A program made the translations under genes and the position numbers. The notes below the pieces were generated by a model that did not search any database, was not told the origin of the DNA, and saw only the letters and a list, made by a program, of their open reading frames with translations. This document shows positions 1 to 64,000 of a DNA stretch of 64,000 nt, piece by piece. Positions within the stretch are counted from its first letter, which is position 1; every line of letters begins with the position of its first letter. The stretch covers positions 544,001 to 608,000 of the forward strand of contig OY970178.1 of assembly GCA_963707915.1 (NCBI GenBank), read 5' to 3'. Source of the DNA: Candidatus Eiseniibacteriota bacterium (GTDB taxonomy: Bacteria > Eisenbacteria > RBG-16-71-46).

Positions 1-104
1 AGACTCCACATGCTCGTTCACGCCCAGGTCGTTCCCCGAGGGGCGTCCTCAAGGCAGTTCAATCATGAATATATTTCGCGACTGGGCGGAGAGGGGGGGA
101 TTGA

Positions 105-299
105 TTGCCCGGAATCAGGGTGAAGGACGGCGAGTCCTTCGAGAGTGCCCTGCGTCGATTCAAGAAGAAGTGTGAGAAGGCTGGGATCTTGGCTGACCTG
201 CGCCGTCATCAGCACTTCGAGAAGCCGAGTGAGCGGCGCAAGCGCAAGCTGAACGCGGCCAGGCGCAAGAACCTGGCTCGACGTCAGCAGGAGATCTGA
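105..299 (+). CDS. rpsU: 30S ribosomal protein S21
   Basis: [29 protein letters not shown]...[12 protein letters not shown] is a typical bS21; TTG start after a G-rich SD. Confidence 0.97.
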
Positions 300-304
300 A
301 GAGC

Positions 305-877
305 CTGAACCTCTGGCATGGGTTCACCGCGCTGGACTGGGGCATCCTCGGTCTGGTCGTGGTGTTTATGGTTCGAGGTGTCATCCGCGGGTCGGTACGG
401 CAGGTGTTCGGCCTGCTGGGCGTGCTGATCGGCCTCTGGGTGGCCGTATGGGTTTCACGGTGGGTCGGAGCGCAGTGGCCTGGCGCCCGACCCGCCTTGG
501 TCTATTGGCTTCTGCGGTGGCTGGTGGCAGCCGTCGCGGGGCTGGCGGTGGCTTCCATCTTCCATTGGTGGGGAAGCCTGCTCGGCAAGGCCGCACAGGC
601 CGGGCCGGCGGGTTGGCTGGATCGCGTCCTTGGCGTCGCGCTGGGGGCGTTGATCGGCATGATGTGGGTGGTCGCGCTGGTGACGCTCGCGTTGTTCGCT
701 CCTCGGCTGACCGGGGCGCGGACCGCGGTGACACGGGCGGTGACGGCCCACGCGCTGGTGAGCACGGGTGCGCGTGCGTGCGATGCGATCGAGCCGCGGG
801 TGCCCATGCTCCACGGGTTGGGGCGTCTGCTCCACGAGGCAGAACGCCGCGCCCGGGCGCAATCCCGAGGTTCGTGA
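305..877 (+). CDS. cvpA: CvpA (colicin V production) family membrane protein
   Basis: Hydrophobic; LDWGILGLVVVFMVRGVIRG and WLDRVLGVALG motifs. The conserved N-terminus lies upstream of the first canonical start (GTG 359), so CTG 305 is suggested. Confidence 0.8.
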   Translation: MNLWHGFTALDWGILGLVVVFMVRGVIRGSVRQVFGLLGVLIGLWVAVWVSRWVGAQWPGARPALVYWLLRWLVAAVAGLAVASIFHWWGSLLGKAAQAGPAGWLDRVLGVALGALIGMMWVVALVTLALFAPRLTGARTAVTRAVTAHALVSTGARACDAIEPRVPMLHGLGRLLHEAERRARAQSRGS

Positions 878-923
878 CATCCAAGTGCGAGCGCGGGAGG
901 GCACCCGCGCCGAGGGGGGCGGC

Positions 924-3284
924 GTGGACGATCATTCCCTGCGACTCCTCGAATACGATCGCGTGACCGCCGCGATCGCGGCGCGCACGGCCGGGAACGG
1001 TGCCCGCGCGCGCCTGCTGGCCTGGCGCCCGTGGACCGACCCCGCGGAGCGGGCGCGCGAGAACGCGCTGCTCGACGCGGCGATCCGCCGCCAGCACGAG
1101 CCCGGCCCGTGGTGCCGGGTGGGCGCGGAAGACCTCGCGACGCGACTGGCGCCCGACGCGCGCGAGGCCCTCGACGGGCCCGGCCTGGTCGAGGTGCTCG
1201 GCTGGATCGAGGCGGCGCGCGAGACCCGCGGACTCTGGTCCGATGCGGGGGTGCGCGCGCGTTACGCCGGGCTGGCCGAACTCGTGGACGCGCTGCCCGA
1301 GTTGGAACTCCTGCGGCGCCGGCTGGCCGCCTCGCTCGAGCCGGACGGGCGCGTGGCGGACGGTGCCTCTGCCGACCTCGCCCGGCTGCGGCGCGGGCTC
1401 GAGCAGGGCGAACGCGGGGTCCAGCAGCGCCTCGAGCGCTGGGCGCACGGCTTCGGGGAATCGGCCTACGTGACCCGGCACGACGAGCGCTTCGTGGCGC
1501 TGGTGCCCGCGGCGGGCTTCCCGCGGCGGCGCGGCATCGTGCACGACGTCTCCGGCTCCGGGCACTCGCTGTTCGTCGAGCCGATCGAGTTGTGCGAGGC
1601 CAACAACGAGGTCATCGAGCTGCGCGCCGGGGTCGCGGAGGAGGAGCGCCGCATCCTCGTCGAGCTCGCCGCTGCGGTCCGGCAGGCGGGGCCGGAGCTC
1701 GAGGCCCTCGAGCAGGGGCTCGTCCGGCTCGACGGCCTGCACGCCCGCGCCCGCTGGGCGGCGGAGTTCGGCGCGATCGCCGTGGAGCCCGGCGGGGAGC
1801 GGCTCGCGCTGCGCGCCGCCCGGCACCCGTTGCTGGCGATGGGCGAGGGGCGCTCCGCCATCGTTCCGCTCGACCTCGAGCTCACCGCGCCGGGCCGCAT
1901 CCTGCTGGTCAGCGGGCCCAACATGGGGGGCAAGACGGTGCTCCTCAAGACCGTGGGGCTGGCCGTGGCGCTGGCGCACTCGGCGCTGCCGGTCCCGGCG
2001 GCCGAGGGCAGCGCGGTGCCGGTGATGGACACGATCGTGGCCGACCTCGGTGACGAGCAATCGGTGGACGAGGGGCTCTCGACCTTTGCGGGCCACTTGC
2101 GCGCCCTGGGGTGGATGGCGGAGCGCGCGGGCCCGCGTTGCCTGGTGCTGTGCGACGAGCTCGGGGCGGGGACGGACCCGGAGGAGGGCGCCTCGCTGGG
2201 CCGTGCGCTGCTCGAGCACTTCGCGGCGCGCGGCGCCTGGGGGGTCGTGACCACGCATCTCGGGAGCCTCAAGCGCGCGGCCGGCGAGGTGCCGGAGGTG
2301 GTGAACGGCTCGCTCGACTTCGACCTCGCGACCATGGCCCCCCGGTACCGCTTCCTCGCGGGGATCCCGGGTGCGAGCCACGCACTGGCGGTGGCCGAGC
2401 GGCTGGGGTTCCCGCCGGCGCTGGTGGCGCGTGCCCGCTCGCTGGCCCCGGCGGAAGCCGTGGCGCTCGAGCGGCTGCTGGCGGAGCTGCAGGAGACCCG
2501 GGCGCGGCTCGAGGACGAGCGCGCCCGCCTGGCGCAGTCCGAGGCGGACGCGCAGGCGGCCGCGGCGGAAGGCCGGGCGGCGGCCGAGGGGGCGCGGCGC
2601 GCGCTGGAGGAGTTGCGCCGGCGGCTGACGCGCGAGAGCGAGGCGGTGCTGGCGCGCGCGCGGGAACTGTGGCAGACGGTGCGGCGCGAGGCGCGGAGCG
2701 CGGAGCGGAGCCGCAACGGGGCCGAGCGCATCGGCGCGGAGATCGTGGCGGTGGAGGGCCAGGTGGAGGCGCTGCTGCGCACGGCCGACGAGGCGCTGGG
2801 CACGCCGCCGCCGGCCGGGGTGACCGGCCCGCTGGAGGCCGGGCGCCGGGTGCGGGTGCGGAACCTGGACGTCGAGGCCGAGGTGGTGAGCGGCCCCGAC
2901 GGCGAGGGGCGCGTGCGGCTGCGTCGCGGCAGCTGGAACATCCAAAGCCACGTGGGCCAGCTGGAGCCGGTCCGCCCGGCGGCGTCCGGAGCGGCCTCGG
3001 CGCCGGGCCCGCGGGCGTCGTGGAACGTTCCCGAGGACGCGCCGGGGATCGAGATCGACCTGCGCGGACTGGAGGCGGACGAGGCGCTGCGGAAGCTGGA
3101 CCAGGGGCTGGACCGCGCGGTCCTGAGCGGCTTCTCCGGGCTGAGGATCATCCACGGCGTGGGCCGGGGCGTGTTGCGCAACGTGGTGGAGCGCCACCTG
3201 CGCGGGCATCCGCAGGTCGCCTCGCAGCGGCTGGGTGGCGTCGGCGAAGGCGGCCGCGGGGTGACCGTGGTGGTGCTGCGATGA
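924..3284 (+). CDS. mutS2: MutS2 endonuclease / ribosome-collision ATPase with Smr domain
   Basis: LLEYDRV N-terminus, SGPNMGGKT Walker [14 protein letters not shown]-terminal [13 protein letters not shown] Smr domain. Confidence 0.93.
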
Positions 3285-5066
3285 GGGACGACGTGCGGGG
3301 CGGCGCGGCGGTCCGCGGTCCGCGCGGGCTCGACGACTGGGTGGAGCGCGTGCGCGCGGCCAGCGACATCGTCGAGATCGTCGGGCAGACCGTGGCGTTG
3401 AAGCGCACCGGGCGGAACCTGGTCGGGCTCTGCCCGTTCCACAAGGAGAAGAGCGGCTCGTTCTCGGTGAACGCGGAGCGCCAGTTCTACCACTGCTTCG
3501 GCTGCAAGGCGGGGGGCGACGTCTTCCGGTTCGTGCAGGAGACGGAGAAGGTGGGCTTCATCGAGGCGGTCGAGATCCTGAGCCGGCGCGCGGGCATCGC
3601 GGTGCCCCCGCGCCACGGCGAGGCCGCCGGGGCCGCCGGCGGGCGCGGGCGGCTGAGCGAGGCGCTCGAGGCGGCCGCGCAGGCGTACGAGCAGTGGCTG
3701 GGGGATCCCGACGCGGGCGCGGCCACGCGGGCGTACCTCGAGCGGCGCGGCCTGACCCGGGACACGCAGCGCGCCTTCCGCCTCGGGCTCGCGCCCGCGG
3801 GCTGGGAGAACCTGGTCCAGCGCCTGCGCGGGCGCGTCGCGGACGACGTGCTGGTCGAGGCGGGCCTGGCGGCGCGCCGGGAGAGCGGCCGTGGCGGCCT
3901 CTACGACCGCTTCCGCAACCGGCTCATGGTGCCGCTGGTGGCACCCGGCGGCGCGGTGGTGGGATTCGGCGCGCGCGCCCTCTCGGACGCGGAGCAGCCG
4001 AAGTACCTCAACTCGCCGGAGACGCCGGTCTACCACAAGGGCGCCTTCCTGTTCGGCCTCGACCAGGCGCGGCGCAAGACCGACCGCGACGGGGAGATGA
4101 TCGTGGTCGAGGGCTACTTCGACGCCATCGCCCTCCACCAGGCCGGGCTGGGGAACACGGTGGCGACCTCGGGAACGGCGTTGACGCCGGACCAGGCGCG
4201 GCTGCTGAAGCGCGTGGTGCCGCGGATCGTGCTGACCTACGACGGCGATACCGCGGGCCAGGAGGCGATGATGCGCTCGCTCGGCGTGCTGCTGGCCGAG
4301 GGGCTCGACGTGGCGGTCGCGGACCTGCCCGCGGGCGAGGACCCGGACACGCTGGTGAAGCAGGGCGGGCTCGAGGCGTGGAGCGCGGTGCGCGCCCGCG
4401 CCGCCGACCCGGTCGAGTTCATCCAGCGGCACGTGCTGCGCGGCCACGCCGGCGGGCGCGATCCGCGCGAGCGCGCGCTCCAGGCCGTCGTCGACCTGGG
4501 CGTGAGGGTCCCGGACCCGATCCGGCGCCAGGCCCTGGTGGAGCGCGCCAGCCAGGTGTTCCGCCAGCCCGAGCGCGTGATCGCGCGGGCCATGGACCTG
4601 CGCCGCGCGGGGCAGCCGTCGGAGCGCCCGGTCGAGGCGGCGGTCCGGCAGCAGCGCGCCGGCGAGGTCCACGGCGAACGCCGGCTGCTCGAGGCGCTGC
4701 TGCACCGGCCCGAGAGCCTCGACCGAGGTCCGCGCGCTGGTCGCGCCGCAGGACTTCGGCGACCCGCTGTGCGCCGCGCTGGCGGAGTGGCTCTGGGCGG
4801 GACGCGCGGGCTTCCCGGCGGAGGACGAGGCCGCCGCGCTGGCGCGCGAGCTGGCCACGTCCGAGCCCGAGGACTGGGAGGCGCTCGCGCGGGGCGCGGC
4901 GCGGCGCCTGCTGCAGCACCGTCTCGCCCGCCAGCACCGCGAGAAACAGGAGGAGTTGCGCCGCGACCCCCACGGTCCGGGGGCGGCCCGGCTCCTGCAG
5001 GAGATCCAGCAGATCGCACTTTCCATCCGAGAGATCGACCTATCCGTACAAGGGCCCTCCCGTTGA
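3281..5066 (+). CDS. dnaG: DNA primase (one apparent +1 frameshift at about 4724)
   Basis: CPFHKEK..CFGC zinc finger, [21 protein letters not shown] toprim. The C-terminal helical domain continues in the next frame ([11 protein letters not shown]...) to TGA 5064-5066. Confidence 0.93.
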
Positions 5067-5082
5067 GGAGAATCTGAATCCC

Positions 5083-6888
5083 ATGGCGACCGCTTCCACG
5101 AAGACCAAGAAGGTGAAGCTCCAGGAGAAGGCCGAGAACCGCAAGCGCCTCGACGAGATCAAGGGGCTGGCGGTGCGGCAGGGCTACATCACCGAGGACC
5201 AGGTCGTCTCGCTGCTGGGAGACGACGACGATCCCGAGGTGCAGGTCGAGCAGATGGAGGAAGTCCACGACATGCTCAACCAGCTGCACATCGAGGTCTT
5301 CGCCGGGGAGGAGGAGGCGCACGAGCGCGCGAAGCAGCTGCGCAAGCTCGACGACAAGAAGCCGCCCGCGCCGTCGAAGGCGCTGCCGCAGCAGCCGGTC
5401 CGTTACGACGACCCGGTCCGCATGTACCTGCGGGAGATGGGGCGCGTGCCCCTGCTCACGCGCGAGGGCGAGGTCGAGATCGCGCGCCGCATCGAGGCGG
5501 GGGAGCGGCAGATCGTGGCCGCCCTGTTCCGGGCGGGGCCGTCCAAGGCCGAGATCCGTTCGCTCGGCAAGCGGCTCCGGGACGAGCAGCTCAAGATCGA
5601 GGACTTCATCAAGGTGGACGAGAACGCCACCACCGAGCAGGCGCTGCTGCGCGAGCGGCAGCGGGCGCTGAAGATCCTCGACCGCGTCTTCCTGCTGCAG
5701 AAGCGCTACGACGAGAACCTGAAGAAGGAAGGCAGCCGCATGAGCGAGCGGGTGCGCCACAGCTACCAGGCGAACTTCGCCAAGAACGAGGCGGAGCTGA
5801 CCCAGGAGCTGCACAAGCTCTCGATGAACCCCCGCATGGTCGAGGACCTGGCCGCCCCGGTGAAGGCGCTCGCCGAGCGCGCCCAGCAGCTGGACGAGCG
5901 CGAGGCCGAGCTCGAGCGCCAGTTCGGCCACGGGGTCGACGAGATGAACCGGTTCGCCAAGCGCCAGAAGAAGGGCGGGCGCGAGCTGCGCGCGGTCGAG
6001 CGCGAGTCGGGGCTCAAGCACACGCAGGTGGCCGAGTTCCAGAACGAGCTCAAGGAGGTCCGCAAGGAGACCAAGGCGCTCGAGGCCGAGGGCGACATGA
6101 CCCGGGAGCACCTGCACGAGCTCTACCGGCAGATCATCGACGGCGAGCGCGCCACCGGGCAGGCCAAGAAGGAGATGATCGAGGCCAACGTCCGGCTGGT
6201 CATCTCGATCGCCAAGCGCTACACCAACCGGGGCCTCGAGTTCCTCGACCTGATCCAGGAGGGCAACTCGGGCCTGATGCGCGCGGTGGACAAGTTCGAC
6301 TACACCAAGGGCTACAAGTTCTCGACCTACGCGACGTGGTGGATCCGGCAGGCCATCACCCGTGCCATCGCCGACCAGGCCCGGACCATCCGCGTGCCGG
6401 TGCACATGATCGAGCACATCAACCGCGTGGTGCGGGTCTCGCGCCGGCTGGTGCAGGAGCTCGGGCGCGAGCCGACCCCCGAGGAGATCGCGGAGCGGCT
6501 GGACCTGCCCGCCGACAAGGTGAAGAGCATCCTCAAGGCGGCGCAGGAGCCGATCTCGCTCGACCGTCCGATCGGCGAGGACGACGACTCGAACCTCGGC
6601 GACTTCATCGAGGACACCAGCGTCGTGAGCCCCGCGCACTCGGCCGCCTCGGCGATGCTGCGCGACGAGGTCAGCGACGTGCTCAAGACGCTCACGCCGC
6701 GCGAAGCGAAGGTCATCCGCCTGCGCTTCGGGCTCACCGAGGACGGCGCCCAGCGGACGCTGGAGGAGGTCGGCGCCTTCTTCAACGTGACGCGCGAGCG
6801 CATCCGGCAGATCGAGGCGAAGGCGCTGCGCAAGCTGCGGCACCCGACCCGCAGCCGCCGGCTGAAGGCCTACACGGAGCTGTTGTAG
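5083..6888 (+). CDS. rpoD: RNA polymerase primary sigma factor
   Basis: [11 protein letters not shown] (1.2), [64 protein letters not shown]. Confidence 0.98.
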
Positions 6889-6921
6889 CGGCACACCGGG
6901 CCGATGGGGGGCGGGCGCGCC

Positions 6922-6951
6922 TTGACACCCCTCGCGAGCGGGTGCTAGAAA
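6922..6951 (+). promoter_or_regulatory. sigma70-type promoter for the tRNA pair
   Basis: TTGACA-N18-TAGAAA with TG extended -10. Confidence 0.6.
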
Positions 6952-6991
6952 CACTCGGTTTCGGGCGCCGGTGACGTGAAGTTCGGGCACC

Positions 6992-7065
6992 GGGCCCATA
7001 GCTCAGTGGTCCAGAGCGGCCGGCTCATAACCGGCAAGACCCTGGTTCGAATCCAGGTGGGCCCA
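6992..7065 (+). tRNA. tRNA with CAT anticodon, probably tRNA-Ile2 (lysidine type)
   Basis: GGGCCCA/TGGGCCC acceptor, GCCGG-CTCATAA-CCGGC anticodon arm, GGTTCGAATCC T arm. No initiator features; CCA not encoded. Confidence 0.9.
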
Positions 7066-7107
7066 GAATCGAACGCCGCAGGTGGCCCGCGCGGGCCGCG
7101 TCGAGTG

Positions 7108-7183
7108 GGGCGGGTAGCTCAGCTGGCAGAGCACCTGGATCACAACCAGGGGGTCACAGGTTCAAGTCCTGTTCCGCCCACCA
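7108..7183 (+). tRNA. tRNA-Val(CAC)
   Basis: GGGCGGG/TCCGCCC acceptor, CCTGG-ATCACAA-CCAGG anticodon arm, GGTTCAAGTCC T arm, encoded CCA. Confidence 0.93.
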
Positions 7184-7342
7184 TCTCCGACGCGAGCGCG
7201 GCCGAACGAGGGAGTGCGTGAGCCGATGATGTCGCCACCGCGTGCGAACGCCGGCCGCCGGCCGGCCCGGAGGTGGCGCAGTCGGGCGCCGCTCTGCCCG
7301 GGCCGCGTGCGCGGTTCTGCCGGAGCGGCGGTGCGCGCTGCC

Positions 7343-7375
7343 GAGCGGGGACGTCCCCAGGGGACGTCCCCGCTC
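7343..7375. repeat. 33-bp inverted repeat made of two self-palindromic GGGGACGTCCCC units
   Basis: GAGC-GGGGACGTCCCC-A-GGGGACGTCCCC-GCTC. Confidence 0.8.
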
Positions 7376-7395
7376 TTCATTTACGGGGAGAGACG

Positions 7396-8109
7396 ATGAG
7401 CGAGGAGATCGACCGGCTGTGGGCTCTGCAGGAGCTCGACGAGCAGGCCGCCGGCCTGCGCGAGGTCCTGGCGCGGTTCCCGGAGCAGCGCCGCGAGCTC
7501 GAGCGCCGGATCGTGGAGGCGCGCCAGCGGCTCGAGCAGGCCAGGGCGCGGGTGGCGGAGGCCCAGCGGCAGCGCCGCGAGCTCGAGCGTGAGGCGGGCG
7601 CGCTGGTCGAACAGGAACGGCGCTTCCAGCAGCAGCTCCCCGCGATCAAGAAGAACGAGGAGTACACGGCGCTGCTGCACGAGATCGAGGGCTCGCGCAA
7701 GAAGCGGTCGGCGATCGAGACCCAGGTGCTCGAGCGGATGGAGGAGGAGGAGCGCGAGCAGCGGGAGCGGCCGGCGCTCGACCAGGCGCTGAAGACCGCG
7801 GAGGGCGAGGCGGCCGCCCGGGCGAAGCAGATCGAGGCCGAGCAGGCCGCCGAGCAGGCGAAGCTGGACGTGATCGAGGCCCGCCGCGACGCGCACGTCC
7901 GGGAGCTGGCCCCGGCGACCCGGTCGCGCTACGAGCGCGTCCACGCCTCGCGCGAGGGGCGCGCGGTGGTGGCGATCCTCAAGGGTGCCTGCGGTGGCTG
8001 CTACCGCACGCTGCCGCCGGCCGTGCTGCAGGAGGCCCGCCGCCGCGACCGGATGATGAGCTGCGAGGGTTGCGGACGCATCATCGTCTGGCCCCCCGTC
8101 GAACCGTAG
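7396..8109 (+). CDS. Coiled-coil plus C4 zinc-ribbon protein (DUF164 / CT398-CdsZ / FlgZ-like)
   Basis: LWALQELD N-terminus, long coiled coil with KNEEYTALLHEI, CGGC...CEGCGRII. Confidence 0.9.
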   Translation: MSEEIDRLWALQELDEQAAGLREVLARFPEQRRELERRIVEARQRLEQARARVAEAQRQRRELEREAGALVEQERRFQQQLPAIKKNEEYTALLHEIEGSRKKRSAIETQVLERMEEEEREQRERPALDQALKTAEGEAAARAKQIEAEQAAEQAKLDVIEARRDAHVRELAPATRSRYERVHASREGRAVVAILKGACGGCYRTLPPAVLQEARRRDRMMSCEGCGRIIVWPPVEP

Positions 8110-8119
8110 CCGGCCCGCG

Positions 8120-9639
8120 ATGCACGATCCCGTGAGCGAGGGTCCGGCGGACGGTCGGACGCCGGGGCCGCGCCGGCTGCGGTCCGACCTGCCGTTCCGG
8201 CGCATCGCGCTGGTGCTCTCCGGCGGCGGCGCGCTCGGCGCCTACGAGGTCGGCGTGCTGCGGGTGGTGGAGGCGGTCCGGCTGGCGCCCACCATCGTGG
8301 CCGGGGTCTCGGTCGGGGCGATCAACGCGGTGGTGTGGCGCGCGCACGGCGGGCGCACCGCGGTGCTCGAGGAGGTCTGGCGGCGGATGACCGCGGCCGA
8401 CGTCGGTTTCCGCTGGGTGACGCTGGTGCTGCGCGGCGCTGGGCGCACTGGTGGCGACGCTGGGACTGGTCGAGCTGGTCCTCACCCTGATCGGCTCGCG
8501 CGAGCTGTCCGGCTCCTACTGGCTCTGGAAGCACGGCAGCGCCCGCATCGACCGGGCCTCGACGATGCTCGACCTGTGGATGTGGGGGCTGTTCGCGATG
8601 GTCGGCCTGCTGGCGATGGCGCTCATCGCGCCCGGTGGAGTCGTGGCTGGCGCGCCAGCGTCCGGTCGCGGACCTCGGCCGCGCCTCGCGCCGCTTCGGC
8701 CGCATCGTGCTGGGGCTCTGGATGGCGTACGCCGTGGTCTGGATCCTCGGGGTGCCCTGGCCGCACCGCTTCACCGTGAGCGCCCTGCTCGCGCTCGCGG
8801 TGGTGTGGCTGGCGAACCGCCCGGGTCGCACCGAGCGCCTGGGCGCGGCGGGTGACACACCTGCTCACGCCGGAGACGCGGGGCCGCGGGCTGTGGGGCG
8901 TGGCGGGGCGGCGAGCGCATGCTCCAGCGCCTGGTGGGATCCGGCGACGCGGCCCGGCTCATGGATCCCGCCGTGCGCCTGGTGATCAGCGCGCTGGCCA
9001 TCGATTCCGGGCGCATCGCGCACTTCGTGACCGGCCCGCCGCCGGGGGACGCCTTCGTGCAGCGGCTGGAGGGCAGCCTGGGCGAGGTCGTGCGGGTGCG
9101 CGAGCCGGACGAGGTCCTGCAGGCGGTGCTGGCCTCGTCGGCCATCCCGGGAGTCTTCGAGCCGGTCCGCATCCGCGGCCGCGACTTCGTCGACGCGGGC
9201 GGCTTCGCGAACCAGCCGCTGCACGTCGCGCTGGCGGCCGACGCCGACGCGGCGCTGGTGGTGCTGCTGTCGCCGAGCGGCCCGCCGTCGCCGGCGCCGC
9301 CGCCGTCGAGCCTGTTCGCGCTCGGCAGCCGGCTGCTCGAGGTGGCGAACTGGCGCGACATGCAGGCGGAGTTGCGCAGCCTCCCGCCGGGCTGGTCGCG
9401 CGAGGGCGACCCGGCGCGCATGTGCGTGGTCGAGCCCGACACGACGCTGCCCGGCGGCGTGCTGGGATTCGATCCGGCGCAACGCCGCGGCGCTCATCGC
9501 GCGCGGCGAGGAGGACGCCTGGGAGGCGCTCGAGCGCGCCGGCTGGCTGGCGCCGGCCGGGAGCGCGGCGCGGCTGAGCAAGCCCGGGCGCGGCGCGCGC
9601 GCGGCGCGTGCGCTTGTGACTCCGGGGGCGTTCGTCTAA
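8120..9639 (+). CDS. Patatin-like phospholipase with inserted TM segments (five apparent +1 frameshifts)
   Basis: LVLSGGGALGAY, GVSVG nucleophile elbow, ASSAIPGVF, FVDAGG. Coding frame steps +1 at about 8435, 8633, 8838, 8915 and 9480. Confidence 0.75.
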
Positions 9640-9648
9640 CCTCGGCGC

Positions 9649-10069
9649 GTGAGCATCCCGACCGGCGGTGAGTGGATCGTGCGCTGCGACGGCGGCTCCC
9701 GGGGCAACCCCGGGCCGGCGGCGCTGGGCTACGTGCTCCTCGACCCCGCGGGCCGCGAGGCGGAAGCGCGCGGCGAGCGCATCGGGGCGGCCACCAACAA
9801 CGTGGCCGAGTACCGGTCGCTGATCGCGGGGCTGGAGGCGGCGGCCCGCGCCGGGGCCGATCCGCTGCTGGTGTGCATGGATTCCGAACTGGTGGTGCGT
9901 CAGATGACGGGTGAGTACCGCGTGAAGAACGCCGGCCTGAAGCCGCTGCACGCGCAGGCCCGGCGCGTGCTCGCGAAGCTCGGCCGGGTGCGGTTCAGCT
10001 CGGTGCGGCGCGAGGCCAACACGCACGCCGACCGGCTCGTCAACGAGGCACTCGACGAAGTCCTGGGTT

Positions 10070-10086
<17 letters not shown>
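9649..10086 (+). CDS. rnhA: Ribonuclease HI (archaeal/actinobacterial-like type)
   Basis: DGGSRGNPGPA, TNNVAEY, DSELVVRQMTGEYRVK, RREANTHADRL. Confidence 0.93.
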
Positions 10087-10486
<400 letters not shown>

Positions 10487-10718
10487 GTGTTTCCTTCCGG
10501 AGAGCCGCCGCGCGCACGGGACCGCCCAGGCGGATCCTGCCGCGCCGGCGGTGCCGGACGGCCGGGACGCGGCATCACGCGCGCGACCGACGGCGCCGGG
10601 CCGATACAGGTCCGAGGCCGGCGGTGGCGCGTCCTTGACCCTTTGGAAGCGAGGCTGACAGCGTGACCGAAGCGTCGTCCTCCGTCGCGCGCCGCGTGCT
10701 CCCGTTCGTGGGCCTTCC

Positions 10719-12465
10719 TTGAGCCGCTCCGGCCCCCGCTGCGAAGTGGGTCCCGCACCCGCGACGGGACCCGGCCCGGGCCCTGGCGCTGGCCCGCGAC
10801 CTGGGCGCGCCGGTGGCCGTCGCGCACGCCCTGGTGAACCGTGGCGTGCTGGACGCGGAATCGGCCCGGCGCTTCCTCGATCCCGGCATCGAGGACCTCC
10901 ACGACCCGTTCCTGCTGCGTGACCTGGACGTGGCGGTGGCGCGGATCGAGCGGGCGCTGGCGGACGGCGAGCGCATCTTCGTGCACGGCGACTACGACGT
11001 GGACGGGATCACCTCGACCTTCCTGCTCTCCTCGGTACTGCGACAGCTCGGCGCGCGGGTGGAGGTGCGGATCCCGCACCGCACCCGCGACGGCTACGGG
11101 CTGTCGGTGGAGGCCATGAACGACGCGCACCGCCGCGGCTGCGGGCTGGCCATCACCGTGGACTGCGGCGTCACCGCGGTCGACGCCGTGGCGCGCGGGC
11201 GCGAGCTGGGGCTCGACACGATCATCACCGACCACCACGAGCCGCCCGCGGTCCTGCCCGCGGCGCTGGCGATCGTGAACCCCCGGCGCGCCGGCTGCGC
11301 CTACCCGTTCAAGGCGCTCGCCGGCGTCGGCGTGACCTTCAAGCTGGCCGAGGCGCTGCTGCGCGGGCGCGGCGGCTTCGAGCTGGCGCGCCGGTTCCTC
11401 GACGTGGTGGCGCTGGGGACGATCGCGGACGTGGTCCCGCTGGAGGGGGAGAACCGCGTGCTGGCGCGACTCGGGCTCGAGAGCCTGAACCGCGCTCCGC
11501 GCGTGGGGCTCAAGGCGCTGATGGAGGTTTCGGGCCTGGCCGGCCGCCCGGTGACCAGCCGCCAGGTGGCGTTCGTGCTCGCGCCGCGCATCAATGCCGG
11601 CAGCCGCATGGGCAACGCCGAGCAGGGCCTGCGGCTGCTGGAGGCCCGGGAGCCGACCGAGGCCCGCGACCTGGCCCAGAGCCTCGACGACGACAACCAG
11701 CAGCGGCGCCGCCACGACGAGGAGGCGCTCGCGGAGGCGGCCCAGCGCGTCGAGCACGAGCTGGGGAAGGACTGCGCGTCGATCCTGCTCTGGTCGGAAC
11801 ACTGGCACGCGGGGGTGATCGGCATCGTGGCCTCGCGCCTGGTGGACCGCTTCCACCGACCGGCGGTGCTGGTGCGGCTCGACGGCGAGCGAGGGCGGGG
11901 CTCGGGCCGCAGCGTTCCGGGGCTCGACCTGAACGCCGTGCTGGCCGAGTGCAGCGACCTGCTCGAGGCGTACGGTGGTCACGCGTTCGCGGCCGGCCTG
12001 ACGGTGCACCGCTCGCGCCTGCCCGAGCTGCGCGAGCGGCTCGAGCGGCTGGTGGGCGAGCGGCTCCCGGCGGGCGCGCGCGCGCCGCTGCCCGAGATCG
12101 ACGCCGAGGTGACGCTGGCCGACTGCGACCTCGGCCTGGTGGGCTGGCTCGAGCGCATGTCCCCGCACGGTCTCGGGAACCAGGAGCCGCTGTTCCAGGT
12201 CACCGACCTGACCGTGGACTCGGTCAGCACCATGGGGCCCCGTGACGAACGGGGGCAGGGGCTGCACCTGCGGCTGCAGGTGCACGACGCGACCGGCGGA
12301 GCGGAGGCGGTCGGCTTCGGCCTGGGCGCGCGCGCGCGCGAGGTGCGGGGCGCGGCCCGCTGCGCGCTGGCGATCTGGCCGATGCGCAACGAGTGGCGGG
12401 GGGAGACCCGCGTGCAGCTCAAGGTGAAGGAGATGGACGTCGTCGAGCGGGCGGGCCGCCCGTGA
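10719..12465 (+). CDS. recJ: ssDNA exonuclease RecJ (start uncertain; probable 1-nt insertion near 10725)
   Basis: HGDYDVDG, DGYG, TVDCG, TDHH, LGTIADVVPL, APRINAGSRM, GSGRS, GGHAFAAG. Confidence 0.93.
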
Positions 12466-14672
12466 GCTCGGCCGGGCAGGCCCCGGAGGCGGCGGAGCTC
12501 CGCGCATCGCTGCTGGCCGTCCTCGACGAGAAGGTGCCGCGGGTGGACCGCGACCGCGTCGCCGCCTGCTTCGACTTCGCCGCGCAGGCGCACGGCGCGC
12601 AGCGCCGCGCCTCGGGACAGCCCTACATCTCGCACCCGGTGGCGGTCTGCCGCATCCTCATCGACCTGCTCGAATCGCGGCTCGACACGACCCTGGCCTG
12701 CGCGGCGCTGCTTCACGACGTCGCGGAGGACACCGCGACGCCGCTCGCGGAGGTCGAGAAGCGCTTCGGCCGCGAGGTCCGGGGCCTGGTCGAGGGCGTG
12801 ACCAAGCTGGCCGGGCTGCACGTCGACAGCCGCGAGGCGCAGCAGGCCGAGAACTTCCGCAAGATGCTGCTCTCGATGTCGCGCGACCTGCGCGTCATCT
12901 TCATCAAGCTCGCGGACCGCCTGCACAACATCCGCACCCTGGAGTTCCTGCCGCGCGAGCGGGCCGAGCGGATCGCCATCGAGACGCGCGACATCTACGC
13001 GCCGCTCGCCCACCGCCTGGGGATGGCCGGCATCAAGCGCGAGCTCGAGGACCTGAGCCTGAAGGTGCTCGACCCGCCGGCCTACCAGGAGCTGGCCCAG
13101 CGCATCCAGGCACGCCGGCAGGAGCGCGAGCGCTTCCTGTCGGGCGTGCGCGAGCGCCTCGAGGAGGGTCTCAAGGCGGTCGGCATCCGGGCCGAGGTCA
13201 GCGGCCGCCCCAAGCACTTCTACTCGATCTACGCCAAGCTCCGCGGGGGGCACGACTTCAAGAACATCTACGACCTGTTCGGTCTGCGCATCATCACGCA
13301 CACCCGCGGCGACTGCTACCGCGCGCTGGGCGTGGTGCACGACCTGTTCGAGCCGGTGCCGGAGCGCTTCAAGGACTACATCGCCACCCCCAAGAGCAAC
13401 ATGTACCAGTCGTTGCACACCACCGTGCTCGCCACCGGCCAGGAGATGGTGGAGGTGCAGATCCGCACGCGCGAGATGCACCGCACCGCGGAGACCGGGA
13501 TCGCCGCCCACTACGTGTACAAGCAGGGCGGCAAGGTGGACGAGGAGCTGGACGCGAAGCTCGGCGGGTTCATGGCGCAGACCGCGGACTGGCAGCGCGC
13601 CGCGAACGACGACGAGTACATGGACTTCCTGCGCACCGCCCTCTACCAGGAGGAGGTGTTCGCCTACACCCCGCGGCGCGAGCTCAAGCGCCTCCCCAAG
13701 GGGGCGACGGCGCTGGACTTCGCCTTCATGATCCACACGGCGGTGGGCCAGCACACGGTCGGCGCGCGCGTCAACGGCGAGCTCGTGCCCCTGCGGCACG
13801 CGCTGCAGAACGGCGACACGGTCGAGATCATCACCTCCCCGCAGGCCCAGCCGCACGAGGACTGGCTGCACATCCTCCAGCTGCCGGGCGCGCGCAGCCA
13901 GGTGCGGCACTGGCTGCGGCAGCGGCGCCGCACCGACAGCGTGGCGCTGGGGCGCGAGATGCTGGAGCGCGAGCTCAAGCGCCTGCGCAGCCGGCCCACG
14001 GAGGTGCCGCTCGAGGAGGTCGCGCGGGCCTTCGGCTGCGCGGACCTCGAGACGCTCTACGCGCGCGTGGCCGAGGGGCAGGTCTCGCTGACCCAGGTGA
14101 CGCAGAAGCTCCTGCCGCCGAAGGAGGGGCTGGCGGAGCGCCTCACGAAGGGGCCGCTCGAGGCGCTGGGCCTCGGACGGCGGCCGACCGGCGGCATCCG
14201 CATCCAGGGCGTGGAGAACGTCATGGTGACCTACGCGCGCTGCTGCCAGCCGGTGCCGGGCGATCGCGTGGTGGGCATCGTCACGGTCGGGCGCGGCGTC
14301 TCGGTGCACCGGCAGGACTGCCCGAACACCTTCGGCGACCGCGTGCCGCGCGAGCGCCGGGTCTCGGTCGACTGGGACGTGAGCCTCGACCACAAGTTCC
14401 CGGTGCGGCTGCTGGTGTACGGCCACGACCGGAATTCCCTGCTGGCCGACATCGCCCGGGCCATCTCGCAGACCTCGGTCAACATCCGCAGCGCCGGCGT
14501 GGCGAGCGAGGACCGCCGGGCGCGCGGGGTGTTCGTGATCGAGGTGCCGCACCTGGCGAAGCTGCAGGACGTCATCCACACCATCCGGCAGGTGAGCGGC
14601 GTGACCCGGGTCGAGCGGCGCCAGCGGCTGCTCCGCGCCGACCGGCCGCCGGGCGGCGGAGACCGGCGGTGA
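12462..14672 (+). CDS. rel: Bifunctional (p)ppGpp synthetase/hydrolase (Rel/SpoT)
   Basis: PYISHP, LLHDVAEDT hydrolase, KLADRLHN, YQSLHT, EVQIRT, TGS, CC and ACT domains. Confidence 0.96.
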   Translation: MSSAGQAPEAAELRASLLAVLDEKVPRVDRDRVAACFDFAAQAHGAQRRASGQPYISHPVAVCRILIDLLESRLDTTLACAALLHDVAEDTATPLAEVEKRFGREVRGLVEGVTKLAGLHVDSREAQQAENFRKMLLSMSRDLRVIFIKLADRLHNIRTLEFLPRERAERIAIETRDIYAPLAHRLGMAGIKRELEDLSLKVLDPPAYQELAQRIQARRQERERFLSGVRERLEEGLKAVGIRAEVSGRPKHFYSIYAKLRGGHDFKNIYDLFGLRIITHTRGDCYRALGVVHDLFEPVPERFKDYIATPKSNMYQSLHTTVLATGQEMVEVQIRTREMHRTAETGIAAHYVYKQGGKVDEELDAKLGGFMAQTADWQRAANDDEYMDFLRTALYQEEVFAYTPRRELKRLPKGATALDFAFMIHTAVGQHTVGARVNGELVPLRHALQNGDTVEIITSPQAQPHEDWLHILQLPGARSQVRHWLRQRRRTDSVALGREMLERELKRLRSRPTEVPLEEVARAFGCADLETLYARVAEGQVSLTQVTQKLLPPKEGLAERLTKGPLEALGLGRRPTGGIRIQGVENVMVTYARCCQPVPGDRVVGIVTVGRGVSVHRQDCPNTFGDRVPRERRVSVDWDVSLDHKFPVRLLVYGHDRNSLLADIARAISQTSVNIRSAGVASEDRRARGVFVIEVPHLAKLQDVIHTIRQVSGVTRVERRQRLLRADRPPGGGDRR

Positions 14673-15139
14673 GGGCGCTGGTGCAGCGGGTGACGCGCGC
14701 GCGCGTCAGCGTGGCGGGACAGGTCACCGGCGAGATCGGCCCGGGCCTGCTGGTGCTGCTCGGGGCGGGCCACGCCGACGGCGAGGGGCAGGCGGCGTGG
14801 CTGGCGCGGAAGCTCGCCGGGCTGCGGGTCTTCGCGGACCCGGAGGGCCTCATGAACCTGGACCTGCGCCAGGCCGGCGGGGCCGCGCTGGTCGTGCCGC
14901 AGTTCACGCTGTACGGCGACACCCGGCGCGGCCGGCGCCCGGATTTCACCGCGGCCGCGCCCCCCGCGCAGGCGGAGCCCCTGTTCGAGCGGTTCTGCGC
15001 GCTGCTGGCCGCCGAGGGCGTGCCGGTCCGGCGCGGCGTCTTCGGGGCGCACATGGCGGTCGAGCTGCTCAACGACGGGCCGGTGACGCTGCTGGTCGAG
15101 ACGCCGCCCGCGGGCACGGCGGGGGCGGAGGGGGGATGA
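14669..15139 (+). CDS. dtd: D-aminoacyl-tRNA deacylase
   Basis: MRALVQRV, PQFTL, GRRP, FGAHM, NDGPVT. Confidence 0.96.
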   Translation: MRALVQRVTRARVSVAGQVTGEIGPGLLVLLGAGHADGEGQAAWLARKLAGLRVFADPEGLMNLDLRQAGGAALVVPQFTLYGDTRRGRRPDFTAAAPPAQAEPLFERFCALLAAEGVPVRRGVFGAHMAVELLNDGPVTLLVETPPAGTAGAEGG

Positions 15140-15738
15140 GCGCGCCGCGCCGCGACCCGGGTGGGCTGTTCTACGCGGGCAGCGCGCCCGTCGTGCTGGC
15201 GTCGGCCTCGCCGCGCCGCGTCGCGCTGCTGCGCCAGGTCGGCCTGGCCTTCACGGTGGCGGACCCGGGGCCCGACCGCGACTGGCCCGGGCGGGCCGAG
15301 CCGCGCCACGGGGTGCGCGCCCTGGCGCTCGAGAAGGCGCGGCGGGTGGCGGCGCGGCGCCCCGGGGCGCTGGTCATCGGTGCCGACACGCTGGTGGTGG
15401 CGCGCGGGGTGCGGCTCGGCAAGCCCGCCAGCGAGGCCGAGGCCCTCGAGATGCTGCGGCGGCTCCAGGGCCGCACGCACGAGGTCTGGACCGGCCTCGC
15501 CGTCGTGAGCGGCGGCGAGCAGCGCACCGCCGCCGAGGTCACGAAGGTGCAGTTCGCGCGGCTCGACGACGACGAATTGCGCGCCTACGCCCGCAGCGGC
15601 GAGCCGCTGGACAAGGCGGGGGCCTACGGCATCCAGGGGCTGGCCGCGCAGCTCGTCCGCCGGATCGACGGGGACTACAGCAACGTGGTCGGGTTGCCGC
15701 TGGCCCGGTTGCGGCAGGTGCTGAAGGAGTTCGCGTAG
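15136..15738 (+). CDS. maf: Maf-family nucleotide pyrophosphatase
   Basis: LASASPRR, GADT, LGKP, DKAGAYGIQG, NVVGLP. Confidence 0.95.
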   Translation: MSAPRRDPGGLFYAGSAPVVLASASPRRVALLRQVGLAFTVADPGPDRDWPGRAEPRHGVRALALEKARRVAARRPGALVIGADTLVVARGVRLGKPASEAEALEMLRRLQGRTHEVWTGLAVVSGGEQRTAAEVTKVQFARLDDDELRAYARSGEPLDKAGAYGIQGLAAQLVRRIDGDYSNVVGLPLARLRQVLKEFA

Positions 15739-15812
15739 GGGTGGCGCGGCCGCCGGGCGCGCGGGGCCGGCGTGCCCCGGAAGGCGGCCGGGAGGGGCGG
15801 GAGCGCCCCGGC

Positions 15813-15842
15813 TTGACACCCGTTTCCGCAGACTGCTAGTCT
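15813..15842 (+). promoter_or_regulatory. sigma70 promoter of rplM-rpsI
   Basis: TTGACA-N18-TAGTCT with TG extension. Confidence 0.65.
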
Positions 15843-15945
15843 CCGACGCTTCTTGTGGATACGGGGGAGTCCCTGTAACCGGTGGCTGCGGCTCGCCGTG
15901 GCCCCGCCGAGGCTCGCCCGACGGGATCGTGTAGCGGAGGATGGC

Positions 15946-16377
15946 ATGAAGACTTATTCCGCCCGGCCGACCGACGTCCAGCGGCAGTGGCTGGTCGTGG
16001 ATGCCGAGGGCAGGACGCTGGGGCGGCTCGCGACTCAGGTTTCGATGGTGCTGCGAGGCAAGCACAAGGCGATCTACACGCCCCACATCGACACCGGCGA
16101 CCACGTCGTCGTGATCAACGCGAGCAAGGTGGTCCTCACCGGTCGCAAGCCCGAGGACAAGCGGTACTTCCACCACTCGATGTACCCGGGCGGCGCCTCG
16201 TGGACCTCGATCCGCGAGCTCATGGCCAAGCATCCCGAACGGGTCGTGATGAAGGCGGTGCACGGCATGATGCCCAAGACGAAGCTGGGCCGGGCCATGG
16301 AGAAGAAGCTCAAGGTGTACGCGGGGGCGGAGCACCCGCACGTGGCGCAGCAGCCGGTTCTCTGGAACCCCGAGTAG
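15946..16377 (+). CDS. rplM: 50S ribosomal protein L13
   Basis: [35 protein letters not shown]. Confidence 0.98.
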
Positions 16378-16390
16378 GACGAGGAGAGGC

Positions 16391-16789
16391 ATGGCGACCG
16401 AGATCACGAACAAGCCCCTGACGGGGCGGCGCAAGCAGGCGGTGGCCCGCGCGTTGTTGACGCCCGGCAATGGCAAGCACCTGGTGAACGACCGCACCCC
16501 GCTCGAGTACCTGACGCGGGAGACGCTGGTCCAGACGGCCTTCCACGCGCTGGTCGTGGCGGGCGCCGAGGGCAAGTTCAACGTCGTGGCGCGGGTGCAC
16601 GGCGGCGGGCTCACGGGCCAGGCCGGCGCCATCCGTCTCGCCGTGGCGCGGGCGCTGGTGCGCCAGGACGAGGCCCTGCGTGCCGTGCTCGGCCGCGCCG
16701 GGCTGCTGACGCGCGATCCGCGCATGAAGGAACGCAAGAAGTACGGACAGCCGGGGGCGCGCAAGCGCTTCCAGTTCAGCAAGCGCTAG
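16391..16789 (+). CDS. rpsI: 30S ribosomal protein S9
   Basis: GRRK, GGGLTGQAGAIR, KERKKYGQPGARKRFQFSKR. Confidence 0.98.
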   Translation: MATEITNKPLTGRRKQAVARALLTPGNGKHLVNDRTPLEYLTRETLVQTAFHALVVAGAEGKFNVVARVHGGGLTGQAGAIRLAVARALVRQDEALRAVLGRAGLLTRDPRMKERKKYGQPGARKRFQFSKR

Positions 16790-16803
16790 TCCGGGAAACC
16801 AAA

Positions 16804-16883
16804 CCACACGCCCTGCCGGAGCGCCGGGGTCCCCGAGGGGGGCCGCGCTCGTGGACGACGGACGGGGCGGAGGGCAGAACCCC
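16804..16883 (+). promoter_or_regulatory. rpsB leader (t44-like S2 autoregulatory RNA)
   Basis: CCACACG...CGCCGGGGT...GGAGG..AACCCC follows the conserved rpsB 5' UTR pattern, including the GGGGT/ACCCC pairing. Confidence 0.75.
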
Positions 16884-16896
16884 GAGGAGGATGGTC

Positions 16897-17661
16897 GTGG
16901 CGGACATCGTGATGAAGGAACTGCTCGAAGCCGGTGTGCACTTCGGGCATCAGACGCGGCGGTGGAATCCGCAGATGAAGAAGTTCATCTTCATGGAGCG
17001 GAACGGCATCTACATCATCGACCTCCAGAAGACGCTGAAGTGCGCGCAGGAGGCGAAGGCCGTGATCGAGAAGGTGGTGCGCGGCGGGGGGCACGTGCTC
17101 TTCATCGCGACCAAGAAGCAGGCCAAGCCCATCGTGGTCGAAGAGGCCACGCGCTGCGGCCAGTACCACGTGACCGAGCGCTGGCTGGGCGGCATGCTCA
17201 CGAACTTCAAGACCATCCGGACGAGCATCAAGCGGTTGCACGATCTCGACCGCATGGCGACCGACGGGACGTTCGAGAAGATGAGCAAGAAGGAGGTCTC
17301 GCGCCTGTCGCGCGAGCGCGCCCGCCTGGAGTTCGCCTTCTCGGGCATCAAGGAGATGCCGGGCGTGCCGTCGCTGGTCTTCGTGATCGACACCAAGAAG
17401 GAGAAGATCGCGATCGCCGAGGCGAACCGCCTCGCGGTCCCGATCGTGGGCGTGGTCGACACCAATTGCGACCCGACCGTGGTGAACTACCCGATCCCGG
17501 GGAACGACGACGCGATCCGCTCCATCCGCCTGTTCACGCGCATGGTCGCGGACACCATCCTCGAGACGCGCGCCGTCGCCCTGGAGGGCGCCGACCAGGA
17601 GACCGTCTCGTTCGGCGGCGAAGAGGCCGAGGGCGAGGTCCAGACCGCGAGCCCTCGGTAA
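16897..17661 (+). CDS. rpsB: 30S ribosomal protein S2
   Basis: LLEAGVHFGHQTRRWNP, RWLGGMLTNF, PGNDDAIRS. GTG 16897 is better spaced from GAGGAGG than ATG 16891. Confidence 0.98.
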   Translation: MADIVMKELLEAGVHFGHQTRRWNPQMKKFIFMERNGIYIIDLQKTLKCAQEAKAVIEKVVRGGGHVLFIATKKQAKPIVVEEATRCGQYHVTERWLGGMLTNFKTIRTSIKRLHDLDRMATDGTFEKMSKKEVSRLSRERARLEFAFSGIKEMPGVPSLVFVIDTKKEKIAIAEANRLAVPIVGVVDTNCDPTVVNYPIPGNDDAIRSIRLFTRMVADTILETRAVALEGADQETVSFGGEEAEGEVQTASPR

Positions 17662-17734
17662 CCGGGGACCGGGTTCGATGGACGCCCGTCCGTGAGTTCG
17701 TCGCGGGCGGGCGTCGTGACGACAGGGGAGTGAG

Positions 17735-18331
17735 ATGACGATCACCGCCGAACAGGTGAAACAACTCCGGGACCGCACCGCGGCCGGGATGATGGAGTGC
17801 AAGAAGGCGCTGAACGAGGCCGGCGGCGACCTGGAGAAGGCCGTCGACCTGCTGCGCAAGGCCGGCAACGCGCGGATGGAGGGGCGGGTCGGGCGCGCCG
17901 CGAACGAGGGCCTGGTGGAGGCGTACATCCACCCGGGAAACCGCACGGGCGTGCTCATCGAGGTGAACTGCGAGACCGACTTCGTCGCGCGCACCCCCGA
18001 GTTCGCGGAGCTCGTGCGCAACCTCGCCATGCAGGTGGCGGCCCTGGGCGCGGAGTTCGTGAAGCGCGAGGACGTGCCGGCGGAGCGGGTGGAGCGCGAG
18101 CGGGCCATCTACGCGGGCCAGGTCGAGGGGCAGGGCAAGCCGGCGGCCATCGTCGAGAAGATCGTGGAAGGCAAGCTCGAGCGGTTCTATGCCGAGGTGT
18201 GCCTGCTCGACCAGCCGTACATTCGCGACGACAAGATGAAGGCCGGCGACCTGGTGCGGGACGCCGCCCGCAAGACGGGCGAGAACGTCTCCGTGCGTCG
18301 CTTCACGCGGTTCCGGCTCGGACAGGACTGA
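17735..18331 (+). CDS. tsf: Elongation factor Ts (short form)
   Basis: [29 protein letters not shown]. Confidence 0.98.
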
Positions 18332-18335
18332 CCCG

Positions 18336-19049
18336 GTGGCCGGCCGCTGGCAGCGAGTGCTGCTGAAACTCTCGGGCGAGCTGCTCGCCGGGGGGGCCGG
18401 TCACGGCATCGACGAGTCGGTGCTGGACTCGCTGGCCGACGAGATCCGGGACGTGCGCGGGCACGGCGTCGAGGTCGGGATCGTGACCGGCGGCGGGAAC
18501 ATCTTCCGGGGCCTCGCGGCGAGCACGCGCGGGATGGACCGGGTCGGCGCCGACACCATGGGGATGCTGGCCACGGTCATCAACGGGCTGGCGCTGCAGC
18601 ACGCCCTCGAGAAGCGCGGTGTCCACACCCGCGTGATGTCGGCGATCGAGATGGACCGCGTGTGCGAGCCCTACATCCGGCGGCGCGCGGTGCGCCACCT
18701 CGAGAAGGGGCGCGTGGTCGTGCTGGTCGCGGGGACCGGCAACCCGTACTTCACCACCGACACCGCCGCGGCCCTGCGGGCCGTCGAGATCGGTGCCGAG
18801 GTGGTGCTCAAGGCCACCAAGGTGGATGGTATCTTCAGCAGCGATCCGGTCACCCACCCGGACGCGGTGTTCTATCCCGGCATCACCTATCAGGAGATCC
18901 TCGATCGCGGTCTCGCGATCATGGATCTGACGGCGATCACCCTGCTCAAGGAGAACCGCCTGCCGCTGGTGGTCTTCAACGTGGGTCAGCGGGGGAACCT
19001 GCTGAAGCTGGTGCAGGGGGAGGCGCTGGGGACCTCGGTCACGGAGTGA
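18336..19049 (+). CDS. pyrH: UMP kinase
   Basis: [24 protein letters not shown]. Confidence 0.98.
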
Positions 19050-19054
19050 CGGCC

Positions 19055-19612
19055 ATGACGCACAAGATGCTGGTCGAAGCCGAAGATCGGATGAAGAAGG
19101 CGGTCGAGGGGGTGCGCCGGGAGCTGACCGGCATCCGCTCGGGCAAGGCGAGCCCGGCGCTGCTCGACAGCGTGCGCGTGGAGGCGTACGGGCAGGTCGT
19201 GCCCCTGATCCAGGTGGGGCAGGTGTCCGCGCCCGAGCCGCGGCTGCTCATGGTGCAGCCCTACGACCGCAGCCTGGTGAAGGTGGTGGCCCGGGCGATC
19301 CTGCAGTCGGACCTGGGCCTCAACCCGACCGACGACGGGTCGGTCGTGCGCGTGCCGATCCCGACCCTGACGGAGGAGCGGCGCCGGGACCTGGTGAAGC
19401 TGGTGTCGAAGTTCGCCGAGGAAGGCCGCGTGCACATCCGGCAGATCCGTCACGACGTCATCCACGACCTCAAGAAGCAGGGCAAGGAAGGCACGCTCCC
19501 CGAGGACGAGGAGCGCCGGCTCGAGACCGAGACGCAGAAGCTGACCGACCGGTACATCGTGGTCGTGGACGAGCTGCTGAAGAAGAAGACGGCCGAGGTC
19601 ATGGAGGTCTAG
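19055..19612 (+). CDS. frr: Ribosome recycling factor
   Basis: IRSGKASPALLD, LGLNP, PTLTEERR. Confidence 0.97.
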   Translation: MTHKMLVEAEDRMKKAVEGVRRELTGIRSGKASPALLDSVRVEAYGQVVPLIQVGQVSAPEPRLLMVQPYDRSLVKVVARAILQSDLGLNPTDDGSVVRVPIPTLTEERRRDLVKLVSKFAEEGRVHIRQIRHDVIHDLKKQGKEGTLPEDEERRLETETQKLTDRYIVVVDELLKKKTAEVMEV

Positions 19613-19683
19613 CGCGCGCGGTCGCAGGACCGCCCACGCTGGCGCCCCCGCGCCGGGAGCCGTGCCGGGCCCCGGGAGGATCG

Positions 19684-20427
19684 GTGCCCACGCGCATCCC
19701 GACGATCGAGGAACTGAAGGCCCGCGGCAACCTGCCGCGCCACGTCGCCATCATCATGGATGGCAACGGGCGCTGGGCGAAGGCCCGCGGCGCGCCCCGG
19801 CTGTTCGGACACCGCGCCGCGCGGGAGTCGGTGCGCGAAGCGGTGCGCGGTTGCGCCGCGCTGGGGGTCGAGGTCCTCACCCTCTACACGTTCTCGACCG
19901 AGAACTGGGACCGGCCGGCGCGCGAGGTCGCGGCGCTGATGGCCCTGCTGCGTGCGAGCCTGCGCCACGAGCGGGCCGAGCTCAAGGCCAACAACGTGCG
20001 CCTGCAGGTCATCGGGCGCATCGCCGACCTCCCCGCGCCGGTGCGGCGCGCCATCGCGGAGACCCAGGAGCACCTGGCCGGCTCCACCGGGATGCTGTTG
20101 AACCTGGCCCTGTCCTACGGCGGCCGGGTCGAGCTGGTGGATGCCGTCCGCCGCATCCTGGGAGAGGGCGCGGAGCGGCGCCTGTCGCCCAAGGACGTGG
20201 ACGAGGAACTGGTGGCGAGCTTCCTCTACACCGCCGGGCTGCCCGACCCGGACCTGCTCATCCGCACCAGCGGGGAGATGCGCATCTCCAACTTCATGCT
20301 CTGGCAGCTCGCCTACACCGAATTCTGGGTGACGGACACGCTGTGGCCCGACTTCCGGCGCCGGCACCTCTTCCAGGCGGTCGCGGAATACCAGCGCCGG
20401 GAACGGCGCTTCGGCCGGGTGGACTGA
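19684..20427 (+). CDS. uppS: Undecaprenyl diphosphate synthase
   Basis: HVAIIMDGNGRWA, FSTENW, DLLIRTSGEMRISNF. Confidence 0.97.
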   Translation: MPTRIPTIEELKARGNLPRHVAIIMDGNGRWAKARGAPRLFGHRAARESVREAVRGCAALGVEVLTLYTFSTENWDRPAREVAALMALLRASLRHERAELKANNVRLQVIGRIADLPAPVRRAIAETQEHLAGSTGMLLNLALSYGGRVELVDAVRRILGEGAERRLSPKDVDEELVASFLYTAGLPDPDLLIRTSGEMRISNFMLWQLAYTEFWVTDTLWPDFRRRHLFQAVAEYQRRERRFGRVD

Positions 20428-20428
20428 C

Positions 20429-21328
20429 GTGGACGGGGGACCGGGGCCGGCGGAGGGCGAGGGCGGGGCGGCGGCGGGCCGCGCGAAGAGCGCGCCGTGG
20501 TCGCTGTGGCTGCGCATCGCGAGCGGCGTGGTCTTCGTGCCCCTGCTGGTGCTGCTGGCCCGCGCGGGCGGCGTCGCCTTCGCCGGGCTGGTCGCGCTGG
20601 TGGTGACGGTCGGGCTGCGCGAGTTCTACCGGATGATGCGGGGCAAGGGCCTCTTCCCGTACCCGCTCCTGGGACTGCTGGGCGGTCTGGGCGTGGTGGC
20701 GAAGTGCTTCCGGCCCCACCAGAGCCAGAGCGACCTGCTATTGACCGGGGCCGTGCTGGTCACGCTGGGGCTGGGCCTGCGGCGCCCGGACCTGAAGGGC
20801 CGCGTCGAGGGCATGGCGGTGACGCTCTTCGGCGTGCTCTACGTCGGCTGGCTGTCCGCGCACCTGGTGCTGTTGCGGGAGCTGCCGTGGCGCGCCGGCA
20901 CGCCGTATGCGGACGGCGCGGCCTACGTGCTGCTCGCCTTCTTCCTGACCTGGAGCTGCGACACGGCGGCGTACGCGGTGGGGCGTGCCTTCGGGCGCAC
21001 GCGGCCGTGGACGCGGATCTCCCCGCGCAAGTCGGTGGAGGGGGCGTGGGGTGGACTGGCCGCGGCGGTGGTGGCGGGCTTCGTGGCGCGGGCCTGGTTC
21101 GCGCCGTTCCTCACCCTGCTGGACGCCGCGGTGCTGGGCCTTGGCGTCGGCGTGTTCGCGCAGGTCGGGGACCTGGTCGAGTCGATGCTCAAGCGCGACG
21201 CGCAGCACGGCGACTCCTCGGACTTCATCCCGGGCCACGGTGGCGTGCTCGACCGCTTCGACTCGCTGCTGTTCGCGGCTCCGCTGGTGTTCTACTACCT
21301 CAAGATCGCCGTCTTCCGGATCCCGTGA
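20429..21328 (+). CDS. cdsA: Phosphatidate cytidylyltransferase
   Basis: DTAAY, ISPRKSVEG, GDLVESMLKR, IPGHGGVLDRFDS. Confidence 0.96.
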   Translation: MDGGPGPAEGEGGAAAGRAKSAPWSLWLRIASGVVFVPLLVLLARAGGVAFAGLVALVVTVGLREFYRMMRGKGLFPYPLLGLLGGLGVVAKCFRPHQSQSDLLLTGAVLVTLGLGLRRPDLKGRVEGMAVTLFGVLYVGWLSAHLVLLRELPWRAGTPYADGAAYVLLAFFLTWSCDTAAYAVGRAFGRTRPWTRISPRKSVEGAWGGLAAAVVAGFVARAWFAPFLTLLDAAVLGLGVGVFAQVGDLVESMLKRDAQHGDSSDFIPGHGGVLDRFDSLLFAAPLVFYYLKIAVFRIP

Positions 21329-22488
21329 GCACGGCGGTGAAGCGACTCGCCGTGCTGGGTTCGACCGGCTCGATCGGGACCCAGGCCCTCGAGGTCGCCG
21401 CACGGGCGCGCGGGCGCGTGCAGGTCGTGGCCCTGGCCGTCGGTCGATCGTTGGACGCGCTGGTGGCGCAGGCGCGCGTTTGGCGCCCCGCCGCGCTGGC
21501 GCTCGAGTACGCGGCGGACGGTGCCGCGGCGCGGGCGGCCCTGCAGGCGGCGGCGCCGGGCGCCGCCGTCGAGGTCGGGCCGGGTGCGGCGGCCCGGCTG
21601 GCGGCCGGGTGCGGTGCGGACGTGGTGCTGAACGGCATCGTGGGATCGGCCGGGCTGCGCGCCTCGCTCGCGACCCTCGCCCGCGGGGCGCGCCTGGCGC
21701 TCGCCAACAAGGAATCGCTGGTGGTGGGAGGGGCGTTGGTGAGGGCCGCGCTGGCGAAGGGCGGCGAGGTCGTCCCCGTGGACAGCGAGCACAGCGCCGC
21801 CCTCCAGTGCCTCGGCGGGCGCCCGCCGCGGGAGGTCCTGCGCCTGACGCTCACCGCCTCGGGCGGGGCGTTGCGGGGCCATCCGGACTGGCGGCGCGCG
21901 ACGCGCGAGGAGGTGCTGGCCCACCCGGTTTGGAGCATGGGTCCGCGCATCACGGTGGATTCCGCGCTGCTGTTCAACAAGGGACTCGAGCTGATCGAGG
22001 CCCAGGCGCTCTTCGGGCTGGAGTGGGAGCAGCTCGGCGCGGTGCTGCACCCGCAGACCGTGGTCCACGCCGTGGTGTCGTTCCGGGACGGCTCGTCGGT
22101 CGTGCAGGCGGCGGTGCCGGACATGCGGCTGCCGATCCAGCTCGCGCTCTCGTGGCCGGAGCGCTGGGACGAGGCCGTGCGCCCGCTCGACCCGGTGGCG
22201 CTCGGCGGCCTCGAGTTCGCGCCGCTCTGCGCCGACCGCTTCCCGGCGTTCGCGCTCGCGCTCGCGGCGGGACGGGCGGGCGGCACGGCGCCGTGTGCCC
22301 TCAACGGGGCGGACGAGGTGGCGGTCGCCGCGTTCCTGGATGGCGCGATCACGCTCGACCAGGTCCCGGAGGTGGTCGCGCGGGTGGTGGAGGCGCACCG
22401 CGTGGAGGTGGTGGAGTCGGTGGAACAGCTGGAGCGCGTGGACGCGTGGGCGCGGGAAGCGGCACGCGTCGCGGTGTCGGCGCGATGA
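21325..22488 (+). CDS. dxr: 1-deoxy-D-xylulose 5-phosphate reductoisomerase
   Basis: GSTGSIG, LANKESLV, PVDSEH, TASGG, WSMG..ITVDSA, NKGLE. Confidence 0.96.
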   Translation: MSTAVKRLAVLGSTGSIGTQALEVAARARGRVQVVALAVGRSLDALVAQARVWRPAALALEYAADGAAARAALQAAAPGAAVEVGPGAAARLAAGCGADVVLNGIVGSAGLRASLATLARGARLALANKESLVVGGALVRAALAKGGEVVPVDSEHSAALQCLGGRPPREVLRLTLTASGGALRGHPDWRRATREEVLAHPVWSMGPRITVDSALLFNKGLELIEAQALFGLEWEQLGAVLHPQTVVHAVVSFRDGSSVVQAAVPDMRLPIQLALSWPERWDEAVRPLDPVALGGLEFAPLCADRFPAFALALAAGRAGGTAPCALNGADEVAVAAFLDGAITLDQVPEVVARVVEAHRVEVVESVEQLERVDAWAREAARVAVSAR

Positions 22489-22549
22489 ACCGGGCCGGCC
22501 TGCGGCTCGCGCGCCGGAGACGACGGGTGACGTCGTCGCACCGGCGGGC

Positions 22550-22579
22550 TTGACCCCCTGCGCCGGAGCGCGATAGCCT
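22550..22579 (+). promoter_or_regulatory. sigma70 promoter for rseP-tamA-tamB
   Basis: TTGACC-N18-TAGCCT. Confidence 0.5.
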
Positions 22580-22611
22580 CGCAGAAACCGGCCCCTTAGA
22601 AGGGAACCCTC

Positions 22612-23988
22612 TTGCACTGGATGAGCGTCGTGAAGGCCATGGCCCCCGGCATCGTGCTGCTGGGCCTCGTCATATTCGTGCACGAGCTGGGGCACTTCCT
22701 CGCCGCCAAGCTGCGGGGGGTGCGGGTCACGCGCTTCTCGATGGGGTTCGGCCCCGCGATGCTCAGCACGACGCGGGGCGGGACCGAGTACCGGCTGGCG
22801 TGGTTCCCGCTCGGCGGTTACGTCCAGATGGCCGGCGACAGCCCGGGCGAGGACGGCGCCATGCCCGGCCGGCGCGAGGAGTTCCTCTCGCACCCGTGGC
22901 CGGGCCGGCTGCTCATCGCCCTCGCCGGCCCGATGGCGAACCTGTTCACCGCCTTCCTCGTGATGGTCTCGGTGGGGCTGGTCGGGGTCCAGTACCCGGA
23001 CTTCCCGAACCAGCTCGGCGCCACCCCCGACACCAGCCAGGCGTTCCAGGCGGGCCTGCGCGAGGGGGACCGCGTGCTGGAGGTGGGCGGCCGGCCGGTG
23101 AAATCGTGGATCGAGATCTTCACGAAGAGCGAGCGCCAGCCCGCCGACCGCCCCCTGCCGGTGGTCGTGCAGCGGGGAGCGGCGCGGATCGCGGTCACGC
23201 TCGCCCCGGAACGGCGCGAGCCGGTGTTGTCGAGCCTGCGCCGCCCGTCCGATCCGCCGGTGGTGGGAGTGGTGGTGACCGGCATGCCGGCATACAAGGC
23301 CGGGCTCAAGGAGGGCGACCTCATCCTGACCGTGAACGGCAGGCCCGTCCGGGCGTGGGAGGAACTGCCGGCCATGCTCCAGGACCAGGCGGACGTCCCG
23401 GTGAAGCTGCGGGTGCGGCGCGACGGCATGGACTTCGACCTCACGGTGACGCCGATGAGCTCGGGCGAAGGCGTCTCGGGCGGCCGCATCGGGATCGAGG
23501 CCCCGCGGCACGGCACCTACGTCGAGCGGCACAACCTGGTCGAGTCGGTGGACATGGGCTTCCGCGCCACCGGCGCGCTGATCGTCAACGTGTACGCCGG
23601 CATGTGGCTCACCGTGAGCCGCCCGATCTACTACCGCGAGTACCTCGGGGGACCGCTCTTCATCGCCCAGGCCGCCAGCCAGCAGGCGCAGCGCGGCCTC
23701 GACTCGTACCTGCAGTTCCTGGCCATGATCAACATCGCCATCATGGCCTTCAACCTGCTCCCCATCCCCATCCTCGACGGCGGCCACATCGTGCTCGCCC
23801 TGCTGGAGGCGGCGCGGCGCCAGGCCATCTCGGCCCGCGGCTACATCTGGTTCCAGAAGATCGGGCTGGTGGTGATGGGTGCGCTCTTCATCATGATCCT
23901 GGCCAATGACCCGTTGCGGTGGCTGCAGCGCCAGCGCGCGCTCGACCGGGCTCCCCAGGAAGAGAAGCTTGCCCCGACGCCGCCCTAG
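22612..23988 (+). CDS. rseP: Site-2 protease RseP (M50, two PDZ domains)
   Basis: HELGH, FSMGFGP, PLGGYV, AGP..N, NLLPIPILDGG. Confidence 0.95.
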   Translation: MHWMSVVKAMAPGIVLLGLVIFVHELGHFLAAKLRGVRVTRFSMGFGPAMLSTTRGGTEYRLAWFPLGGYVQMAGDSPGEDGAMPGRREEFLSHPWPGRLLIALAGPMANLFTAFLVMVSVGLVGVQYPDFPNQLGATPDTSQAFQAGLREGDRVLEVGGRPVKSWIEIFTKSERQPADRPLPVVVQRGAARIAVTLAPERREPVLSSLRRPSDPPVVGVVVTGMPAYKAGLKEGDLILTVNGRPVRAWEELPAMLQDQADVPVKLRVRRDGMDFDLTVTPMSSGEGVSGGRIGIEAPRHGTYVERHNLVESVDMGFRATGALIVNVYAGMWLTVSRPIYYREYLGGPLFIAQAASQQAQRGLDSYLQFLAMINIAIMAFNLLPIPILDGGHIVLALLEAARRQAISARGYIWFQKIGLVVMGALFIMILANDPLRWLQRQRALDRAPQEEKLAPTPP

Positions 23989-25927
23989 GCTCCGCGCGCG
24001 GGACGGGCGACGGACGGTCGCCGTTCTGCTGGGGCTCCTCCTGTCCATCCCGGGCCCCGCCGCTTCCCGGAGCGATCTCGAGAGCCAGCTCAAGACGGTC
24101 GCCGCGGTCGGGATGCGTGGCCGGCACTCGGTGAGCGCCGGCGAGCTCCGCGCGGTCCTGAAGACCCGGCCGCCGTCGTTCTGGCCGTGGACGGAACGGC
24201 AGCCGCTGCGCACCGACTTCGTCAACGCGGACTGCGCGGCCATCGAGGGGGTCTACCACCAGCACGGCTTCCTCGACGCCACCGTGCGGGACAGCCTCCT
24301 GCCGGTGAGGGACCCGGGCCGGGTGCGCGTGCTGTTCCTGGTCCACGAGGGCCCGCGCTCGCGCATCGCCACGGTGGACTTCGAGGGCGTGCGGGCGGTG
24401 CCGGTGGAAGCGCTGCGCCGGGCGATCTACGCCCGGCCGCGCCGGCCCTTCAACCCGGCCTACCTGGTCGCCGACACGGCGATCATCGCGCGCGAGGAAG
24501 GCGAACGCGGGCACCTCCCGCGCGTCGTCGGCACGGCGAGGCGCGACGAGCGGGACTCGCTCCAGGTGCGCGTGGTCTACCGGGTGGAGGAGGGGCCGGC
24601 CTACCGGGTCGGCGCGGTCCACATCGTGAGGCCGGAGTCCCTGCGGGTGAGCGAGCGCCTGGTGTGGCGGGAACTGCTGCTCAAGCCCGGGAGCGTCTAC
24701 CGGCAGTCGAAGATGCAGGAGACCGAGGAGCGGCTCTACGAGACCGGGCTGTTCAGCGAGGCGCAGGTCAGCCCCCGGCCCGACTCCGCGAACAACCGGA
24801 TGGAGTTCCTCGTGCGGGTGCGGGAGCGCAAGCTGCGGTGGCTGGACGCCGGGGTGGGCAGCGGCACGCAGGAGCGTCTGCGCTTCGAAGGGGAGTGGGG
24901 GCACCGCAACCTGGGCAAGCACGGCCTGCAGGGCCTGCTCGGGGCGCGCCTCGCGCTCGACAAGGACGCGAAGTTCCTGCTGTCGCGGGGCGAGGCGTCG
25001 GTGCTGGAGCCGTGGCTGCTCGGGACGCGCAACCGGGCCCAGGTGACGGTCTACATCGAGAAGCGCAAGGACTTCCGCGTCGACACGCTCGAGATCGAGA
25101 AGCGGGCGCGCGGGGTCGCCTTCCAGGTGCAGCGCGGCTTCGGTCGGCTCGCCTACGTGAGACTCACGCAGGACAACACCTGGGTGGTGGACCAGCGGGC
25201 GACGTTCCTCACCGCCGCGCTGTCGCCCGCGGTGCGCGACAGCCTGCTGCAGGGGTTCCTGCCGTCGTACTCGACGCATCGCGTGCAGCTGTCCGGGATG
25301 CGCGACCGGCGCGACAACCCGCTCAGCACCACGCGCGGCAACCTGCAGGTGGCCTCGGCGGACCTCGCGGGCGGGCCGTTCAAGGGCTCCACCAGCTTCA
25401 CCAAGTTCCAGGTCAGCTCGTCGTGGTTCGCGCCGCTGCGCCACCCGGGATGGGTGCTGGCGGCGCGCGCGCGCGGCGGGGTGGTGAAGCCCTTCGGCGC
25501 GGGCCAGGACTTCATCCCCCTGGCCGGCGTCGACCGCGAGGTCGCGCGGGTCCCCACCGAGGACTTGTTCCGCCTCGGCGGGGTGAATTCGGTCCGCGGC
25601 TACGCCGAGAATGAGATCGCGTCCACCGGGGGGCTCGCGCTGCTGAACGCCAACCTGGAGCTGCGCGTCCCGGTCGTGGGGCTGTTCGGCCTGGAGCTGT
25701 TCCTGGACGCCGGGAACGTATGGGCGCGGCCCGAGTTCATCCGGGCCGCGGATTTCACGCCGCGCTTCGGGCGCGCGACGCTGGGTGCCAACGACGTGCG
25801 GTACGTGATCGGGGTGGGGGGGCGGTTCAACCTGGCCTTCGCGCCCGTGCGATTGGACGTCGCGTGGGGCGCGGAGGCCGGCCACCGTGTCGGCAGCGTG
25901 CAGTTCGCCGTCGGCCCGACCTTCTGA
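23969..25927 (+). CDS. Omp85-family outer-membrane protein, TamA-like (about 3 POTRA domains plus barrel)
   Basis: Signal-like N-terminus, POTRA repeats, LGGVNSVRGY, FLDAGNVW, C-terminal Phe; adjacent to tamB. Confidence 0.85.
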   Translation: MPRRRPRLRARDGRRTVAVLLGLLLSIPGPAASRSDLESQLKTVAAVGMRGRHSVSAGELRAVLKTRPPSFWPWTERQPLRTDFVNADCAAIEGVYHQHGFLDATVRDSLLPVRDPGRVRVLFLVHEGPRSRIATVDFEGVRAVPVEALRRAIYARPRRPFNPAYLVADTAIIAREEGERGHLPRVVGTARRDERDSLQVRVVYRVEEGPAYRVGAVHIVRPESLRVSERLVWRELLLKPGSVYRQSKMQETEERLYETGLFSEAQVSPRPDSANNRMEFLVRVRERKLRWLDAGVGSGTQERLRFEGEWGHRNLGKHGLQGLLGARLALDKDAKFLLSRGEASVLEPWLLGTRNRAQVTVYIEKRKDFRVDTLEIEKRARGVAFQVQRGFGRLAYVRLTQDNTWVVDQRATFLTAALSPAVRDSLLQGFLPSYSTHRVQLSGMRDRRDNPLSTTRGNLQVASADLAGGPFKGSTSFTKFQVSSSWFAPLRHPGWVLAARARGGVVKPFGAGQDFIPLAGVDREVARVPTEDLFRLGGVNSVRGYAENEIASTGGLALLNANLELRVPVVGLFGLELFLDAGNVWARPEFIRAADFTPRFGRATLGANDVRYVIGVGGRFNLAFAPVRLDVAWGAEAGHRVGSVQFAVGPTF

Positions 25928-28900
25928 TGAACATGAACCCGCTCGATCCGCACGACTCGAAGGAAGCCCCCCGCCGGGGCGAAGACGCGCGGCCCCCCCG
26001 GCACGAGGGCGTGGTCGAGTCCCTCCGGGAGGAGGTCCAGGAGCTGCACGACCGTGTCGAGGACGCGGTGGAGCACGCCCTGCCGCCCCGGGCGCGGTGG
26101 TCGGCGGGGCGCATCGCCTGGCTCATCGTGCTCTCGACGCTCGGCCTCCTGGCGGTGCTGGTCGGCGGCGGCGTGGCGTGGCTGACCCAGCACACGCAGT
26201 ACGTCGCGGGCACCCTCACCGGGGTCGTCAACCGCGTGCTGGCCGACCACAGCGACGTCGTGCTCGAGGTGCGCGACGTGCGCGGCAACCCGTTCCGGAG
26301 CGTGACCATCGTCGCGCCCCGCCTGCGCTTCCGCGGCGACTCCGGACCGGCGCTGCTCGAGGCGCGCTCGATGGTGCTGCGTTTCGCGCCCTGGGACCTC
26401 GCCTTCGGCAGCCGGCGCTCGCTCGAGATCGGTCTCGAGCGGCCCGTCGTCCACCTGGCCCGCGGCGCGGACGGGAAGCTGCGCCTCCCGCGCTGGCGCT
26501 CGGGGCCGGCGGGACGGGGGCCGGCGCGCGAGTTCGACGTGCGCCTGTCGATCGGCGGCGGGGAGGTCCACGCCCCCGATTCGAGCCTGGACATCCGTGG
26601 CCTGGAATTGCGCGCGCGCGCGCAGCTCGGGAGGCTGGACGAGATCGAGGTGCTGGGCATGAGCTGGGCGCGGGGCCCGCTGGACACGCGGCTCGAGGCG
26701 CTGCGCGGGCGGCTGGTCGCCGGCGACAGCACGCGCTTCGAGCTCGCCGAACTGCGCACTCCGGACCTGGCGCTCTCGGCGAAGGGCGGCTGGCGGCGGG
26801 GCGGACCGGCGCGATTCGCAGCGGTCGATCTCGTGCAGGTGCGCTGGCGCTGGCTGGCGAAGGTGTTCAGGAACCCGCTGTTCGATGTGCCGGGCGAGGG
26901 CGGAGGCCACTTCGACGTGCGCTTCGACCGCGCGGTCAGCGGCACGGGCACGGCCGAGGCGGTGTGGGACAGCGTGCCGTTGAAGGCGCGCGCCGGGTTC
27001 CGATGGGAACGCGGCCGGTTGACGGTGGCCCCGCTGGACGGCGTCTCGCCGGCCGGCGCGTTCCGCGGGCGGGTGGTGTACACGGCGCGCGACCTCGATA
27101 TCCGCGCCGCCGTGACCCACGGCAACCCGGTCTTCTGGCGCGCCATCGGTCTCGCGGGCTGGCCGGCGGGTGACCTGACCGGCGAGATGCACTACTGGTC
27201 GTGGCGCGCGGCGCCCGCCGGCTCGCGTTTCGAGGCGGAACTGGGCGCTTCGGAGCTGGCGGGCTGGCGGGCGGACTCGGCGCACGTCCAGGTCGACGCC
27301 CCGTCGCAGGCGCCGGGCACGTTCGACGTCCTGATGCACCGTCGGGGCGGCCGCGTCGACCTGCACGCCGGCATGGACCACGGCGCCTGGCAGGGGACCT
27401 GGCAGGCCACGCGCTTCCCGCTCGACGAATGGCCGGACGGACGGGCCACGGACATCCGGGGGCTGCTGGGCGAGGGGCGCGGGACCGTGGAGAGCCGGAG
27501 CGGTGCCCTGCGGGTCGCCGGCCGGCTCGCCGGCAGCCCGGCCAGCTGGCTCGGGATGCAGGCCGGCTCGTGGCGGCTCGGCGAGGTGAGCGGGGCCCTG
27601 CTGCCGAAACCGGACCTCGTGCTGAGCGACGTGGCGCTGCGGGACGTGTTCTTCCTGGGCGTGCACTTCGACAGCGCGCGTGCCGTCGTGCGCGTGGGAG
27701 ACGGCGAGGCGCGGCTCGAGCAGGTGACGGCGGCGGGGGGCGACACGGTGGTGACCGCCGCCGGGGCCAGCCGGTGGGGAAAGGCGGGGTGGGGGACGAC
27801 GCTGGCGCGGGCCGCGGCCCGCAGCAGGCAATTCGACTGGGTCGCGGAGGGGCCCCTGGAGCTGGAGGGCGACAAGGAGGGCGTGACGTTCCGGCGCTTC
27901 GCGGCCCGTGACGGCGAGGCCCGGCTCGAGATCGAGGGCCGTTGGGCCGCGCCCGGGGGCAGCTACGACTGGACCGGGAGCGCTGCGGGCCTCGACCTGC
28001 ACCGCCTCGGCCTGCCGCCCGAGTGGGAGCTGGCCGGGACGGCGGACGCGGTCCTCAGGGTCACGGGCCGCTCGGGCGACCCGCGCTGGACACTCGAAGG
28101 CCGGGCGCTGCGCCCGGGCGCGCTGGGACACCGCGGCGACTCGCTGCGCATCGCGCTCTCGGGCGCGCCGTCGCGCGTGACGGTGGAGGACTTCGTCTAC
28201 CGCCTCGGGAGCGGCTCGCTCCGGGCCGCCGTCGTGTTCGAGGGGACGGGCAGGGCGTGGCCGGACACGCTGACCGGGCCGGGCGTGACCCGGTGGTTGT
28301 CGAGCGCGGGGGCCTGGAACGGACGGATGGAGGCGGATGGCTTCCCGCTCGACCGGCTCGGACGGCTGGTGCCGGGGGCGCGGGGCGTGTCGGGCCGGCT
28401 TTCGGGGACGCTGGGCCTGGCAGGACGACCCGCAGTACCGCTGCTCGACCTGCGTGCGGAGGCGGCGCCGCTCGCATGGGACAGCCTGGCGGCGGAGCGC
28501 GTCGTCCTGCGCGCGAGCTACCGCGACGAGCGCGTCGACGTGCCGGAGCTGCGGCTGGTCCGCGCCAGCAGCGTCTCGACCGCCTCGGGCAGCCTGCCCC
28601 TGCGCCTCGCGCTGGGCGCGCTGCCGGTGATGCCGGAAGCGCCCATGAACGGGCGCGTGGACCTGGAGAACGGGGACCTCGCCATCCTGCCGCAGTGGGT
28701 CCCGCAGATCGCGGCCGCCCGGGGCCGCCTCGACCTGCACGGCACGGTGGGCGGCACGCCGCGGCATCCGGACCTCGCCGGCTCCGCGCTGGTGCGCGAC
28801 GGCCAGTTGCTGATCTCCGGCCGGAGCGAGCTGATCGAGGGCCTGAGGGCCGACTTCCGGCTCGAGGAGACGCGCATCACCATGGACAGCCTGTTCGCGC

Positions 28901-30114
28901 GCTCGGGGCGCCGGGGCACGGTGCGCGCCGCGGGGGCGATCGACTTCGACGGCGGACGGATGAAGCACTACGCCTTCCGCCTCGCCATGAACGGCTTCAC
29001 CGCGGTGGAGCCGGGCCTCTACGCGGCGGAGTTCGACGCGCCCCGGCTCACGGTCACCGACGGGCCGCGCCTGAACGGCCAGGTGCTCCCGCACGTGGAG
29101 GGTGACGTGACCCTGCGCGGCGCGCGGGTGCTGTTCGACTTCGCCAACCAGAGCGAGACCCAGCAACTGGCGGCGCGCACCCAGCCGCTCTACTGGACGT
29201 ACCGCATCCGGCTGCTGGCGAACAGCAACCTGCGCTGGCAGCCGCCCGACGGCGACATCGAGTTCAACGCGGACCTCACGCTCGAGCAGACCGAGCAGAC
29301 CCTCGGGATCTTCGGGGACCTGAGCGCGCTGCGCGGGACCTACGACTTCCTGAGCAACCGGTTCAACGTGGCCGTGGCGGACCTGACGTTCGACAACGTC
29401 GGTGGCGTCAACCCGACGCTGGACATCGAGGCGACCACCCGCGTGGTGCCGGTGGCCCGCGCGACCGGGGGCGGCGAGCTGCAGGGCGGGTCGGGCGCGG
29501 CGGGGAAGGTCCACACCATCACCGTGCGGATCAGCGGCCGGGCCGCCACCCCGACCATCGTGTTCGAGAGCGACCCGGGCGACTGGGACCAGCCCACCAT
29601 CCTGAGCCAGCTGACGGTGGGTCGTTTCCTGGGCGGCGGAACGCTGAGTCAGTTGCCGGTCCTCAGCGGCGGCACCATGGTCGCGCAGCTCAGCGACCCG
29701 CTCGACAGCTACGTGACGCGGAAGATCAACGACCAGCTCTCGCCGCTGCTGTCCCGCACCTTCCTGCGGGACGTCGGGCAGTGGCGGCTGGAGCGGCAGC
29801 AGGGCGGCCTGTTCGGCGGTCGGGGGGAGCTGTTCGTGACCCTCGCCCAGCAGTTCAACTCGCGGATGCAGGCCAGCTTCAGCCAGCGGCTGCCAGGCTT
29901 CGAACGGCCCGGTGCCGCGAGCCTCGGGAGCACGGGCACGGTGAATTCCATCGAGCAGGGGCTGCTGGAGCGCAACGTGGCGCTCGAGTACCGGATCAAC
30001 CGGTTCTTCTTCGTCACGACCGAGCTGGCCCAGCGGCGCACGCAGACCGCGACCACGGTCCCGACGCTGGTGCCGGAATTCAACGTCAACCTGAAGGCGC
30101 GCTGGGAATACTGA
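25927..30114 (+). CDS. TamB/AsmA-like translocation and assembly module protein
   Basis: About 1395 aa, N-terminal TM anchor, beta-rich body, C-terminal DUF490-like segment (GTYDFL..F, NPTLDIEA, ARWEY). Confidence 0.8.
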   Translation: MNMNPLDPHDSKEAPRRGEDARPPRHEGVVESLREEVQELHDRVEDAVEHALPPRARWSAGRIAWLIVLSTLGLLAVLVGGGVAWLTQHTQYVAGTLTGVVNRVLADHSDVVLEVRDVRGNPFRSVTIVAPRLRFRGDSGPALLEARSMVLRFAPWDLAFGSRRSLEIGLERPVVHLARGADGKLRLPRWRSGPAGRGPAREFDVRLSIGGGEVHAPDSSLDIRGLELRARAQLGRLDEIEVLGMSWARGPLDTRLEALRGRLVAGDSTRFELAELRTPDLALSAKGGWRRGGPARFAAVDLVQVRWRWLAKVFRNPLFDVPGEGGGHFDVRFDRAVSGTGTAEAVWDSVPLKARAGFRWERGRLTVAPLDGVSPAGAFRGRVVYTARDLDIRAAVTHGNPVFWRAIGLAGWPAGDLTGEMHYWSWRAAPAGSRFEAELGASELAGWRADSAHVQVDAPSQAPGTFDVLMHRRGGRVDLHAGMDHGAWQGTWQATRFPLDEWPDGRATDIRGLLGEGRGTVESRSGALRVAGRLAGSPASWLGMQAGSWRLGEVSGALLPKPDLVLSDVALRDVFFLGVHFDSARAVVRVGDGEARLEQVTAAGGDTVVTAAGASRWGKAGWGTTLARAAARSRQFDWVAEGPLELEGDKEGVTFRRFAARDGEARLEIEGRWAAPGGSYDWTGSAAGLDLHRLGLPPEWELAGTADAVLRVTGRSGDPRWTLEGRALRPGALGHRGDSLRIALSGAPSRVTVEDFVYRLGSGSLRAAVVFEGTGRAWPDTLTGPGVTRWLSSAGAWNGRMEADGFPLDRLGRLVPGARGVSGRLSGTLGLAGRPAVPLLDLRAEAAPLAWDSLAAERVVLRASYRDERVDVPELRLVRASSVSTASGSLPLRLALGALPVMPEAPMNGRVDLENGDLAILPQWVPQIAAARGRLDLHGTVGGTPRHPDLAGSALVRDGQLLISGRSELIEGLRADFRLEETRITMDSLFARSGRRGTVRAAGAIDFDGGRMKHYAFRLAMNGFTAVEPGLYAAEFDAPRLTVTDGPRLNGQVLPHVEGDVTLRGARVLFDFANQSETQQLAARTQPLYWTYRIRLLANSNLRWQPPDGDIEFNADLTLEQTEQTLGIFGDLSALRGTYDFLSNRFNVAVADLTFDNVGGVNPTLDIEATTRVVPVARATGGGELQGGSGAAGKVHTITVRISGRAATPTIVFESDPGDWDQPTILSQLTVGRFLGGGTLSQLPVLSGGTMVAQLSDPLDSYVTRKINDQLSPLLSRTFLRDVGQWRLERQQGGLFGGRGELFVTLAQQFNSRMQASFSQRLPGFERPGAASLGSTGTVNSIEQGLLERNVALEYRINRFFFVTTELAQRRTQTATTVPTLVPEFNVNLKARWEY

Positions 30115-30293
30115 CCCTCGGGGGCCGGGGATCGCGATGGGCGAGCGCAGGGTGCCCCGGCTCGCCCTGAGCGGTCCGCGGTCCGGTCGCTTCGCGGCGG
30201 GTCGCCCGGGCGGGCGGAGGTTGGACGGCCCCGCAGCGTTCCGCTAGATTGCGCGCGACCTCCTCCACCACCTCCCCGACCCGACGAGCGCCC

Positions 30294-32582
30294 TTGGACC
30301 TCCTCGAGAGCCTCAATCCCGAACAGCGTGCCGCCGTCGAGCACCCCGGAGGGGCGCTGCTCGTCATCGCCGGCGCCGGCAGCGGCAAGACCCGCGTGCT
30401 CACCGCCCGGGTCGCGCGGTTGCTCGCGGACGGCGTGCCGCCGCGCGGGATCCTCGCGTTCACGTTCACCAACCGCGCCGCGCGCGAGATGCGGGCACGG
30501 ATCGACGCCGCGGTGGCTTCGTTCCTGCCGGCGGGCTCCGCGGCCGGCGAGATGTGGGTGGGGACGTTCCACGCGACCTGCGTGCGGCTGCTGCGGCGCG
30601 AGGCGGAGGCGGCGGGTATCCCGCGCGGATTCGCGATCTACGACCGCGAGGACCAGGAGACCGTGATCCGCGGCCTGGTCAAGAAGCTCGAGCTCCCGGA
30701 GGCGGCGTACCGGGTCGGGATGGTGCTCGCGCGCATCTCGGACGCCAAGAACGCGCTGGTGGGTCCGACGGAGTTCGCGGGCGCGGCGGCCAGCCCGCAC
30801 GAGCGTCGGCTGGCGGAGCTCTACGGTCTCTACCAGCGTGAGCTGGCGTGCAGCGGGGCGCTGGATTTCGACGACCTGATCGGCTCGACGGTGCGGCTGC
30901 TGCTGGAGCGGCCCGACGTGGCCGAGCGCTACGGGCGGCGCTTCCAGCACGTGCTGGTGGACGAGTACCAGGACACCAACCACGCCCAGTTCCGGCTGGT
31001 GCACGCGCTGGCGGCGGTGCACGGCAACCTGTTCGTGGTCGGCGACGACGACCAGTCGATCTACGGCTGGCGCGGCGCGGACCTGTCGAACGTGCTCGAG
31101 TTCGAGCGGGCCTTCCCGGGTTCGACGGTGCTGCGGCTCGAACAGAACTACCGCTCGACCGGGAACATCCTCGGCGCGGCGAACGCGGTGATCGCGCACA
31201 ACCGGGCGCGCAAGGGGAAGACCCTGTGGTGCGAGCGCGAGGCGGGGGCCCGGCTGCGCTTCGCGCTGGCGACCGACGAGTCCGACGAAGCCCGGCGCGT
31301 GCGGCGCTTCCTCGAGGAGCGCGTGCGGCGCGGGGGTCGGCTGGACGAGGTCGCCGTGCTGTACCGCACGAACGCCCAGTCGCGCGCGCTCGAGTCGGAG
31401 CTGCTCCACCAGGGGATGGCGTACGAGATCGTCGGGGGCGTGCCCTTCTACCAGCGGCGCGAGGTGAAGGACCTGCTGGCGTACCTGCGGGTGGCGGTGA
31501 ACCCCGCGGACGCGGTGGCCTTCTGGCGCATCTGGAACACTCCGCGGCGCGGCCTGGGGGCGGCGGTCCGCGCCGCGGTCGAGGCCGTGGTGTCGGGGCG
31601 CGGTGCCACCCCCGTCGAGGCGCTGCGCGTGCTCGTCCGCGAGGACGGCCTCGCGCGGGCGGCGGCGCAGGGGGCCGAGCGGCTGCTCGGCGTGATCGAC
31701 GAGCTGGCCGGTCGGCTCGAGGACCCGGTGGACGTCCTCCTCATGCGGTTGCTGGCGGGCACGGACTACCTGCGCCACCTCGAGTCGCTGGGGGAGGAGA
31801 ATCACGAGGACCGCCGGGCCAACGTCGAGGAGCTGGTGGCGACCGCCGGGGGCTTCGCGGCGCGTGGCGAGGGCACGCTCGCGGACTTCCTCGCCGAGAC
31901 CTCGCTGCTCAGCGACGCCGACCGGCTGGCCGAGGGCGTGGACCGCGTGCTGCTGCTGACGGCGCACAACGCGAAGGGACTCGAGTTCGACGCGGTCGTG
32001 GTGGCCGGGCTCGAGGAGGGGTTGTTCCCCCACGCCTCGTCGCTCGAGGATGACGCCGAGCTGGAGGAGGAGCGCCGGCTGTTCTACGTCGCCGTCACGC
32101 GGGCGCGGAACGAGGTGCTGCTGACGGCGGCGGCGACCCGACGGCGCTTCGGGGCGCTGGGCGGTCCGTTGGGGGGGCAGGTGTCGCGCTTCGTCGAGGA
32201 GATCCCCGCGGAGTTGCTGGACCGCGAGTTGTCGCCGGCCCTGGCGCGGCCGTCGCGGAGCGGCGGGGGCCGATGGGAGGGCGACGGGGCGGCCCGGGCG
32301 GCGGGTCCCTCCGCGGGGGCTTCGCGGCGCGGGTGGTCCGAGGGGTCGGGGAGCGCGGCGCGGCGCGCGGAGGGCGGCCGCGCGCCGGAGTCGGCCGGGC
32401 GCGGCGGGGCGGCGCACCGCGTGGTCGGCCGGGAGGTCTATCACGAGATCTTCGGTCGGGGTATCGTGGTGGACGCGGAGGGGCCGCCCGGCGACCTCAA
32501 GTGCACCGTGCGCTTCGCTGCCGGCACGAAGAAGGTGATGGGGCGTTTCCTGACGGGAGGAAGCGATGGCGATCCCGCGTGA
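30294..32582 (+). CDS. pcrA: ATP-dependent DNA helicase PcrA/UvrD
   Basis: LNPEQ, AGAGSGKT, VDEYQDTN, VGDDDQSIY, LEQNYRS, KGLEF, EERRLFYVAVTRA, C-terminal Tudor-like HEIFGRG. Confidence 0.96.
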   Translation: MDLLESLNPEQRAAVEHPGGALLVIAGAGSGKTRVLTARVARLLADGVPPRGILAFTFTNRAAREMRARIDAAVASFLPAGSAAGEMWVGTFHATCVRLLRREAEAAGIPRGFAIYDREDQETVIRGLVKKLELPEAAYRVGMVLARISDAKNALVGPTEFAGAAASPHERRLAELYGLYQRELACSGALDFDDLIGSTVRLLLERPDVAERYGRRFQHVLVDEYQDTNHAQFRLVHALAAVHGNLFVVGDDDQSIYGWRGADLSNVLEFERAFPGSTVLRLEQNYRSTGNILGAANAVIAHNRARKGKTLWCEREAGARLRFALATDESDEARRVRRFLEERVRRGGRLDEVAVLYRTNAQSRALESELLHQGMAYEIVGGVPFYQRREVKDLLAYLRVAVNPADAVAFWRIWNTPRRGLGAAVRAAVEAVVSGRGATPVEALRVLVREDGLARAAAQGAERLLGVIDELAGRLEDPVDVLLMRLLAGTDYLRHLESLGEENHEDRRANVEELVATAGGFAARGEGTLADFLAETSLLSDADRLAEGVDRVLLLTAHNAKGLEFDAVVVAGLEEGLFPHASSLEDDAELEEERRLFYVAVTRARNEVLLTAAATRRRFGALGGPLGGQVSRFVEEIPAELLDRELSPALARPSRSGGGRWEGDGAARAAGPSAGASRRGWSEGSGSAARRAEGGRAPESAGRGGAAHRVVGREVYHEIFGRGIVVDAEGPPGDLKCTVRFAAGTKKVMGRFLTGGSDGDPA

Positions 32583-32865
32583 CGAGGTCCGGCGCATCGC
32601 CGGGCTGGCGCGCCTGGAGATCCGCGAGGAGGATCTGGAACGCCTCGCGGCGGAGCTCTCGGCCGTGCTCGACTACGCGGAGGCCCTGAAGCGCCTCGAC
32701 CTGACCGGCTGCGAGCCGCTGAGCTTCGTCCCGCCCGGGGGCCCGCTGCGCCCCGACGAGCCGGACGGCCGGGGCCTCACGGCGCGGCAGGCGCTCGCGA
32801 TGGCGCCCGAGGCGGAGGGCGGGTTCTTCGTCGTCCCCGCGGTGCTGGAGGGCCAGGACCCGTGA
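32566..32865 (+). CDS. gatC: Asp/Glu-tRNA amidotransferase subunit C
   Basis: EVRRIAGLARL, LRPDEP, FFVVP; precedes gatA. Confidence 0.9.
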   Translation: MAIPRDEVRRIAGLARLEIREEDLERLAAELSAVLDYAEALKRLDLTGCEPLSFVPPGGPLRPDEPDGRGLTARQALAMAPEAEGGFFVVPAVLEGQDP

Positions 32866-34337
32866 CGTCGCGGGAACTGTGGCGCCTCTCGGCGCGCGCG
32901 CTGGCGGACGCGGTGCGCGCCGGCGGGTGCACGGCGCGGGAGGCCGTCTCCGCGGGCTGGGAGGGCCCGGCGGCCGCCTGGGAGCGCGACGTCCACGCGA
33001 TCGCGCACTCGGACGCCGAGGGGCGGGGCGCGGAGGCCGGGGCGGCGACCGCGGGTCCGCTGGCGGGCGTGCCGGTGGTGGTCAAGGACAACCTCTGCAC
33101 GCTGGGGCTCCCCACGACCTGCTGCTCGCGGATGCTCGCGGGCTACCAGCCTCCCTACGACGCCACGGTGGTGCGGCGGCTGCGCGCGGCGGGCGGCGTG
33201 GTCACCGGCAAGGGCAACATGGACGAGTTCGCGATGGGCTCGTCCACCGAGCATTCGTGCTATGGCCCGACCCGCAACCCGTACGACCTCGCCCGCGTGC
33301 CGGGCGGTTCGAGCGGGGGGCCCGCCGCCGCGGTCGCCTACGGTCTCGCGCCGCTGGCGCTGGGCAGCGACACCGGCGGGTCGGTGCGTCAGCCAGCCGC
33401 CTTCTGCGGGGTCATCGGCCTCAAGCCCACCTACGGCCGGCTCTCCCGCTACGGGCTCGTGGCGTTCGCCTCCTCGCTCGACCAGGTGGGCATCTTCGGG
33501 CGCCATGCCGGGGACGTCGCGCTGCTCTATTCGTTGCTCGCGGAGCCGGACCCGCTCGACGCCACCAGCCGGCCCGGCCCGCCGCCGGACGTGAGCGGCT
33601 GGGACGGCGGGGTGGAGGGCGTGCGCATCGGCTGGCCCGCGAACCTCTGGCGGGAGGGAGTCGCCGCCGAGGTGGTGGAGGGGCTCGAGGAGGCCGCGGC
33701 GGCGCTCGAACGGGCCGGAGCGCGGCGGGTGCCGCTCGACTTCCTGCCGGGGGAATACGCGGTCGCGACCTACTACCTGGTGGCCACGGCGGAGGCCAGC
33801 TCCAACCTGGCGCGCTTCGACGGCGTGCGGTATGGCCAGCGGGCGCCGGGGAGCGCCGACCTGCCCGCGCTCTACGCGCGCAGCCGCGGGGCGGGATTCG
33901 GCGCCGAGGTGCAGCGGCGCATCCTGCTCGGCACCTGCGTGTTGTCAGCCGGCTACCAGGACCGGGTCTACCTCACGGCGCAGCGCGCCCGCGCGCGGAT
34001 CCGCCGGGAGTACGAGGCGGCCTTCGCCCGCTGCGACCTCCTGCTCATGCCGGCCGCGCCGACGCTGCCGTTCCGGCTGGGGGAGAAGCTGGACGACCCG
34101 CTCGCCATGTACCTGAGCGACATCTTCACGCTGGGTGCGAACCTCGCGGGCATCCCGGGACTGAGCGCGCCGGTCGGGGCGGCCGCGGGCGGACTGCCGC
34201 GGGCGGTGCAGTTGCTCGGCCCCGACGACGGCGAGGGACTGTTGTTGCGGGCCGCGCGGGCGCTCGAGGTGCGGGGCGCGCGGGCGCGGCTGGATCGCTC
34301 CCACGAAGCGGAGTTCGCGTGGCCCACGAGGCGGTGA
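32862..34337 (+). CDS. gatA: Asp/Glu-tRNA amidotransferase subunit A
   Basis: VKDN, NMDEFAMGSS, PGGSSGG, GSDTGGSVRQPA, SSNLARFDGVRYG. Confidence 0.96.
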   Translation: MTSRELWRLSARALADAVRAGGCTAREAVSAGWEGPAAAWERDVHAIAHSDAEGRGAEAGAATAGPLAGVPVVVKDNLCTLGLPTTCCSRMLAGYQPPYDATVVRRLRAAGGVVTGKGNMDEFAMGSSTEHSCYGPTRNPYDLARVPGGSSGGPAAAVAYGLAPLALGSDTGGSVRQPAAFCGVIGLKPTYGRLSRYGLVAFASSLDQVGIFGRHAGDVALLYSLLAEPDPLDATSRPGPPPDVSGWDGGVEGVRIGWPANLWREGVAAEVVEGLEEAAAALERAGARRVPLDFLPGEYAVATYYLVATAEASSNLARFDGVRYGQRAPGSADLPALYARSRGAGFGAEVQRRILLGTCVLSAGYQDRVYLTAQRARARIRREYEAAFARCDLLLMPAAPTLPFRLGEKLDDPLAMYLSDIFTLGANLAGIPGLSAPVGAAAGGLPRAVQLLGPDDGEGLLLRAARALEVRGARARLDRSHEAEFAWPTRR

Positions 34338-35806
34338 TCGGGCTGGAGTGCCACATCCAGCTGCGGACCCGCGGCAAGATGTTCTGCGGGTGCCCGGCGG
34401 AGTTCGGCGCTGTCCCCAACGCCAACGTCTGCCCGGTGTGCCTCGGCCTGCCGGGCGCTCTGCCGAGGACGAACCGCGAGGCCGTGGTGCTCGCGCTGCG
34501 GCTCGGGCTGGCCCTGGGCTGCGCGGTCCGCGCGGAGAGCCGGTTCGCGCGCAAGCACTACTTCTACCCGGACCTGCCGAAGAACTACCAGATCACCCAG
34601 TATGACCGGCCGCTCTGCCACGGGGGCGCGCTGCCGGTGGAGGACGGAGGCGGCGGGCGCCGCTACGCGCTCGAGCGCCTTCACCTGGAGGAGGACGCCG
34701 GGAAGTCCTCGCACCCGGTGCGGGCCGGCGACCGGCCGTTCTCGCTGGTGGACTTCAACCGGGCGGGGGTGCCGCTGCTCGAGCTGGTGACGGCGCCGGT
34801 GTTCCGGGAACCGGCCGAGTGCGCCGCCTTCCTCGCGGCCCTGCGCCGCCTGGTGCGCTGGCTCGACGTCTCGGACGGCGACATGGAGAAGGGGCAGCTG
34901 CGCTGCGACGCCAACGTGAGCCTGCGGTCGGCCGGCGCCGAAGCGCTGGGGGTCAGGACGGAGCTGAAGAACCTCAACTCGATCCGGGGGGTCGAGAAGG
35001 GCCTGGCCGCCGAGATCGCCCGGCAGCGTCGGCTGCTCGACGCCGGTCGCCCGGTCGAGCCGGCCACCCTGCTCTACGACGTCGAGCACGACCGGCTGGC
35101 GGTGATGCGGTCGAAGGAGGCCGACCGCGACTACCGCTATTTCCCCGAGCCCGACCTGCCCGCCCTGTGCGTGGAGGACGCCGTCCTCGCGGCGGTGCGC
35201 GGCGGGCTGCCCGAGCTGCCGTGGGACCGGGCGGCGCGCCTGGCCGCGCGCCACGGGCTGTCCCCGCGCGACGCCGCGATCCTGTGCGGGCAGCGCGAGC
35301 TCGCGGATTACTTCGAGGCCTGCGCCGCGGTGGCGGACCCGGGGCTGGCGGCGAACTGGGTGATGACCGAGGTGCTGCGCGTGGTGCGCGAGCCGGCCGT
35401 GCCGATCGGGGCCTTCGCCGCGCGCGTGCCGGCGGCCCGGCTGGGCGGTCTCGTGGCGCGCGTCGCGGCGAAGGAGATCCCGGGACCGCTCGCGAAGCAG
35501 GTGTTCGCGTGGATGCTGGCGGAGGGCGGGGACGCGGACGAGTTGCTCGCACGCCACGGCGTGCGCGCGATGCGTGACGCCGCGGAGCTGCTGCCGCTGC
35601 TCGCGGAAGTGTTCGGGGAGCACGGGGCGGCGGTGGCGGAGGCCGTGGCCGGGAACCGCAGGACGGTGGAGTTCCTGGTCGGGCAGGTCATGAAGCGGAG
35701 CCGCGGCCAGGCCGTTCCGCGGGTCGTGCAGGAGCTCGTGGCGACCGAGCTCGCCCGGCGCGCCGCGGGGGGCGGTCCGCCCCGCGATCCCGCGGACGCT
35801 CCTTGA
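34319..35806 (+). CDS. gatB: Asp/Glu-tRNA amidotransferase subunit B
   Basis: IGLECHIQL, YFYPDLPKNYQITQ, LEEDAGK, RCDANVS, DYRYFPEPDLP. Confidence 0.97.
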   Translation: MAHEAVIGLECHIQLRTRGKMFCGCPAEFGAVPNANVCPVCLGLPGALPRTNREAVVLALRLGLALGCAVRAESRFARKHYFYPDLPKNYQITQYDRPLCHGGALPVEDGGGGRRYALERLHLEEDAGKSSHPVRAGDRPFSLVDFNRAGVPLLELVTAPVFREPAECAAFLAALRRLVRWLDVSDGDMEKGQLRCDANVSLRSAGAEALGVRTELKNLNSIRGVEKGLAAEIARQRRLLDAGRPVEPATLLYDVEHDRLAVMRSKEADRDYRYFPEPDLPALCVEDAVLAAVRGGLPELPWDRAARLAARHGLSPRDAAILCGQRELADYFEACAAVADPGLAANWVMTEVLRVVREPAVPIGAFAARVPAARLGGLVARVAAKEIPGPLAKQVFAWMLAEGGDADELLARHGVRAMRDAAELLPLLAEVFGEHGAAVAEAVAGNRRTVEFLVGQVMKRSRGQAVPRVVQELVATELARRAAGGGPPRDPADAP

Positions 35807-35832
35807 CCCTCGCACGGAGCACTCGATAGAGT
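35803..35832 (+). promoter_or_regulatory. sigma70 promoter upstream of tsaC
   Basis: TTGACC-N18-TAGAGT. Confidence 0.5.
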
Positions 35833-35915
35833 CGTGCCCCGGACGTCTGCCGCGTCCCCGTCGTTCCCCGGGCGCGTGCATGCGCCGGGCCCGTTCCGCG
35901 GAGTGGAGGCTGAGC

Positions 35916-36572
35916 ATGCAGGTCCTGCGCATCGACCCCGAGCATCCGGACGAGACCGCGTTGACCCGCACCGCGGAGGAGGTGCTGCGCGGCGGGATCG
36001 TGGCGTTCCCGACGGACACCATCTACGGGCTGGGGTGCTCGCTGTTCGACGCGGCCGCGGTGGCGATGCTGGCGCAGATCAAGCGCCGGGCGCCCAGCCA
36101 CGCATTCATCTCGCTCATCCCCGAGTCGATGCAGGCGTGGGGCCTGGCGGCCGACGTGAGTCCCGTGGCGGAACGGCTCATCGATCGCTTCTGGCCGGGC
36201 CCGCTGTCGCTGATCTTCCGTGCCTCGCCGCTGGTGCCGGAGCGCGTGCTGGGCCGCGGGGGCACGGTCGCCCTGCGGTGCCCGCGCGACACGCTGTGCG
36301 AACGCATCCTCGAGCGGATCGGCGGGCCGGTGGTCTCCTCCAGCGCCAACCTGTCGGGCGAGCCGCCCGCGGAGAGCGCCGCGGAGGTCGTGGCGATCTT
36401 CGGCAACCAGCTGGACCTGGTGCTGGACGGCGGCCCGCGGCACGCCCGGCCGCCGACGACGCTGGTGGACGTCAGCGGCGAGCGGCCGCGCCTGCTGCGG
36501 CGCGGCACCCTCGACGTGAGCGCGGAACTGGGTCCGTTCGACGACGAGACCCGGAGGCCTAAGGGGGCCTAG
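35916..36572 (+). CDS. tsaC: Threonylcarbamoyl-AMP synthase (YrdC/Sua5 family)
   Basis: VAFPTDTIYGLGC, K.R, FWPGPL, SSANLSG. Confidence 0.93.
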   Translation: MQVLRIDPEHPDETALTRTAEEVLRGGIVAFPTDTIYGLGCSLFDAAAVAMLAQIKRRAPSHAFISLIPESMQAWGLAADVSPVAERLIDRFWPGPLSLIFRASPLVPERVLGRGGTVALRCPRDTLCERILERIGGPVVSSSANLSGEPPAESAAEVVAIFGNQLDLVLDGGPRHARPPTTLVDVSGERPRLLRRGTLDVSAELGPFDDETRRPKGA

Positions 36573-36779
36573 CCTCGATGGTCCGCTCGGGCCGACGCGC
36601 CGCGGATGGCGGCGTGGGCCGCCACGAACCGCGCGCGGTGCAGCCGACACGACGAGCGGTGGAACCACGGGCGCCGGGCGTCGCGGATGCCCGCGAGCCG
36701 GTCCTTCGTGGGGCGACATCCTCCCGGACGAGCCAGGGGGGACATCCCCGGTCACGGACGACACCGGCGTCCGCGGGGT

Positions 36780-36808
36780 TTGACCCTTCCGCGGGCCGAG
36801 CCTATGCT
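36780..36808 (+). promoter_or_regulatory. sigma70 promoter; a leaderless transcript is possible
   Basis: TTGACC-N17-TATGCT, 8 nt before ATG 36817. Confidence 0.55.
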
Positions 36809-36816
36809 CGGTCGCG

Positions 36817-37308
36817 ATGATGTCCCGCACGCCGCCCTTCCGCCTGGTGTTGCTGTGCACCGGCAACACGTGCCGCAGCCCGCTGGCCGAGGCGCTGTTC
36901 CGCGAGGCACTGGGGCCGGATTCGGGACGAGTGGAGGTGGTGTCCGCCGGGACCGCGGCGTCGGAAGGGCAGCCGGCCAGCGTCGGGGCGAGCACGGTCG
37001 CGGCCCGGGCCGGGCTCGACCTGGGCGGCCATCGGTCGCGGCGGGCCAGCGCGGAGCTGGTGGCGGGCGCCGACCTGGTCCTCGTCATGGAGCACGAGCA
37101 CGCGCGCGTGGCCAGGGCCCTGGGCGCCGACCCGAGCCGCACCCACGTGCTGTCCGAGTGGCCCGAGCCGGGTGATCCATCGCTCGCCGTGTCCGACCCG
37201 TTCGGGGGTTCGTTGGAAGGATATGAAGAGTGTCTGGGCCGGATCCGGTGCCACGTCGACCGGATCGTGCCGCGCATCCGCGAGGCGTTGCGGTCGCGGC
37301 CGGCCTGA
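36817..37308 (+). CDS. Low-molecular-weight protein phosphatase, YwlE-like (probable protein-arginine phosphatase)
   Basis: CTGNTCRS P-loop, SAGT, DPFGGS. Confidence 0.88.
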   Translation: MMSRTPPFRLVLLCTGNTCRSPLAEALFREALGPDSGRVEVVSAGTAASEGQPASVGASTVAARAGLDLGGHRSRRASAELVAGADLVLVMEHEHARVARALGADPSRTHVLSEWPEPGDPSLAVSDPFGGSLEGYEECLGRIRCHVDRIVPRIREALRSRPA

Positions 37309-37340
37309 GCTTTCGTGCCGCATATCCCATGAGGTGAATC

Positions 37341-38291
37341 ATGCCGATGACCAAGGCGAAGAGCATCTGGATGAACGGGGAGCAGGTGCCTTGGGACGAC
37401 GCGAAGGTGCACGTGCTGACGCACGCGCTGCACTACGCCTCGAGCGTCTTCGAGGGCATCCGCGCGTACGAGACCCCGCAGGGCACGGCCATCTTCCGGC
37501 TCGAGGAGCACATCGACCGGCTGATGTTCTCGGCCCGGGTGTACCGGATGGAGCAGGAGCTGGCCTTCTCGCGTGACCGGATCCGCGACGCCTGCCTGCA
37601 GACGGTGGCGGCGAACGGGTTGAAGGACTGCTACATCCGCCCGCTGATCTATCGCAGCTACGAGCACATGGGAGTGAACCCCTTCGGCAACCCGGTGCAC
37701 GTGTGCGTGGCCGCCTTCATCTGGGGCCAGTACCTCGGGAAGGACGCGCTCGAGAAGGGCAGCGCGGTCAAGGTCGGGACCTGGCACCGCCTCGCCCCGA
37801 ACACGCTGCCGGTCATGGTCAAGGCCTCCGCCAACTACATGAACTCCCAACTCCTGAAGATGGAGGCCGTGGTGGAGGGCTACGACGAGGCGATCGCCCT
37901 CGACGTGAACGGGTACGTGAGCGAGGGCAGCGCGGCCAACGTCTTCGCCGTGGTCAAGGGCGAGATCCTGACCCCGCTGCTGGCGAACAGCGTGCTGGCG
38001 GGCATCACGCGCGACAGCGTCATCACGCTGGCGCGCGAGCTGGGCTACACGGTGCGCGAGCAGTCCCTGCCGCGCGAGATGCTCTACCTGGCCGACGAGC
38101 TGTTCTACAGCGGCACGGCGGTCGAGGTGACGCCGATCACCTCGGTGGACAAGATCCCGGTGGGCAAGGGCGTGGTGGGGCCGGTCACGCGGGCGCTGCA
38201 GAAGGCCTACTTCGCCGAGGTGCGGGGCGAGGCCCCGGATCGCCACGGCTGGCGCAGCCTGGTCCCGCAGGGCGCGGCCGCGGCGCACTGA
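37341..38291 (+). CDS. ilvE: Branched-chain amino acid aminotransferase
   Basis: [40 protein letters not shown]. Confidence 0.96.
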
Positions 38292-38314
38292 GCCGCCGGG
38301 GCCCGGGAGGCGGT

Positions 38315-38782
38315 ATGAAGGTCGCGATCGGCACCGACCACGCGGGTTACGAGCTGAAGGAGCGCTTCAAGCGCGAGCTCGCGTCGCTGGGCCACGACGT
38401 GCGGGACGTCGGCACCGCCGCGGCTCTGCCGCCGGTGGACTACCCGGACTACTGCTTCCCGGTGGGCGAGCTGGTGGCGCGCGGCGCGGTGGATCGCGGG
38501 GTGGTGCTGGGCGGCAGCGGGATCGGCGAGGCGATCGCGGCGAACAAGGTGGCGGGCGTGCGGGCCGCCCTGGTCACCAGCGACGAGACCGCGCGGTTGA
38601 CCCGCGAGCACAACGACTCCAACGTCATGGCGGTGGGGGCCCGGACCAACCGTCACGACGACGCCGTGCGCTGGCTGCGCATCTGGCTCGAAACCCCCTT
38701 CGAGGGCGGGCGTCACGTCCTGCGACTCGAGAAGATCCGGACCTACGAGGACCTCCACTGGAGAAGCCGGCAGGCACCATGA
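38315..38782 (+). CDS. rpiB: Ribose-5-phosphate isomerase B
   Basis: [40 protein letters not shown]. Confidence 0.95.
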
Positions 38783-40047
38783 CCTCACTCCGCGAGCAGG
38801 ACCCCACGATCTTCGACGCCATCCATGACGAGCGCCGCCGCCAGCTCACCACCCTCGAGCTGATCGCCTCGGAGAACTTCGTCAGCGAGCCGGTGCTCGA
38901 GGCGCTGGGCTCGGTCATGACCAACAAGTACGCGGAGGGCCTGCCGCGCAAGCGCTACTACGGCGGCTGCGAGTTCGTGGACGTGGCGGAGGAGCTGGCG
39001 CGCGAGCGGGTGAAGCAGTTGTTCGCCGCCGATCACGCCAACGTGCAGGCGCACTCGGGGGCCTCGGCGAACATCGCGGCGTACCTCGCGGTCTCCAAGC
39101 CGGGCGACACGCTGCTTGGCATGAGCCTGGCCCACGGCGGGCACCTCACGCACGGCCACCCGGTCTCGTTCACCGGGCAGCTGTGGAAGTCGGTGCAGTA
39201 CGGCGTGCGCCCCGAGGACGGGCGCATCGACTACGAGCAGCTGGAGGCCCTCGCCCGCGAGCACCGGCCGCGGATCATCGTGGCCGGCGCCAGCGCCTAC
39301 CCGCGGATCATCGACTTCCCGCGGTTCGCGGCGATCGCGCAGGAGGTGGGGGCGAGCCTGGTCGTGGACATGGCCCACATCGCCGGGTTGGTGGCGGCCG
39401 GCCTGCATCCCAGCCCGGTGCCGCACGCCGACCTGGTCACGAGCACCACGCACAAGACGCTGCGCGGTCCGCGCGGCGGTTTCATCCTGGCGAAGGCGGC
39501 GCTGCTCGAGAAGCTCGACAAGAGCGTGTTCCCGGGGCTGCAGGGCGGGCCGCTGATGCACGTCATCGCGGCCAAGGCCGTGTGCTTCGGCGAGGCGCTC
39601 ACGCCCGGCTTCCAGGCGTACCAGCGGCGGGTGGTCGAGAACGCGCAGGCGCTGGCCCAGCGGCTGCTCGGCCACGGCATCGAGCTGGTGTCGGGGGGCA
39701 CGGACAACCACCTGATGCTGCTCGACCTGAGGAAGCGCGGTCTCACCGGCAAGCTGGCCGAGGAGGCGCTGCACCGGGCGCGCATCACGGTGAACAAGAA
39801 CGCGGTGCCCAACGACCCGCAGAAGCCGTGGGTCACCAGCGGCGTGCGCATCGGCACGCCGGCGCTCACCACGCGCGGATTCGGCGTGGCCGAGATGCAG
39901 GTCATCGGGGACTGCATCGCGAAGGTGCTGGAGAAGCCGGACGACACGACCCTGGCCGCGGCGGTGGAGCAGGACGTCCTCGCGCTGTGCTCGGGCTTCC
40001 CGCTGTTCTCCTGGGAGCCGGTGAAGCGGGCGGACGTAGCGCGGTAG
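38779..40047 (+). CDS. glyA: Serine hydroxymethyltransferase
   Basis: [39 protein letters not shown]. Confidence 0.98.
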
Positions 40048-40070
40048 CGCCGACGCCCGCAGCGATCGGT

Positions 40071-40104
40071 GGCCGGCCCCCGGGGCGCCTCCCGGGGGCC
40101 GGTT
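40071..40104 (+). terminator. GC-rich hairpin after glyA (terminator-like, weak U tail)
   Basis: GGCCGGCCCCCGGGG-CGCC-TCCCGGGGGCCGGTT, 15-bp stem including G-U pairs. Confidence 0.55.
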
Positions 40105-40233
40105 CGTGCAAGGTGAAGCGCGCGCCGGGTCAGGATGCATCGCGCGCGGGCCGGGGCCCGGGGTGCCGCGTGAGGTGCGGGCCCGGAACGGTTGTCCTGC
40201 AACGCGTTGGGGGCATCGGCCATCGCCGCCGGG

Positions 40234-40248
40234 TGGCACCGTTCCTGC
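40234..40248 (+). promoter_or_regulatory. sigma54 (-24/-12) promoter candidate
   Basis: TGGCACCGTTCCTGC has the exact GG-N10-GC spacing. Confidence 0.6.
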
Positions 40249-40261
40249 CTATGCGGCCGGT

Positions 40262-40681
40262 GTGCGACTTTGCCTGGTCTCCCTGCCCGACATCCTCGAG
40301 TCCCCGCGCACCTGGGCGCTGGCCTGCCGGCACCCATGGCTGTTCGACGGCGAGACGTTGCACCTGGCGGGGCTGCGCGCGGCCTGGGCCGGGGAGCACG
40401 ACACCGCCATCCGCCTGTTCGAGGGCGCGGCCCGGCGCTACCGGGCGGCGCTCCGGGTGGAGCCCCTTGCCCGGGTGCGCGTCCACCAGCTCATGGTCCG
40501 CGCCTGCGCCGCCGGCGGTTGGATCAGCCCGTTGTCGCTCGAGGTGGACCGGGCGCTCACCCGGCTCGAACAGATCGAATCCCCGGAGCCGCCCTTCGAG
40601 CTGGTGCCGGCCCACGTCCTGCTCGCGAACTGGCTCGCGGGCACCGGGCCCGAGAGCGACGCGGGGCGGCTCGCGGCCTGA
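40262..40681 (+). CDS. Hypothetical helical protein (about 139 aa)
   Basis: GC3-biased ORF filling the gap between glyA and moxR; no family recognised; start uncertain. Confidence 0.6.
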   Translation: MRLCLVSLPDILESPRTWALACRHPWLFDGETLHLAGLRAAWAGEHDTAIRLFEGAARRYRAALRVEPLARVRVHQLMVRACAAGGWISPLSLEVDRALTRLEQIESPEPPFELVPAHVLLANWLAGTGPESDAGRLAA

Positions 40682-40829
40682 GTCCCCCGCGCGGGGCGCG
40701 ACCGGCGCCCGGACCGCGTCCTCCTCCTGCGCGGATTGAACTCGACCGCCGCTCCGATATACTGCGCGCGCACCCGCACCCGCCGAGACGGCCCGATCTC
40801 CGCGTCGCACCTTCCCTGGAGGAGCCTGC

Positions 40830-41816
<987 letters not shown>

Positions 41817-41819
41817 GTC

Positions 41820-42701
41820 ATGCAGACTTCTGAGCTGCTGCGCAAGGTCCGGCGGCTCGAGATCCGCAGCCGGCACCTGGTCGCGGACCTCTTCGCGGGG
41901 AACGCCGAGAGCGTCTTCAAGGGCCGGGGCATGGAGTTCGAGGAGGTGCGGCGCTACGTCCCGGGGGACGAGGTGCGCGACATCGACTGGAACGTCACGG
42001 CCCGTTTCGGCGAGCCGTTCGTCAAGCGTTTCGTCGAGGAGCGCGAGCTCACGGTGGTGCTGGTGGTGGACGTCTCGCGCTCGATGCGCTTCAGCACCGC
42101 CGCGGTCGAGAAGCGCGAGCTGGCCGCCGAACTGTGCGCGGTGCTGGGATTCGCGGCGCAGCGGCACAACGACAAGGTCTCGCTGCTGCTGGTGGGCCGC
42201 CGCGTCGAGCACTTCGTCCCGCCCGGCCGGGGGCGCTCGCACGTGTTGCGGATGCTGCGCGACGTGCTGGGTGCCGAGGCCCGGCCGGGCCCGGCGGGTG
42301 CGCGGGACGCCGCGCACTTCCTGCTGCGCACCGCGCGCCGGCACAGCGTGGTCTTCTGGATCTCCGACTTCGACGACCCGCTCGATCCGCGCGACTGGAG
42401 GGTGCTGGCGCGGCGCCACGACGTGACCGCGCTGTTGCTGCGCGACGCCCGCGACGAGTCGCTGCCCTCGGTCGGCTGGGTCGAGCTCGAGGACCTCGAG
42501 AGCGGGGAGCGGCGGCTGGTGGACAGCGGCGATCCGCGCACCCGCGAGCGCTACCAGCGCGAGGCCGCGAAGCGGCTCAAGACGGTGAGCGGCGCGCTCG
42601 CCCAGGCCCGCTGCCCGTTGCTGGTGCTCCAGACCGGCCGGCCCTGGCTGCCGGTGCTGATGCGCTACTTCAGCCAGCGGCGCCGGGGGAGGCGCGGGTG
42701 A
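41820..42701 (+). CDS. DUF58 / vWA protein
   Basis: GMEFEEVRRYVPGDEVRDIDWNVTAR, DVSRSM, ISDF. Confidence 0.93.
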   Translation: MQTSELLRKVRRLEIRSRHLVADLFAGNAESVFKGRGMEFEEVRRYVPGDEVRDIDWNVTARFGEPFVKRFVEERELTVVLVVDVSRSMRFSTAAVEKRELAAELCAVLGFAAQRHNDKVSLLLVGRRVEHFVPPGRGRSHVLRMLRDVLGAEARPGPAGARDAAHFLLRTARRHSVVFWISDFDDPLDPRDWRVLARRHDVTALLLRDARDESLPSVGWVELEDLESGERRLVDSGDPRTRERYQREAAKRLKTVSGALAQARCPLLVLQTGRPWLPVLMRYFSQRRRGRRG

Positions 42702-43711
42702 GGCGCGCGTGGGCGGTCGCCCTGGCGCTGGTCGCAGGGGTGGCGTCGGCCGCTCCGACGGGCGGCGGCCTGCCGGTCGTGCCGGTCCGCTCCGGTGTGG
42801 CCCGCGCGGCGGGGTACGCGTGCCAGGCCGCGGTGCGGCCCGGCGTGGCGAGGGTGGGAGAGCCGGTGCTCTACCGGGGCCGCGTGATGCTTCCCGGGCT
42901 CATGGAGCTGCGCTGGCGGCCGCCCGCCGGGGGCGGCGACTTCGAGTGGGGCAGCCCCCGGGTGCGGCGCATCCCCGCGTACTCGGGCTCGCGCAATCGT
43001 TCGCGCGAGCGGCTGCTCACCGACACGCTGGAGGTCGAGATCCCCCTGCAGGCGTTCACCCCGGGAATGCTCGGCGTGCCCGGGCTGGGCTTCGAGGTGC
43101 GCGGGCCCGACGGCTCCGTCCGGACCGGGCAGCTTCCCGTGGTCCGCCTGGCGGTTGCCCCGGTCCTGTCCCCCGACGACACCAGCGCGAGCCTGCGCCC
43201 CCTGCGCGGGCCGCTGGGGGCGCCGTGGTGGGAGCGGGTGCCCTGGCTCGCCGTGGGGCTGGGCGCGCTGGTCGCGGGGGGCGTCGGCTGGATCGCGTGG
43301 CGCCTGCGCCGCCGGCGCGTCCCGGAGGCCGGGCCCGTGCGGACGCGTCCGTCGGCGGACCCGGCGACGGTGGCGCTCGCGGCGCTCGCGGCGCTGCGCG
43401 GCCTGCGGCTGCCGGAGCAGGGCCGCTTCGCCGTGCATGCGCTCGAGCTGACCGGGATCCTGCGGCGCTTCCTCGAGGCCACGCAGGGCTCGCCGCGCCC
43501 CGGTGACAGCACCCCCGAGCTGGTGGCCCGCCTCGAGGCCACGCGCCTGACCCCGTCGGAGCGCGAGCGCGTCGCCGCGCTGCTCGCGGCGTGGGACCGG
43601 GTCAAGTTCGCGCGCGCGGCGAGCAGCCCGGAGGAGGCGCGCCGCGCCGAGGGCGCGGTCGAGGGCCTGGCGCGCCGACGTCTCCCGGGCGCGGGCGAGG
43701 GGGGCGCGTGA
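42698..43711 (+). CDS. Bat-operon membrane-anchored hypothetical protein
   Basis: Signal peptide, Ig-like region, one TM helix, ILRRFLE...DRVKFAR C-terminus typical of the gene before batA. Confidence 0.75.
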   Translation: MRRAWAVALALVAGVASAAPTGGGLPVVPVRSGVARAAGYACQAAVRPGVARVGEPVLYRGRVMLPGLMELRWRPPAGGGDFEWGSPRVRRIPAYSGSRNRSRERLLTDTLEVEIPLQAFTPGMLGVPGLGFEVRGPDGSVRTGQLPVVRLAVAPVLSPDDTSASLRPLRGPLGAPWWERVPWLAVGLGALVAGGVGWIAWRLRRRRVPEAGPVRTRPSADPATVALAALAALRGLRLPEQGRFAVHALELTGILRRFLEATQGSPRPGDSTPELVARLEATRLTPSERERVAALLAAWDRVKFARAASSPEEARRAEGAVEGLARRRLPGAGEGGA

Positions 43712-44688
43712 TGCGCTGGGAGGCCCCGTGGCTGCTGCTCCTGCTGCTGCTCGTGCCGCTGCTCGCCGTGCTGTCGCGCCGTCGCCCCCCGGCGCGCCCG
43801 GCGGCGGTGCTCTGGGTGCGGGCGGACGGTCGCGCCGGCGTGCGCGCCGGGCTGGTGCGCGCCGTCTCGGTGCTGCCGTGGCTGGCGCTCGCGCTCGCGC
43901 TGGTCTCGCTCGCGCGCCCGCAGCAGGGCCTGAGCCTGAGCGAGACCGAGAGCCGCGGCGTGGACATCATGCTCGCGATCGACATGTCGCCGAGCATGTC
44001 GGCGCAGGACTTCCAACCGCTCAACCGCCTCAGCGTCGCCAAGGCGACGGCGCGCGAGTTCATCCGCCGCCGCCCGCACGACCGGATCGGCCTGACCGGG
44101 TTCGCGGCCACGGCGTTCACGCAGTGCCCGCTGACGCTCGACCATGACGCGCTCGTCGAGCTGCTGGACGGACTCGACTTCGGACTCGCCGAGGACGGCA
44201 CCGCCATCGGCATGGGGCTGGCGACGGCCGTGGCGCGGTTGCGCGAGAGCCGCACCCCCAGCAAGGTGATCGTGCTGCTCACCGACGGGGCCAACAATCG
44301 CGGGCAGATCGATCCGCTCACCGGCGCGGACCTGGCGCGGGCGCTGGGGGTGAAGGTCCACACCATCCTCGTCGGCCGGGGCGGGATGGTGCCGGTGCCG
44401 ATGGACGACCCGGTGACGGGCCGGCGCATCCAGATGATGCAGATGGAGGTGGACCCGGTGACGCTGCAGGAGATCGCGCAGCGCACCGGCGGCCGCTTCT
44501 ACCGCGCCACGGACGCGGGCGCGCTGGCGGGGATCTACGGCGAGATCGACCGGCTCGAGCGCGTCCCGGTGCGCTCCATCGTCTACCGCGACTACCGCGA
44601 CCTGGCGCCCCTGGTGCTGGGCGCGGCGGCGTTCCTGCTGGCGGCGGCCGTGCTGCTCGGCAACACCCTGGCCTTCCGGCTCCCGTGA
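43711..44688 (+). CDS. batA: BatA-like vWA domain protein
   Basis: N-terminal PWLL TM, LARPQ, DMSPSM MIDAS, GTAIG, LLTDG. Confidence 0.9.
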   Translation: MRWEAPWLLLLLLLVPLLAVLSRRRPPARPAAVLWVRADGRAGVRAGLVRAVSVLPWLALALALVSLARPQQGLSLSETESRGVDIMLAIDMSPSMSAQDFQPLNRLSVAKATAREFIRRRPHDRIGLTGFAATAFTQCPLTLDHDALVELLDGLDFGLAEDGTAIGMGLATAVARLRESRTPSKVIVLLTDGANNRGQIDPLTGADLARALGVKVHTILVGRGGMVPVPMDDPVTGRRIQMMQMEVDPVTLQEIAQRTGGRFYRATDAGALAGIYGEIDRLERVPVRSIVYRDYRDLAPLVLGAAAFLLAAAVLLGNTLAFRLP

Positions 44689-44698
44689 GGACGCGAAC

Positions 44699-46408
44699 GT
44701 GACCTTCCCCGATCCCCGCTGGCTCCTGCCGCTGCTGGCCGTGCCCGCGCTGTGGCTGCTCGCGCTGCTGGCGCGCCGGCGCGCCCGCCTCGGCCTCGCC
44801 CGGCTGATCGGGGAGCGCCCGGACTCGGTGCTGCGCGCGCAGGTGCTCGCGGGCTCGCGCCGCGCCGAGGCGCTGCTGCGGCTGGGGGCGCTGACTGCGC
44901 TGATCGTGGGCGCGGCGGGGCCGGAGTGGGGACGCGAGGTGGTGCGCCGCGCGTCGAGCGGATCGGACGTGGTGCTGGTGCTGGACGCGTCGGCCAGCAT
45001 GGATACCCGGGACGTGGCGCCCTCGCGGATCGAGGAAGCGCGGCGCGAGGCGCTGGCCGCGCTGGACCGGCTCGCGGGGAGCCGCGTCGCCGTGGTGGCG
45101 TTCGCCGGGGACGCCTCGCGGCTCTGTCCGCTGACGCTCGACCGCAGCGCGGCGCGGCTCACGCTCGAGTCGTTGTCCAGCGCCTCGGTGAGCACGCCGG
45201 GCACGGACCTGGGCCGCGCGCTGCGGATGGCGGCGCGGGTCCTCCCGCCCGGGCGGCGCGACGAACAGGCCATCGTGCTGTGGACGGACGGGGAGGACCT
45301 CGAGGGCGGCGCGAAGGGCGCCCTGGACGAACTCGCGATGCACGGCGTGCGGGTCTTCGCCGTGGGGGTCGGCACGCCGGCGGGGGGCGAGGTGCCGGTG
45401 CTGGACGACCAGGGCCGCGCGGTGGACGTGAAGCGCGCGCCGGGCGGCGGGCCGGTGGTGAGCCGGCTGGACGAGGGGCTGCTCCGGGCGGTGGCCCGGC
45501 GCACTCGTGGCGGGTACTACTCCGCGTCGCGCCCGGGCGGGGAGTTGCCGCGGCTGCTGGCCTCGCTGGGCGGCCTGGCGCGCTCGGCGCGGGGCACGCG
45601 GATGAGCGAACGCCCGGTACCGCGCTTCCGGTGGTTCGCGCTGGCCGCGATCGCGCTGCTGACGCTGGACCAGCTCCGGGCGCGCCGGCGCCGCGAGGCG
45701 GAGTCCGAGGCCGGCGCCCCGCTGCACTCCGAACGGAGCACGGCCGCGGCGCTGGCGCTGCTCCTGCTGCTGGTACCGGGACCGGCCCGTGCGCAGAGCG
45801 AGTGGGCGCGGGGCGACCGCGCGTTCCGCTCGGGGCAGTGGGCGGTGGCGGAATCGCTGTACGCGAGCCGGCTGAGGTATGGCGCGCCGCCCGAGGTGCG
45901 GGTCAACCTGGCCACGGCACGCGCGCAGGGCGGGCAGGCGGAGCGCGCCGAGCGGGAGTGGTCGGCGCTGGCCGGGAGCGACACGCGCGCGGGGCGCGCC
46001 GCGGGGTACAATCTGGGGACGCTGCTGGGCGGGCGGGGCGACGTGACGCGCGCGCTGGGGGCGCTGCGGAACGTGCTGAAGCGCGACCCGGCCGACGAGG
46101 ACGCGCGCTGGAACTACGAGGTGCTGCTGCGGGAGCGCGAGCGGCGCGAGCAGCAGAAGCAGCCCCGGCCCGAGCCGAAGCCGCAGCCGGCCGGGGGCGG
46201 GGGCGCGAAGCCGCAGCCGCAGGGCGCGCCGCCGAGCCCGCCGCCGACGGGCGGTGCGGCGCAGCAGCCCGCGCCGGGGCCGCAGGGGACGATGAGCCGC
46301 GCGCAGGCCGAGCGGCTGCTCGACGCGCTCGCGGAACTGGAGCGGTCCCAGGTGGGGCGCCAGCGGAAGGTGCGCGTGACCGACGAGAAGCGGGGGAGGG
46401 ACTGGTGA
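44699..46408 (+). CDS. BatB-BatC-like fusion (vWA, TPR, Q/P-rich linker)
   Basis: DASASM, TDGED, GVGT; TPR (YNLG, ARWNYE); MSRAQAERLL...RDW C-terminus. Confidence 0.85.
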   Translation: MTFPDPRWLLPLLAVPALWLLALLARRRARLGLARLIGERPDSVLRAQVLAGSRRAEALLRLGALTALIVGAAGPEWGREVVRRASSGSDVVLVLDASASMDTRDVAPSRIEEARREALAALDRLAGSRVAVVAFAGDASRLCPLTLDRSAARLTLESLSSASVSTPGTDLGRALRMAARVLPPGRRDEQAIVLWTDGEDLEGGAKGALDELAMHGVRVFAVGVGTPAGGEVPVLDDQGRAVDVKRAPGGGPVVSRLDEGLLRAVARRTRGGYYSASRPGGELPRLLASLGGLARSARGTRMSERPVPRFRWFALAAIALLTLDQLRARRRREAESEAGAPLHSERSTAAALALLLLLVPGPARAQSEWARGDRAFRSGQWAVAESLYASRLRYGAPPEVRVNLATARAQGGQAERAEREWSALAGSDTRAGRAAGYNLGTLLGGRGDVTRALGALRNVLKRDPADEDARWNYEVLLRERERREQQKQPRPEPKPQPAGGGGAKPQPQGAPPSPPPTGGAAQQPAPGPQGTMSRAQAERLLDALAELERSQVGRQRKVRVTDEKRGRDW

Positions 46409-48657
46409 GGCGCCCGGGTCGCGCGTCGGCGATGGTGGTGCTGGTGCTGGCGTGGCTCGCGGCCGCGGTCGCGGTCGCGGCCGGCGCGACGGTCGTGGCG
46501 CGGCTCGAGCGGGCGCGGGGGACCGTGGACGAGAGCGTGGGGTTCACGGTCACGGTGAGCGGTGCGGGGGCCGGTGTGCCCGCCCCGGTGGTGCAGCTGC
46601 CGGCCGGCCTCGAGGTGCTGGGGGTCTCGCGGGGTGAGAGCGCCTCGCAGACGGTCTTCCGCTACGAGATCGGGCTGCAGCGGGCGGGGCGCTACTCGGT
46701 CGGACCGGTGCGCGTGAGGGCCGACGGGCAGCTCCTCGCCAGCGGGGCCTGTGCACTGGTGGTGACGGCGGCCGCGCCGGGGCTCGCGGCGACGTCCGGC
46801 GCGGCGTCGCTTCTGGTCGACGTCGAGCCGCGGGCCCCGTGGGTGGGGGAGCCGGTGATCCTGCGCGTGCGCCTGGTGCTGGCCCGGGACCTCGCAGAGG
46901 AGCCGGCCTACGTGCCGCCCGTGACGACGGGGTTCTGGGCCGAGCCTCCCAGTCGCCCGGAGTCGTACTACGCGACGCAGGCCGGTCGCCGCGTGCTCGT
47001 CACCGAGACGCGGACCCGGCTCTACCCGCTGGCGCCGGGAGTGGCGCGCATCGGCGCGGCGGGGGCGGTGGTCGTGTTCGCGGGCGCGGACGCCGCCGAT
47101 CCGCTGCGGTGGGAGTCGGGCCGGGTGCCGCGTCGCGAGGTGACGCTCCGGAGCCAGCCGCTCGAGGTGGGGATCCGGCCCCTTCCGCCGGGCGCGCCGG
47201 CGGGATTCGACGGCGCGGTGGGATCGTTCGCGGTGCGCTGGTCCGCGGACCGCGAACGCACCTCGCTGGACGTCCCGCTCACCGCGCGGCTCGACGTGCG
47301 CGGCGTGGGCAACCTGCCGCTGGTCAAGGCGCCGGTCCTCGCCCCGGCGGACGCCGAGGTGTTCGCCGCGGGATCGGAGGACAGCCTCGCGGCCCCGGGA
47401 TCGCGCGGGGACGGCCGGAGGCGCTTCCAGTGGACGGTGCTGCCCCGCCGGGAGGGGACGTGGTCGATCGCGGTGCCGGCGTTCGTCTGGTTCGATCCGG
47501 CGGCCGGGGCGTACCGCAGCGCGCCCCAGCGTCCGCTCGTGGCGGAGGTGGGCCCGCGGGTGTTCTCGTCCGCCGCGGAGCACGCGGGATTCCCGGCGGT
47601 GTTCGAGCGCGAAGCGCCCGACCCCTTCTCGCGCGGAGCGGCACCGTGGATCTGGGCGCTGGCGGGACTGCTGGCCGGTGCCGCCGCCGTGGCGTGGCGG
47701 GTGCGGCCCCCGGCGGAGGCGCACGCGGAGGCGCGCGCCCGGGCGGCGGCCTGGCGCAATGCCCTGCGCGCCCCCGGAGGGCCGGCCTTCTGGCGTGCGG
47801 CCGAGGAGGCGGTCGAGTGGCTGGAGCCCGGCGGGCGGCCGGTCGCCGAGGTGCGCGAGCAGATCGTCGCCACCCGCTACGGCGGCGCCGAGGGTGACGT
47901 GGACGCGGTGCGTCTGCGGCTCGCCCGCGAGCTGGCGCTCGCGCTGCCCGCGGTTCCGGCGGCCTGGCGCTGGCGGCCCGTGGCGGTGGCGCTGGCGGGG
48001 ATCGCGGTGGTGGTGATGGTGCTGGGCGGCGTGACGCTGGGGGAGAGCGCGAACGCCCTGCGGCTGCGGGCGGCGGATCGCGTGGCGCGCGATGGAGACG
48101 TGGCGCGGGCCCGGGCCGCGTGGTACGGGATGTGGCAGGAGGGCGGTCGCGCGCCCGCCCTGGCCGCGCGACTGGCCTGGGCCGAGGCGACGCGCGGCGC
48201 GCTGGGCCCGGCCGCCGTGTGGGTGTTGCGCGGCCAACAGGGCGACGCCCGGGATCCGGCGCTGGCATGGGTGTCCGACCTGGTGCGCGAGGGCGGAGGG
48301 CTGGCGGGCTCGCGCCCCGTGAGGCTGCCGTTGCGGCGGATCGAGTGGGCGGCACTCGGACTGGTCCTGGGCCTCGCGGCGGGTGCGGTCTGGCCGCGGC
48401 GCCGTCTCGCGCTGGTCCTCGGCCTGCTGGCGCTGGGCACGGCGGGGGTGGAGCCGGTGCAGGACGCCTGGGTCGCTCACGTCGGACAATCGGTGGTGGG
48501 AAGGAGCGTGACGCTGGCGGGCGCGGGGCTCGAGCTCGAGCCCGGGCAGGTCGTGCAGGTGCTGGGCACCGAGGGTGCGTGGGCCCGGGTCCGCGCGGGG
48601 CGCGAGCTGGAGGGGCGCGTGCCCCTGGTGGCGCTGCTGCCGGTGGGACGACCGTGA
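46405..48657 (+). CDS. BatD-like protein with BatE/SH3-like C-terminus
   Basis: Repeated Ig-like domains, FDGAVGSF, GVGNL, FVWFDP, TM segments, LEPGQVVQV...WARVR...GRVP SH3-like end. Confidence 0.75.
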   Translation: MRRPGRASAMVVLVLAWLAAAVAVAAGATVVARLERARGTVDESVGFTVTVSGAGAGVPAPVVQLPAGLEVLGVSRGESASQTVFRYEIGLQRAGRYSVGPVRVRADGQLLASGACALVVTAAAPGLAATSGAASLLVDVEPRAPWVGEPVILRVRLVLARDLAEEPAYVPPVTTGFWAEPPSRPESYYATQAGRRVLVTETRTRLYPLAPGVARIGAAGAVVVFAGADAADPLRWESGRVPRREVTLRSQPLEVGIRPLPPGAPAGFDGAVGSFAVRWSADRERTSLDVPLTARLDVRGVGNLPLVKAPVLAPADAEVFAAGSEDSLAAPGSRGDGRRRFQWTVLPRREGTWSIAVPAFVWFDPAAGAYRSAPQRPLVAEVGPRVFSSAAEHAGFPAVFEREAPDPFSRGAAPWIWALAGLLAGAAAVAWRVRPPAEAHAEARARAAAWRNALRAPGGPAFWRAAEEAVEWLEPGGRPVAEVREQIVATRYGGAEGDVDAVRLRLARELALALPAVPAAWRWRPVAVALAGIAVVVMVLGGVTLGESANALRLRAADRVARDGDVARARAAWYGMWQEGGRAPALAARLAWAEATRGALGPAAVWVLRGQQGDARDPALAWVSDLVREGGGLAGSRPVRLPLRRIEWAALGLVLGLAAGAVWPRRRLALVLGLLALGTAGVEPVQDAWVAHVGQSVVGRSVTLAGAGLELEPGQVVQVLGTEGAWARVRAGRELEGRVPLVALLPVGRP

Positions 48658-49226
48658 CGAAGGTGCTCATGCTGGCCCTGGCCCTGCTGGGCCCGGTGGA
48701 ACGTCTGGACTGGGCGGTCGCCCGAGGCGTGCAGGAGGCGCGGCGGCCGGCGCTCGAGGGGGTCATGAGGGAGGCCACGGCGATCGGGCGGCCGGCAGTC
48801 GTGGCGGCCGGGCTCGCGATCGTGCTGGCGGTGGACCTCGCCGGCGGGGGCGGCTGGAGCACCGTGCGCCTGGCGGTGGTGGCGCTCGCCGGGACGAACC
48901 TGGTCGTGGAAGGGCTCAAGCGCGCCGTCGGGCGCACGCGGCCGGACGGGGACCCCAAGCGCTCGAACTCGTCGTTCCCGTCGAGCCACGCGGCCAACGC
49001 CTTCGCGCTGGCCTGGGTCCTCGGCCACCGCTGGCGCCGGGGGATCGTGCCATTCGTGGCGCTGGCGCTCGTGGTGGCGTTCTCGCGCATGTACCTGAAC
49101 CGGCACTTCCTGAGCGACGTGGTGGTCGGCGCGCTCATCGGCGCCGGCTGCGCCTGGGCGGCGGCGCGGTGGCTGCCGCTGCGTCGGCGGGTCGGGCCGC
49201 CGGGGACGGGGAGCCACGCGGGCTGA
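48654..49226 (+). CDS. PAP2-family membrane phosphatase
   Basis: KRAVGRTRP, SFPSSH, SRMYLNRHFLSDV. Confidence 0.92.
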   Translation: MTKVLMLALALLGPVERLDWAVARGVQEARRPALEGVMREATAIGRPAVVAAGLAIVLAVDLAGGGGWSTVRLAVVALAGTNLVVEGLKRAVGRTRPDGDPKRSNSSFPSSHAANAFALAWVLGHRWRRGIVPFVALALVVAFSRMYLNRHFLSDVVVGALIGAGCAWAAARWLPLRRRVGPPGTGSHAG

Positions 49227-49296
49227 GCCCCTCGATGCGGGGGCTGGCGGGCCCCCGGAGGCTTTGCTATCGTCCGTCCGGGAGGTCGTGCGGACC

Positions 49297-49761
49297 ATGT
49301 CGATCCTCGTCGGTCCTGCCATGCACCCTGCTCGTCTCATCCCGGACCTCAAGAGCTCCAGCCGTGACGGCGTTCTCGGCGAGATGGCGCGCCAGGCGCT
49401 GGGGCTCGGCGTCGCGCGGGAGCCCGCGGCGCTCCGCGCCCTGCTCCTGATGCGCGAGCGTCTCGGGGCGACGGCCGTGGGGCACGGGATCGCCGTGCCG
49501 AACGCCCGCTCGCTGCTGGTGACCTGGCCCGTCCTGCTGATGGGGCGCTCCCGGCCGGGCGTGGACTGGGGGGCGGAGGACGGCCTGCCGGTGCGCCTGG
49601 TCCTGCTCCTGCTCTCCCCGGCGCAGACCGGCGCGACGTTCCACGTCGGAGCGTTGTCGCGCGCGGTCGCCGCCGTCCGATCGGCGCGGGCGCGCCAGCG
49701 GCTGTTCGAGAGCGACGACGAGTGCGAGATCGCCGATCTGCTCGGAGCGGCACGGGGATGA
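49297..49761 (+). CDS. PTS EIIA (Ntr/fructose-type) homolog lacking the phospho-His
   Basis: RERLGATAVGHGIAVPNAR, GVDWGAEDGLPVRLVLLLL. Confidence 0.88.
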   Translation: MSILVGPAMHPARLIPDLKSSSRDGVLGEMARQALGLGVAREPAALRALLLMRERLGATAVGHGIAVPNARSLLVTWPVLLMGRSRPGVDWGAEDGLPVRLVLLLLSPAQTGATFHVGALSRAVAAVRSARARQRLFESDDECEIADLLGAARG

Positions 49762-50093
49762 CCGACTGGAGCGACGTGGTCGGACTGCACGACCTCGACC
49801 TGCTGATCGAGGAGGCGGGCAGCGGCGGCACCCGGCAGATCGTGCTGGGCCTGGGGTTCAGCCTCGCCGGGCTGCCGGCCGTGGAGCGGGCACGCGCCCG
49901 CCTGCACGCGCGGCTGGAGAGCCGGTGGGCGCACGCCTACGATCGCGCGCGGCGGCGCTACGGCCGCGGCGTCGTGCTGGTGCGCGACCGCGTCTGCCAG
50001 GGCTGCTTCATCACCCTTCCCACCTGCGCCGCGGCGAGCCGGGACTCCCTGACCCTCTGCGAGTCCTGCGGCCGCATCCTGTTCTGGCGCTGA
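49758..50093 (+). CDS. Short DUF164-type C4 zinc-ribbon protein
   Basis: LHDLD N-terminus, YDRARRRYGRGVV, CQGC...CESCGRIL; ATGA overlap with the EIIA gene. Confidence 0.85.
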   Translation: MTDWSDVVGLHDLDLLIEEAGSGGTRQIVLGLGFSLAGLPAVERARARLHARLESRWAHAYDRARRRYGRGVVLVRDRVCQGCFITLPTCAAASRDSLTLCESCGRILFWR

Positions 50094-50173
50094 GCGCCCG
50101 CTCCGGGGTCCACGCCGGGGTGCGGCCTGCGGTATGCTGGGCGGGAGCGGATCGGGCAACGGGAGGAGCGCTG

Positions 50174-50599
50174 ATGAAGCGGAGCCGTGGATGGCAGGTC
50201 GTGATGCTGCTGGCCTGGTGCGCGGGATCGGGTTGCACCGCGCTGCGCGAGATCCCGCGCGTGGACTACGTGGCCCGCGCACAGGACCGTCCGGTCCGGA
50301 TCGTGACGCGCGAGGGCCTGAGCTACGAGCTGGATTCGGCGAAGATCGAGGCGGACACGCTGGTGGGCTATCGCCGCCGGGACGTGCAGGGCCCGATCGA
50401 CGAGTTCGACACGATCCGGTTGCCGCTCGACGAAGTGGCCACGATCTCGGCCCGGCGCATCGACTGGTACCGCACGGGCCTGGTGGGCGGACTGTCGATG
50501 GCGGCGATCGTGATCGGGGCCTCGGTGGCGCGGCGAGGGACCTCGGGAGGGACGTCGGGGACGCCCTCCCCGTGCCGCAAGGAACCGTGCCCGCAGTAG
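50174..50599 (+). CDS. Hypothetical lipoprotein with C-terminal hydrophobic helix
   Basis: GGAGGAG SD, MKRSR-hydrophobic-GSGC lipobox-like start, C-terminal GLVGGLSMAAIVIGA. Confidence 0.7.
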   Translation: MKRSRGWQVVMLLAWCAGSGCTALREIPRVDYVARAQDRPVRIVTREGLSYELDSAKIEADTLVGYRRRDVQGPIDEFDTIRLPLDEVATISARRIDWYRTGLVGGLSMAAIVIGASVARRGTSGGTSGTPSPCRKEPCPQ

Positions 50600-50600
50600 C

Positions 50601-50960
50601 TCACCGGGCCAGGGCTCCGGTGGCGAGCGCCGCCAGGCCCGCGCCGATCGCGTCGGCCGCGAGGTCCACGGGGTCGAAGCCCCCGTGCCGGCGGTCGCGC
50701 GCCTCCTTGGCGAGGCCGAGAGCGAGCGCGCTCGCCGCGCCCGCGGCGGGGCGGCGCGCGAGCAACCCCACGCCGAGGCCGAGCGTGAAGGAGAGCGAGG
50801 CGTGCTCGAGGCGGTCCGCCCGAAGCAGGCCGGTCTGCCACGCGCGGACCGACGGCGGGGGTGGCGCGGGCGGGGGCGCCGGCCCGGCCGTCGCGGTCAG
50901 GGGCGCGAACGCGAGCCGAGCGAGGAGCAGCGTGCCGGCCAGCCGTGCCGGGTGTCGCAT
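50601..50960 (-). CDS. YfiM/DUF2279-like small membrane protein
   Basis: DRLEHASLS, LGLAKEARD, GFDPVDLAADAIG; GGGGAGG SD on the minus strand. Confidence 0.75.
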   Translation of the reverse strand: MRHPARLAGTLLLARLAFAPLTATAGPAPPPAPPPPSVRAWQTGLLRADRLEHASLSFTLGLGVGLLARRPAAGAASALALGLAKEARDRRHGGFDPVDLAADAIGAGLAALATGALAR

Positions 50961-51038
50961 GTGGGCCTCCCCGTGCCCGCCGGCGGCGCCGGGCAGCCTC
51001 GGCGTTGACGTCCCCGGGGCGCGTGCGCGAGGCACGTC

Positions 51039-52433
51039 GTGAGTGAGTTCGTGGCGACGGCCGCCGCGCGCCTCGCGGCGCACCCGTGGCCCGCCGAAGT
51101 GCTCGCCGCGCTCGAGCGGTTGCGCGCGGACGGCCACCAAGCCTACATCGTCGGGGGGGCGCCGCGCGACGTGCTGCTGGAGCGGGCCGGGTCGGAGTTC
51201 CCGGACGTGGCGACCGACCGGCGGCCGGAGGAGGTCATGGCCCTGTTCCCGCGGGTCGAGCCGATCGGGCTGGCGCACGGCACGGTGCTGGTGCTGCTCG
51301 AGGGCTCCGGCTTCGAGTGCACGACCTTCCGGCGGGAGGGTGCGTACGCGGACGCGCGCCACCCCGACGAAGTGGAGTTCACCGCCGACCTGCCGGCGGA
51401 CCTGGCGCGGCGCGACTTCACCGTGAACGCCCTGGCCTACGATCCGCTGAGCGGCGTGCTGGTGGACCGCCACGGCGGGCTCGCCGACCTCGCCGGGCGG
51501 CGCCTGCGGGCGGTGGGTGAGCCGCTGGCGCGTTTCCGCGAGGACGCGCTCCGGCCGGTGCGGGCCGCCCGCTTCGCCGCCACGCTGGAGTTCGAGCTCG
51601 AGCCCGCGACGCGCGCGGCCCTGGCCGGGGTCGCGGACCGCGCGCGGTTCGTGGCGCCGGAGCGGGTGCGCGTGGAGCTCGAGAAGCTGATGGCCGCGCG
51701 GCGGCCCTCGGTGGGGCTCGAGCTGCTGCGCGAGGCGGGCCTGATGGAGATCTGGATGCCGGAGCTGGCCCGCTGCCACGCCGTGCCGCAGAACCGCTGG
51801 CACGCTCACGACGTCTTCACCCATTCGCTCGAGACCTGCGACCACGCGCCGGCAGGGAAGCCGGCGGTGCGCTGGGCGGCCCTGCTGCACGACATCGGCA
51901 AGCCCGACACGCGGGTCGAACGGCGGGGCGACGGGACGTTCTACGGTCACGAGCGGGTGGGCGCCGAGCTCGCCGACCGCCTGCTCGGGCGGCTGCGCTT
52001 CCCGGGGGCGCTGCGGGCCGAGATCGTCCACCTGGTGAGCGAACACATGTTCGACTACCGCGCGGAGTGGAGCGACGCGGCGGTGCGACGCTGGGTGCGC
52101 CGGGTCGGGGAAGCATCGGTCGCGGACTTGTTCGACCTGCGGATCGCGGACATGCTGGGCAACGGCCTGAAGACGGGGTTCCCGGCCCAGCTCGAGCCGC
52201 TGCGCCGCCGCATCGCGCGGGTGCTGGCCGGGTCGCGTGCGCTGCGGGTCAGCGACCTCGCGGTGGACGGCCGCGACGTGATGGAGTCGCTGGGGATCGG
52301 GCCGGGGCCCGCGGTGGGCGAGGCGCTGGCGGCGCTGCTCGAGGAGGTCCTCGAGGACCCGGCGCGCAACACCCGCGAGCGGCTGCTCGCGGGGCTGGCG
52401 GAGCGGCGCGAGCCGCGCGCCGGCGGTGCTTGA
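51039..52433 (+). CDS. cca: tRNA nucleotidyltransferase (CCA-adding) with HD domain
   Basis: VGGAPRD, DVAT, DLARRDFTVNA, RFREDALR.VRAARF, ERVRVE, LLHDIGKP. Confidence 0.92.
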   Translation: MSEFVATAAARLAAHPWPAEVLAALERLRADGHQAYIVGGAPRDVLLERAGSEFPDVATDRRPEEVMALFPRVEPIGLAHGTVLVLLEGSGFECTTFRREGAYADARHPDEVEFTADLPADLARRDFTVNALAYDPLSGVLVDRHGGLADLAGRRLRAVGEPLARFREDALRPVRAARFAATLEFELEPATRAALAGVADRARFVAPERVRVELEKLMAARRPSVGLELLREAGLMEIWMPELARCHAVPQNRWHAHDVFTHSLETCDHAPAGKPAVRWAALLHDIGKPDTRVERRGDGTFYGHERVGAELADRLLGRLRFPGALRAEIVHLVSEHMFDYRAEWSDAAVRRWVRRVGEASVADLFDLRIADMLGNGLKTGFPAQLEPLRRRIARVLAGSRALRVSDLAVDGRDVMESLGIGPGPAVGEALAALLEEVLEDPARNTRERLLAGLAERREPRAGGA

Positions 52434-52459
52434 CACTCTCGAAGAGCGGCCCGTATCCT
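52430..52459 (+). promoter_or_regulatory. sigma70 promoter
   Basis: TTGACA-N18-TATCCT. Confidence 0.6.
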
Positions 52460-52508
52460 GCGCCGCGCATCGGAGTGGCGCATCGTCCCCATCCCCGGAA
52501 GATTCGAC

Positions 52509-53561
52509 ATGTCGTTTACCGCCGTCCAGAGGCCCGTGCGACGCGAGTTGGCGCAGGTCCAGGGCCTGCTGCGCGACGCGTTCCGGACCTCGATTCCGAT
52601 CCTGAACCGGGTGGGCGGCCACGTGCTGGCCACCCGGGGCAAGAAGTTCCGCCCCACGCTGGTGCTCCTGACGGCCCGCGTGCGCGACCGGCTCGACGGG
52701 GCGGCGGTGATGTCGGCGGCGGTGGTCGAGATGGTGCACGCCGCGGCGCTCATCCACGACGATTCGGTCGACCGCAGCGCGTTGCGCCGGGGACTGCCCA
52801 CGGTCAACGGCCTGTGGACCGACGAGATGGCGATCATCATGGGCGACTACCTGTTCGGGCACGCAATGGGGCTCATGGTGCGCAACGGCCTCGACCACCC
52901 GCTCGAGGTGCTGGCGCGGGTCGTGACCGAGATGTCGTGCGGCGAGGCGCTGGAGTTCCAGTACGCCTACGACCTCGAGACCACCGAGGAGCAGTACGTC
53001 GAGATGGTCCGGGCCAAGACCGGCTCCCTGATCGGGGCCGCGACGGAGATCGGGGCGGGCCGCACGGCGGACCGCGGCGAGCGGCGTCCCATCGCGAAGA
53101 GCGGCGGCCGTTCCCGGCGCCGCCCCGCGGGCGAGCAGGTGACGTTCCGCGAGTTCGGCGAGCGGCTGGGTGTGGCGTTCCAGATCGTGGACGACGTCTT
53201 CGACTACCTGGGCGATCCGGACGTGACCGGCAAGCCGACGGGCTCGGACCTGGCCGAGGGCAAGATCACGCTGCCGCTCATCGCGGCCCTGCGGGAGGCG
53301 AGCGAGGCCGACCGGCGCCGGCTCAAGCGCCTCGCCCTCGGCCAGCGCCGCACCGATGCGCAGTGGAACCAGTTGCGCGCGCTGATCGAGAAGTGCGGCG
53401 GCTTCGCCTACGCGCGCGAGTGCGCCGGGGGCTTCGCCGGCGACTCGCGGCGCCTGCTCGACGAGGTGCTGGGGCCGCGGCGTTCGCGTTCGGCGCCCGC
53501 CGTGGCGGCCCGCCGGGCGCTGGACCAGATGGTGGACTACGCGGTGCGCCGTGACCACTAG
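52509..53561 (+). CDS. Long-chain trans-polyprenyl diphosphate synthase (IspB/HepT-like)
   Basis: GKKFRP, LIHDDSVD..RRG, KTG, FQIVDDVFD, DLAEGKITLP. Confidence 0.93.
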   Translation: MSFTAVQRPVRRELAQVQGLLRDAFRTSIPILNRVGGHVLATRGKKFRPTLVLLTARVRDRLDGAAVMSAAVVEMVHAAALIHDDSVDRSALRRGLPTVNGLWTDEMAIIMGDYLFGHAMGLMVRNGLDHPLEVLARVVTEMSCGEALEFQYAYDLETTEEQYVEMVRAKTGSLIGAATEIGAGRTADRGERRPIAKSGGRSRRRPAGEQVTFREFGERLGVAFQIVDDVFDYLGDPDVTGKPTGSDLAEGKITLPLIAALREASEADRRRLKRLALGQRRTDAQWNQLRALIEKCGGFAYARECAGGFAGDSRRLLDEVLGPRRSRSAPAVAARRALDQMVDYAVRRDH

Positions 53562-53588
53562 GGCGCACTTCCGTGGCGCCGGGGCGCC

Positions 53589-53975
53589 GTGATCCGCCGG
53601 CCCCGTCCCACCGCCGGAGCGGACCCCATCGTCCTGCTGAAGGCCGCGGCGCGCGCGGCGCTCGCCAAGAAGGCGCACGACCTCGTGGCGCTCGACCTGC
53701 GGGGCCTCGACGCGGTCTGCGACGGGTTCCTGCTGTGCTCGGCGTCGAGCGACGTGCAGGTCAAGGCGGTGGCGGAGAGCATCGAGGAGGCGCTGCGGGA
53801 GCAGGGCCTGCGCCCCTGGCACGTCGAGGGGCTGCAGGGGCGTCGCTGGGTGCTGCTCGACTACGTGGGCGTCGTGATCCACGTGTTCCACGAGAAGACC
53901 CGGGAGTACTACCTGCTCGACCGGCTCTGGGGCGACGCGAGGAGCGTGGATCTTGGTCTGGAAGGAACTGACTGA
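53589..53975 (+). CDS. rsfS: Ribosome silencing factor
   Basis: KKAHD...LDL, WVLLDY, VIHVF...REYYLLDRLW. Confidence 0.93.
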   Translation: MIRRPRPTAGADPIVLLKAAARAALAKKAHDLVALDLRGLDAVCDGFLLCSASSDVQVKAVAESIEEALREQGLRPWHVEGLQGRRWVLLDYVGVVIHVFHEKTREYYLLDRLWGDARSVDLGLEGTD

Positions 53976-55707
53976 GGGCCTGGACGCCGCGTTGCGCGGG
54001 ACGGGACTCCACACTCCCGAGCGCATGGCGCGGCTCGAACTCTCCATCCCGCGCGAAAGCGCGCACGGGGACTGGACCACCAACCTCGCGCTGTTGATCG
54101 CCAGGGAGGTCGGGCGGCCGCCCCGCGCGGTGGCCGAGGCCCTGGCGGCGGCCTTCCCGCGCGACCCGGCGTTGTTCGCGAGCGTCGAGGTCGCGGGCCC
54201 GGGCTTCCTCAACTTCCGCTACAGCGAGGCGTTCCTCGACCGCCTGCCCGGGCACGTCCTGGATTCGGGTGGGGGGTTCGGCACGAGCGTGGGCGGCGGC
54301 GGGGCGCGCGTGCTGGTGGAGTACGTGAGCGCGAACCCGACCGGGCCCCTGAACATCGTGAGCGCGCGCGCCGCCGCGGTGGGCGCGACGCTGGTGCGGT
54401 TGCTGCGGGCGACCGGGCACGACGCGGCGGGCGAGTTCTACGTCAACGACGCGGGCCGCCAGGTGGACCTGCTCGGCCAGTCGGTGGCCGCGCGCTTCGC
54501 CGAGGCCGCGGGGCTCGACCGCGCGTTCCCGGCGGGGGGCTACGAGGGCGAGTACGTGCGCGATATCGCCGCGGCGTTGCCGCCGCAGGATGCGCGCGCG
54601 GCGCTGGACGCAGCCGCGGGGGCGGCGTGGTTCCGCGACCAGGCGCTGGACCAGATGGTGCGCGAGCAGCGCCGCGACCTCGACGAGTACGGCGCGGAGT
54701 TCGCGCGTTGGTTCCGCGAGTCCGAGCTCCACCGTTCCGGGGACGTGGCGGCGACGCTGGCCGAGCTCGAGGCGCGCGGCATGACCTACCGTGCGCGGCT
54801 TCCCGAGGTGGACCGGACCCCGGAAGGCGTCGGGGCGGAGGGCCCGGCGGCCGCTGCCGGGGAGCTGGAGGAGGCGACGTACCTGCGCACCGGCCGCTTC
54901 GGCGACGACAAGGACCGGGTGATCGTGCGCAGCGACGGCACGCCGACCTACCTGCTCCCGGATCTCGCCTACCATCGCGACAAGCGGGGCCGCGGCTTCG
55001 GGGTCGCGATCGACCTCTGGGGGCCCGACCACCACGCCTACGTCACCACCATGAAGGCGGCGCTCGCCGCGCTGGGGGTCGAGGACGGGTTCCTCGAGGT
55101 GCTGATCGTCCAACAGGTGAACCTCTGGGAGACCGGTGCCGACGGCCGGCGGGAGCAGGTCAAGATGAGCAAGCGGCGCGGGCGGATCATCACGCTGCGC
55201 GACCTGGTCGACGACATCGGGGCCGAGTGCGCGCGGTTCTTCTTCCTGATGCGCTCCACCAACGCCCACCTCGACTTCGACCTGGACGTGGCGCGCCGGC
55301 AGAACGACGAGAACCCGGCCTTCTACGTGCAGTACGCGCACGCGCGCATCGCCTCGATCCTGCGCTACGCGGCCGAGCGTGGCCTGCGGCCGGCGGACGG
55401 GGCCACGCTGCGGCTCACGGTCCCGGAAGAGGTGGCGCTGGTGCGGCGCCTGGCCGTCTACCCGGAGCTGGTGCGTGGGGCGGCGGCGGCGCGCGAGCCG
55501 CACCGCCTGCCCGCCTACCTGGTCGAGACGGCGGCCGAGTTCCACCGCTTCTACCACGCCTGCCGGGTCGTGGGGGAGGACGCGGGCGTGAGCCGCGGGC
55601 GGCTGCTGATCGCCGAGGCGGCCCGCGTCGTGCTGGCGAACGGGCTCGCGCTGATGGGTGTTTCGGCCCCCGAGCGCATGGAACGCGCCGCGGAGGTCCC
55701 CGCGTGA
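53953..55707 (+). CDS. argS: Arginine--tRNA ligase
   Basis: HGDWTTN, AGPGFLNF, EYVSANPTGPL, GPDHH, KMSKRRG, ENPAFYVQYAHARI, SAPERM. Confidence 0.96.
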   Translation: MVWKELTEGLDAALRGTGLHTPERMARLELSIPRESAHGDWTTNLALLIAREVGRPPRAVAEALAAAFPRDPALFASVEVAGPGFLNFRYSEAFLDRLPGHVLDSGGGFGTSVGGGGARVLVEYVSANPTGPLNIVSARAAAVGATLVRLLRATGHDAAGEFYVNDAGRQVDLLGQSVAARFAEAAGLDRAFPAGGYEGEYVRDIAAALPPQDARAALDAAAGAAWFRDQALDQMVREQRRDLDEYGAEFARWFRESELHRSGDVAATLAELEARGMTYRARLPEVDRTPEGVGAEGPAAAAGELEEATYLRTGRFGDDKDRVIVRSDGTPTYLLPDLAYHRDKRGRGFGVAIDLWGPDHHAYVTTMKAALAALGVEDGFLEVLIVQQVNLWETGADGRREQVKMSKRRGRIITLRDLVDDIGAECARFFFLMRSTNAHLDFDLDVARRQNDENPAFYVQYAHARIASILRYAAERGLRPADGATLRLTVPEEVALVRRLAVYPELVRGAAAAREPHRLPAYLVETAAEFHRFYHACRVVGEDAGVSRGRLLIAEAARVVLANGLALMGVSAPERMERAAEVPA

Positions 55708-56633
55708 GCGCCGCGCCGGAGATCCTGGTGGTGGGGTCGGTCGCGCTCGACTCGGTGCGCACGCCGTACGGCGAGGTGGTCGAGGCGCTGGGCGGATCGG
55801 CGTCGTACTTCTCGCTCTCGGCGAGCCGGTTCGCCCCGGTGAGCATGGTCGCCGTGGTCGGCGAGGACTTCCCGCCCGAGCACCGCGCGCTCTTCGAGGC
55901 CCGCGGCATCGACCTGTCCGGCCTGGAGACCAGCCCGGGAAGGACCTTCCGCTGGCGGGGCGAATACGGCCCGGAGCTGGCGCACGCGCACACGCTCGAG
56001 ACCCAGTTGAACGTCTTCTCGACCTTCCACCCGCGGCTCGAGGAGCAGCACCGCGAGTGTCCGTACGTCTTCCTCGCCAACATCGACCCCGAACTGCAGC
56101 TCGAAGTGCTCCAGCAGATGAAGCGGCCCCGGTTCACGCTCAGCGACACCATGGACTACTGGATCGCGCGCAAGCCGGAGCTCGTGCTGGAGGTGCTGCG
56201 GCGGGTGGACGTGGCGCTGCTGAACGAGGAGGAGGCGCGGGCGCTGGCGGGGGAGAGCCTGCTGGTGCGGGCGGCCGACCGCCTGCTCGAGCAGGGCGCG
56301 AAGTCCGTCATCATCAAGAAGGGCGAGCACGGGGCCCTGTTCCGCACGGCCGGGGAGCGCTTCATCATCCCCGCGTTCCCGGTGGACGCGATCCGGGACC
56401 CCACCGGGGCCGGCGACTCGTTCGCCGGCGGCTTCCTGGGCTGGGTGGCGCGGTGCGGTCGGACCGAGGGGGGCATGCTCCAGCAGGCGATGGCCTGCGG
56501 GACGACCATGGCGTCCCTGGCCATCGAGGATTTCAGCCCGAGGCGGCTGGCCGAGGCGGGCTCGGACGAGATCGCGCGGCGCGTGGCCCTGCTGCACCGC
56601 ATGGTGCACTTCGACCTGGTGCCCCTCTCCTAG
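55704..56633 (+). CDS. PfkB-family carbohydrate/nucleoside kinase
   Basis: GSVALD, GGSASY, NEEEA, DPTGAGDSFAGG. Confidence 0.93.
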   Translation: MSAAPEILVVGSVALDSVRTPYGEVVEALGGSASYFSLSASRFAPVSMVAVVGEDFPPEHRALFEARGIDLSGLETSPGRTFRWRGEYGPELAHAHTLETQLNVFSTFHPRLEEQHRECPYVFLANIDPELQLEVLQQMKRPRFTLSDTMDYWIARKPELVLEVLRRVDVALLNEEEARALAGESLLVRAADRLLEQGAKSVIIKKGEHGALFRTAGERFIIPAFPVDAIRDPTGAGDSFAGGFLGWVARCGRTEGGMLQQAMACGTTMASLAIEDFSPRRLAEAGSDEIARRVALLHRMVHFDLVPLS

Positions 56634-56714
56634 GCCTTCGACGGCCGCGGGTTAGACGTCCCTTCTCACGGTGGGCGCGAAGCGCGCCGACCGTGGCGAT
56701 GCCGAGGAGCCCTG

Positions 56715-56723
56715 TGCTAGAAT
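56715..56723 (+). promoter_or_regulatory. Extended -10 promoter for the 56763 cluster
   Basis: TGCTAGAAT about 40 nt upstream of the GTG start. Confidence 0.5.
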
Positions 56724-56762
56724 GAAGCACAGTCCCCTCATCCGAAGGGAAGGAGACCAGCG

Positions 56763-57491
56763 GTGGAAGACACGCGGATGTCATGGAAGACGGACGCCGA
56801 GCAGGGGATCCGTGGCCTGCCGGACGTCGAGGACGCGAAGATCCTCGTGGAGGCCGGCGAGATCCGCGAGGTCCACGTCATTTCGTCGGCACGCAAGCCG
56901 GCGAAGCTCATCGTCAAGGACGTGGTCGGCCTGATCTGGACCCGCTACAACCGGCGCATCGACCACCGCATCGTCGGCGTGGTGCGCGTCCGGTCGCAGG
57001 CGGACTCGGCCGCGAAACCCGAGCCCGTGAGCGTGCTCGAGGAGGCCGCGCCGGCGCCGCCGGACGCCAGCCGCGTCCGCTTCGGGAGCGTCAACCTCTA
57101 CATGGACGGCGCGCGCGGCCAGGCGCAGGTGGAATTGCGCTGGAAGGGCATGCTGCGCATGGGAAGCGCCTCCGGCTGGTGCTCGCGGCAGGGGTCGCAC
57201 CGCCTGGTGGCGGCCGCCACGCTGACGGCGCTGCAGGAGTTCCTCGACGACGACGTCGCCCTCGGAGTGGAGGGCGTGCACGTGGTGGGCATGGGCGGCC
57301 ACGAGATCGTGATCGTGGGCGTCACGCTGCTCACGCACCGGCAGGAGAAGCTCCTGACCGGCTGTTGCACGGTGGGCCGCGATCTCCCCCAGGCGGTCGT
57401 CCTGGCCTCCCTTTCAGCCTTGAATCGCGTGATCGGCGGCCTGAAGACGAAGGAGCCGATCGAGTACGTCTTGAGACCGGCATCGACCTAG
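56763..57491 (+). CDS. Hypothetical two-domain protein; C-terminus resembles the LeuA allosteric domain
   Basis: AAGGAG SD; N-domain EIREVHV..KLIVKDV..IDHRIV; Pro/Ala linker; C-domain ends G...RDLPQAVVLASLSALNR. Confidence 0.8.
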   Translation: MEDTRMSWKTDAEQGIRGLPDVEDAKILVEAGEIREVHVISSARKPAKLIVKDVVGLIWTRYNRRIDHRIVGVVRVRSQADSAAKPEPVSVLEEAAPAPPDASRVRFGSVNLYMDGARGQAQVELRWKGMLRMGSASGWCSRQGSHRLVAAATLTALQEFLDDDVALGVEGVHVVGMGGHEIVIVGVTLLTHRQEKLLTGCCTVGRDLPQAVVLASLSALNRVIGGLKTKEPIEYVLRPAST

Positions 57492-57593
57492 GAGCCAGCG
57501 GAGCGACAAGACAATCGAGAAGCGAAGCGAAGCCGCCTGTCGGGAAGCTGTTCGTACCCGCAGAGTCCCATGCCAAGTAAGGAGGTGGGCTTC

Positions 57594-57644
57594 GTGCTCT
57601 TTATCCTCGAGCTCTTGGAGTTCTTCGGCCGCGCGGGCTGGTAA
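57594..57644 (+). CDS. 16-aa small peptide MLFILELLEFFGRAGW
   Basis: TAAGGAGGTG SD at 57578-57587, 6 nt before GTG; stop TAA 57642-57644. Confidence 0.7.
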   Translation: MLFILELLEFFGRAGW

Positions 57645-57749
57645 CCTAGTCCCGTACGTCCGGACCTAGGAAGTGACCTCCGAAGTGGATGCCGGTCTCT
57701 GCATCTTCACGCATGCGGAAGCCCACCCGCCCCCGATGATCGACCTCGC

Positions 57750-59075
57750 ATGAAAGACTCGCCGGTCCCGACCCACCCGCGCGCGTTCCGGCTCTACTAC
57801 GCGCTCGTGGTGCTGGCCGCAGGCGCCTTCTTCGTGCTGGCCACGCCCACGGCGGGGGCGCCGCGGCTGGTGGCCCTGGGCGTCGTCCTGGTGCTGATGG
57901 TCGTGAGCGAGGCCCGCCCGGTGCCGCTCCCGAGCGGCGGCTACGCCACCGGCAGTGCCGTGCTCGACCTGGCGTCGATCATCATCCTGGGCCCGGTGTG
58001 GACCGCGTGGGTGGACCTGGCCAGCACGGTGATCGTGCAGGGCGTCCTGCTGCGCCGGCCCCTGGTGCGCGTGCTGCACAACGTGTCCATCTTCGCGCTC
58101 ACCTCGTTCGTGGCGGGCTACGCCTTCCTGGCCGCCGGGGGGCAGGTGGGCACCCTCGCGTTCCCGCGGCACATCGTGCCGCTGCTGGTGTGCGGGGGCG
58201 TCTACTTCCTCTGCAACTCGACGCTGGTCTCGACCGTGCTGGGGCTCACGGTGGGCCCCGGACCGTGGCGCATCTGGCAGCGCAACTTCCTGCAGGGGAT
58301 CCTGCACCACCTCTCCTTCGTGGCCCTCGGCACGCTGGTGGCCGTGGTCTTCTTCAGCGCGGGGCCGTGGGGCCTCGTGCTGGTGGGGATCCCGTTCCTG
58401 GTCGCACGCCACTCGTTCGGCGTCTACATGGAGATCCGCGCGGACCTCAAGGACTTCGTCCGTGCCCTGTCCGAGGTGCTCGAGGAGGTGGATCCGTACA
58501 CCCGCCACCACTCGCACCGGGTCGCGCAATACGCGGTGCTGCTGGCGCGCGGCATGCGGCTCTCGGAACGCGAGGTCGAGGAGATCGAGTACGCGGCCCT
58601 GGTGCACGACCTGGGCAAGATCGGGCCGCAGCACCAGCACATCCTGCAGAAGCCGGGCTCGCTGTCGCACGAGGAGCAGCGCACCTTGCGGGCCCACCCG
58701 GCTGCCGGGGCCGAGATCGTCGCGCGGGTCCGGGCGCTGCGGCGCTCGGCGGAGATCGTGCGCACCCACCACGAGCGGCCCGACGGCCAGGGCTACCCGC
58801 TGGGCCTGCACGCGGAGGACGTGCCGGTGGGGGCCCGCATCCTGAACGTGTCGGACGCGTTCGACGCGATGACCTCGGACCGCCCGTACCGGCGGGCGCT
58901 GTCGGTGGCGGCGGCGCTCGACGAGTTGCGGCGCGGCGAGGGCTCGCAGTTCGACCGGGCCGTGGTGGAGTGCCTGCTGCGCCTCTACGGGTCGGGACAG
59001 TTCCCGCTGATCCCGAGTCCCACGAGCGAGGACCTGCAGCTGTTGCGCCTGAAGCCGCGCGAGGCCCAGGGCTGA
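57750..59075 (+). CDS. Membrane-bound HD-GYP cyclic-dinucleotide phosphodiesterase
   Basis: About 6-7 N-terminal TM helices, then DPYTRHHS, HDLGKIG, HP..G, HHERPDGQGYPLGL, DAFDAMTSDRPYR. Confidence 0.93.
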   Translation: MKDSPVPTHPRAFRLYYALVVLAAGAFFVLATPTAGAPRLVALGVVLVLMVVSEARPVPLPSGGYATGSAVLDLASIIILGPVWTAWVDLASTVIVQGVLLRRPLVRVLHNVSIFALTSFVAGYAFLAAGGQVGTLAFPRHIVPLLVCGGVYFLCNSTLVSTVLGLTVGPGPWRIWQRNFLQGILHHLSFVALGTLVAVVFFSAGPWGLVLVGIPFLVARHSFGVYMEIRADLKDFVRALSEVLEEVDPYTRHHSHRVAQYAVLLARGMRLSEREVEEIEYAALVHDLGKIGPQHQHILQKPGSLSHEEQRTLRAHPAAGAEIVARVRALRRSAEIVRTHHERPDGQGYPLGLHAEDVPVGARILNVSDAFDAMTSDRPYRRALSVAAALDELRRGEGSQFDRAVVECLLRLYGSGQFPLIPSPTSEDLQLLRLKPREAQG

Positions 59076-59328
59076 AGGACTGACGTCCGCCGGCCCGTCG
59101 CGGCCGGCGTGGCCCCCGGGAGTGAGACAGGGCGACGTGACGTGCGGCCGCTCCCCCGCGCGCCACGTCACCGAGGCACGTGCCCCCGGCGAGGCGGGCG
59201 TTCCTGCACGCGGCAGGGCGGGGCCTGGTGGCCGGGCCCGCCTGCCGGTCGGGGCGCACGGGGGACGGGGAGCCGGGGTGGCGGGCGCTGCCCGCGGCGT
59301 CCCGTGGGGCGGAGGGGAGGACGGGAGG

Positions 59329-60375
59329 ATGGAGCGCCTGCGAAGCGAACGAGATCCGGATGCGCCCGCCGCGAAGGCGGACCGCGCGGCGACGCCCGCC
59401 ATGCTGGGGGACTCGCCGGCGTGGGCGGCGGTGCGGGAGATGCTGCCGCGGGTCGCGCGCAGCGGGCTCCCGGTGGTGGTGCTGGGGGAGACCGGGACCG
59501 GCAAGGAGCTGGTGGCGAGGGCGATCCATGCGCTCTCGGCCCGTGCCGCCCAGGGGTTCGTGGCGCAGAACTGCGGCGCCACGCCCGACACGCTGATCGA
59601 GAGCGAGTTCTTCGGCCACACGCGCGGGGCCTTCACCGGGGCGGTGGCCGACCGGGCGGGGCTCTTCGAGTCGGCCGCCGGGGGCACGCTGTTCCTGGAC
59701 GAGATCGGGGACGCCAGCGCCCTGCTCCAGATGAAGCTCCTGCGCGTGCTCCAGGAGGGCGAGGCCCGGCGCGTGGGGGACACCCGCCTGCGCCGGGTGG
59801 ACGTGCGGGTGGTCTCGGCCACGCACCGCTCCCTCGAGGAGGCCGTCGCGGGCGGGAGGTTCCGGGCGGACCTCTTCTTCCGGTTGAACGCGGTCCGCGT
59901 GAGCCTGCCCCCGCTGCGGGAGCGCGGCGACGACGTCCTCGTGCTGGCGCGGCACTTCCTGGCGGGAGCCGCGGCGCAGCTGGGACAGGAGCCGCCCGTG
60001 CCGGACCCGGCGCTGGTCGACCACCTGCGCTCGTACGCCTGGCCGGGCAACGTGCGGGAGCTGGCGAACGCCTGTGCCTACGCGGTGCACGTGGGCGGAG
60101 CGCGGGAGCAGGCGGACCTGTCGCACTGGCCGGAGACGCCGTCGATGCCGGGGCCCGGCGCGCGACCGGTGACGGCGGGACTTCACGCCGAGACCCGCGC
60201 GCTCGAGGAACGCCGGCTGCGCGAGGCCCTGCAGCGGACCTGCGGGAACAAGTCGCAGGCGGCCCGTGCCCTGGGGCTCTCGCGCCAGGGGCTGCTGAAG
60301 AAGCTGCGGCGCTACGGGTTCACCAGCGCGGAGTCCGCGGCGCTCGCTCTTGACGGTGCGGGGGGCGCTCCCTAG
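59329..60375 (+). CDS. sigma54-dependent enhancer-binding protein without N-terminal sensor domain
   Basis: GGAGG SD; GETGTGKE, GAFTGA, FLDEIG, RFRADLFFRL, WPGNVREL, Fis HTH NKSQAARALGLSR. Confidence 0.92.
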   Translation: MERLRSERDPDAPAAKADRAATPAMLGDSPAWAAVREMLPRVARSGLPVVVLGETGTGKELVARAIHALSARAAQGFVAQNCGATPDTLIESEFFGHTRGAFTGAVADRAGLFESAAGGTLFLDEIGDASALLQMKLLRVLQEGEARRVGDTRLRRVDVRVVSATHRSLEEAVAGGRFRADLFFRLNAVRVSLPPLRERGDDVLVLARHFLAGAAAQLGQEPPVPDPALVDHLRSYAWPGNVRELANACAYAVHVGGAREQADLSHWPETPSMPGPGARPVTAGLHAETRALEERRLREALQRTCGNKSQAARALGLSRQGLLKKLRRYGFTSAESAALALDGAGGAP

Positions 60376-60378
60376 AGT
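60350..60378 (+). promoter_or_regulatory. sigma70 promoter for oxidoreductase-lnt-asd
   Basis: TTGACG-N17-TAGAGT. Confidence 0.55.
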
Positions 60379-60476
60379 GCCCGTTTCGGGAGGACCGACT
60401 CGCGGGCCGCCGGCGCGCCCACCCATCGTGGGGCCGCGGGCTCGGCGGGTTCGAACCTGCAAGAGGGAGGGAATTC

Positions 60477-61490
60477 GTGGCCCGCAAGACGCTTCGTATC
60501 GGGCTGGTCGGCGTCGGCGCCGCGGCCCAGATCAACCACATCCCGGCGCTGAAGAGGGTCGAGGATTTCGAGCTGGTGGCGCTCTGCGATCGCGACGCCG
60601 AGAAGGGCGCGCGCGTGGCGCAGAAGTTCCAGGTCCCGCGATCGTACGCCCGCATCGAGGAGCTGCTCAGCGACGAGGACGTGGACGTCGTGGACCTGTG
60701 CACGCCCAACTACCTGCACGCGCCCATGGCGGTCGCGGCGCTGGAGGCCGGCAAGCACGTGTTCTGCGAGCGGCCGCTGTCGCGCAGCGCGGACGAGGCC
60801 GCGGCCATGGTGAAGGCGGCGAAGAAGCACGAGCGCGTCGTCATGTGCTCGGTGCAGCACCGCTTCCGCCCGGACGCCCAGTTGCTGCGCAAGTTCATCG
60901 AGAAGGGCGACCTCGGGGAGATCTTCTTCGTCAAGGCGGGGTGGCTGCGCCAGCGCACGCACTGGGACTCCGACGAGTGGCGCCGGCAGAAGCGGGAGTC
61001 GGGCGGCGGCGTGATCCTCGACCTCGGCTTCCAGATGCTCGACCAGGCGCTCTGGATCCTGGGCTGCCCGAAGGTGGAATCGGTGACCGCGAGCCTGCAC
61101 CGGGCCCGCAAGGGCGAGGTCGAGGACAACGCGATCGCGTTCTTCCGCCTGGCCTCCGGGGCGACCCTCACGCTCGAGGTCACCTGGGGCCTGCTGATGG
61201 AGAAGGACTTCGCTTACGTGAACCTGTTCGGCTCGGGCGGCGCGGCGCTGCTCAACCCGCTGCGGATCCACAAGGGCATGCACGGCACGCTGGTGAACGT
61301 GACCCCGCAGGTCGACACCTCGCGTTTCCAGTACAAGGCCTCGATGGAGGCGCAGTTCGCCCATTTCGCCGACGCGCTGCGCAAGGGCGGCCGGCCGATG
61401 GGCGCGGCGGAGGAGATCCTGCCCGTCATGGAGATGCTGGACGCGGTCTACCGGTCGGCCGAGCAGGGCAAGGAGGTCCGACTCGTCTAG
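60477..61490 (+). CDS. Gfo/Idh/MocA-family oxidoreductase
   Basis: IGLVGVG, CTPNYLH, GKHVFCERP, SGGGVILDLG. Confidence 0.92.
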   Translation: MARKTLRIGLVGVGAAAQINHIPALKRVEDFELVALCDRDAEKGARVAQKFQVPRSYARIEELLSDEDVDVVDLCTPNYLHAPMAVAALEAGKHVFCERPLSRSADEAAAMVKAAKKHERVVMCSVQHRFRPDAQLLRKFIEKGDLGEIFFVKAGWLRQRTHWDSDEWRRQKRESGGGVILDLGFQMLDQALWILGCPKVESVTASLHRARKGEVEDNAIAFFRLASGATLTLEVTWGLLMEKDFAYVNLFGSGGAALLNPLRIHKGMHGTLVNVTPQVDTSRFQYKASMEAQFAHFADALRKGGRPMGAAEEILPVMEMLDAVYRSAEQGKEVRLV

Positions 61491-61515
61491 GTCCGGGGGA
61501 TCTCGGGAGCGCGCG

Positions 61516-63057
61516 CTGGCGATCGTCTCGGGCATCCTGCTCGGGGCCGCCTTTCTGCCACGCGTGCCGGGCTTCGTCGCGTGGGGGGCGCTGGTCCCCC
61601 TGCTCGTCGCGCTGGAGCTCCGCGCGCGACGCTCGGCCCCGGCCGGGGCGTTGTTCCGGCTGGGCTGGCTCTTCGGGTTCGTCTTCTTCCTGATCGGGAT
61701 GCACTGGATCGGGCTGCTCTCGGACGTGGCGATCACGGTGCCGTGGCTGAAGTACCCGGCGTGGATCCTGGCGGCCGCGTACCTCGCGGTCTACGGGGGG
61801 CTCGTGACGCTGGTCGCCGGCGTGCTCGCCCGACCGGCGGGCCCTCGTTGGCGGGGCACGGCCCGGGTGCCGCTGGCGCTCGCCTTCCCGGTCGTCTTCC
61901 TGTGCGTGGAGGAGCTGCGCGCGTCGGGTGAGATGGGCTTCCCGTGGTTCCAGCCGGGCTACACGCAGCACGCCTACGTGCCGCTGCTGCAACTCGCGAG
62001 CCTGGGAAGTGTGAGCCTCGTGACCCTCTGGGTGCTGGCGCTGAACGTGTTCCTGTGGCGCTCGCTCGCGGGACGCGCGCGGCTGCGCTCGGCGCTCGGC
62101 GCTCTCCTGCTGGTGCTCGTCCCGTGGTTCTGGGGGCAGCGCGTGCTGCAGGCCACCGCGGCGCCCGCCGCGGGCCCGGCCGCGGACCGGGTGGTGGCGC
62201 TGGTGCAGGGGAACGTGGCGGGGGAGATCAAGTGGTCGGGGAGGCACCAGCCCGAGATCCTGGCGACCTTCCTCCGGCTTTCGGGCGAAGCGGCGGGGCG
62301 CGTGCCGCGGCCGGTCCTGGCGATCTGGCCGGAGACCGCGACCGGGAGCTACCTGCGCAAGCAGCTCGACCAGGCGCTGGCGGTGGCCGGGTTCGCGGCG
62401 CGCACCGGCGTGCCGGTCTTCTCGGGCTACGCCGACTACGAGTGGGACCGGGACGGGCGGCAGCGCTCCTACAACGCGGCCGGCCTGTTCGCGACCGACG
62501 GGTCGCTCGGAACGGCCTACGCGAAGCGGCACCTCGTGCCGTTCGGCGAGCGCATGCCGTTCCAGCGCCTGCTCCCGTGGCTCGGCCGCCTCGAGTTCGG
62601 ACAGGCGGAGTGGACCCCGGGCGAGCGGACGGTGCTGTTCCCGTCCCCGCCCGGCCCGTTCAGCTGCCTGGTGTGCTTCGAGGCGATCTTCCCGGACCTG
62701 GCGCGTTCCGACGTCCGCGCGGGGGCGCGCTGGCTGGTCAACATCACGAACGACGAGTGGTTCGGGAACAGCGCGGCGCTCTACCAGCACGCGGCGATGT
62801 CGGTGTTCCGCGCGGTGGAGAACCGGGTCCCGCTGGCGCGTTGCGCGAACACCGGCCTGACGCTGGTGGCGGACGCCAACGGCCGGGTGGTCGCGACGCT
62901 GCCGGTGTTCGCGCCCGGGGTGCTGGTGACGGAGCTCCCGCGCGCCGGCACGGTCGGGTTCCCGACCCCGTACACGCGCTTCGGCGACTGGCCGGGGGTG
63001 GTGGGCCTGCTGGCGCTCGCCGGGATCGCGGTGCGCGCCCGGGTGCGATCGCGATGA
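61516..63057 (+). CDS. lnt: Apolipoprotein N-acyltransferase (start uncertain)
   Basis: TM N-terminus, GFPW..GY, VQGN, WPETA, KRHLVPFGE, CFEAIF, NDEWF, RAVEN, ANTG. Confidence 0.95.
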   Translation: MAIVSGILLGAAFLPRVPGFVAWGALVPLLVALELRARRSAPAGALFRLGWLFGFVFFLIGMHWIGLLSDVAITVPWLKYPAWILAAAYLAVYGGLVTLVAGVLARPAGPRWRGTARVPLALAFPVVFLCVEELRASGEMGFPWFQPGYTQHAYVPLLQLASLGSVSLVTLWVLALNVFLWRSLAGRARLRSALGALLLVLVPWFWGQRVLQATAAPAAGPAADRVVALVQGNVAGEIKWSGRHQPEILATFLRLSGEAAGRVPRPVLAIWPETATGSYLRKQLDQALAVAGFAARTGVPVFSGYADYEWDRDGRQRSYNAAGLFATDGSLGTAYAKRHLVPFGERMPFQRLLPWLGRLEFGQAEWTPGERTVLFPSPPGPFSCLVCFEAIFPDLARSDVRAGARWLVNITNDEWFGNSAALYQHAAMSVFRAVENRVPLARCANTGLTLVADANGRVVATLPVFAPGVLVTELPRAGTVGFPTPYTRFGDWPGVVGLLALAGIAVRARVRSR

Positions 63058-64000
63058 GCCTGCGCCTCGGCATCCTGGGGGCGACGGGGCTGGTGGGCCG
63101 CACCATGCTCGCCCTGCTGGAGGAGCGCAGCTTCCCGGCGGACGAGCCGCGCCTGCTGGCCAGCGGTCGCTCCGACGAGCGCACCCTGGACTTCCGCGGG
63201 CGGGCGAGGCCGGTCGTGCCGGTCTCCGCGGAGGCCCTCGCCGGGCTGGACGTCGTGCTCTCGGCGGTGTCGAACCCGCTGGCCCTGGAATGGGTGCCGG
63301 TGGCGCGGGCGGCGGGCGCGGTGGTCGTGGACAACAGCAGCGCCTACCGCTACGACGCGGACGTGCCGCTGGTGGTCCCGGAGGTGAACGGCGACCTGCT
63401 GGCGGAGCGCCCCGGGCTGGTGGCGAACCCCAACTGTTCCACCATCGGGATCGTGATGGCCCTGGCGCCGCTGGCGCGCGTGGCGCGGCTGCTCCAGGTG
63501 GTGGTCTCGACCTACCAGTCGGTCTCGGGCGCCGGATCGGAGGCGATCGCGGAGCTCGAGCGCGGCGTGCGGGCCGGGCTCGACGGCGATCCACCCGCGC
63601 GCGGTGACGGGGCGCCGCCGTTCGCCTTCAACTGCATCCCGCGGATCGACCGCTTCGAGGCGAACGGGTACACGCGCGAGGAGATGAAGGTGGTGTGGGA
63701 GACGCGCAAGATCCTCGGGTTGCCGACGCTGCCCGTGGTCTGCACGGCGGTGCGGGTGCCGGTGAGGGTCGGCCACGGCGCGGCGGTGCACGCCGTGTTC
63801 GACCGTCCGATCGCGCCGGCGGAGGCGCGGTCGAGGTGGGCGTTGTTCCCGGGGCTGGAAGTGGCGGACGATCCGGCGCGCGATCTCTATCCGACGCCGC
63901 TGGCCGCGGCCGGCCGCGACGCGGTGCTGGTGGGACGGGCCCGGGCGGACCTCGACGACGCGCGCGGGCTCGAGTTCTTCACCTGCTCGGACAACCTGCG
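63054..64000 (+). CDS. asd: Aspartate-semialdehyde dehydrogenase (runs off the window end)
   Basis: GATGLVG, VDNSSAYR, VPLVVPEVN, ANPNCST, STYQSVSGAG, RVPV..GH, SDNLR. Confidence 0.95.
   Translation, partial: MSLRLGILGATGLVGRTMLALLEERSFPADEPRLLASGRSDERTLDFRGRARPVVPVSAEALAGLDVVLSAVSNPLALEWVPVARAAGAVVVDNSSAYRYDADVPLVVPEVNGDLLAERPGLVANPNCSTIGIVMALAPLARVARLLQVVVSTYQSVSGAGSEAIAELERGVRAGLDGDPPARGDGAPPFAFNCIPRIDRFEANGYTREEMKVVWETRKILGLPTLPVVCTAVRVPVRVGHGAAVHAVFDRPIAPAEARSRWALFPGLEVADDPARDLYPTPLAAAGRDAVLVGRARADLDDARGLEFFTCSDNL

Follow-up and report, generated by a model that had tools for sequence, protein, structure and literature searches.

MgrB and SafA, which act on PhoQ, are small membrane-protein modulators of membrane sensors. 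In the ComX-ComP, AgrD-AgrC and Phr systems a peptide pheromone is combined with a polytopic receptor, and in SecM-secA, TnaC and mgtL a leader peptide or an upstream ORF controls downstream genes. In Clostridioides difficile, small membrane proteins encoded downstream of class I c-di-GMP riboswitches act on sporulation (PMC13724677).

The locus described here, from a genome of Candidatus Eisenbacteria, lies in an analyzed stretch of 64,000 nt (the window) and comprises three genes on the forward strand: hyp242 (56763-57491), a 16-codon short ORF (sORF, 57594-57644) and a gene encoding a MASE9/HD-GYP protein (57750-59075). As with MgrB and SafA, the proposal is that a very small protein targets a polytopic signalling enzyme at its membrane domain, but the enzyme here is a predicted c-di-GMP phosphodiesterase (MASE9/HD-GYP) rather than a histidine kinase. 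The micro-gene keeps its place in one operon across phyla, inside a conserved RNA fold, and the peptide in Eisenbacteria is too short for a membrane span. The pheromone systems are similar in that a small peptide gene adjoins a multi-pass membrane sensor, and distant relatives of the sORF resemble a signal peptide with a short aromatic tail. Still, the unit has neither a processing or export gene nor a kinase, the peptide of the window has no signal-peptide features, and the NCBIfam Phr_nterm match is below the cut-off. The quorum-sensing analogy drawn in the initial annotation does not fit the peptide of the window, which is 16 aa long, lacks a basic N-terminus and is encoded in a cassette with no exporter or processing gene.

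As in the leader-peptide systems, the short ORF is situated in a structured 5' leader with pairings that cover the Shine-Dalgarno (SD) sequence, and its conserved C-terminal residues adjoin the stop codon. In contrast to them, the initiation region of the HD-GYP gene is predicted to be open and insensitive to occupancy of the sORF, the fold is predicted to mask the start of the sORF itself and not the downstream one, and the peptide motif is internally repeated in some lineages. The C. difficile system (PMC13724677) also unites small membrane-associated proteins, c-di-GMP signalling and structured leader RNA, but no Rfam family is matched by the RNA considered here, whose micro-gene goes together with a predicted phosphodiesterase gene and the hyp family.

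Gene composition and conservation of the unit

The locus is flanked by housekeeping genes, argS and pfkB upstream, and a GFO/MocA oxidoreductase gene and lnt downstream. The initial annotation had pointed to these flanks and, between them, to a two-domain hypothetical protein, a 16-aa SD-led ORF, a membrane HD-GYP protein and a GAFTGA-containing activator under a promoter of their own, and all of these genes are indeed found there. An extended -10-like element, TGTGCTAGAAT, is read from the sequence upstream of hyp (56713-56723, forward strand), and in 62 of the 67 distinct related regions the 150 nt preceding hyp contain the pattern TGnTAnnnT, compared with 39/5000 random 150-nt segments of this genome. 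A simple sigma70 scan found no -35/-10 pair.

The gene next to hyp and the sORF encodes MASE9/HD-GYP in all related loci considered (30/30), and hyp is present in 39/41 related genomes. Since the argS-to-lnt block is syntenic in its entirety within Eisenbacteria, local gene order is uninformative there, and the argument for a unit rests on distant loci. The distant set comprises 80 loci from metagenomes in which the hyp relative is distant (28-32% identity, GC content 31-67%). The next ORF after hyp encodes MASE9/HD_5 in 43 of the 58 loci scanned, and a hydrophobic sORF of 24-47 aa is situated between hyp and MASE9/HD-GYP in 51/65 assessable loci according to the automatic screen, with four more variants recognized by eye. 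In six distant loci hyp is followed by another gene, and both the sORF and the AGCGRAGCG motif (see below) are missing. The trio of hyp, sORF and membrane HD-GYP genes recurs in several bacterial phyla, far outside Eisenbacteria, which counts in favour of the initial annotation, and the unit is not mere local synteny. Hyp242, the 16-codon sORF and the MASE9/HD-GYP gene form one conserved unit, preceded by a conserved extended -10-like element.

The likely start of the activator gene is the ATG at 59329 (forward strand), 253 nt past the HD-GYP gene, and the encoded sigma54 activator of 348 aa has an AAA+ domain (PF00158, 216.3 bits), a C-terminal HTH_8 and GAFTGA in the translation, but no sensor domain; rpoN is identified at 444 bits in the genome. 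Its membership in the unit, doubted already in the initial annotation, is ruled out: purM separates it from HD-GYP in 58/60 related loci, an activator match is found in 0/80 distant loci, and no -24/-12 promoter (TGGCAC-N5-TTGC, at most two mismatches) is present in 56600-57760. The activator is an unrelated neighbour.

Hyp242, a cytoplasmic protein with two domains, belongs to an unnamed family with 2448 cluster representatives (E<=1e-3) and has no match in Pfam (E<=0.01) or NCBIfam. In the structure model (pLDDT 76.7) the N-terminal domain is alpha-beta-beta-alpha-beta, and the C-terminal half consists of two beta-beta-beta-alpha units (DSSP of the model). Foldseek matches hyp242 with the LeuA/LiCMS regulatory domains 3hpz, 3fig and 3f6h (E 1.9e-5), and VIA aligns 108 residues from the modelled region 103-225 with 3f6g_B (Z 8.8, rmsd 2.9). 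As modelled, the C-terminal domain has the fold of the LeuA/CMS allosteric domain, and the LeuA-like character supposed in the initial annotation is thus seen in structure. At the sequence level, the allosteric (dimerisation) domain of LeuA and citramalate synthase, PF08502, is not matched by hyp242 of the window (Pfam at E<=0.01), and sub-threshold matches are seen in 2/14 distant hyp relatives (E 0.0017 and 0.0024). Unlike LeuA and CMS, hyp242 stands alone and has no catalytic domain, and its LeuA-like half is joined to the N-terminal alpha-beta-beta-alpha-beta domain, which resembles C-terminal domains of CDF transporters and ring-building motifs (Z about 8), an arrangement that is common.

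The third gene, on the forward strand at 57750-59075, starts 105 nt downstream of the sORF and encodes a MASE9 membrane domain (PF20972, residues 70-216, 25.8 bits with the cut-off of 24.3) fused to an HD-GYP domain (HD_5, PF13487, 8.9e-36, 123.6 bits). About 7-8 hydrophobic segments are located within residues 12-223. In 24 orthologues no change is seen in HDLGK, HHERPDGQGYP or the DAFDAMTSDRPYR block, and the protein, having the metal- and substrate-binding motifs H..HD..H..HHExxDGxGYP, is a predicted c-di-GMP phosphodiesterase. MASE9 has been defined as an N-terminal integral membrane domain of about eight predicted segments, and its definers argue that the ligand binds within the membrane (10.1101/2021.11.05.467447).

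The short ORF and the surrounding RNA

The sORF extends from GTG at 57594 to TAA at 57644 and encodes the 16-aa peptide MLFILELLEFFGRAGW. Its SD sequence, AAGGAGGTG (57579-57587, forward strand), is 6 nt upstream of the start, invariant in alignment A6 and kept in every related locus listed. An SD-led small ORF with the G-x-x-G-W end, set beforehand as a test in the initial annotation, is present in 99/99 related loci holding both hyp and HD-GYP (80 distinct sequences, consensus MDLILELxxFFGKAGW). Entropy by codon position is 0.92/0.30/1.16, Ala is encoded by GCC, GCG, GCT and GCA, and Lys/Arg by five kinds of codons (AAG, CGC, CGG, AAA, AGA). The length varies from 8 to 50 aa, always by whole codons, with the start codon and the 9-nt SD retained. 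Moreover, a scan of the 3.62-Mb genome finds the sORF to be the only SD-led ORF ending in G-[KR]-[AGS]-G-W-stop (six other frame matches have no SD), and the genome has one copy of the locus. In relatives, RNA-library contigs from four studies, which indicate presence only, span the 3' end of hyp through the sORF. The 16-codon sORF is a real gene, well beyond chance.

What is invariant in the peptide is the five-residue end G-[KR]-A-G-W, beside the stop codon. Peptides of Eisenbacteria are mostly 16-18 aa long (8 aa in L020 and L086, 12 aa in L018), have Asp or Glu in position 2 and lack a basic N-terminus. The 16-aa peptide of the window is too short to span a membrane and carries acidic residues, which counts against a partner of the MASE9 membrane domain. 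In three relatives (L027, L028, L030) GK[AG]GWD occurs three times, a pattern closer to a precursor or a multi-copy epitope than to a helix partner. The distant sORFs begin with MK[RK], followed by a hydrophobic core, L-[AS]-G-G-A and then only 4-8 mostly aromatic or basic residues; their C-terminal tails vary widely, with the hydrophobic helix and the G-G-A-like motif retained, and in many of them the aromatic residue is not C-terminal. We read the 16-aa form as homologous to the 24-47-aa forms, given the shared G-x-A-G-W/aromatic end and the same RNA frame. No peptide match above the cut-off is found among Pfam and NCBIfam families.

Comparison of the loci shows that the stretch of transcript between hyp and HD-GYP forms a closed domain about 230 nt long (all strands below are on the forward strand), a structure missed in the initial annotation. 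It is bracketed by the long-range helix P1, which encloses two AGCGRAGCG motifs, the anti-SD pairing and the sORF. The 5' strand of P1, GAGACCGGCATC (57471-57482), lies inside the last hyp codons and is a perfect complement of the 3' strand, GATGCCGGTCTC (57688-57699); 95.3% of cells are paired, and 7/14 pairs are changed on both sides (23 sequences). In the adjoining P1b (88% of cells paired), GGAG at 57491-57494, immediately 3' of the hyp stop codon, pairs with CTCC at 57678-57681 of the strand CCTCC (57677-57681). The two copies of AGCGRAGCG (57497-57506 and 57520-57534) are invariant columns in alignment A6, and the motif is found about 50-65 nt past the hyp stop in most distant loci with the sORF.

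The 5' strand of P2, GCCGCCTG (CCCACCTG in most relatives; 57532-57539), is an anti-SD whose partner is AGGTGGG in the ribosome-binding site of the sORF; 88.5% of cells are paired, and covariation is absent, since both sides are conserved. The variable hairpin P3, CTGTCGGG...CCCGCAG (57537-57563), has compensating sequences, read by eye; 59% of cells are paired and 4/5 pairs changed on both sides, the fixed-column alignment being poor here. Directly 3' of the sORF stop there is one more hairpin (57645-57670), also read by eye, with CCTAG..CTAGG here and CTCGG..CTGAG in L002.

The whole structure is 86.7% paired, compared with 40.6-52.1% when partners are slid, and its covariation score, 0.220, is reached by 0/500 shuffles (mean 0.140). 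An equivalent P1 helix in distant loci is built from unrelated sequences, and the observed P1 score is matched by none of 200 shuffles in 36/80 Eisenbacteria units and 21/48 metagenome units. The conserved structured RNA that holds the sORF may be as important as the peptide.

Possible modes of action

In the reading that we favour, tentatively and at somewhat less than even confidence, the peptide acts together with the MASE9 membrane domain, as its partner, and the RNA fold gates translation of the sORF. The extended -10-like element in front of hyp would drive transcription of the unit. The fold is predicted to mask the very strong ribosome-binding site of the sORF (the initiation region is 0.25 unpaired, compared with 0.38 for the whole leader, in 14 loci), and the gate could be opened by ribosomes that reach the end of hyp, one P1 strand being formed by its last codons, or by a factor binding the AGCGRAGCG motifs, possibly hyp itself. 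The peptide, a short hydrophobic/acidic helix with the invariant G-[KR]-A-G-W end, may be made in excess, bulk production being suggested by the perfect 9-nt SD. It might then bind the transmembrane domain of MASE9 and tune c-di-GMP hydrolysis by the enzyme. Hyp, whose two folds are elsewhere dimeric ligand-sensing regulatory domains, could serve as a cytoplasmic metabolite input, acting conceivably on the enzyme or on the RNA.

When the peptide, the MASE9 domain and hyp are co-folded, with our own alignments as input, the result weakly supports binding of the peptide to MASE9. The ipSAE is 0.44 in three runs, compared with 0.01 for the best of three controls and 0.00 for the control with the MASE9 chain replaced and hyp kept, but according to the calibration of the tool, wrong passes outnumber right ones at this level, except where the pairing was already likely on other grounds. 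At least 70% of contacts are shared between the runs, and the partner pLDDT is at least 54. The mark is reached by 116/157 solved complexes and 2/215 mismatched pairs, with only 18 of the 157 complexes, and both passing mismatches, at <=0.60, and the calibration set held no protein below 30 residues, so that the 16-aa peptide is outside the calibrated size range. The initial annotation, where the peptide was a proposed modulator of the HD-GYP transmembrane domain, gains weak support from the contrast with the controls, the peptide being smaller than the calibration covers.

It is rather unlikely that the sORF acts in cis, its translation or ribosome arrest at [KR]-A-G-W-stop remodelling the leader RNA, which would set translation or transcription of HD-GYP and leave the peptide itself without a job. 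Such a role would fit the location of the sORF in the HD-GYP 5' leader, within a conserved fold with anti-SD elements, and the invariance of the last five residues, adjoining the stop codon; R-A-G beside the peptidyl-transferase centre presumably recalls the SecM arrest motif. However, the HD-GYP initiation region is rather open in the purely thermodynamic prediction for 14 loci (0.50 unpaired, and 0.50 also with the sORF forced single-stranded), the distant C-terminal tails diverge with the hydrophobic helix and G-G-A-like motif conserved, three relatives have internal repeats of GK[AG]GWD, and the perfect SD suggests a peptide made in bulk.

Quite unlikely is a secreted or processed sORF product, whose short aromatic C-terminal piece would be an outside, pheromone-like ligand of MASE9. 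The distant sORFs do resemble a secretion signal with a short aromatic/basic tail, some variants (L121) have a lipobox-like L-A-G-C, and the family matches of sORF peptides are signal-peptide parts (Phr_nterm, E 0.009, 16.4 bits with the cut-off of 25; LptM signal; LPAM_1), but none of these matches reaches its cut-off, the unit retains no gene for an exporter, a peptidase or a modification enzyme, and the Eisenbacteria peptides, mostly 16-18 aa, have Asp or Glu in position 2 and no basic N-terminus.

Action of the peptide via hyp, in which the LeuA-like domain would hold the free C-terminal Trp in the way leucine is bound by LeuA and the complex would act on HD-GYP or the RNA, is very unlikely. 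The sORF always adjoins hyp, whose C-terminal domain matches the leucine-/isoleucine-binding regulatory domains of LeuA/LiCMS, and the invariant residue of the peptide is the C-terminal Trp. Still, this residue has no C-terminal aromatic counterpart in many distant loci, and the sORF tracks the enzyme rather than hyp, because it is missing in the six distant loci without HD-GYP after hyp.

An RNA-only element (riboswitch or small RNA) or a type I toxin-like locus of a hydrophobic peptide, with an incidental HD-GYP link, is highly improbable: the strong fold with sequence-invariant motifs, the long-range 5'-3' pairing and masked SD found also in type I toxin mRNAs such as hok, and a weak Hol_Tox match of one distant peptide (E 0.089) stand against the coding pattern of sORF substitutions, which excludes a purely non-coding element, the single-copy locus, the place between the same two genes conserved across phyla, unlike mobile toxin loci, and the Rfam searches, with nothing relevant at E<=1 in 56000-61000 and nothing at E<=0.1 in the intergenic element of nine distant loci.

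With the peptide as a candidate partner of MASE9, the recurring trio, with its sORF inside a conserved RNA, points to an undescribed control of a membrane enzyme predicted to degrade c-di-GMP.

Gene order and its spread beyond Eisenbacteria

All elements listed in the initial annotation are found in the window at the places it had assigned to them, co-oriented on the + strand. The upstream housekeeping gene argS (53953-55707) and a PfkB-family kinase gene (55722-56633) are followed by the gene of a protein from an unnamed family (hyp242, below hyp; 56763-57491), a 16-codon ORF (sORF; 57594-57644), the gene of a c-di-GMP phosphodiesterase comprised of a MASE9 membrane domain and an HD-GYP domain (57750-59075), and a sigma54 activator gene (likely start 59329, end 60375), with a GFO/MocA oxidoreductase gene and then lnt located 3' of the latter. 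The source genome is a single contig of 3.62 Mb. The order pfkB-hyp-gap-HD-GYP is conserved in 30 of the 30 related-genome loci, the only deviation being the lack of pfkB in L026. A simple promoter scan yielded no sigma70 -35/-10 pair, and the single terminator-like site, which does not exceed chance level, falls within the coding sequence of HD-GYP. A -10-like element is overlapped by the inverted repeat TGTGCT-N7-AGCACA (56713-56731), which is not evident in the related locus L031.

The hyp family is widespread. A profile search retrieved 2448 cluster representatives (E<=1e-3), the named members coming from Alkaliphilus, Thermoanaerobacter, Desulfitobacterium, Carboxydocella and Armatimonadota, and a protein atlas contains further clusters, in which Gemmatimonadota and Actinomycetota are the most frequent phyla. 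To compare gene contexts, we used 80 metagenome loci (below, distant loci) around hyp relatives sharing 28-32% identity with the window protein; their GC content ranges from 31 to 67%. Of these loci, 58 allowed a scan of the ORF following hyp; it matches HD_5 and/or MASE9 in 43 loci, is a cut or fragmentary membrane ORF in nine, and is another gene in the remaining six (NikR, two radical SAM genes, three genes without a family). A hydrophobic sORF of 24-47 aa between hyp and the enzyme gene was detected by an automatic screen in 51 of 65 assessable distant loci, and four further variants were spotted by eye (L112, L121, L123, L127). The six loci without HD-GYP have neither the sORF nor the RNA motif described below, and thus the sORF travels with the enzyme gene. 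The initial annotation had read hyp, the peptide ORF and the membrane HD-GYP as one cassette, and their co-occurrence is indeed seen in distant loci of other phyla; as judged from sequence, the comparison shows the three-part unit to be conserved across phyla.

Several distant loci have additional features. Many of them (L106, L110-L113, L116, L124, L127, L128, L136, L137, L143 and others) have two HD-domain genes in succession, and the first enzyme of L110, L112 and L124 carries a rubredoxin-like C-terminal domain. In L150 (5151-6752) and L152 (4202-4681) a B12-binding radical SAM gene follows hyp in place of the sORF and HD-GYP.

The sigma54 activator, whose membership in the cassette the initial annotation already doubted, has a different distribution. 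The gene purM (AIR synthase) separates the HD-GYP gene from the activator gene in 58 of the 60 related loci holding both; it is missing at this place from L032 and L081, and likewise from the stretch 59076-59328 of the window, which corresponds to purM of L031 (about 8316-9352). None of argS, pfkB, purM, the activator, gfo and lnt is present in the 80 distant loci. The pattern TGGCAC-N5-TTGCW occurs 10 times in the window, with 15.85 matches expected, and not once in the cassette. The genome does carry rpoN. Given the intervening purM and the lack of a -24/-12 match in the cassette, the proposed sigma54 link was rejected, and the activator is a neighbour rather than a member. It consists of AAA+ and HTH domains only, without a sensor domain, resembling PspF in architecture, and is equally short in L031. 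No match to purM at the family cut-off was found in the 3.62-Mb genome (best 21.9 bits, cut-off 236), and tblastn retrieved nothing, reflecting either a real loss in the lineage or an assembly gap. The HD-GYP frame of L079 (7029-9347) extends without a stop over 773 aa and into the purM region, possible causes being a fusion, a frameshift or an error of assembly.

The sORF as a gene

In all 30 related loci the gap contains AAGGAGGTG together with a start codon and an ORF that has the ending G-[KR]-[AG]-G-W-stop. After the set had been enlarged by 73 loci from named genome records, the small ORF that the initial annotation expected in homologous loci was found in 99 of the 99 loci having both hyp and HD-GYP (80 distinct sequences). 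Its length varies from 8 to 50 aa, in frame every time. Among 48 distinct 16-codon versions, the entropies of the three codon positions are 0.92, 0.30 and 1.16; Ala14 is encoded by four codons, and Lys/Arg13 by AAG, CGC, CGG, AAA and AGA. Moreover, this is the sole ORF in the genome that follows a Shine-Dalgarno sequence and has such an ending. The comparison hence shows the sORF to be a real micro-gene.

In three order-level relatives (L027, L028, L030) the sORFs are 45-50 aa long, a hydrophobic N-terminus being followed by three repeats of GK[AG]GWD, which recalls multi-core precursor peptides. A typical distant sORF starts with MK[RK] and has a hydrophobic core, then L-[AS]-G-G-A and 4-8 further residues, mostly aromatic or basic; nine distant peptides compared with Pfam and NCBIfam gave no match at the cut-off.

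RNA-library contigs obtained in four studies from close relatives cover the region from the 3' end of hyp through the sORF; this indicates presence only, with DNA carry-over possible. The listed pieces stop at or before 57643, leaving the HD-GYP part uncovered; since contigs can show neither transcript ends nor absence, nothing is concluded from this. The contig depth is high at 57511-57633 in run X16, where relatives may be stacking on a conserved stretch.

Structure of the leader RNA

The sequence GAGACCGGCATC (57471-57482), provided by the last codons of hyp, is exactly complementary to 57688-57699, 3' of the sORF, so that the RNA between hyp and HD-GYP is bracketed by a long-range helix (P1). 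In loci with a differently ending hyp, the same P1 strand is located in the intergenic region. In an alignment of 23 sequences, P1 is 95.3% paired, with both sides changed in seven of the 14 pairs. A hand-written four-helix structure is 86.7% paired, compared to 40.6-52.1% with partners slid, and its covariation score of 0.220 (shuffled mean 0.140) is reached by none of 500 shuffles. The sequences that make up the bracketing helix of distant loci are unrelated, an example being TTGACCGACATTCTACTG and its complement in L174. By an ungapped test, which replaced duplex z-scores that were uninformative because whole regions zipped together, the helix score exceeds those of all 200 shuffles in 36 of the 80 units from Eisenbacteria and in 21 of the 48 from metagenomes.

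Inside the bracket there are two AGCGRAGCG motifs (57497-57534), invariant even between phyla, and CCCACCT, which pairs with AGGTGGG of the sORF ribosome-binding site. The comparison shows the leader fold to be real, the hairpin P3 (57537-57563) not being counted as shown due to its poor fixed-column alignment (59% paired). The invariance of AGCGRAGCG extends over GC contents from 31 to 72%; in distant loci the motif lies some 50-65 nt 3' of the hyp stop codon, and a second AGCGRA usually follows about 27 nt past it, in a hairpin loop.

No Rfam family matches the leader RNA in the window region or in nine distant loci. The only match in the window region, mir-6132, is a chance one inside the HD-GYP coding sequence, and those in the nine distant loci, raiA and cspA, are elsewhere on the contigs. 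A raiA RNA (164.9 bits) at 940-1183 of L179, on the - strand of a metagenome contig and some 3 kb upstream of hyp, is probably unrelated to the latter.

One alternative reading is a leader ORF that acts purely in cis. When 14 loci were folded, the HD-GYP start region was predicted to be open (0.50 unpaired), unchanged when the sORF is held single-stranded. Most of the sORF start region is predicted to be paired, with 0.25 unpaired and a mean of 0.38 for the leader. According to this prediction, it is the sORF, not the enzyme gene, that the fold would gate in Eisenbacteria.

Possible role of the peptide

We infer that the peptide may partner the MASE9 domain, tuning c-di-GMP hydrolysis, with its translation gated by the RNA fold and hyp contributing a cytoplasmic input. 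All catalytic motifs of the HD-GYP domain are retained. Hyp itself has no Pfam or NCBIfam match. In its model (pLDDT 76.7), an alpha-beta-beta-alpha-beta domain at the N-terminus is joined through a variable linker to a C-terminal (beta-beta-beta-alpha)x2 domain. The latter resembles the regulatory domains of LeuA and LiCMS (in Foldseek, E 1.9e-5; in VIA, Z 8.8, rmsd 2.9 and 108 aligned residues), so the LeuA-regulatory-like character proposed initially agrees with the modelled fold. The N-terminal domain is similar to C-terminal domains of CDF transporters and EscJ/PrgK ring motifs (Z about 8), a common arrangement.

The suggested contact of the peptide with the membrane domain was addressed by co-folding the window's peptide with hyp and with residues 1-245 of the enzyme, its MASE9 part, on self-made alignments. 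Three runs gave the peptide a score of 0.44, compared to 0.01, 0.00 and 0.00 in the controls, the verdict of the tool being weak support; at least 70% of contacts agree between runs, and partner pLDDT is at least 54. The mark was met by 116 of 157 solved complexes and two of 215 mismatched pairs, in a calibration that contained no protein under 30 residues; only 18 of the 157 complexes passed with a score of 0.60 or under, as did both passing mismatches.

An exported pheromone-like peptide is a better fit to the distant sORF forms, but the window's form fits it less well. The peptide might also act through hyp; the 0.00 control in which the MASE9 chain was swapped retained hyp and is not counted against hyp binding. 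The last alternative is an RNA-only or toxin-like element. Returning to the peptide as a MASE9 partner, its boldest version is a cross-phylum switch in which metabolite-sensing hyp would bind AGCGRAGCG of a new structured RNA class and decide translation of the micropeptide, the long-sought intramembrane ligand of MASE9. The enzyme would then be the first known c-di-GMP phosphodiesterase under the control of a dedicated micro-gene; we consider this version unlikely as a whole.

We found no account of the hyp-sORF-HD-GYP unit in literature searches on MASE9, on HD-GYP with small proteins, where none of the listed papers contained HD-GYP, and on HD-GYP with RNA motifs, as judged by title or abstract. 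To our knowledge, the regulation of HD-GYP enzymes with membrane domains is largely unknown. The authors defining MASE9 could only suggest ligand binding inside the membrane (10.1101/2021.11.05.467447). The unit reveals an unannotated small-protein family overlooked by gene callers, the nameless protein family of hyp, and a structured RNA with a sequence-invariant motif. Since hyp-family carriers exist in culture (Alkaliphilus, Thermoanaerobacter, Desulfitobacterium), experiments are feasible. A micro-gene fixed beside MASE9/HD-GYP in Eisenbacteria, Clostridia-like, Armatimonadota-like and other lineages is a concrete, testable candidate for MASE9 regulation.

Follow-up and report, generated by a model that had tools for sequence, protein, structure and literature searches.

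A conserved 16-codon micro-gene within a folded RNA element ahead of a MASE9/HD-GYP phosphodiesterase gene in the uncultured phylum Eisenbacteria

Comparison across genomes identifies a frame of only 16 codons, found in a 64-kb stretch of DNA (hereafter the window), as a real and conserved micro-gene of the uncultured phylum Eisenbacteria. The same comparisons indicate that it is locked inside a conserved folded RNA, made up of two AGCGRAGCG boxes, the helices P2 and P1 and a U-rich run. Together with an upstream gene, here called up242, and a downstream MASE9/HD-GYP gene, the RNA and its peptide appear to form a module shared by most of the phylum; Bacillota have it too, though its sequence there is different.

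Results

The micro-gene (57594..57644; all features described here lie on the forward strand) consists of 16 codons and a stop, MLFILELLEFFGRAGW, as defined by reading the sequence and comparing it across loci. It starts with GTG at 57594-57596, ends with TAA at 57642-57644 and encodes M L F I L E L L E F F G R A G W, a 16-residue amphipathic peptide with two acidic residues. The Shine-Dalgarno (SD) site TAAGGAGGTG (57578..57587) lies 6 nt before the start codon, as the initial annotation had stated, and its 3' half together with the spacer (57583-57594) is assigned to the 3' strand of P2. TAAGGAGGTG is found once in the 3.62-Mb genome (72% G+C), while AAGGAGGTG has one copy in the 64-kb window and 32 in the genome. 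The complement of the 16S rRNA 3' end is AAAGGAGGTGATC (genome position 1427915), so that TAAGGAGGTG pairs over 9 nt in this genome; most relatives carry AAAGGAGGTG instead, with pairing to 16S rRNA over 10 nt. A search of the own genome for frames of at most 30 aa ending in [RK]xGW and preceded by an SD returned no paralogue, and it holds no HFS-type tail. Three other frames ending in [RK]xGW are present in it, of unrelated sequence and with weak SD-like words.

SD, start, frame and stop are intact at 20 of 20 loci and at 36 of 36 family loci, the latter overlapping the 20-locus set, and likewise at all 17 distant syntenic loci. All four are also intact at 48 of the 49 named Candidatus Eisenbacteria loci, the sole miss being a locus cut by a contig end. 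All length changes are in frame, giving family peptides of 8/11, 12, 16, 17, 18 and 19 aa; two genera have peptides of only 8-12 aa and retain GKAGW. The ratio pN/pS is 0.53 in the frame vs 0.91 and 2.73 in the other two frames, and column entropy at codon positions 1, 2 and 3 is 11.6, 5.7 and 16.2. The Ala codon ahead of GW is GCC 12 times, GCG 10, GCT 4 and GCA once, and the basic position of the tail is written CGC, CGG, CGA, AGA, AAG, AAA or CAG, with Arg replaced by Lys through changes in all three codon bases (CGC to AAG). Such signatures show purifying selection on the micro-gene as a peptide. The initial annotation had seen here a genuine peptide gene with an exceptional SD, which the frame kept in relatives and its pN/pS bear out; the comparison with syntenic relatives that it had suggested finds SD and ORF conserved and third codon positions the most variable.

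The conserved part of the peptide is its C-terminus and the variable part its N-terminus. The terminal A-G-W is nearly invariant and the basic residue ahead of it varies between R, K and Q; the N-terminal helix is also conserved, at I4, L7, F10 and position 2, where the residue is acidic. Attention had been drawn to codons TTT and TTG; they are present but not conserved, codon 3 being TTT in 1 and codon 8 TTG in 7 of 27 aligned 16-codon relatives. The suggestion of a membrane peptide suits most lineages, where the peptide looks small and hydrophobic or membrane-like, but in its own family it is only amphipathic.

The outermost helix of the RNA, P1, would join GAGACCGGCATC (57473..57484), inside the last codons of up242, to GATGCCGGTCTC (57688..57699). 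Pairing over its 12 pairs reaches 97.1% in 20 sequences. Pair 19/283 is GC in 10 of these, AU in 8, GU in 1 and UA in 1; over 53 sequences, in a covariance-model alignment that is fitted to the model itself, the same pair is AU in 27, GC in 15, GU in 8 and UA in 3. The rare codons TTG and AGA are fixed at the P1 5' arm in 19 of 20 loci. A short helix, P1b (GGAG, 57491..57494, with CTCC at 57678-57681), extends P1; 90% of its cells are paired (20 sequences) and its pair 40/545 is GC in 40 and CG in 11 of the 53 sequences. P1 is followed by a pyrimidine/U-rich run (57700..57709), recognised from T content over loci: the mean T fraction of these 10 nt is 0.43, with at least five T in 25 of 53 loci.

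Inside P1 lie box 1 (AGCGGAGCG, 57497..57505), nearly invariant in 20 of 20 loci, and box 2 (AGCGAAGCG, 57521..57529), which abuts the anti-SD strand. At least one AGCGRAGCG box is present at 17 of 17 distant syntenic loci and at none of three stand-alone peptide operons, and boxes are found only where up242 is directly upstream of the micro-gene. The anti-SD strand (57528..57538), which is the 5' strand of P2, is predicted to pair with 57583-57594 by both the MFE fold and RNAalifold. Cognate anti-SD/SD duplexes average -15.0 kcal/mol (36 loci) vs -8.8 for 310 non-cognate, cross-phylum pairs, and the segment behind box 2 fits the SD and spacer of its own lineage, as in CCCACCT/AGGTGGG, GGACCCATC/GGTGGGTTC and GGCCATC/GGTGGCTGC; the Bacillota counterpart is GATATAGCC/GGCTATATC. 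The peptide had been expected to be highly translated, but the 3' half of the SD sits in a conserved anti-SD helix that covaries, and translation looks gated, not constitutive. Another complement to SD and spacer, a perfect match of 10 nt at 57718-57727, is weakly kept within the genus and was dropped as a general feature.

Two variable hairpins complete the element. P3 (CTGTCGGG...CCCGCAG, 57537..57563), inside P2, was read by eye from alignments and differs in sequence and length by lineage (also by eye, with no formal count). P5 (57645..57670), G+C-rich and directly 3' of the stop, was likewise read by eye, and a hairpin of differing sequence occupies its place in most aligned loci, by eye and uncounted. 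Altogether the 25 named pairs are 95.4% paired, vs 39-52% when slid, and the covariation score was reached by 0 of 500 shuffles. These results indicate that P1 and P2 covary, P2 across lineages and phyla; much of both helices is invariant within the family, so that the covariation rests on few columns and on the cross-lineage comparison. The single-sequence fold of 57492-57752 is no better than shuffles (z -0.03; other strand +1.07), and the RNA structure is drawn from comparison only. At the nucleotide level the boxes, P1 and P2 are stricter than most of the frame.

At gathering threshold, Rfam 15 finds in the window RNase P and two tRNAs, all of them elsewhere; for the region 57300-57950, at E up to 10, it returns one 19-bit chance match on the opposite strand, and for five Bacillota loci no match. 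A consensus scan of 57200-58000 gave no promoter-like site on either strand, and the sole terminator-like site in that range falls within the HD-GYP frame. Among the sequencing runs listed for the stretch none is of RNA, and the eight DNA runs contain at most 0.14 of its sampled words. We found no conserved pairing that would compete with P1 as an antiterminator. The stop codon is 43 nt from the P1 3' arm.

The upstream gene, up242 (56763..57491), encodes 242 aa and ends with TAG at 57489-57491. Its AF2 model (mean pLDDT 82.8) predicts an alpha-beta-beta-alpha-beta domain at the N-terminus and, at the C-terminus, a (beta-beta-beta-alpha)x2 domain resembling the regulatory domain of LeuA and citramalate synthase. 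Foldseek relates it to 3fig/3f6h (E 3e-5 to 8e-4; 3fig_A 2.9e-5, 3f6h_B 1.8e-4), and VIA-align to 3f6g_B (Z 8.8, rmsd 2.9 over 109 residues) and 3fig_A (Z 7.2). The modelled protein thus shares a LeuA-regulatory-like fold, which does not imply the same ligand. No Pfam or NCBIfam family matches up242; PF08502 (LeuA allosteric/dimerisation) does not match the protein of the window even at E 10, and reaches an actinobacterial homologue below threshold (E 0.0066, 16.8 bits vs 24.9). There are 566 homologues, and the names displayed among 120 listed are all 'hypothetical protein'; actinobacterial homologues occur without the micro-gene. As a candidate RNA-binding domain the N-terminal part was set aside, Foldseek giving weak dsRBD-like rows and VIA-align generic alpha/beta folds (Z <=8.4).

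Downstream, 105 nt after the micro-gene stop and with no SD seen ahead of it, begins a gene (57750..59075) assigned by Pfam to a 441-aa fusion of a membrane domain, MASE9, with an HD-GYP c-di-GMP phosphodiesterase domain (HD_5, 8.9e-36; MASE9, PF20972, 25.8 bits vs a cutoff of 24.3, residues 70-216). MASE9 is argued to bind its ligand within the membrane (Galperin and Chou, bioRxiv 10.1101/2021.11.05.467447). MASE9/HD-GYP follows the micro-gene in 16 of 17 distant loci, the 17th ending with its contig. Among the named loci it does so in 47 of 49; the remaining two are truncated by, or stop close to, the end of a contig. The neighbours at the locus are argS, a pfkB kinase, up242, HD-GYP, a sigma-54 activator and an oxidoreductase; the genes after the micro-gene are MASE9/HD-GYP and then the sigma-54 activator, with no amino-acid biosynthesis gene, and the window neighbourhood holds no radical-SAM, YcaO, lanthipeptide, peptidase or ABC-export gene. 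The initial annotation had proposed a Leu/Phe/Trp-sensing leader peptide controlling the HD-GYP gene. The link to HD-GYP survives, its synteny being kept across the phylum and in Bacillota, but amino-acid sensing is not supported: a single Trp is terminal and Leu and Phe are scattered as in a hydrophobic helix, with no regulatory codon run; stand-alone copies have nothing to control, the tail is also found on lipoproteins, and the downstream gene is not one of amino-acid biosynthesis.

The covariance model finds a single copy of the element in 82 of the 89 genomes of the family, among them 43 of the 44 good ones, with all 28 genera represented, and, in a phylum sample, it finds the element in 80 of 151; families f10 and f14 carry it though the model missed them. 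The up242 gene is present in 119 of 153 phylum genomes, and in 0 of 30 of family f11. Hydrophobic peptide forms of 20-31 aa occur in families f2, f14 and f16 and in Bacillota. In all five Bacillota loci box 2 and GGA stand ahead of the anti-SD strand; P3 there has the form CTGTC..GACAG, and its loop contains AGCGAAGG, which resembles a second box. Three of the five have the micro-gene closed off by a long-range helix whose sequence is unrelated, with a clear T-run after this P1 equivalent in two of the three. The frame is kept although RNA and peptide sequences both differ, and the Bacillota peptides are without the Trp tail. The one downstream protein tested there has no Pfam MASE9 call; similarity, beginning at about residue 104, was seen by tblastn only. 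Among the papers listed on MASE9, on Eisenbacteria small proteins and on HD-GYP with small membrane proteins or leader peptides, none describes the module by title or abstract.

The tail itself has a wider distribution. G-K-A-G-W-stop is found in 68 of 153 genomes, the reversed control pattern giving 3 matches in all. The motif is also embedded in longer peptides and terminates lipoproteins of ~200 aa. Families f3 and f13 carry two or three in-frame copies of it separated by acidic linkers, and the family of the micro-gene described here has a single tail. One family-f3 peptide has 49 aa. For seven longer peptide forms Pfam and NCBIfam gave no family, only matches at chance level (E 0.038 and 0.17). 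Members of the same peptide family also occur as stand-alone tandem genes with a sigma-54-like promoter, a terminator and nothing downstream to control; the neighbours of two such operons are a HAMP protein and Lon in one case and an ECF sigma factor and a tRNA synthetase in the other, with no modifying enzyme or exporter beside either. This pattern identifies G[KRQ]xGW as a protein-level tag. Family f11, devoid of up242 as noted above, has MASE9 in 30 of 30 genomes, and 29 of the 30 each contain 2-5 GKAGW genes. Its stand-alone MASE9 proteins score 26.8-31.2 bits in Pfam against the cutoff of 24.3 (4 of 4 tested), and in 7 of 10 loci fetched they are flanked by lipoprotein genes ending ...HFS[RK]Y..GKAGW. 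By gene context, then, the tail recurs beside MASE9 in a second, independent setting, in which the module is absent.

Discussion

We propose, giving it about an even chance, that the micro-gene is the middle of an old three-part module, that its synthesis is gated and that the peptide is the working part, most likely acting on MASE9. The very strong SD would be kept partly paired in P2, which starts right behind the two boxes, and P1 with the U-rich run would enclose the whole micro-gene; in such an arrangement the peptide would be made under gated rather than constitutive control. P2 may be opened by up242 bound to the boxes, and P1 with the U run may end or protect the transcript. The product, a short amphipathic or hydrophobic helix bearing the tail G[KRQ]xGW-COOH, could serve as a ligand or small accessory subunit of the MASE9 membrane domain and so tune c-di-GMP breakdown. 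The recurrence of the tail beside MASE9 suggests that it probably addresses this membrane sensor. The peptide of its own family, at 16 aa (8-12 aa in two genera), lacks the length to span a membrane, is too acidic to do so and has no export signal. The tails of the lipoproteins, in contrast, presumably lie outside the cytoplasm, so it is not obvious that both could use a single binding site.

MgrB-PhoQ, SafA-PhoQ, MgtR-MgtC and AcrZ-AcrB are pairs in which a small membrane protein modulates a sensor or enzyme of the membrane. Like the MgrB-type modulators, the peptide is well under 50 aa, hydrophobic in most lineages and encoded beside a multi-pass membrane signalling protein, with which it has been kept over long evolutionary distances. 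Unlike them, it has as its putative target a MASE9/HD-GYP c-di-GMP phosphodiesterase rather than a kinase or pump, and it is distinguished by a fixed C-terminal tag, by dedicated RNA wrapping and, in its own family, by an amphipathic form of 16 aa. The RNA shares with SD-sequestering riboswitch platforms and RNA thermometers a covarying anti-SD strand that pairs with SD and spacer, but has no Rfam match and no known aptamer or ligand, and the micro-ORF that it would control lies inside the structure. The single-stranded AGCGRAGCG boxes look more like a protein site than an aptamer. TRAP, HutP and PyrR are ligand-activated attenuation proteins that bind RNA and read short repeats; a similar logic may apply here, where the gene of a small-ligand-binding-like protein, up242, directly precedes an RNA with two purine-rich boxes by the decisive helix. 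Unlike in those systems, there are two boxes only, and no RNA-binding fold is recognised in up242.

A more ambitious version of this proposal, which we regard as doubtful but worth stating, makes G[KRQ]xGW-COOH a dedicated C-terminal address for the MASE9 transmembrane domain and the module a closed peptide-signalling circuit. A LeuA-type protein would sense a small metabolite and bind the two boxes, freeing the SD from the anti-SD helix; the micro-peptide would then be made and switch the c-di-GMP phosphodiesterase, and the same sensor would receive input from beyond the cell membrane through lipoproteins with that tail. The design of RNA plus micro-ORF would, on this version, be older than the split of Eisenbacteria and Bacillota. 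The membrane-embedded MASE domains of c-di-GMP enzymes have, to our knowledge, no assigned ligand, and the circuit, if true, would supply the first ligand class for a sensor of MASE type. The conserved peptide, with its fixed tail and its place beside MASE9 in two independent gene contexts, is a concrete and synthesisable ligand candidate, and the Bacillota version may provide a cultivable host. The locus also adds a conserved RNA element that has no Rfam family, occurs in at least two phyla and appears to gate a micro-ORF, and it suggests that genes of 8-20 codons, unseen by gene callers, can be core to signalling operons in uncultured phyla.

The peptide might instead be inert once released, with the micro-ORF acting in cis: translation, or pausing at ...[RK]AGW-stop, would remodel P2, P5 and P1 and set termination or read-through into HD-GYP. 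We consider this unlikely. Like the leader peptides trpL and mgtL and the arrest peptides, the frame is a tiny ORF between two operon genes, in structured RNA before a gene; here it lies within a helix, with a U-rich run just ahead of HD-GYP. The P1 5' arm overlaps the end of the up242 frame, through which translation could affect P1, the 8-12-aa forms that keep GKAGW have a size that suits a nascent-chain signal, and the tail presumably resembles the Arg-Ala-Gly-Pro type of arrest motif known from SecM. Against this, the frame lacks a run of regulatory codons, the basic residue can be R, K or Q, the N-terminal helix is conserved as well, and the motif also stands inside longer peptides, as the tail of ~200-aa lipoproteins and in terminator-ended stand-alone paralogues. 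Moreover, the distance from the stop to the P1 3' arm is beyond the reach of a ribosome at the stop, and no alternative antiterminator was found.

It is rather less probable that the product is the precursor of an exported or modified signalling peptide. The N-terminal helix would then be a leader, and MASE9 would sense from the outside an excised G[KRH]xxW core, perhaps bearing a cross-link or another modification. The two or three in-frame cores joined by acidic linkers in f3 and f13, and the tandem gene copies, are what such a precursor would lead one to expect. In the lipoproteins HFS, an autoproteolytic site in other protein families, stands just before the tail, and a cut there would release an 11-15-mer ending in GKAGW. 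The genetic setting speaks against it: neither the window locus nor the two stand-alone operons have a radical-SAM, YcaO, lanthipeptide, peptidase or ABC-export gene nearby, and no Pfam or NCBIfam precursor family matches. The pattern of a conserved C-terminus and a variable N-terminus is, in addition, the reverse of most precursors.

Equally improbable, or slightly more so, is a feedback loop in which the peptide reports to up242, its C-terminal Trp carboxylate occupying a LeuA-type amino-acid pocket and up242 then acting on the boxes or on HD-GYP. The modelled C-domain does match the regulatory domains with which LeuA and citramalate synthase bind Leu/Ile, up242 adjoins the micro-gene and contains the P1 5' arm, and the boxes occur only where it directly precedes the micro-gene. 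Family f11, however, has its GKAGW genes in 29 of 30 genomes with up242 in none, the actinobacterial homologues lack a micro-gene, and the generic alpha/beta matches of the N-domain do not point to RNA binding.

We hold it very improbable that the locus encodes a membrane peptide akin to the type I toxins hok and aapA1, whose mRNAs are kept silent by fold-back pairing. The likeness lies in the long-range 5'-3' closing helix around a tiny hydrophobic ORF with a hidden SD, and in the longer membrane-like forms of other families and Bacillota. Unlike hok and aapA1, the micro-gene has one copy in its own genome and is, in 82 of the 89 genomes of the family, single-copy, inherited vertically and strictly in synteny; its own family's acidic forms of 8-16 aa are too short to span a membrane, and neither strand of 57200-58000 shows a promoter-like site. 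No antisense partner was seen, and the free variation of third codon positions argues against a conserved antisense RNA.

Finally, the strict conservation of the boxes, P1 and P2 might suggest a structured RNA that codes for nothing, its open frame being incidental, but this is scarcely credible, given that frame, start and stop are kept in every complete locus, with in-frame indels, three-base periodicity and Arg to Lys replacement through all three codon bases, and that the frame persists in Bacillota despite a different RNA and a different peptide.

A conserved micro-gene ahead of the HD-GYP gene

The Shine-Dalgarno (SD) site and the short frame are borne out where the initial annotation had placed them: TAAGGAGGTG (57578-57587) is followed after 6 bases by a GTG at 57594, from which sixteen codons (MLFILELLEFFGRAGW) lead to a TAA stop at 57642-57644. 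TAAGGAGGTG occurs once in the organism's own genome (3.62 Mb, 72% G+C), where AAGGAGGTG is found 32 times, one of them in the window; the complement of the 16S rRNA 3' end of this genome reads AAAGGAGGTGATC. The micro-gene itself is single-copy there.

Searching 61 related genomes with 501 bases spanning the frame gave matches in 31, and many of those at family level terminate precisely at its stop codon. All 20 aligned loci retain AAGGAGGTG, a start codon (GTG or ATG) 6-7 nt further on, the frame and its stop. A covariance model built from these 20 loci returned exactly one copy per genome in 82 of 89 family genomes, and a copy is present in 43/44 good-quality family genomes and in all 28 of 28 genera. 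The frame is intact in each of the 36 family loci returned (consensus M-[DE]-x-I-L-E-L-[VIL]-x-F-[FL]-[GTS]-[RKQ]-A-G-W), and its length changes among family loci exclusively in frame. Column entropies at codon positions 1, 2 and 3 are 11.6, 5.7 and 16.2 (27 sixteen-codon versions), four codons are used for the invariant Ala of the tail, the basic tail position is encoded by CGN, AGA, AAR or CAG, and pN/pS is 0.53 in this frame vs 0.91 and 2.73 in the other two. At the level of sequence, comparison shows the frame to be a gene whose peptide is under selection.

Predicted RNA structure around the micro-gene

In the 20-locus alignment, constraint at the nucleotide level is also seen outside the frame. 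A long-range helix, P1, encloses the micro-gene: its 5' arm GAGACCGGCATC (57473-57484, plus strand), which falls within the final codons of up242, the upstream partner gene, pairs with GATGCCGGTCTC (57688-57699, plus strand), and the helix is extended by GGAG/CTCC pairing. One P1 pair is GC in 10, AU in 8, GU in 1 and UA in 1 of the 20 sequences; in the alignment of 53 sequences fitted to the model, it is GC in 15, GU in 8, AU in 27 and UA in 3. Two purine boxes of the AGCGRAGCG type are found on the plus strand, box 1 (AGCGGAGCG, 57497-57505) and box 2 (AGCGAAGCG, 57521-57529), the latter with an anti-SD strand directly behind it. In helix P2 (57528-57538 with 57583-57594, plus strand), this strand is paired to the spacer and to the SD's 3' half. 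Within P2 lies a variable hairpin, P3, and a further one, P5, follows the micro-gene stop codon. The run 3' of P1 is pyrimidine- or U-rich, with a mean T fraction of 0.43 over 53 loci and at least 5 T in 10 in 25 of them.

The 25 named pairs are formed in 95.4% of alignment cells, vs 39-52% with the partner slid, and their covariation score was reached by none of 500 shuffles. The window's single sequence folds no better than its shuffles, and no Rfam family matched the locus. Every lineage has, behind box 2, a segment complementary to its own SD and spacer; duplexes between cognate strands average -15.0 kcal/mol (36 loci), vs -8.8 for 310 cross-phylum non-cognate pairs. The comparison shows a predicted SD-hiding helix and a second helix, followed by a U-rich run, that encloses the micro-gene. 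Downstream of P1, GAAGCCCACC (57718-57727) is a perfect 10-nt complement of SD and spacer at 57584-57593, a possible second anti-SD that shows only weak conservation within the genus.

Partner genes and distribution of the module

The window's gene order is argS, PfkB kinase, up242 (242 aa; 56763-57491, plus strand), micro-gene, MASE9/HD-GYP (a membrane c-di-GMP phosphodiesterase gene; 57750-59075, plus strand), sigma-54 activator and oxidoreductase. PfkB, up242, micro-gene and HD-GYP stay together in distant loci, where up242 is present in 17/17 and HD-GYP in 16/17, the last being cut. The sigma-54 activator gene (59122-60375) directly follows HD-GYP; sigma-54-like promoter words occur in other families' stand-alone peptide operons, and in the window none precedes the micro-gene. 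No Pfam or NCBIfam family was found for up242. In its structure model (pLDDT 82.8), the C-terminal domain is a (beta-beta-beta-alpha)x2 fold matching the regulatory domains by which LeuA and citramalate synthase bind Leu/Ile (Foldseek E 3e-5; VIA-align Z 8.8, rmsd 2.9 over 109 residues), and the N-domain gives generic structural matches only.

In a sample of 151 genomes from the phylum Eisenbacteria, the model had matches in 80, including 57/58, 3/3 and 6/6 in the order's three families (f1, f2 and f3) and several other families. Families f10 and f14 were missed by the model; boxes, SD and frame are present on inspection (3/3 and 1/1 loci). No such features were seen in one f4 locus. The frame is found in 48 of 49 loci named Candidatus Eisenbacteria, the remaining one being cut by a contig end.

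Homologues of up242 with ~30% identity occur in Bacillota and Actinomycetota. All five Bacillota loci show the homologue, then AGCGAAGCGGA, an anti-SD strand (GATATAGCC vs GGCTATATC) and a hairpin whose loop carries a second box-like word, followed by an SD and a membrane-type peptide of 27-31 aa. The structure ends in a long-range helix of 15-22 bp and unrelated sequence in three loci, two of which have a T-run, and in a local G+C-rich hairpin in the other two. A membrane HD-GYP gene comes next in the four loci reaching that far, the fifth being cut by a contig end; no Rfam match was found in these loci. The Actinomycetota up242 loci lack both RNA and frame. Two of them (L166 ~2243-2317 and L173 ~2289-2363) carry an SD and a 24-aa Arg/Lys-rich frame (MSKRARKRR...) after the homologue, possibly a very small basic protein of ribosomal type.

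The GW tail and its link to MASE9

Other Eisenbacteria families encode a longer, more hydrophobic peptide, for example of 21-24 aa ending in RAGW or GKAGW. The tail can be present in two or three in-frame copies (DGKGGW...DGKGGW...GKAGW in f3; GGHAWW three times in f13), and in two genera of the window's family the peptide is reduced to lengths of 12 aa and 8-11 aa with GKAGW retained. A G-K-A-G-W-stop pattern is present in 68 of 153 genomes, vs 3 hits in total for the reversed control pattern.

Family f11, the most telling case, has up242 in 0/30 genomes and MASE9 in 30/30, with 2-5 tail hits per genome in 29/30. Some belong to tandem peptide genes that stand alone, between a sigma-54-like promoter word and an intrinsic terminator; others are C-termini of predicted lipoproteins (...HFS[RK]Y..GKAGW). 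Such lipoproteins flank stand-alone MASE9 proteins, above the Pfam cutoff in 4/4 tested, in 7 of 10 fetched f11 loci, and an eighth shows the gene start; we estimate chance adjacency within 1.5 kb at ~0.4% per locus, given about four tail hits per 3-Mb genome. In the window's family, extra tail hits lie at similar lipoprotein ends in at least 5 of 6 loci examined; no HFS-type lipoprotein tail was found in the window's own genome. By comparison of these proteins, the G[KRQ]xGW-type tail is shown to behave as a protein-level tag, providing a second, independent link to MASE9.

The stand-alone operons of f11 and f17 (oriented copies L073 ~1455-1830, L075 ~1400-1790, L076 ~1350-1660) each have a sigma-54-like promoter word (TGGCAC-N5-CTGCT) followed by two tandem genes for 18-24-aa peptides ending in G[KR]AGW, both genes having an SD of their own; an intrinsic terminator follows in L073 and L075. 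Their neighbours are unrelated (HAMP protein and Lon, or ECF sigma factor and tRNA synthetase). The predicted tail lipoproteins (f11 L185-L191; f1 L086, L087, L096, L099, L102) are ~190-230 aa long, with signal peptide and lipobox, and end in ...HFS[TRK]Y..GKAGW. In other protein families, HFS serves as a site of autoproteolysis.

Proposed mechanism and alternatives

The explanation that we propose as the most likely is that the peptide acts on the MASE9 domain. Such an action would be in line with the suggestion of Galperin and Chou (bioRxiv 10.1101/2021.11.05.467447) that ligand binding by MASE9 takes place within the membrane. P2 could be opened by something bound at the boxes, possibly up242 carrying a small metabolite, and P1 with the U run would end or protect the transcript. 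Topology is a weak point: the 16-mer of the window's family has no export signal, and the lipoprotein tails should be outside the cytoplasm.

A cis-acting leader or arrest peptide would suit the position and the tiny variants, yet it is at odds with the internal repeats, the lipoprotein tails and the stand-alone operons, and we regard it as unlikely. We give less credence to a precursor of an exported or modified signal, which the tail repeats would suit but for which no processing genes lie in the window neighbourhood or beside the stand-alone operons examined. Binding of the peptide by up242 is more doubtful again, being compatible with the up242 fold but at odds with family f11. A type I toxin is highly improbable, and a chance frame in a non-coding RNA the least credible of all.

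Our proposal, peptide action on MASE9, would liken the module to small-protein modulators of membrane sensors, and the SD-hiding helix likens it to SD-sequestering RNA switches. No description of the module was found in searches of the literature on MASE9, HD-GYP and Eisenbacteria small proteins. Four findings are new: that the module has a version in Bacillota, that the anti-SD helix covaries across lineages, that up242 has a LeuA-type fold, and that the tail is linked to lipoproteins and to stand-alone MASE9 proteins.

Other elements

The window also holds a bacterial class A RNase P RNA (10071-10489, 254.9 bits) and two tRNA genes (6992-7065 and 7108-7180). Outside it, at 1134137 of the own genome (minus strand), a 22-codon lysine-rich frame (MAAKKKVAKKKV...) stands behind a 12-nt SD, AAGGAGGTGATC. 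At 353669 and 2995095 (plus strand), a common AAAGGAGGTGG is followed after 5 or 8 bases by AACCAGACC, and no start codon stands behind the SD-like word; the two sites may represent a further RNA element present twice.
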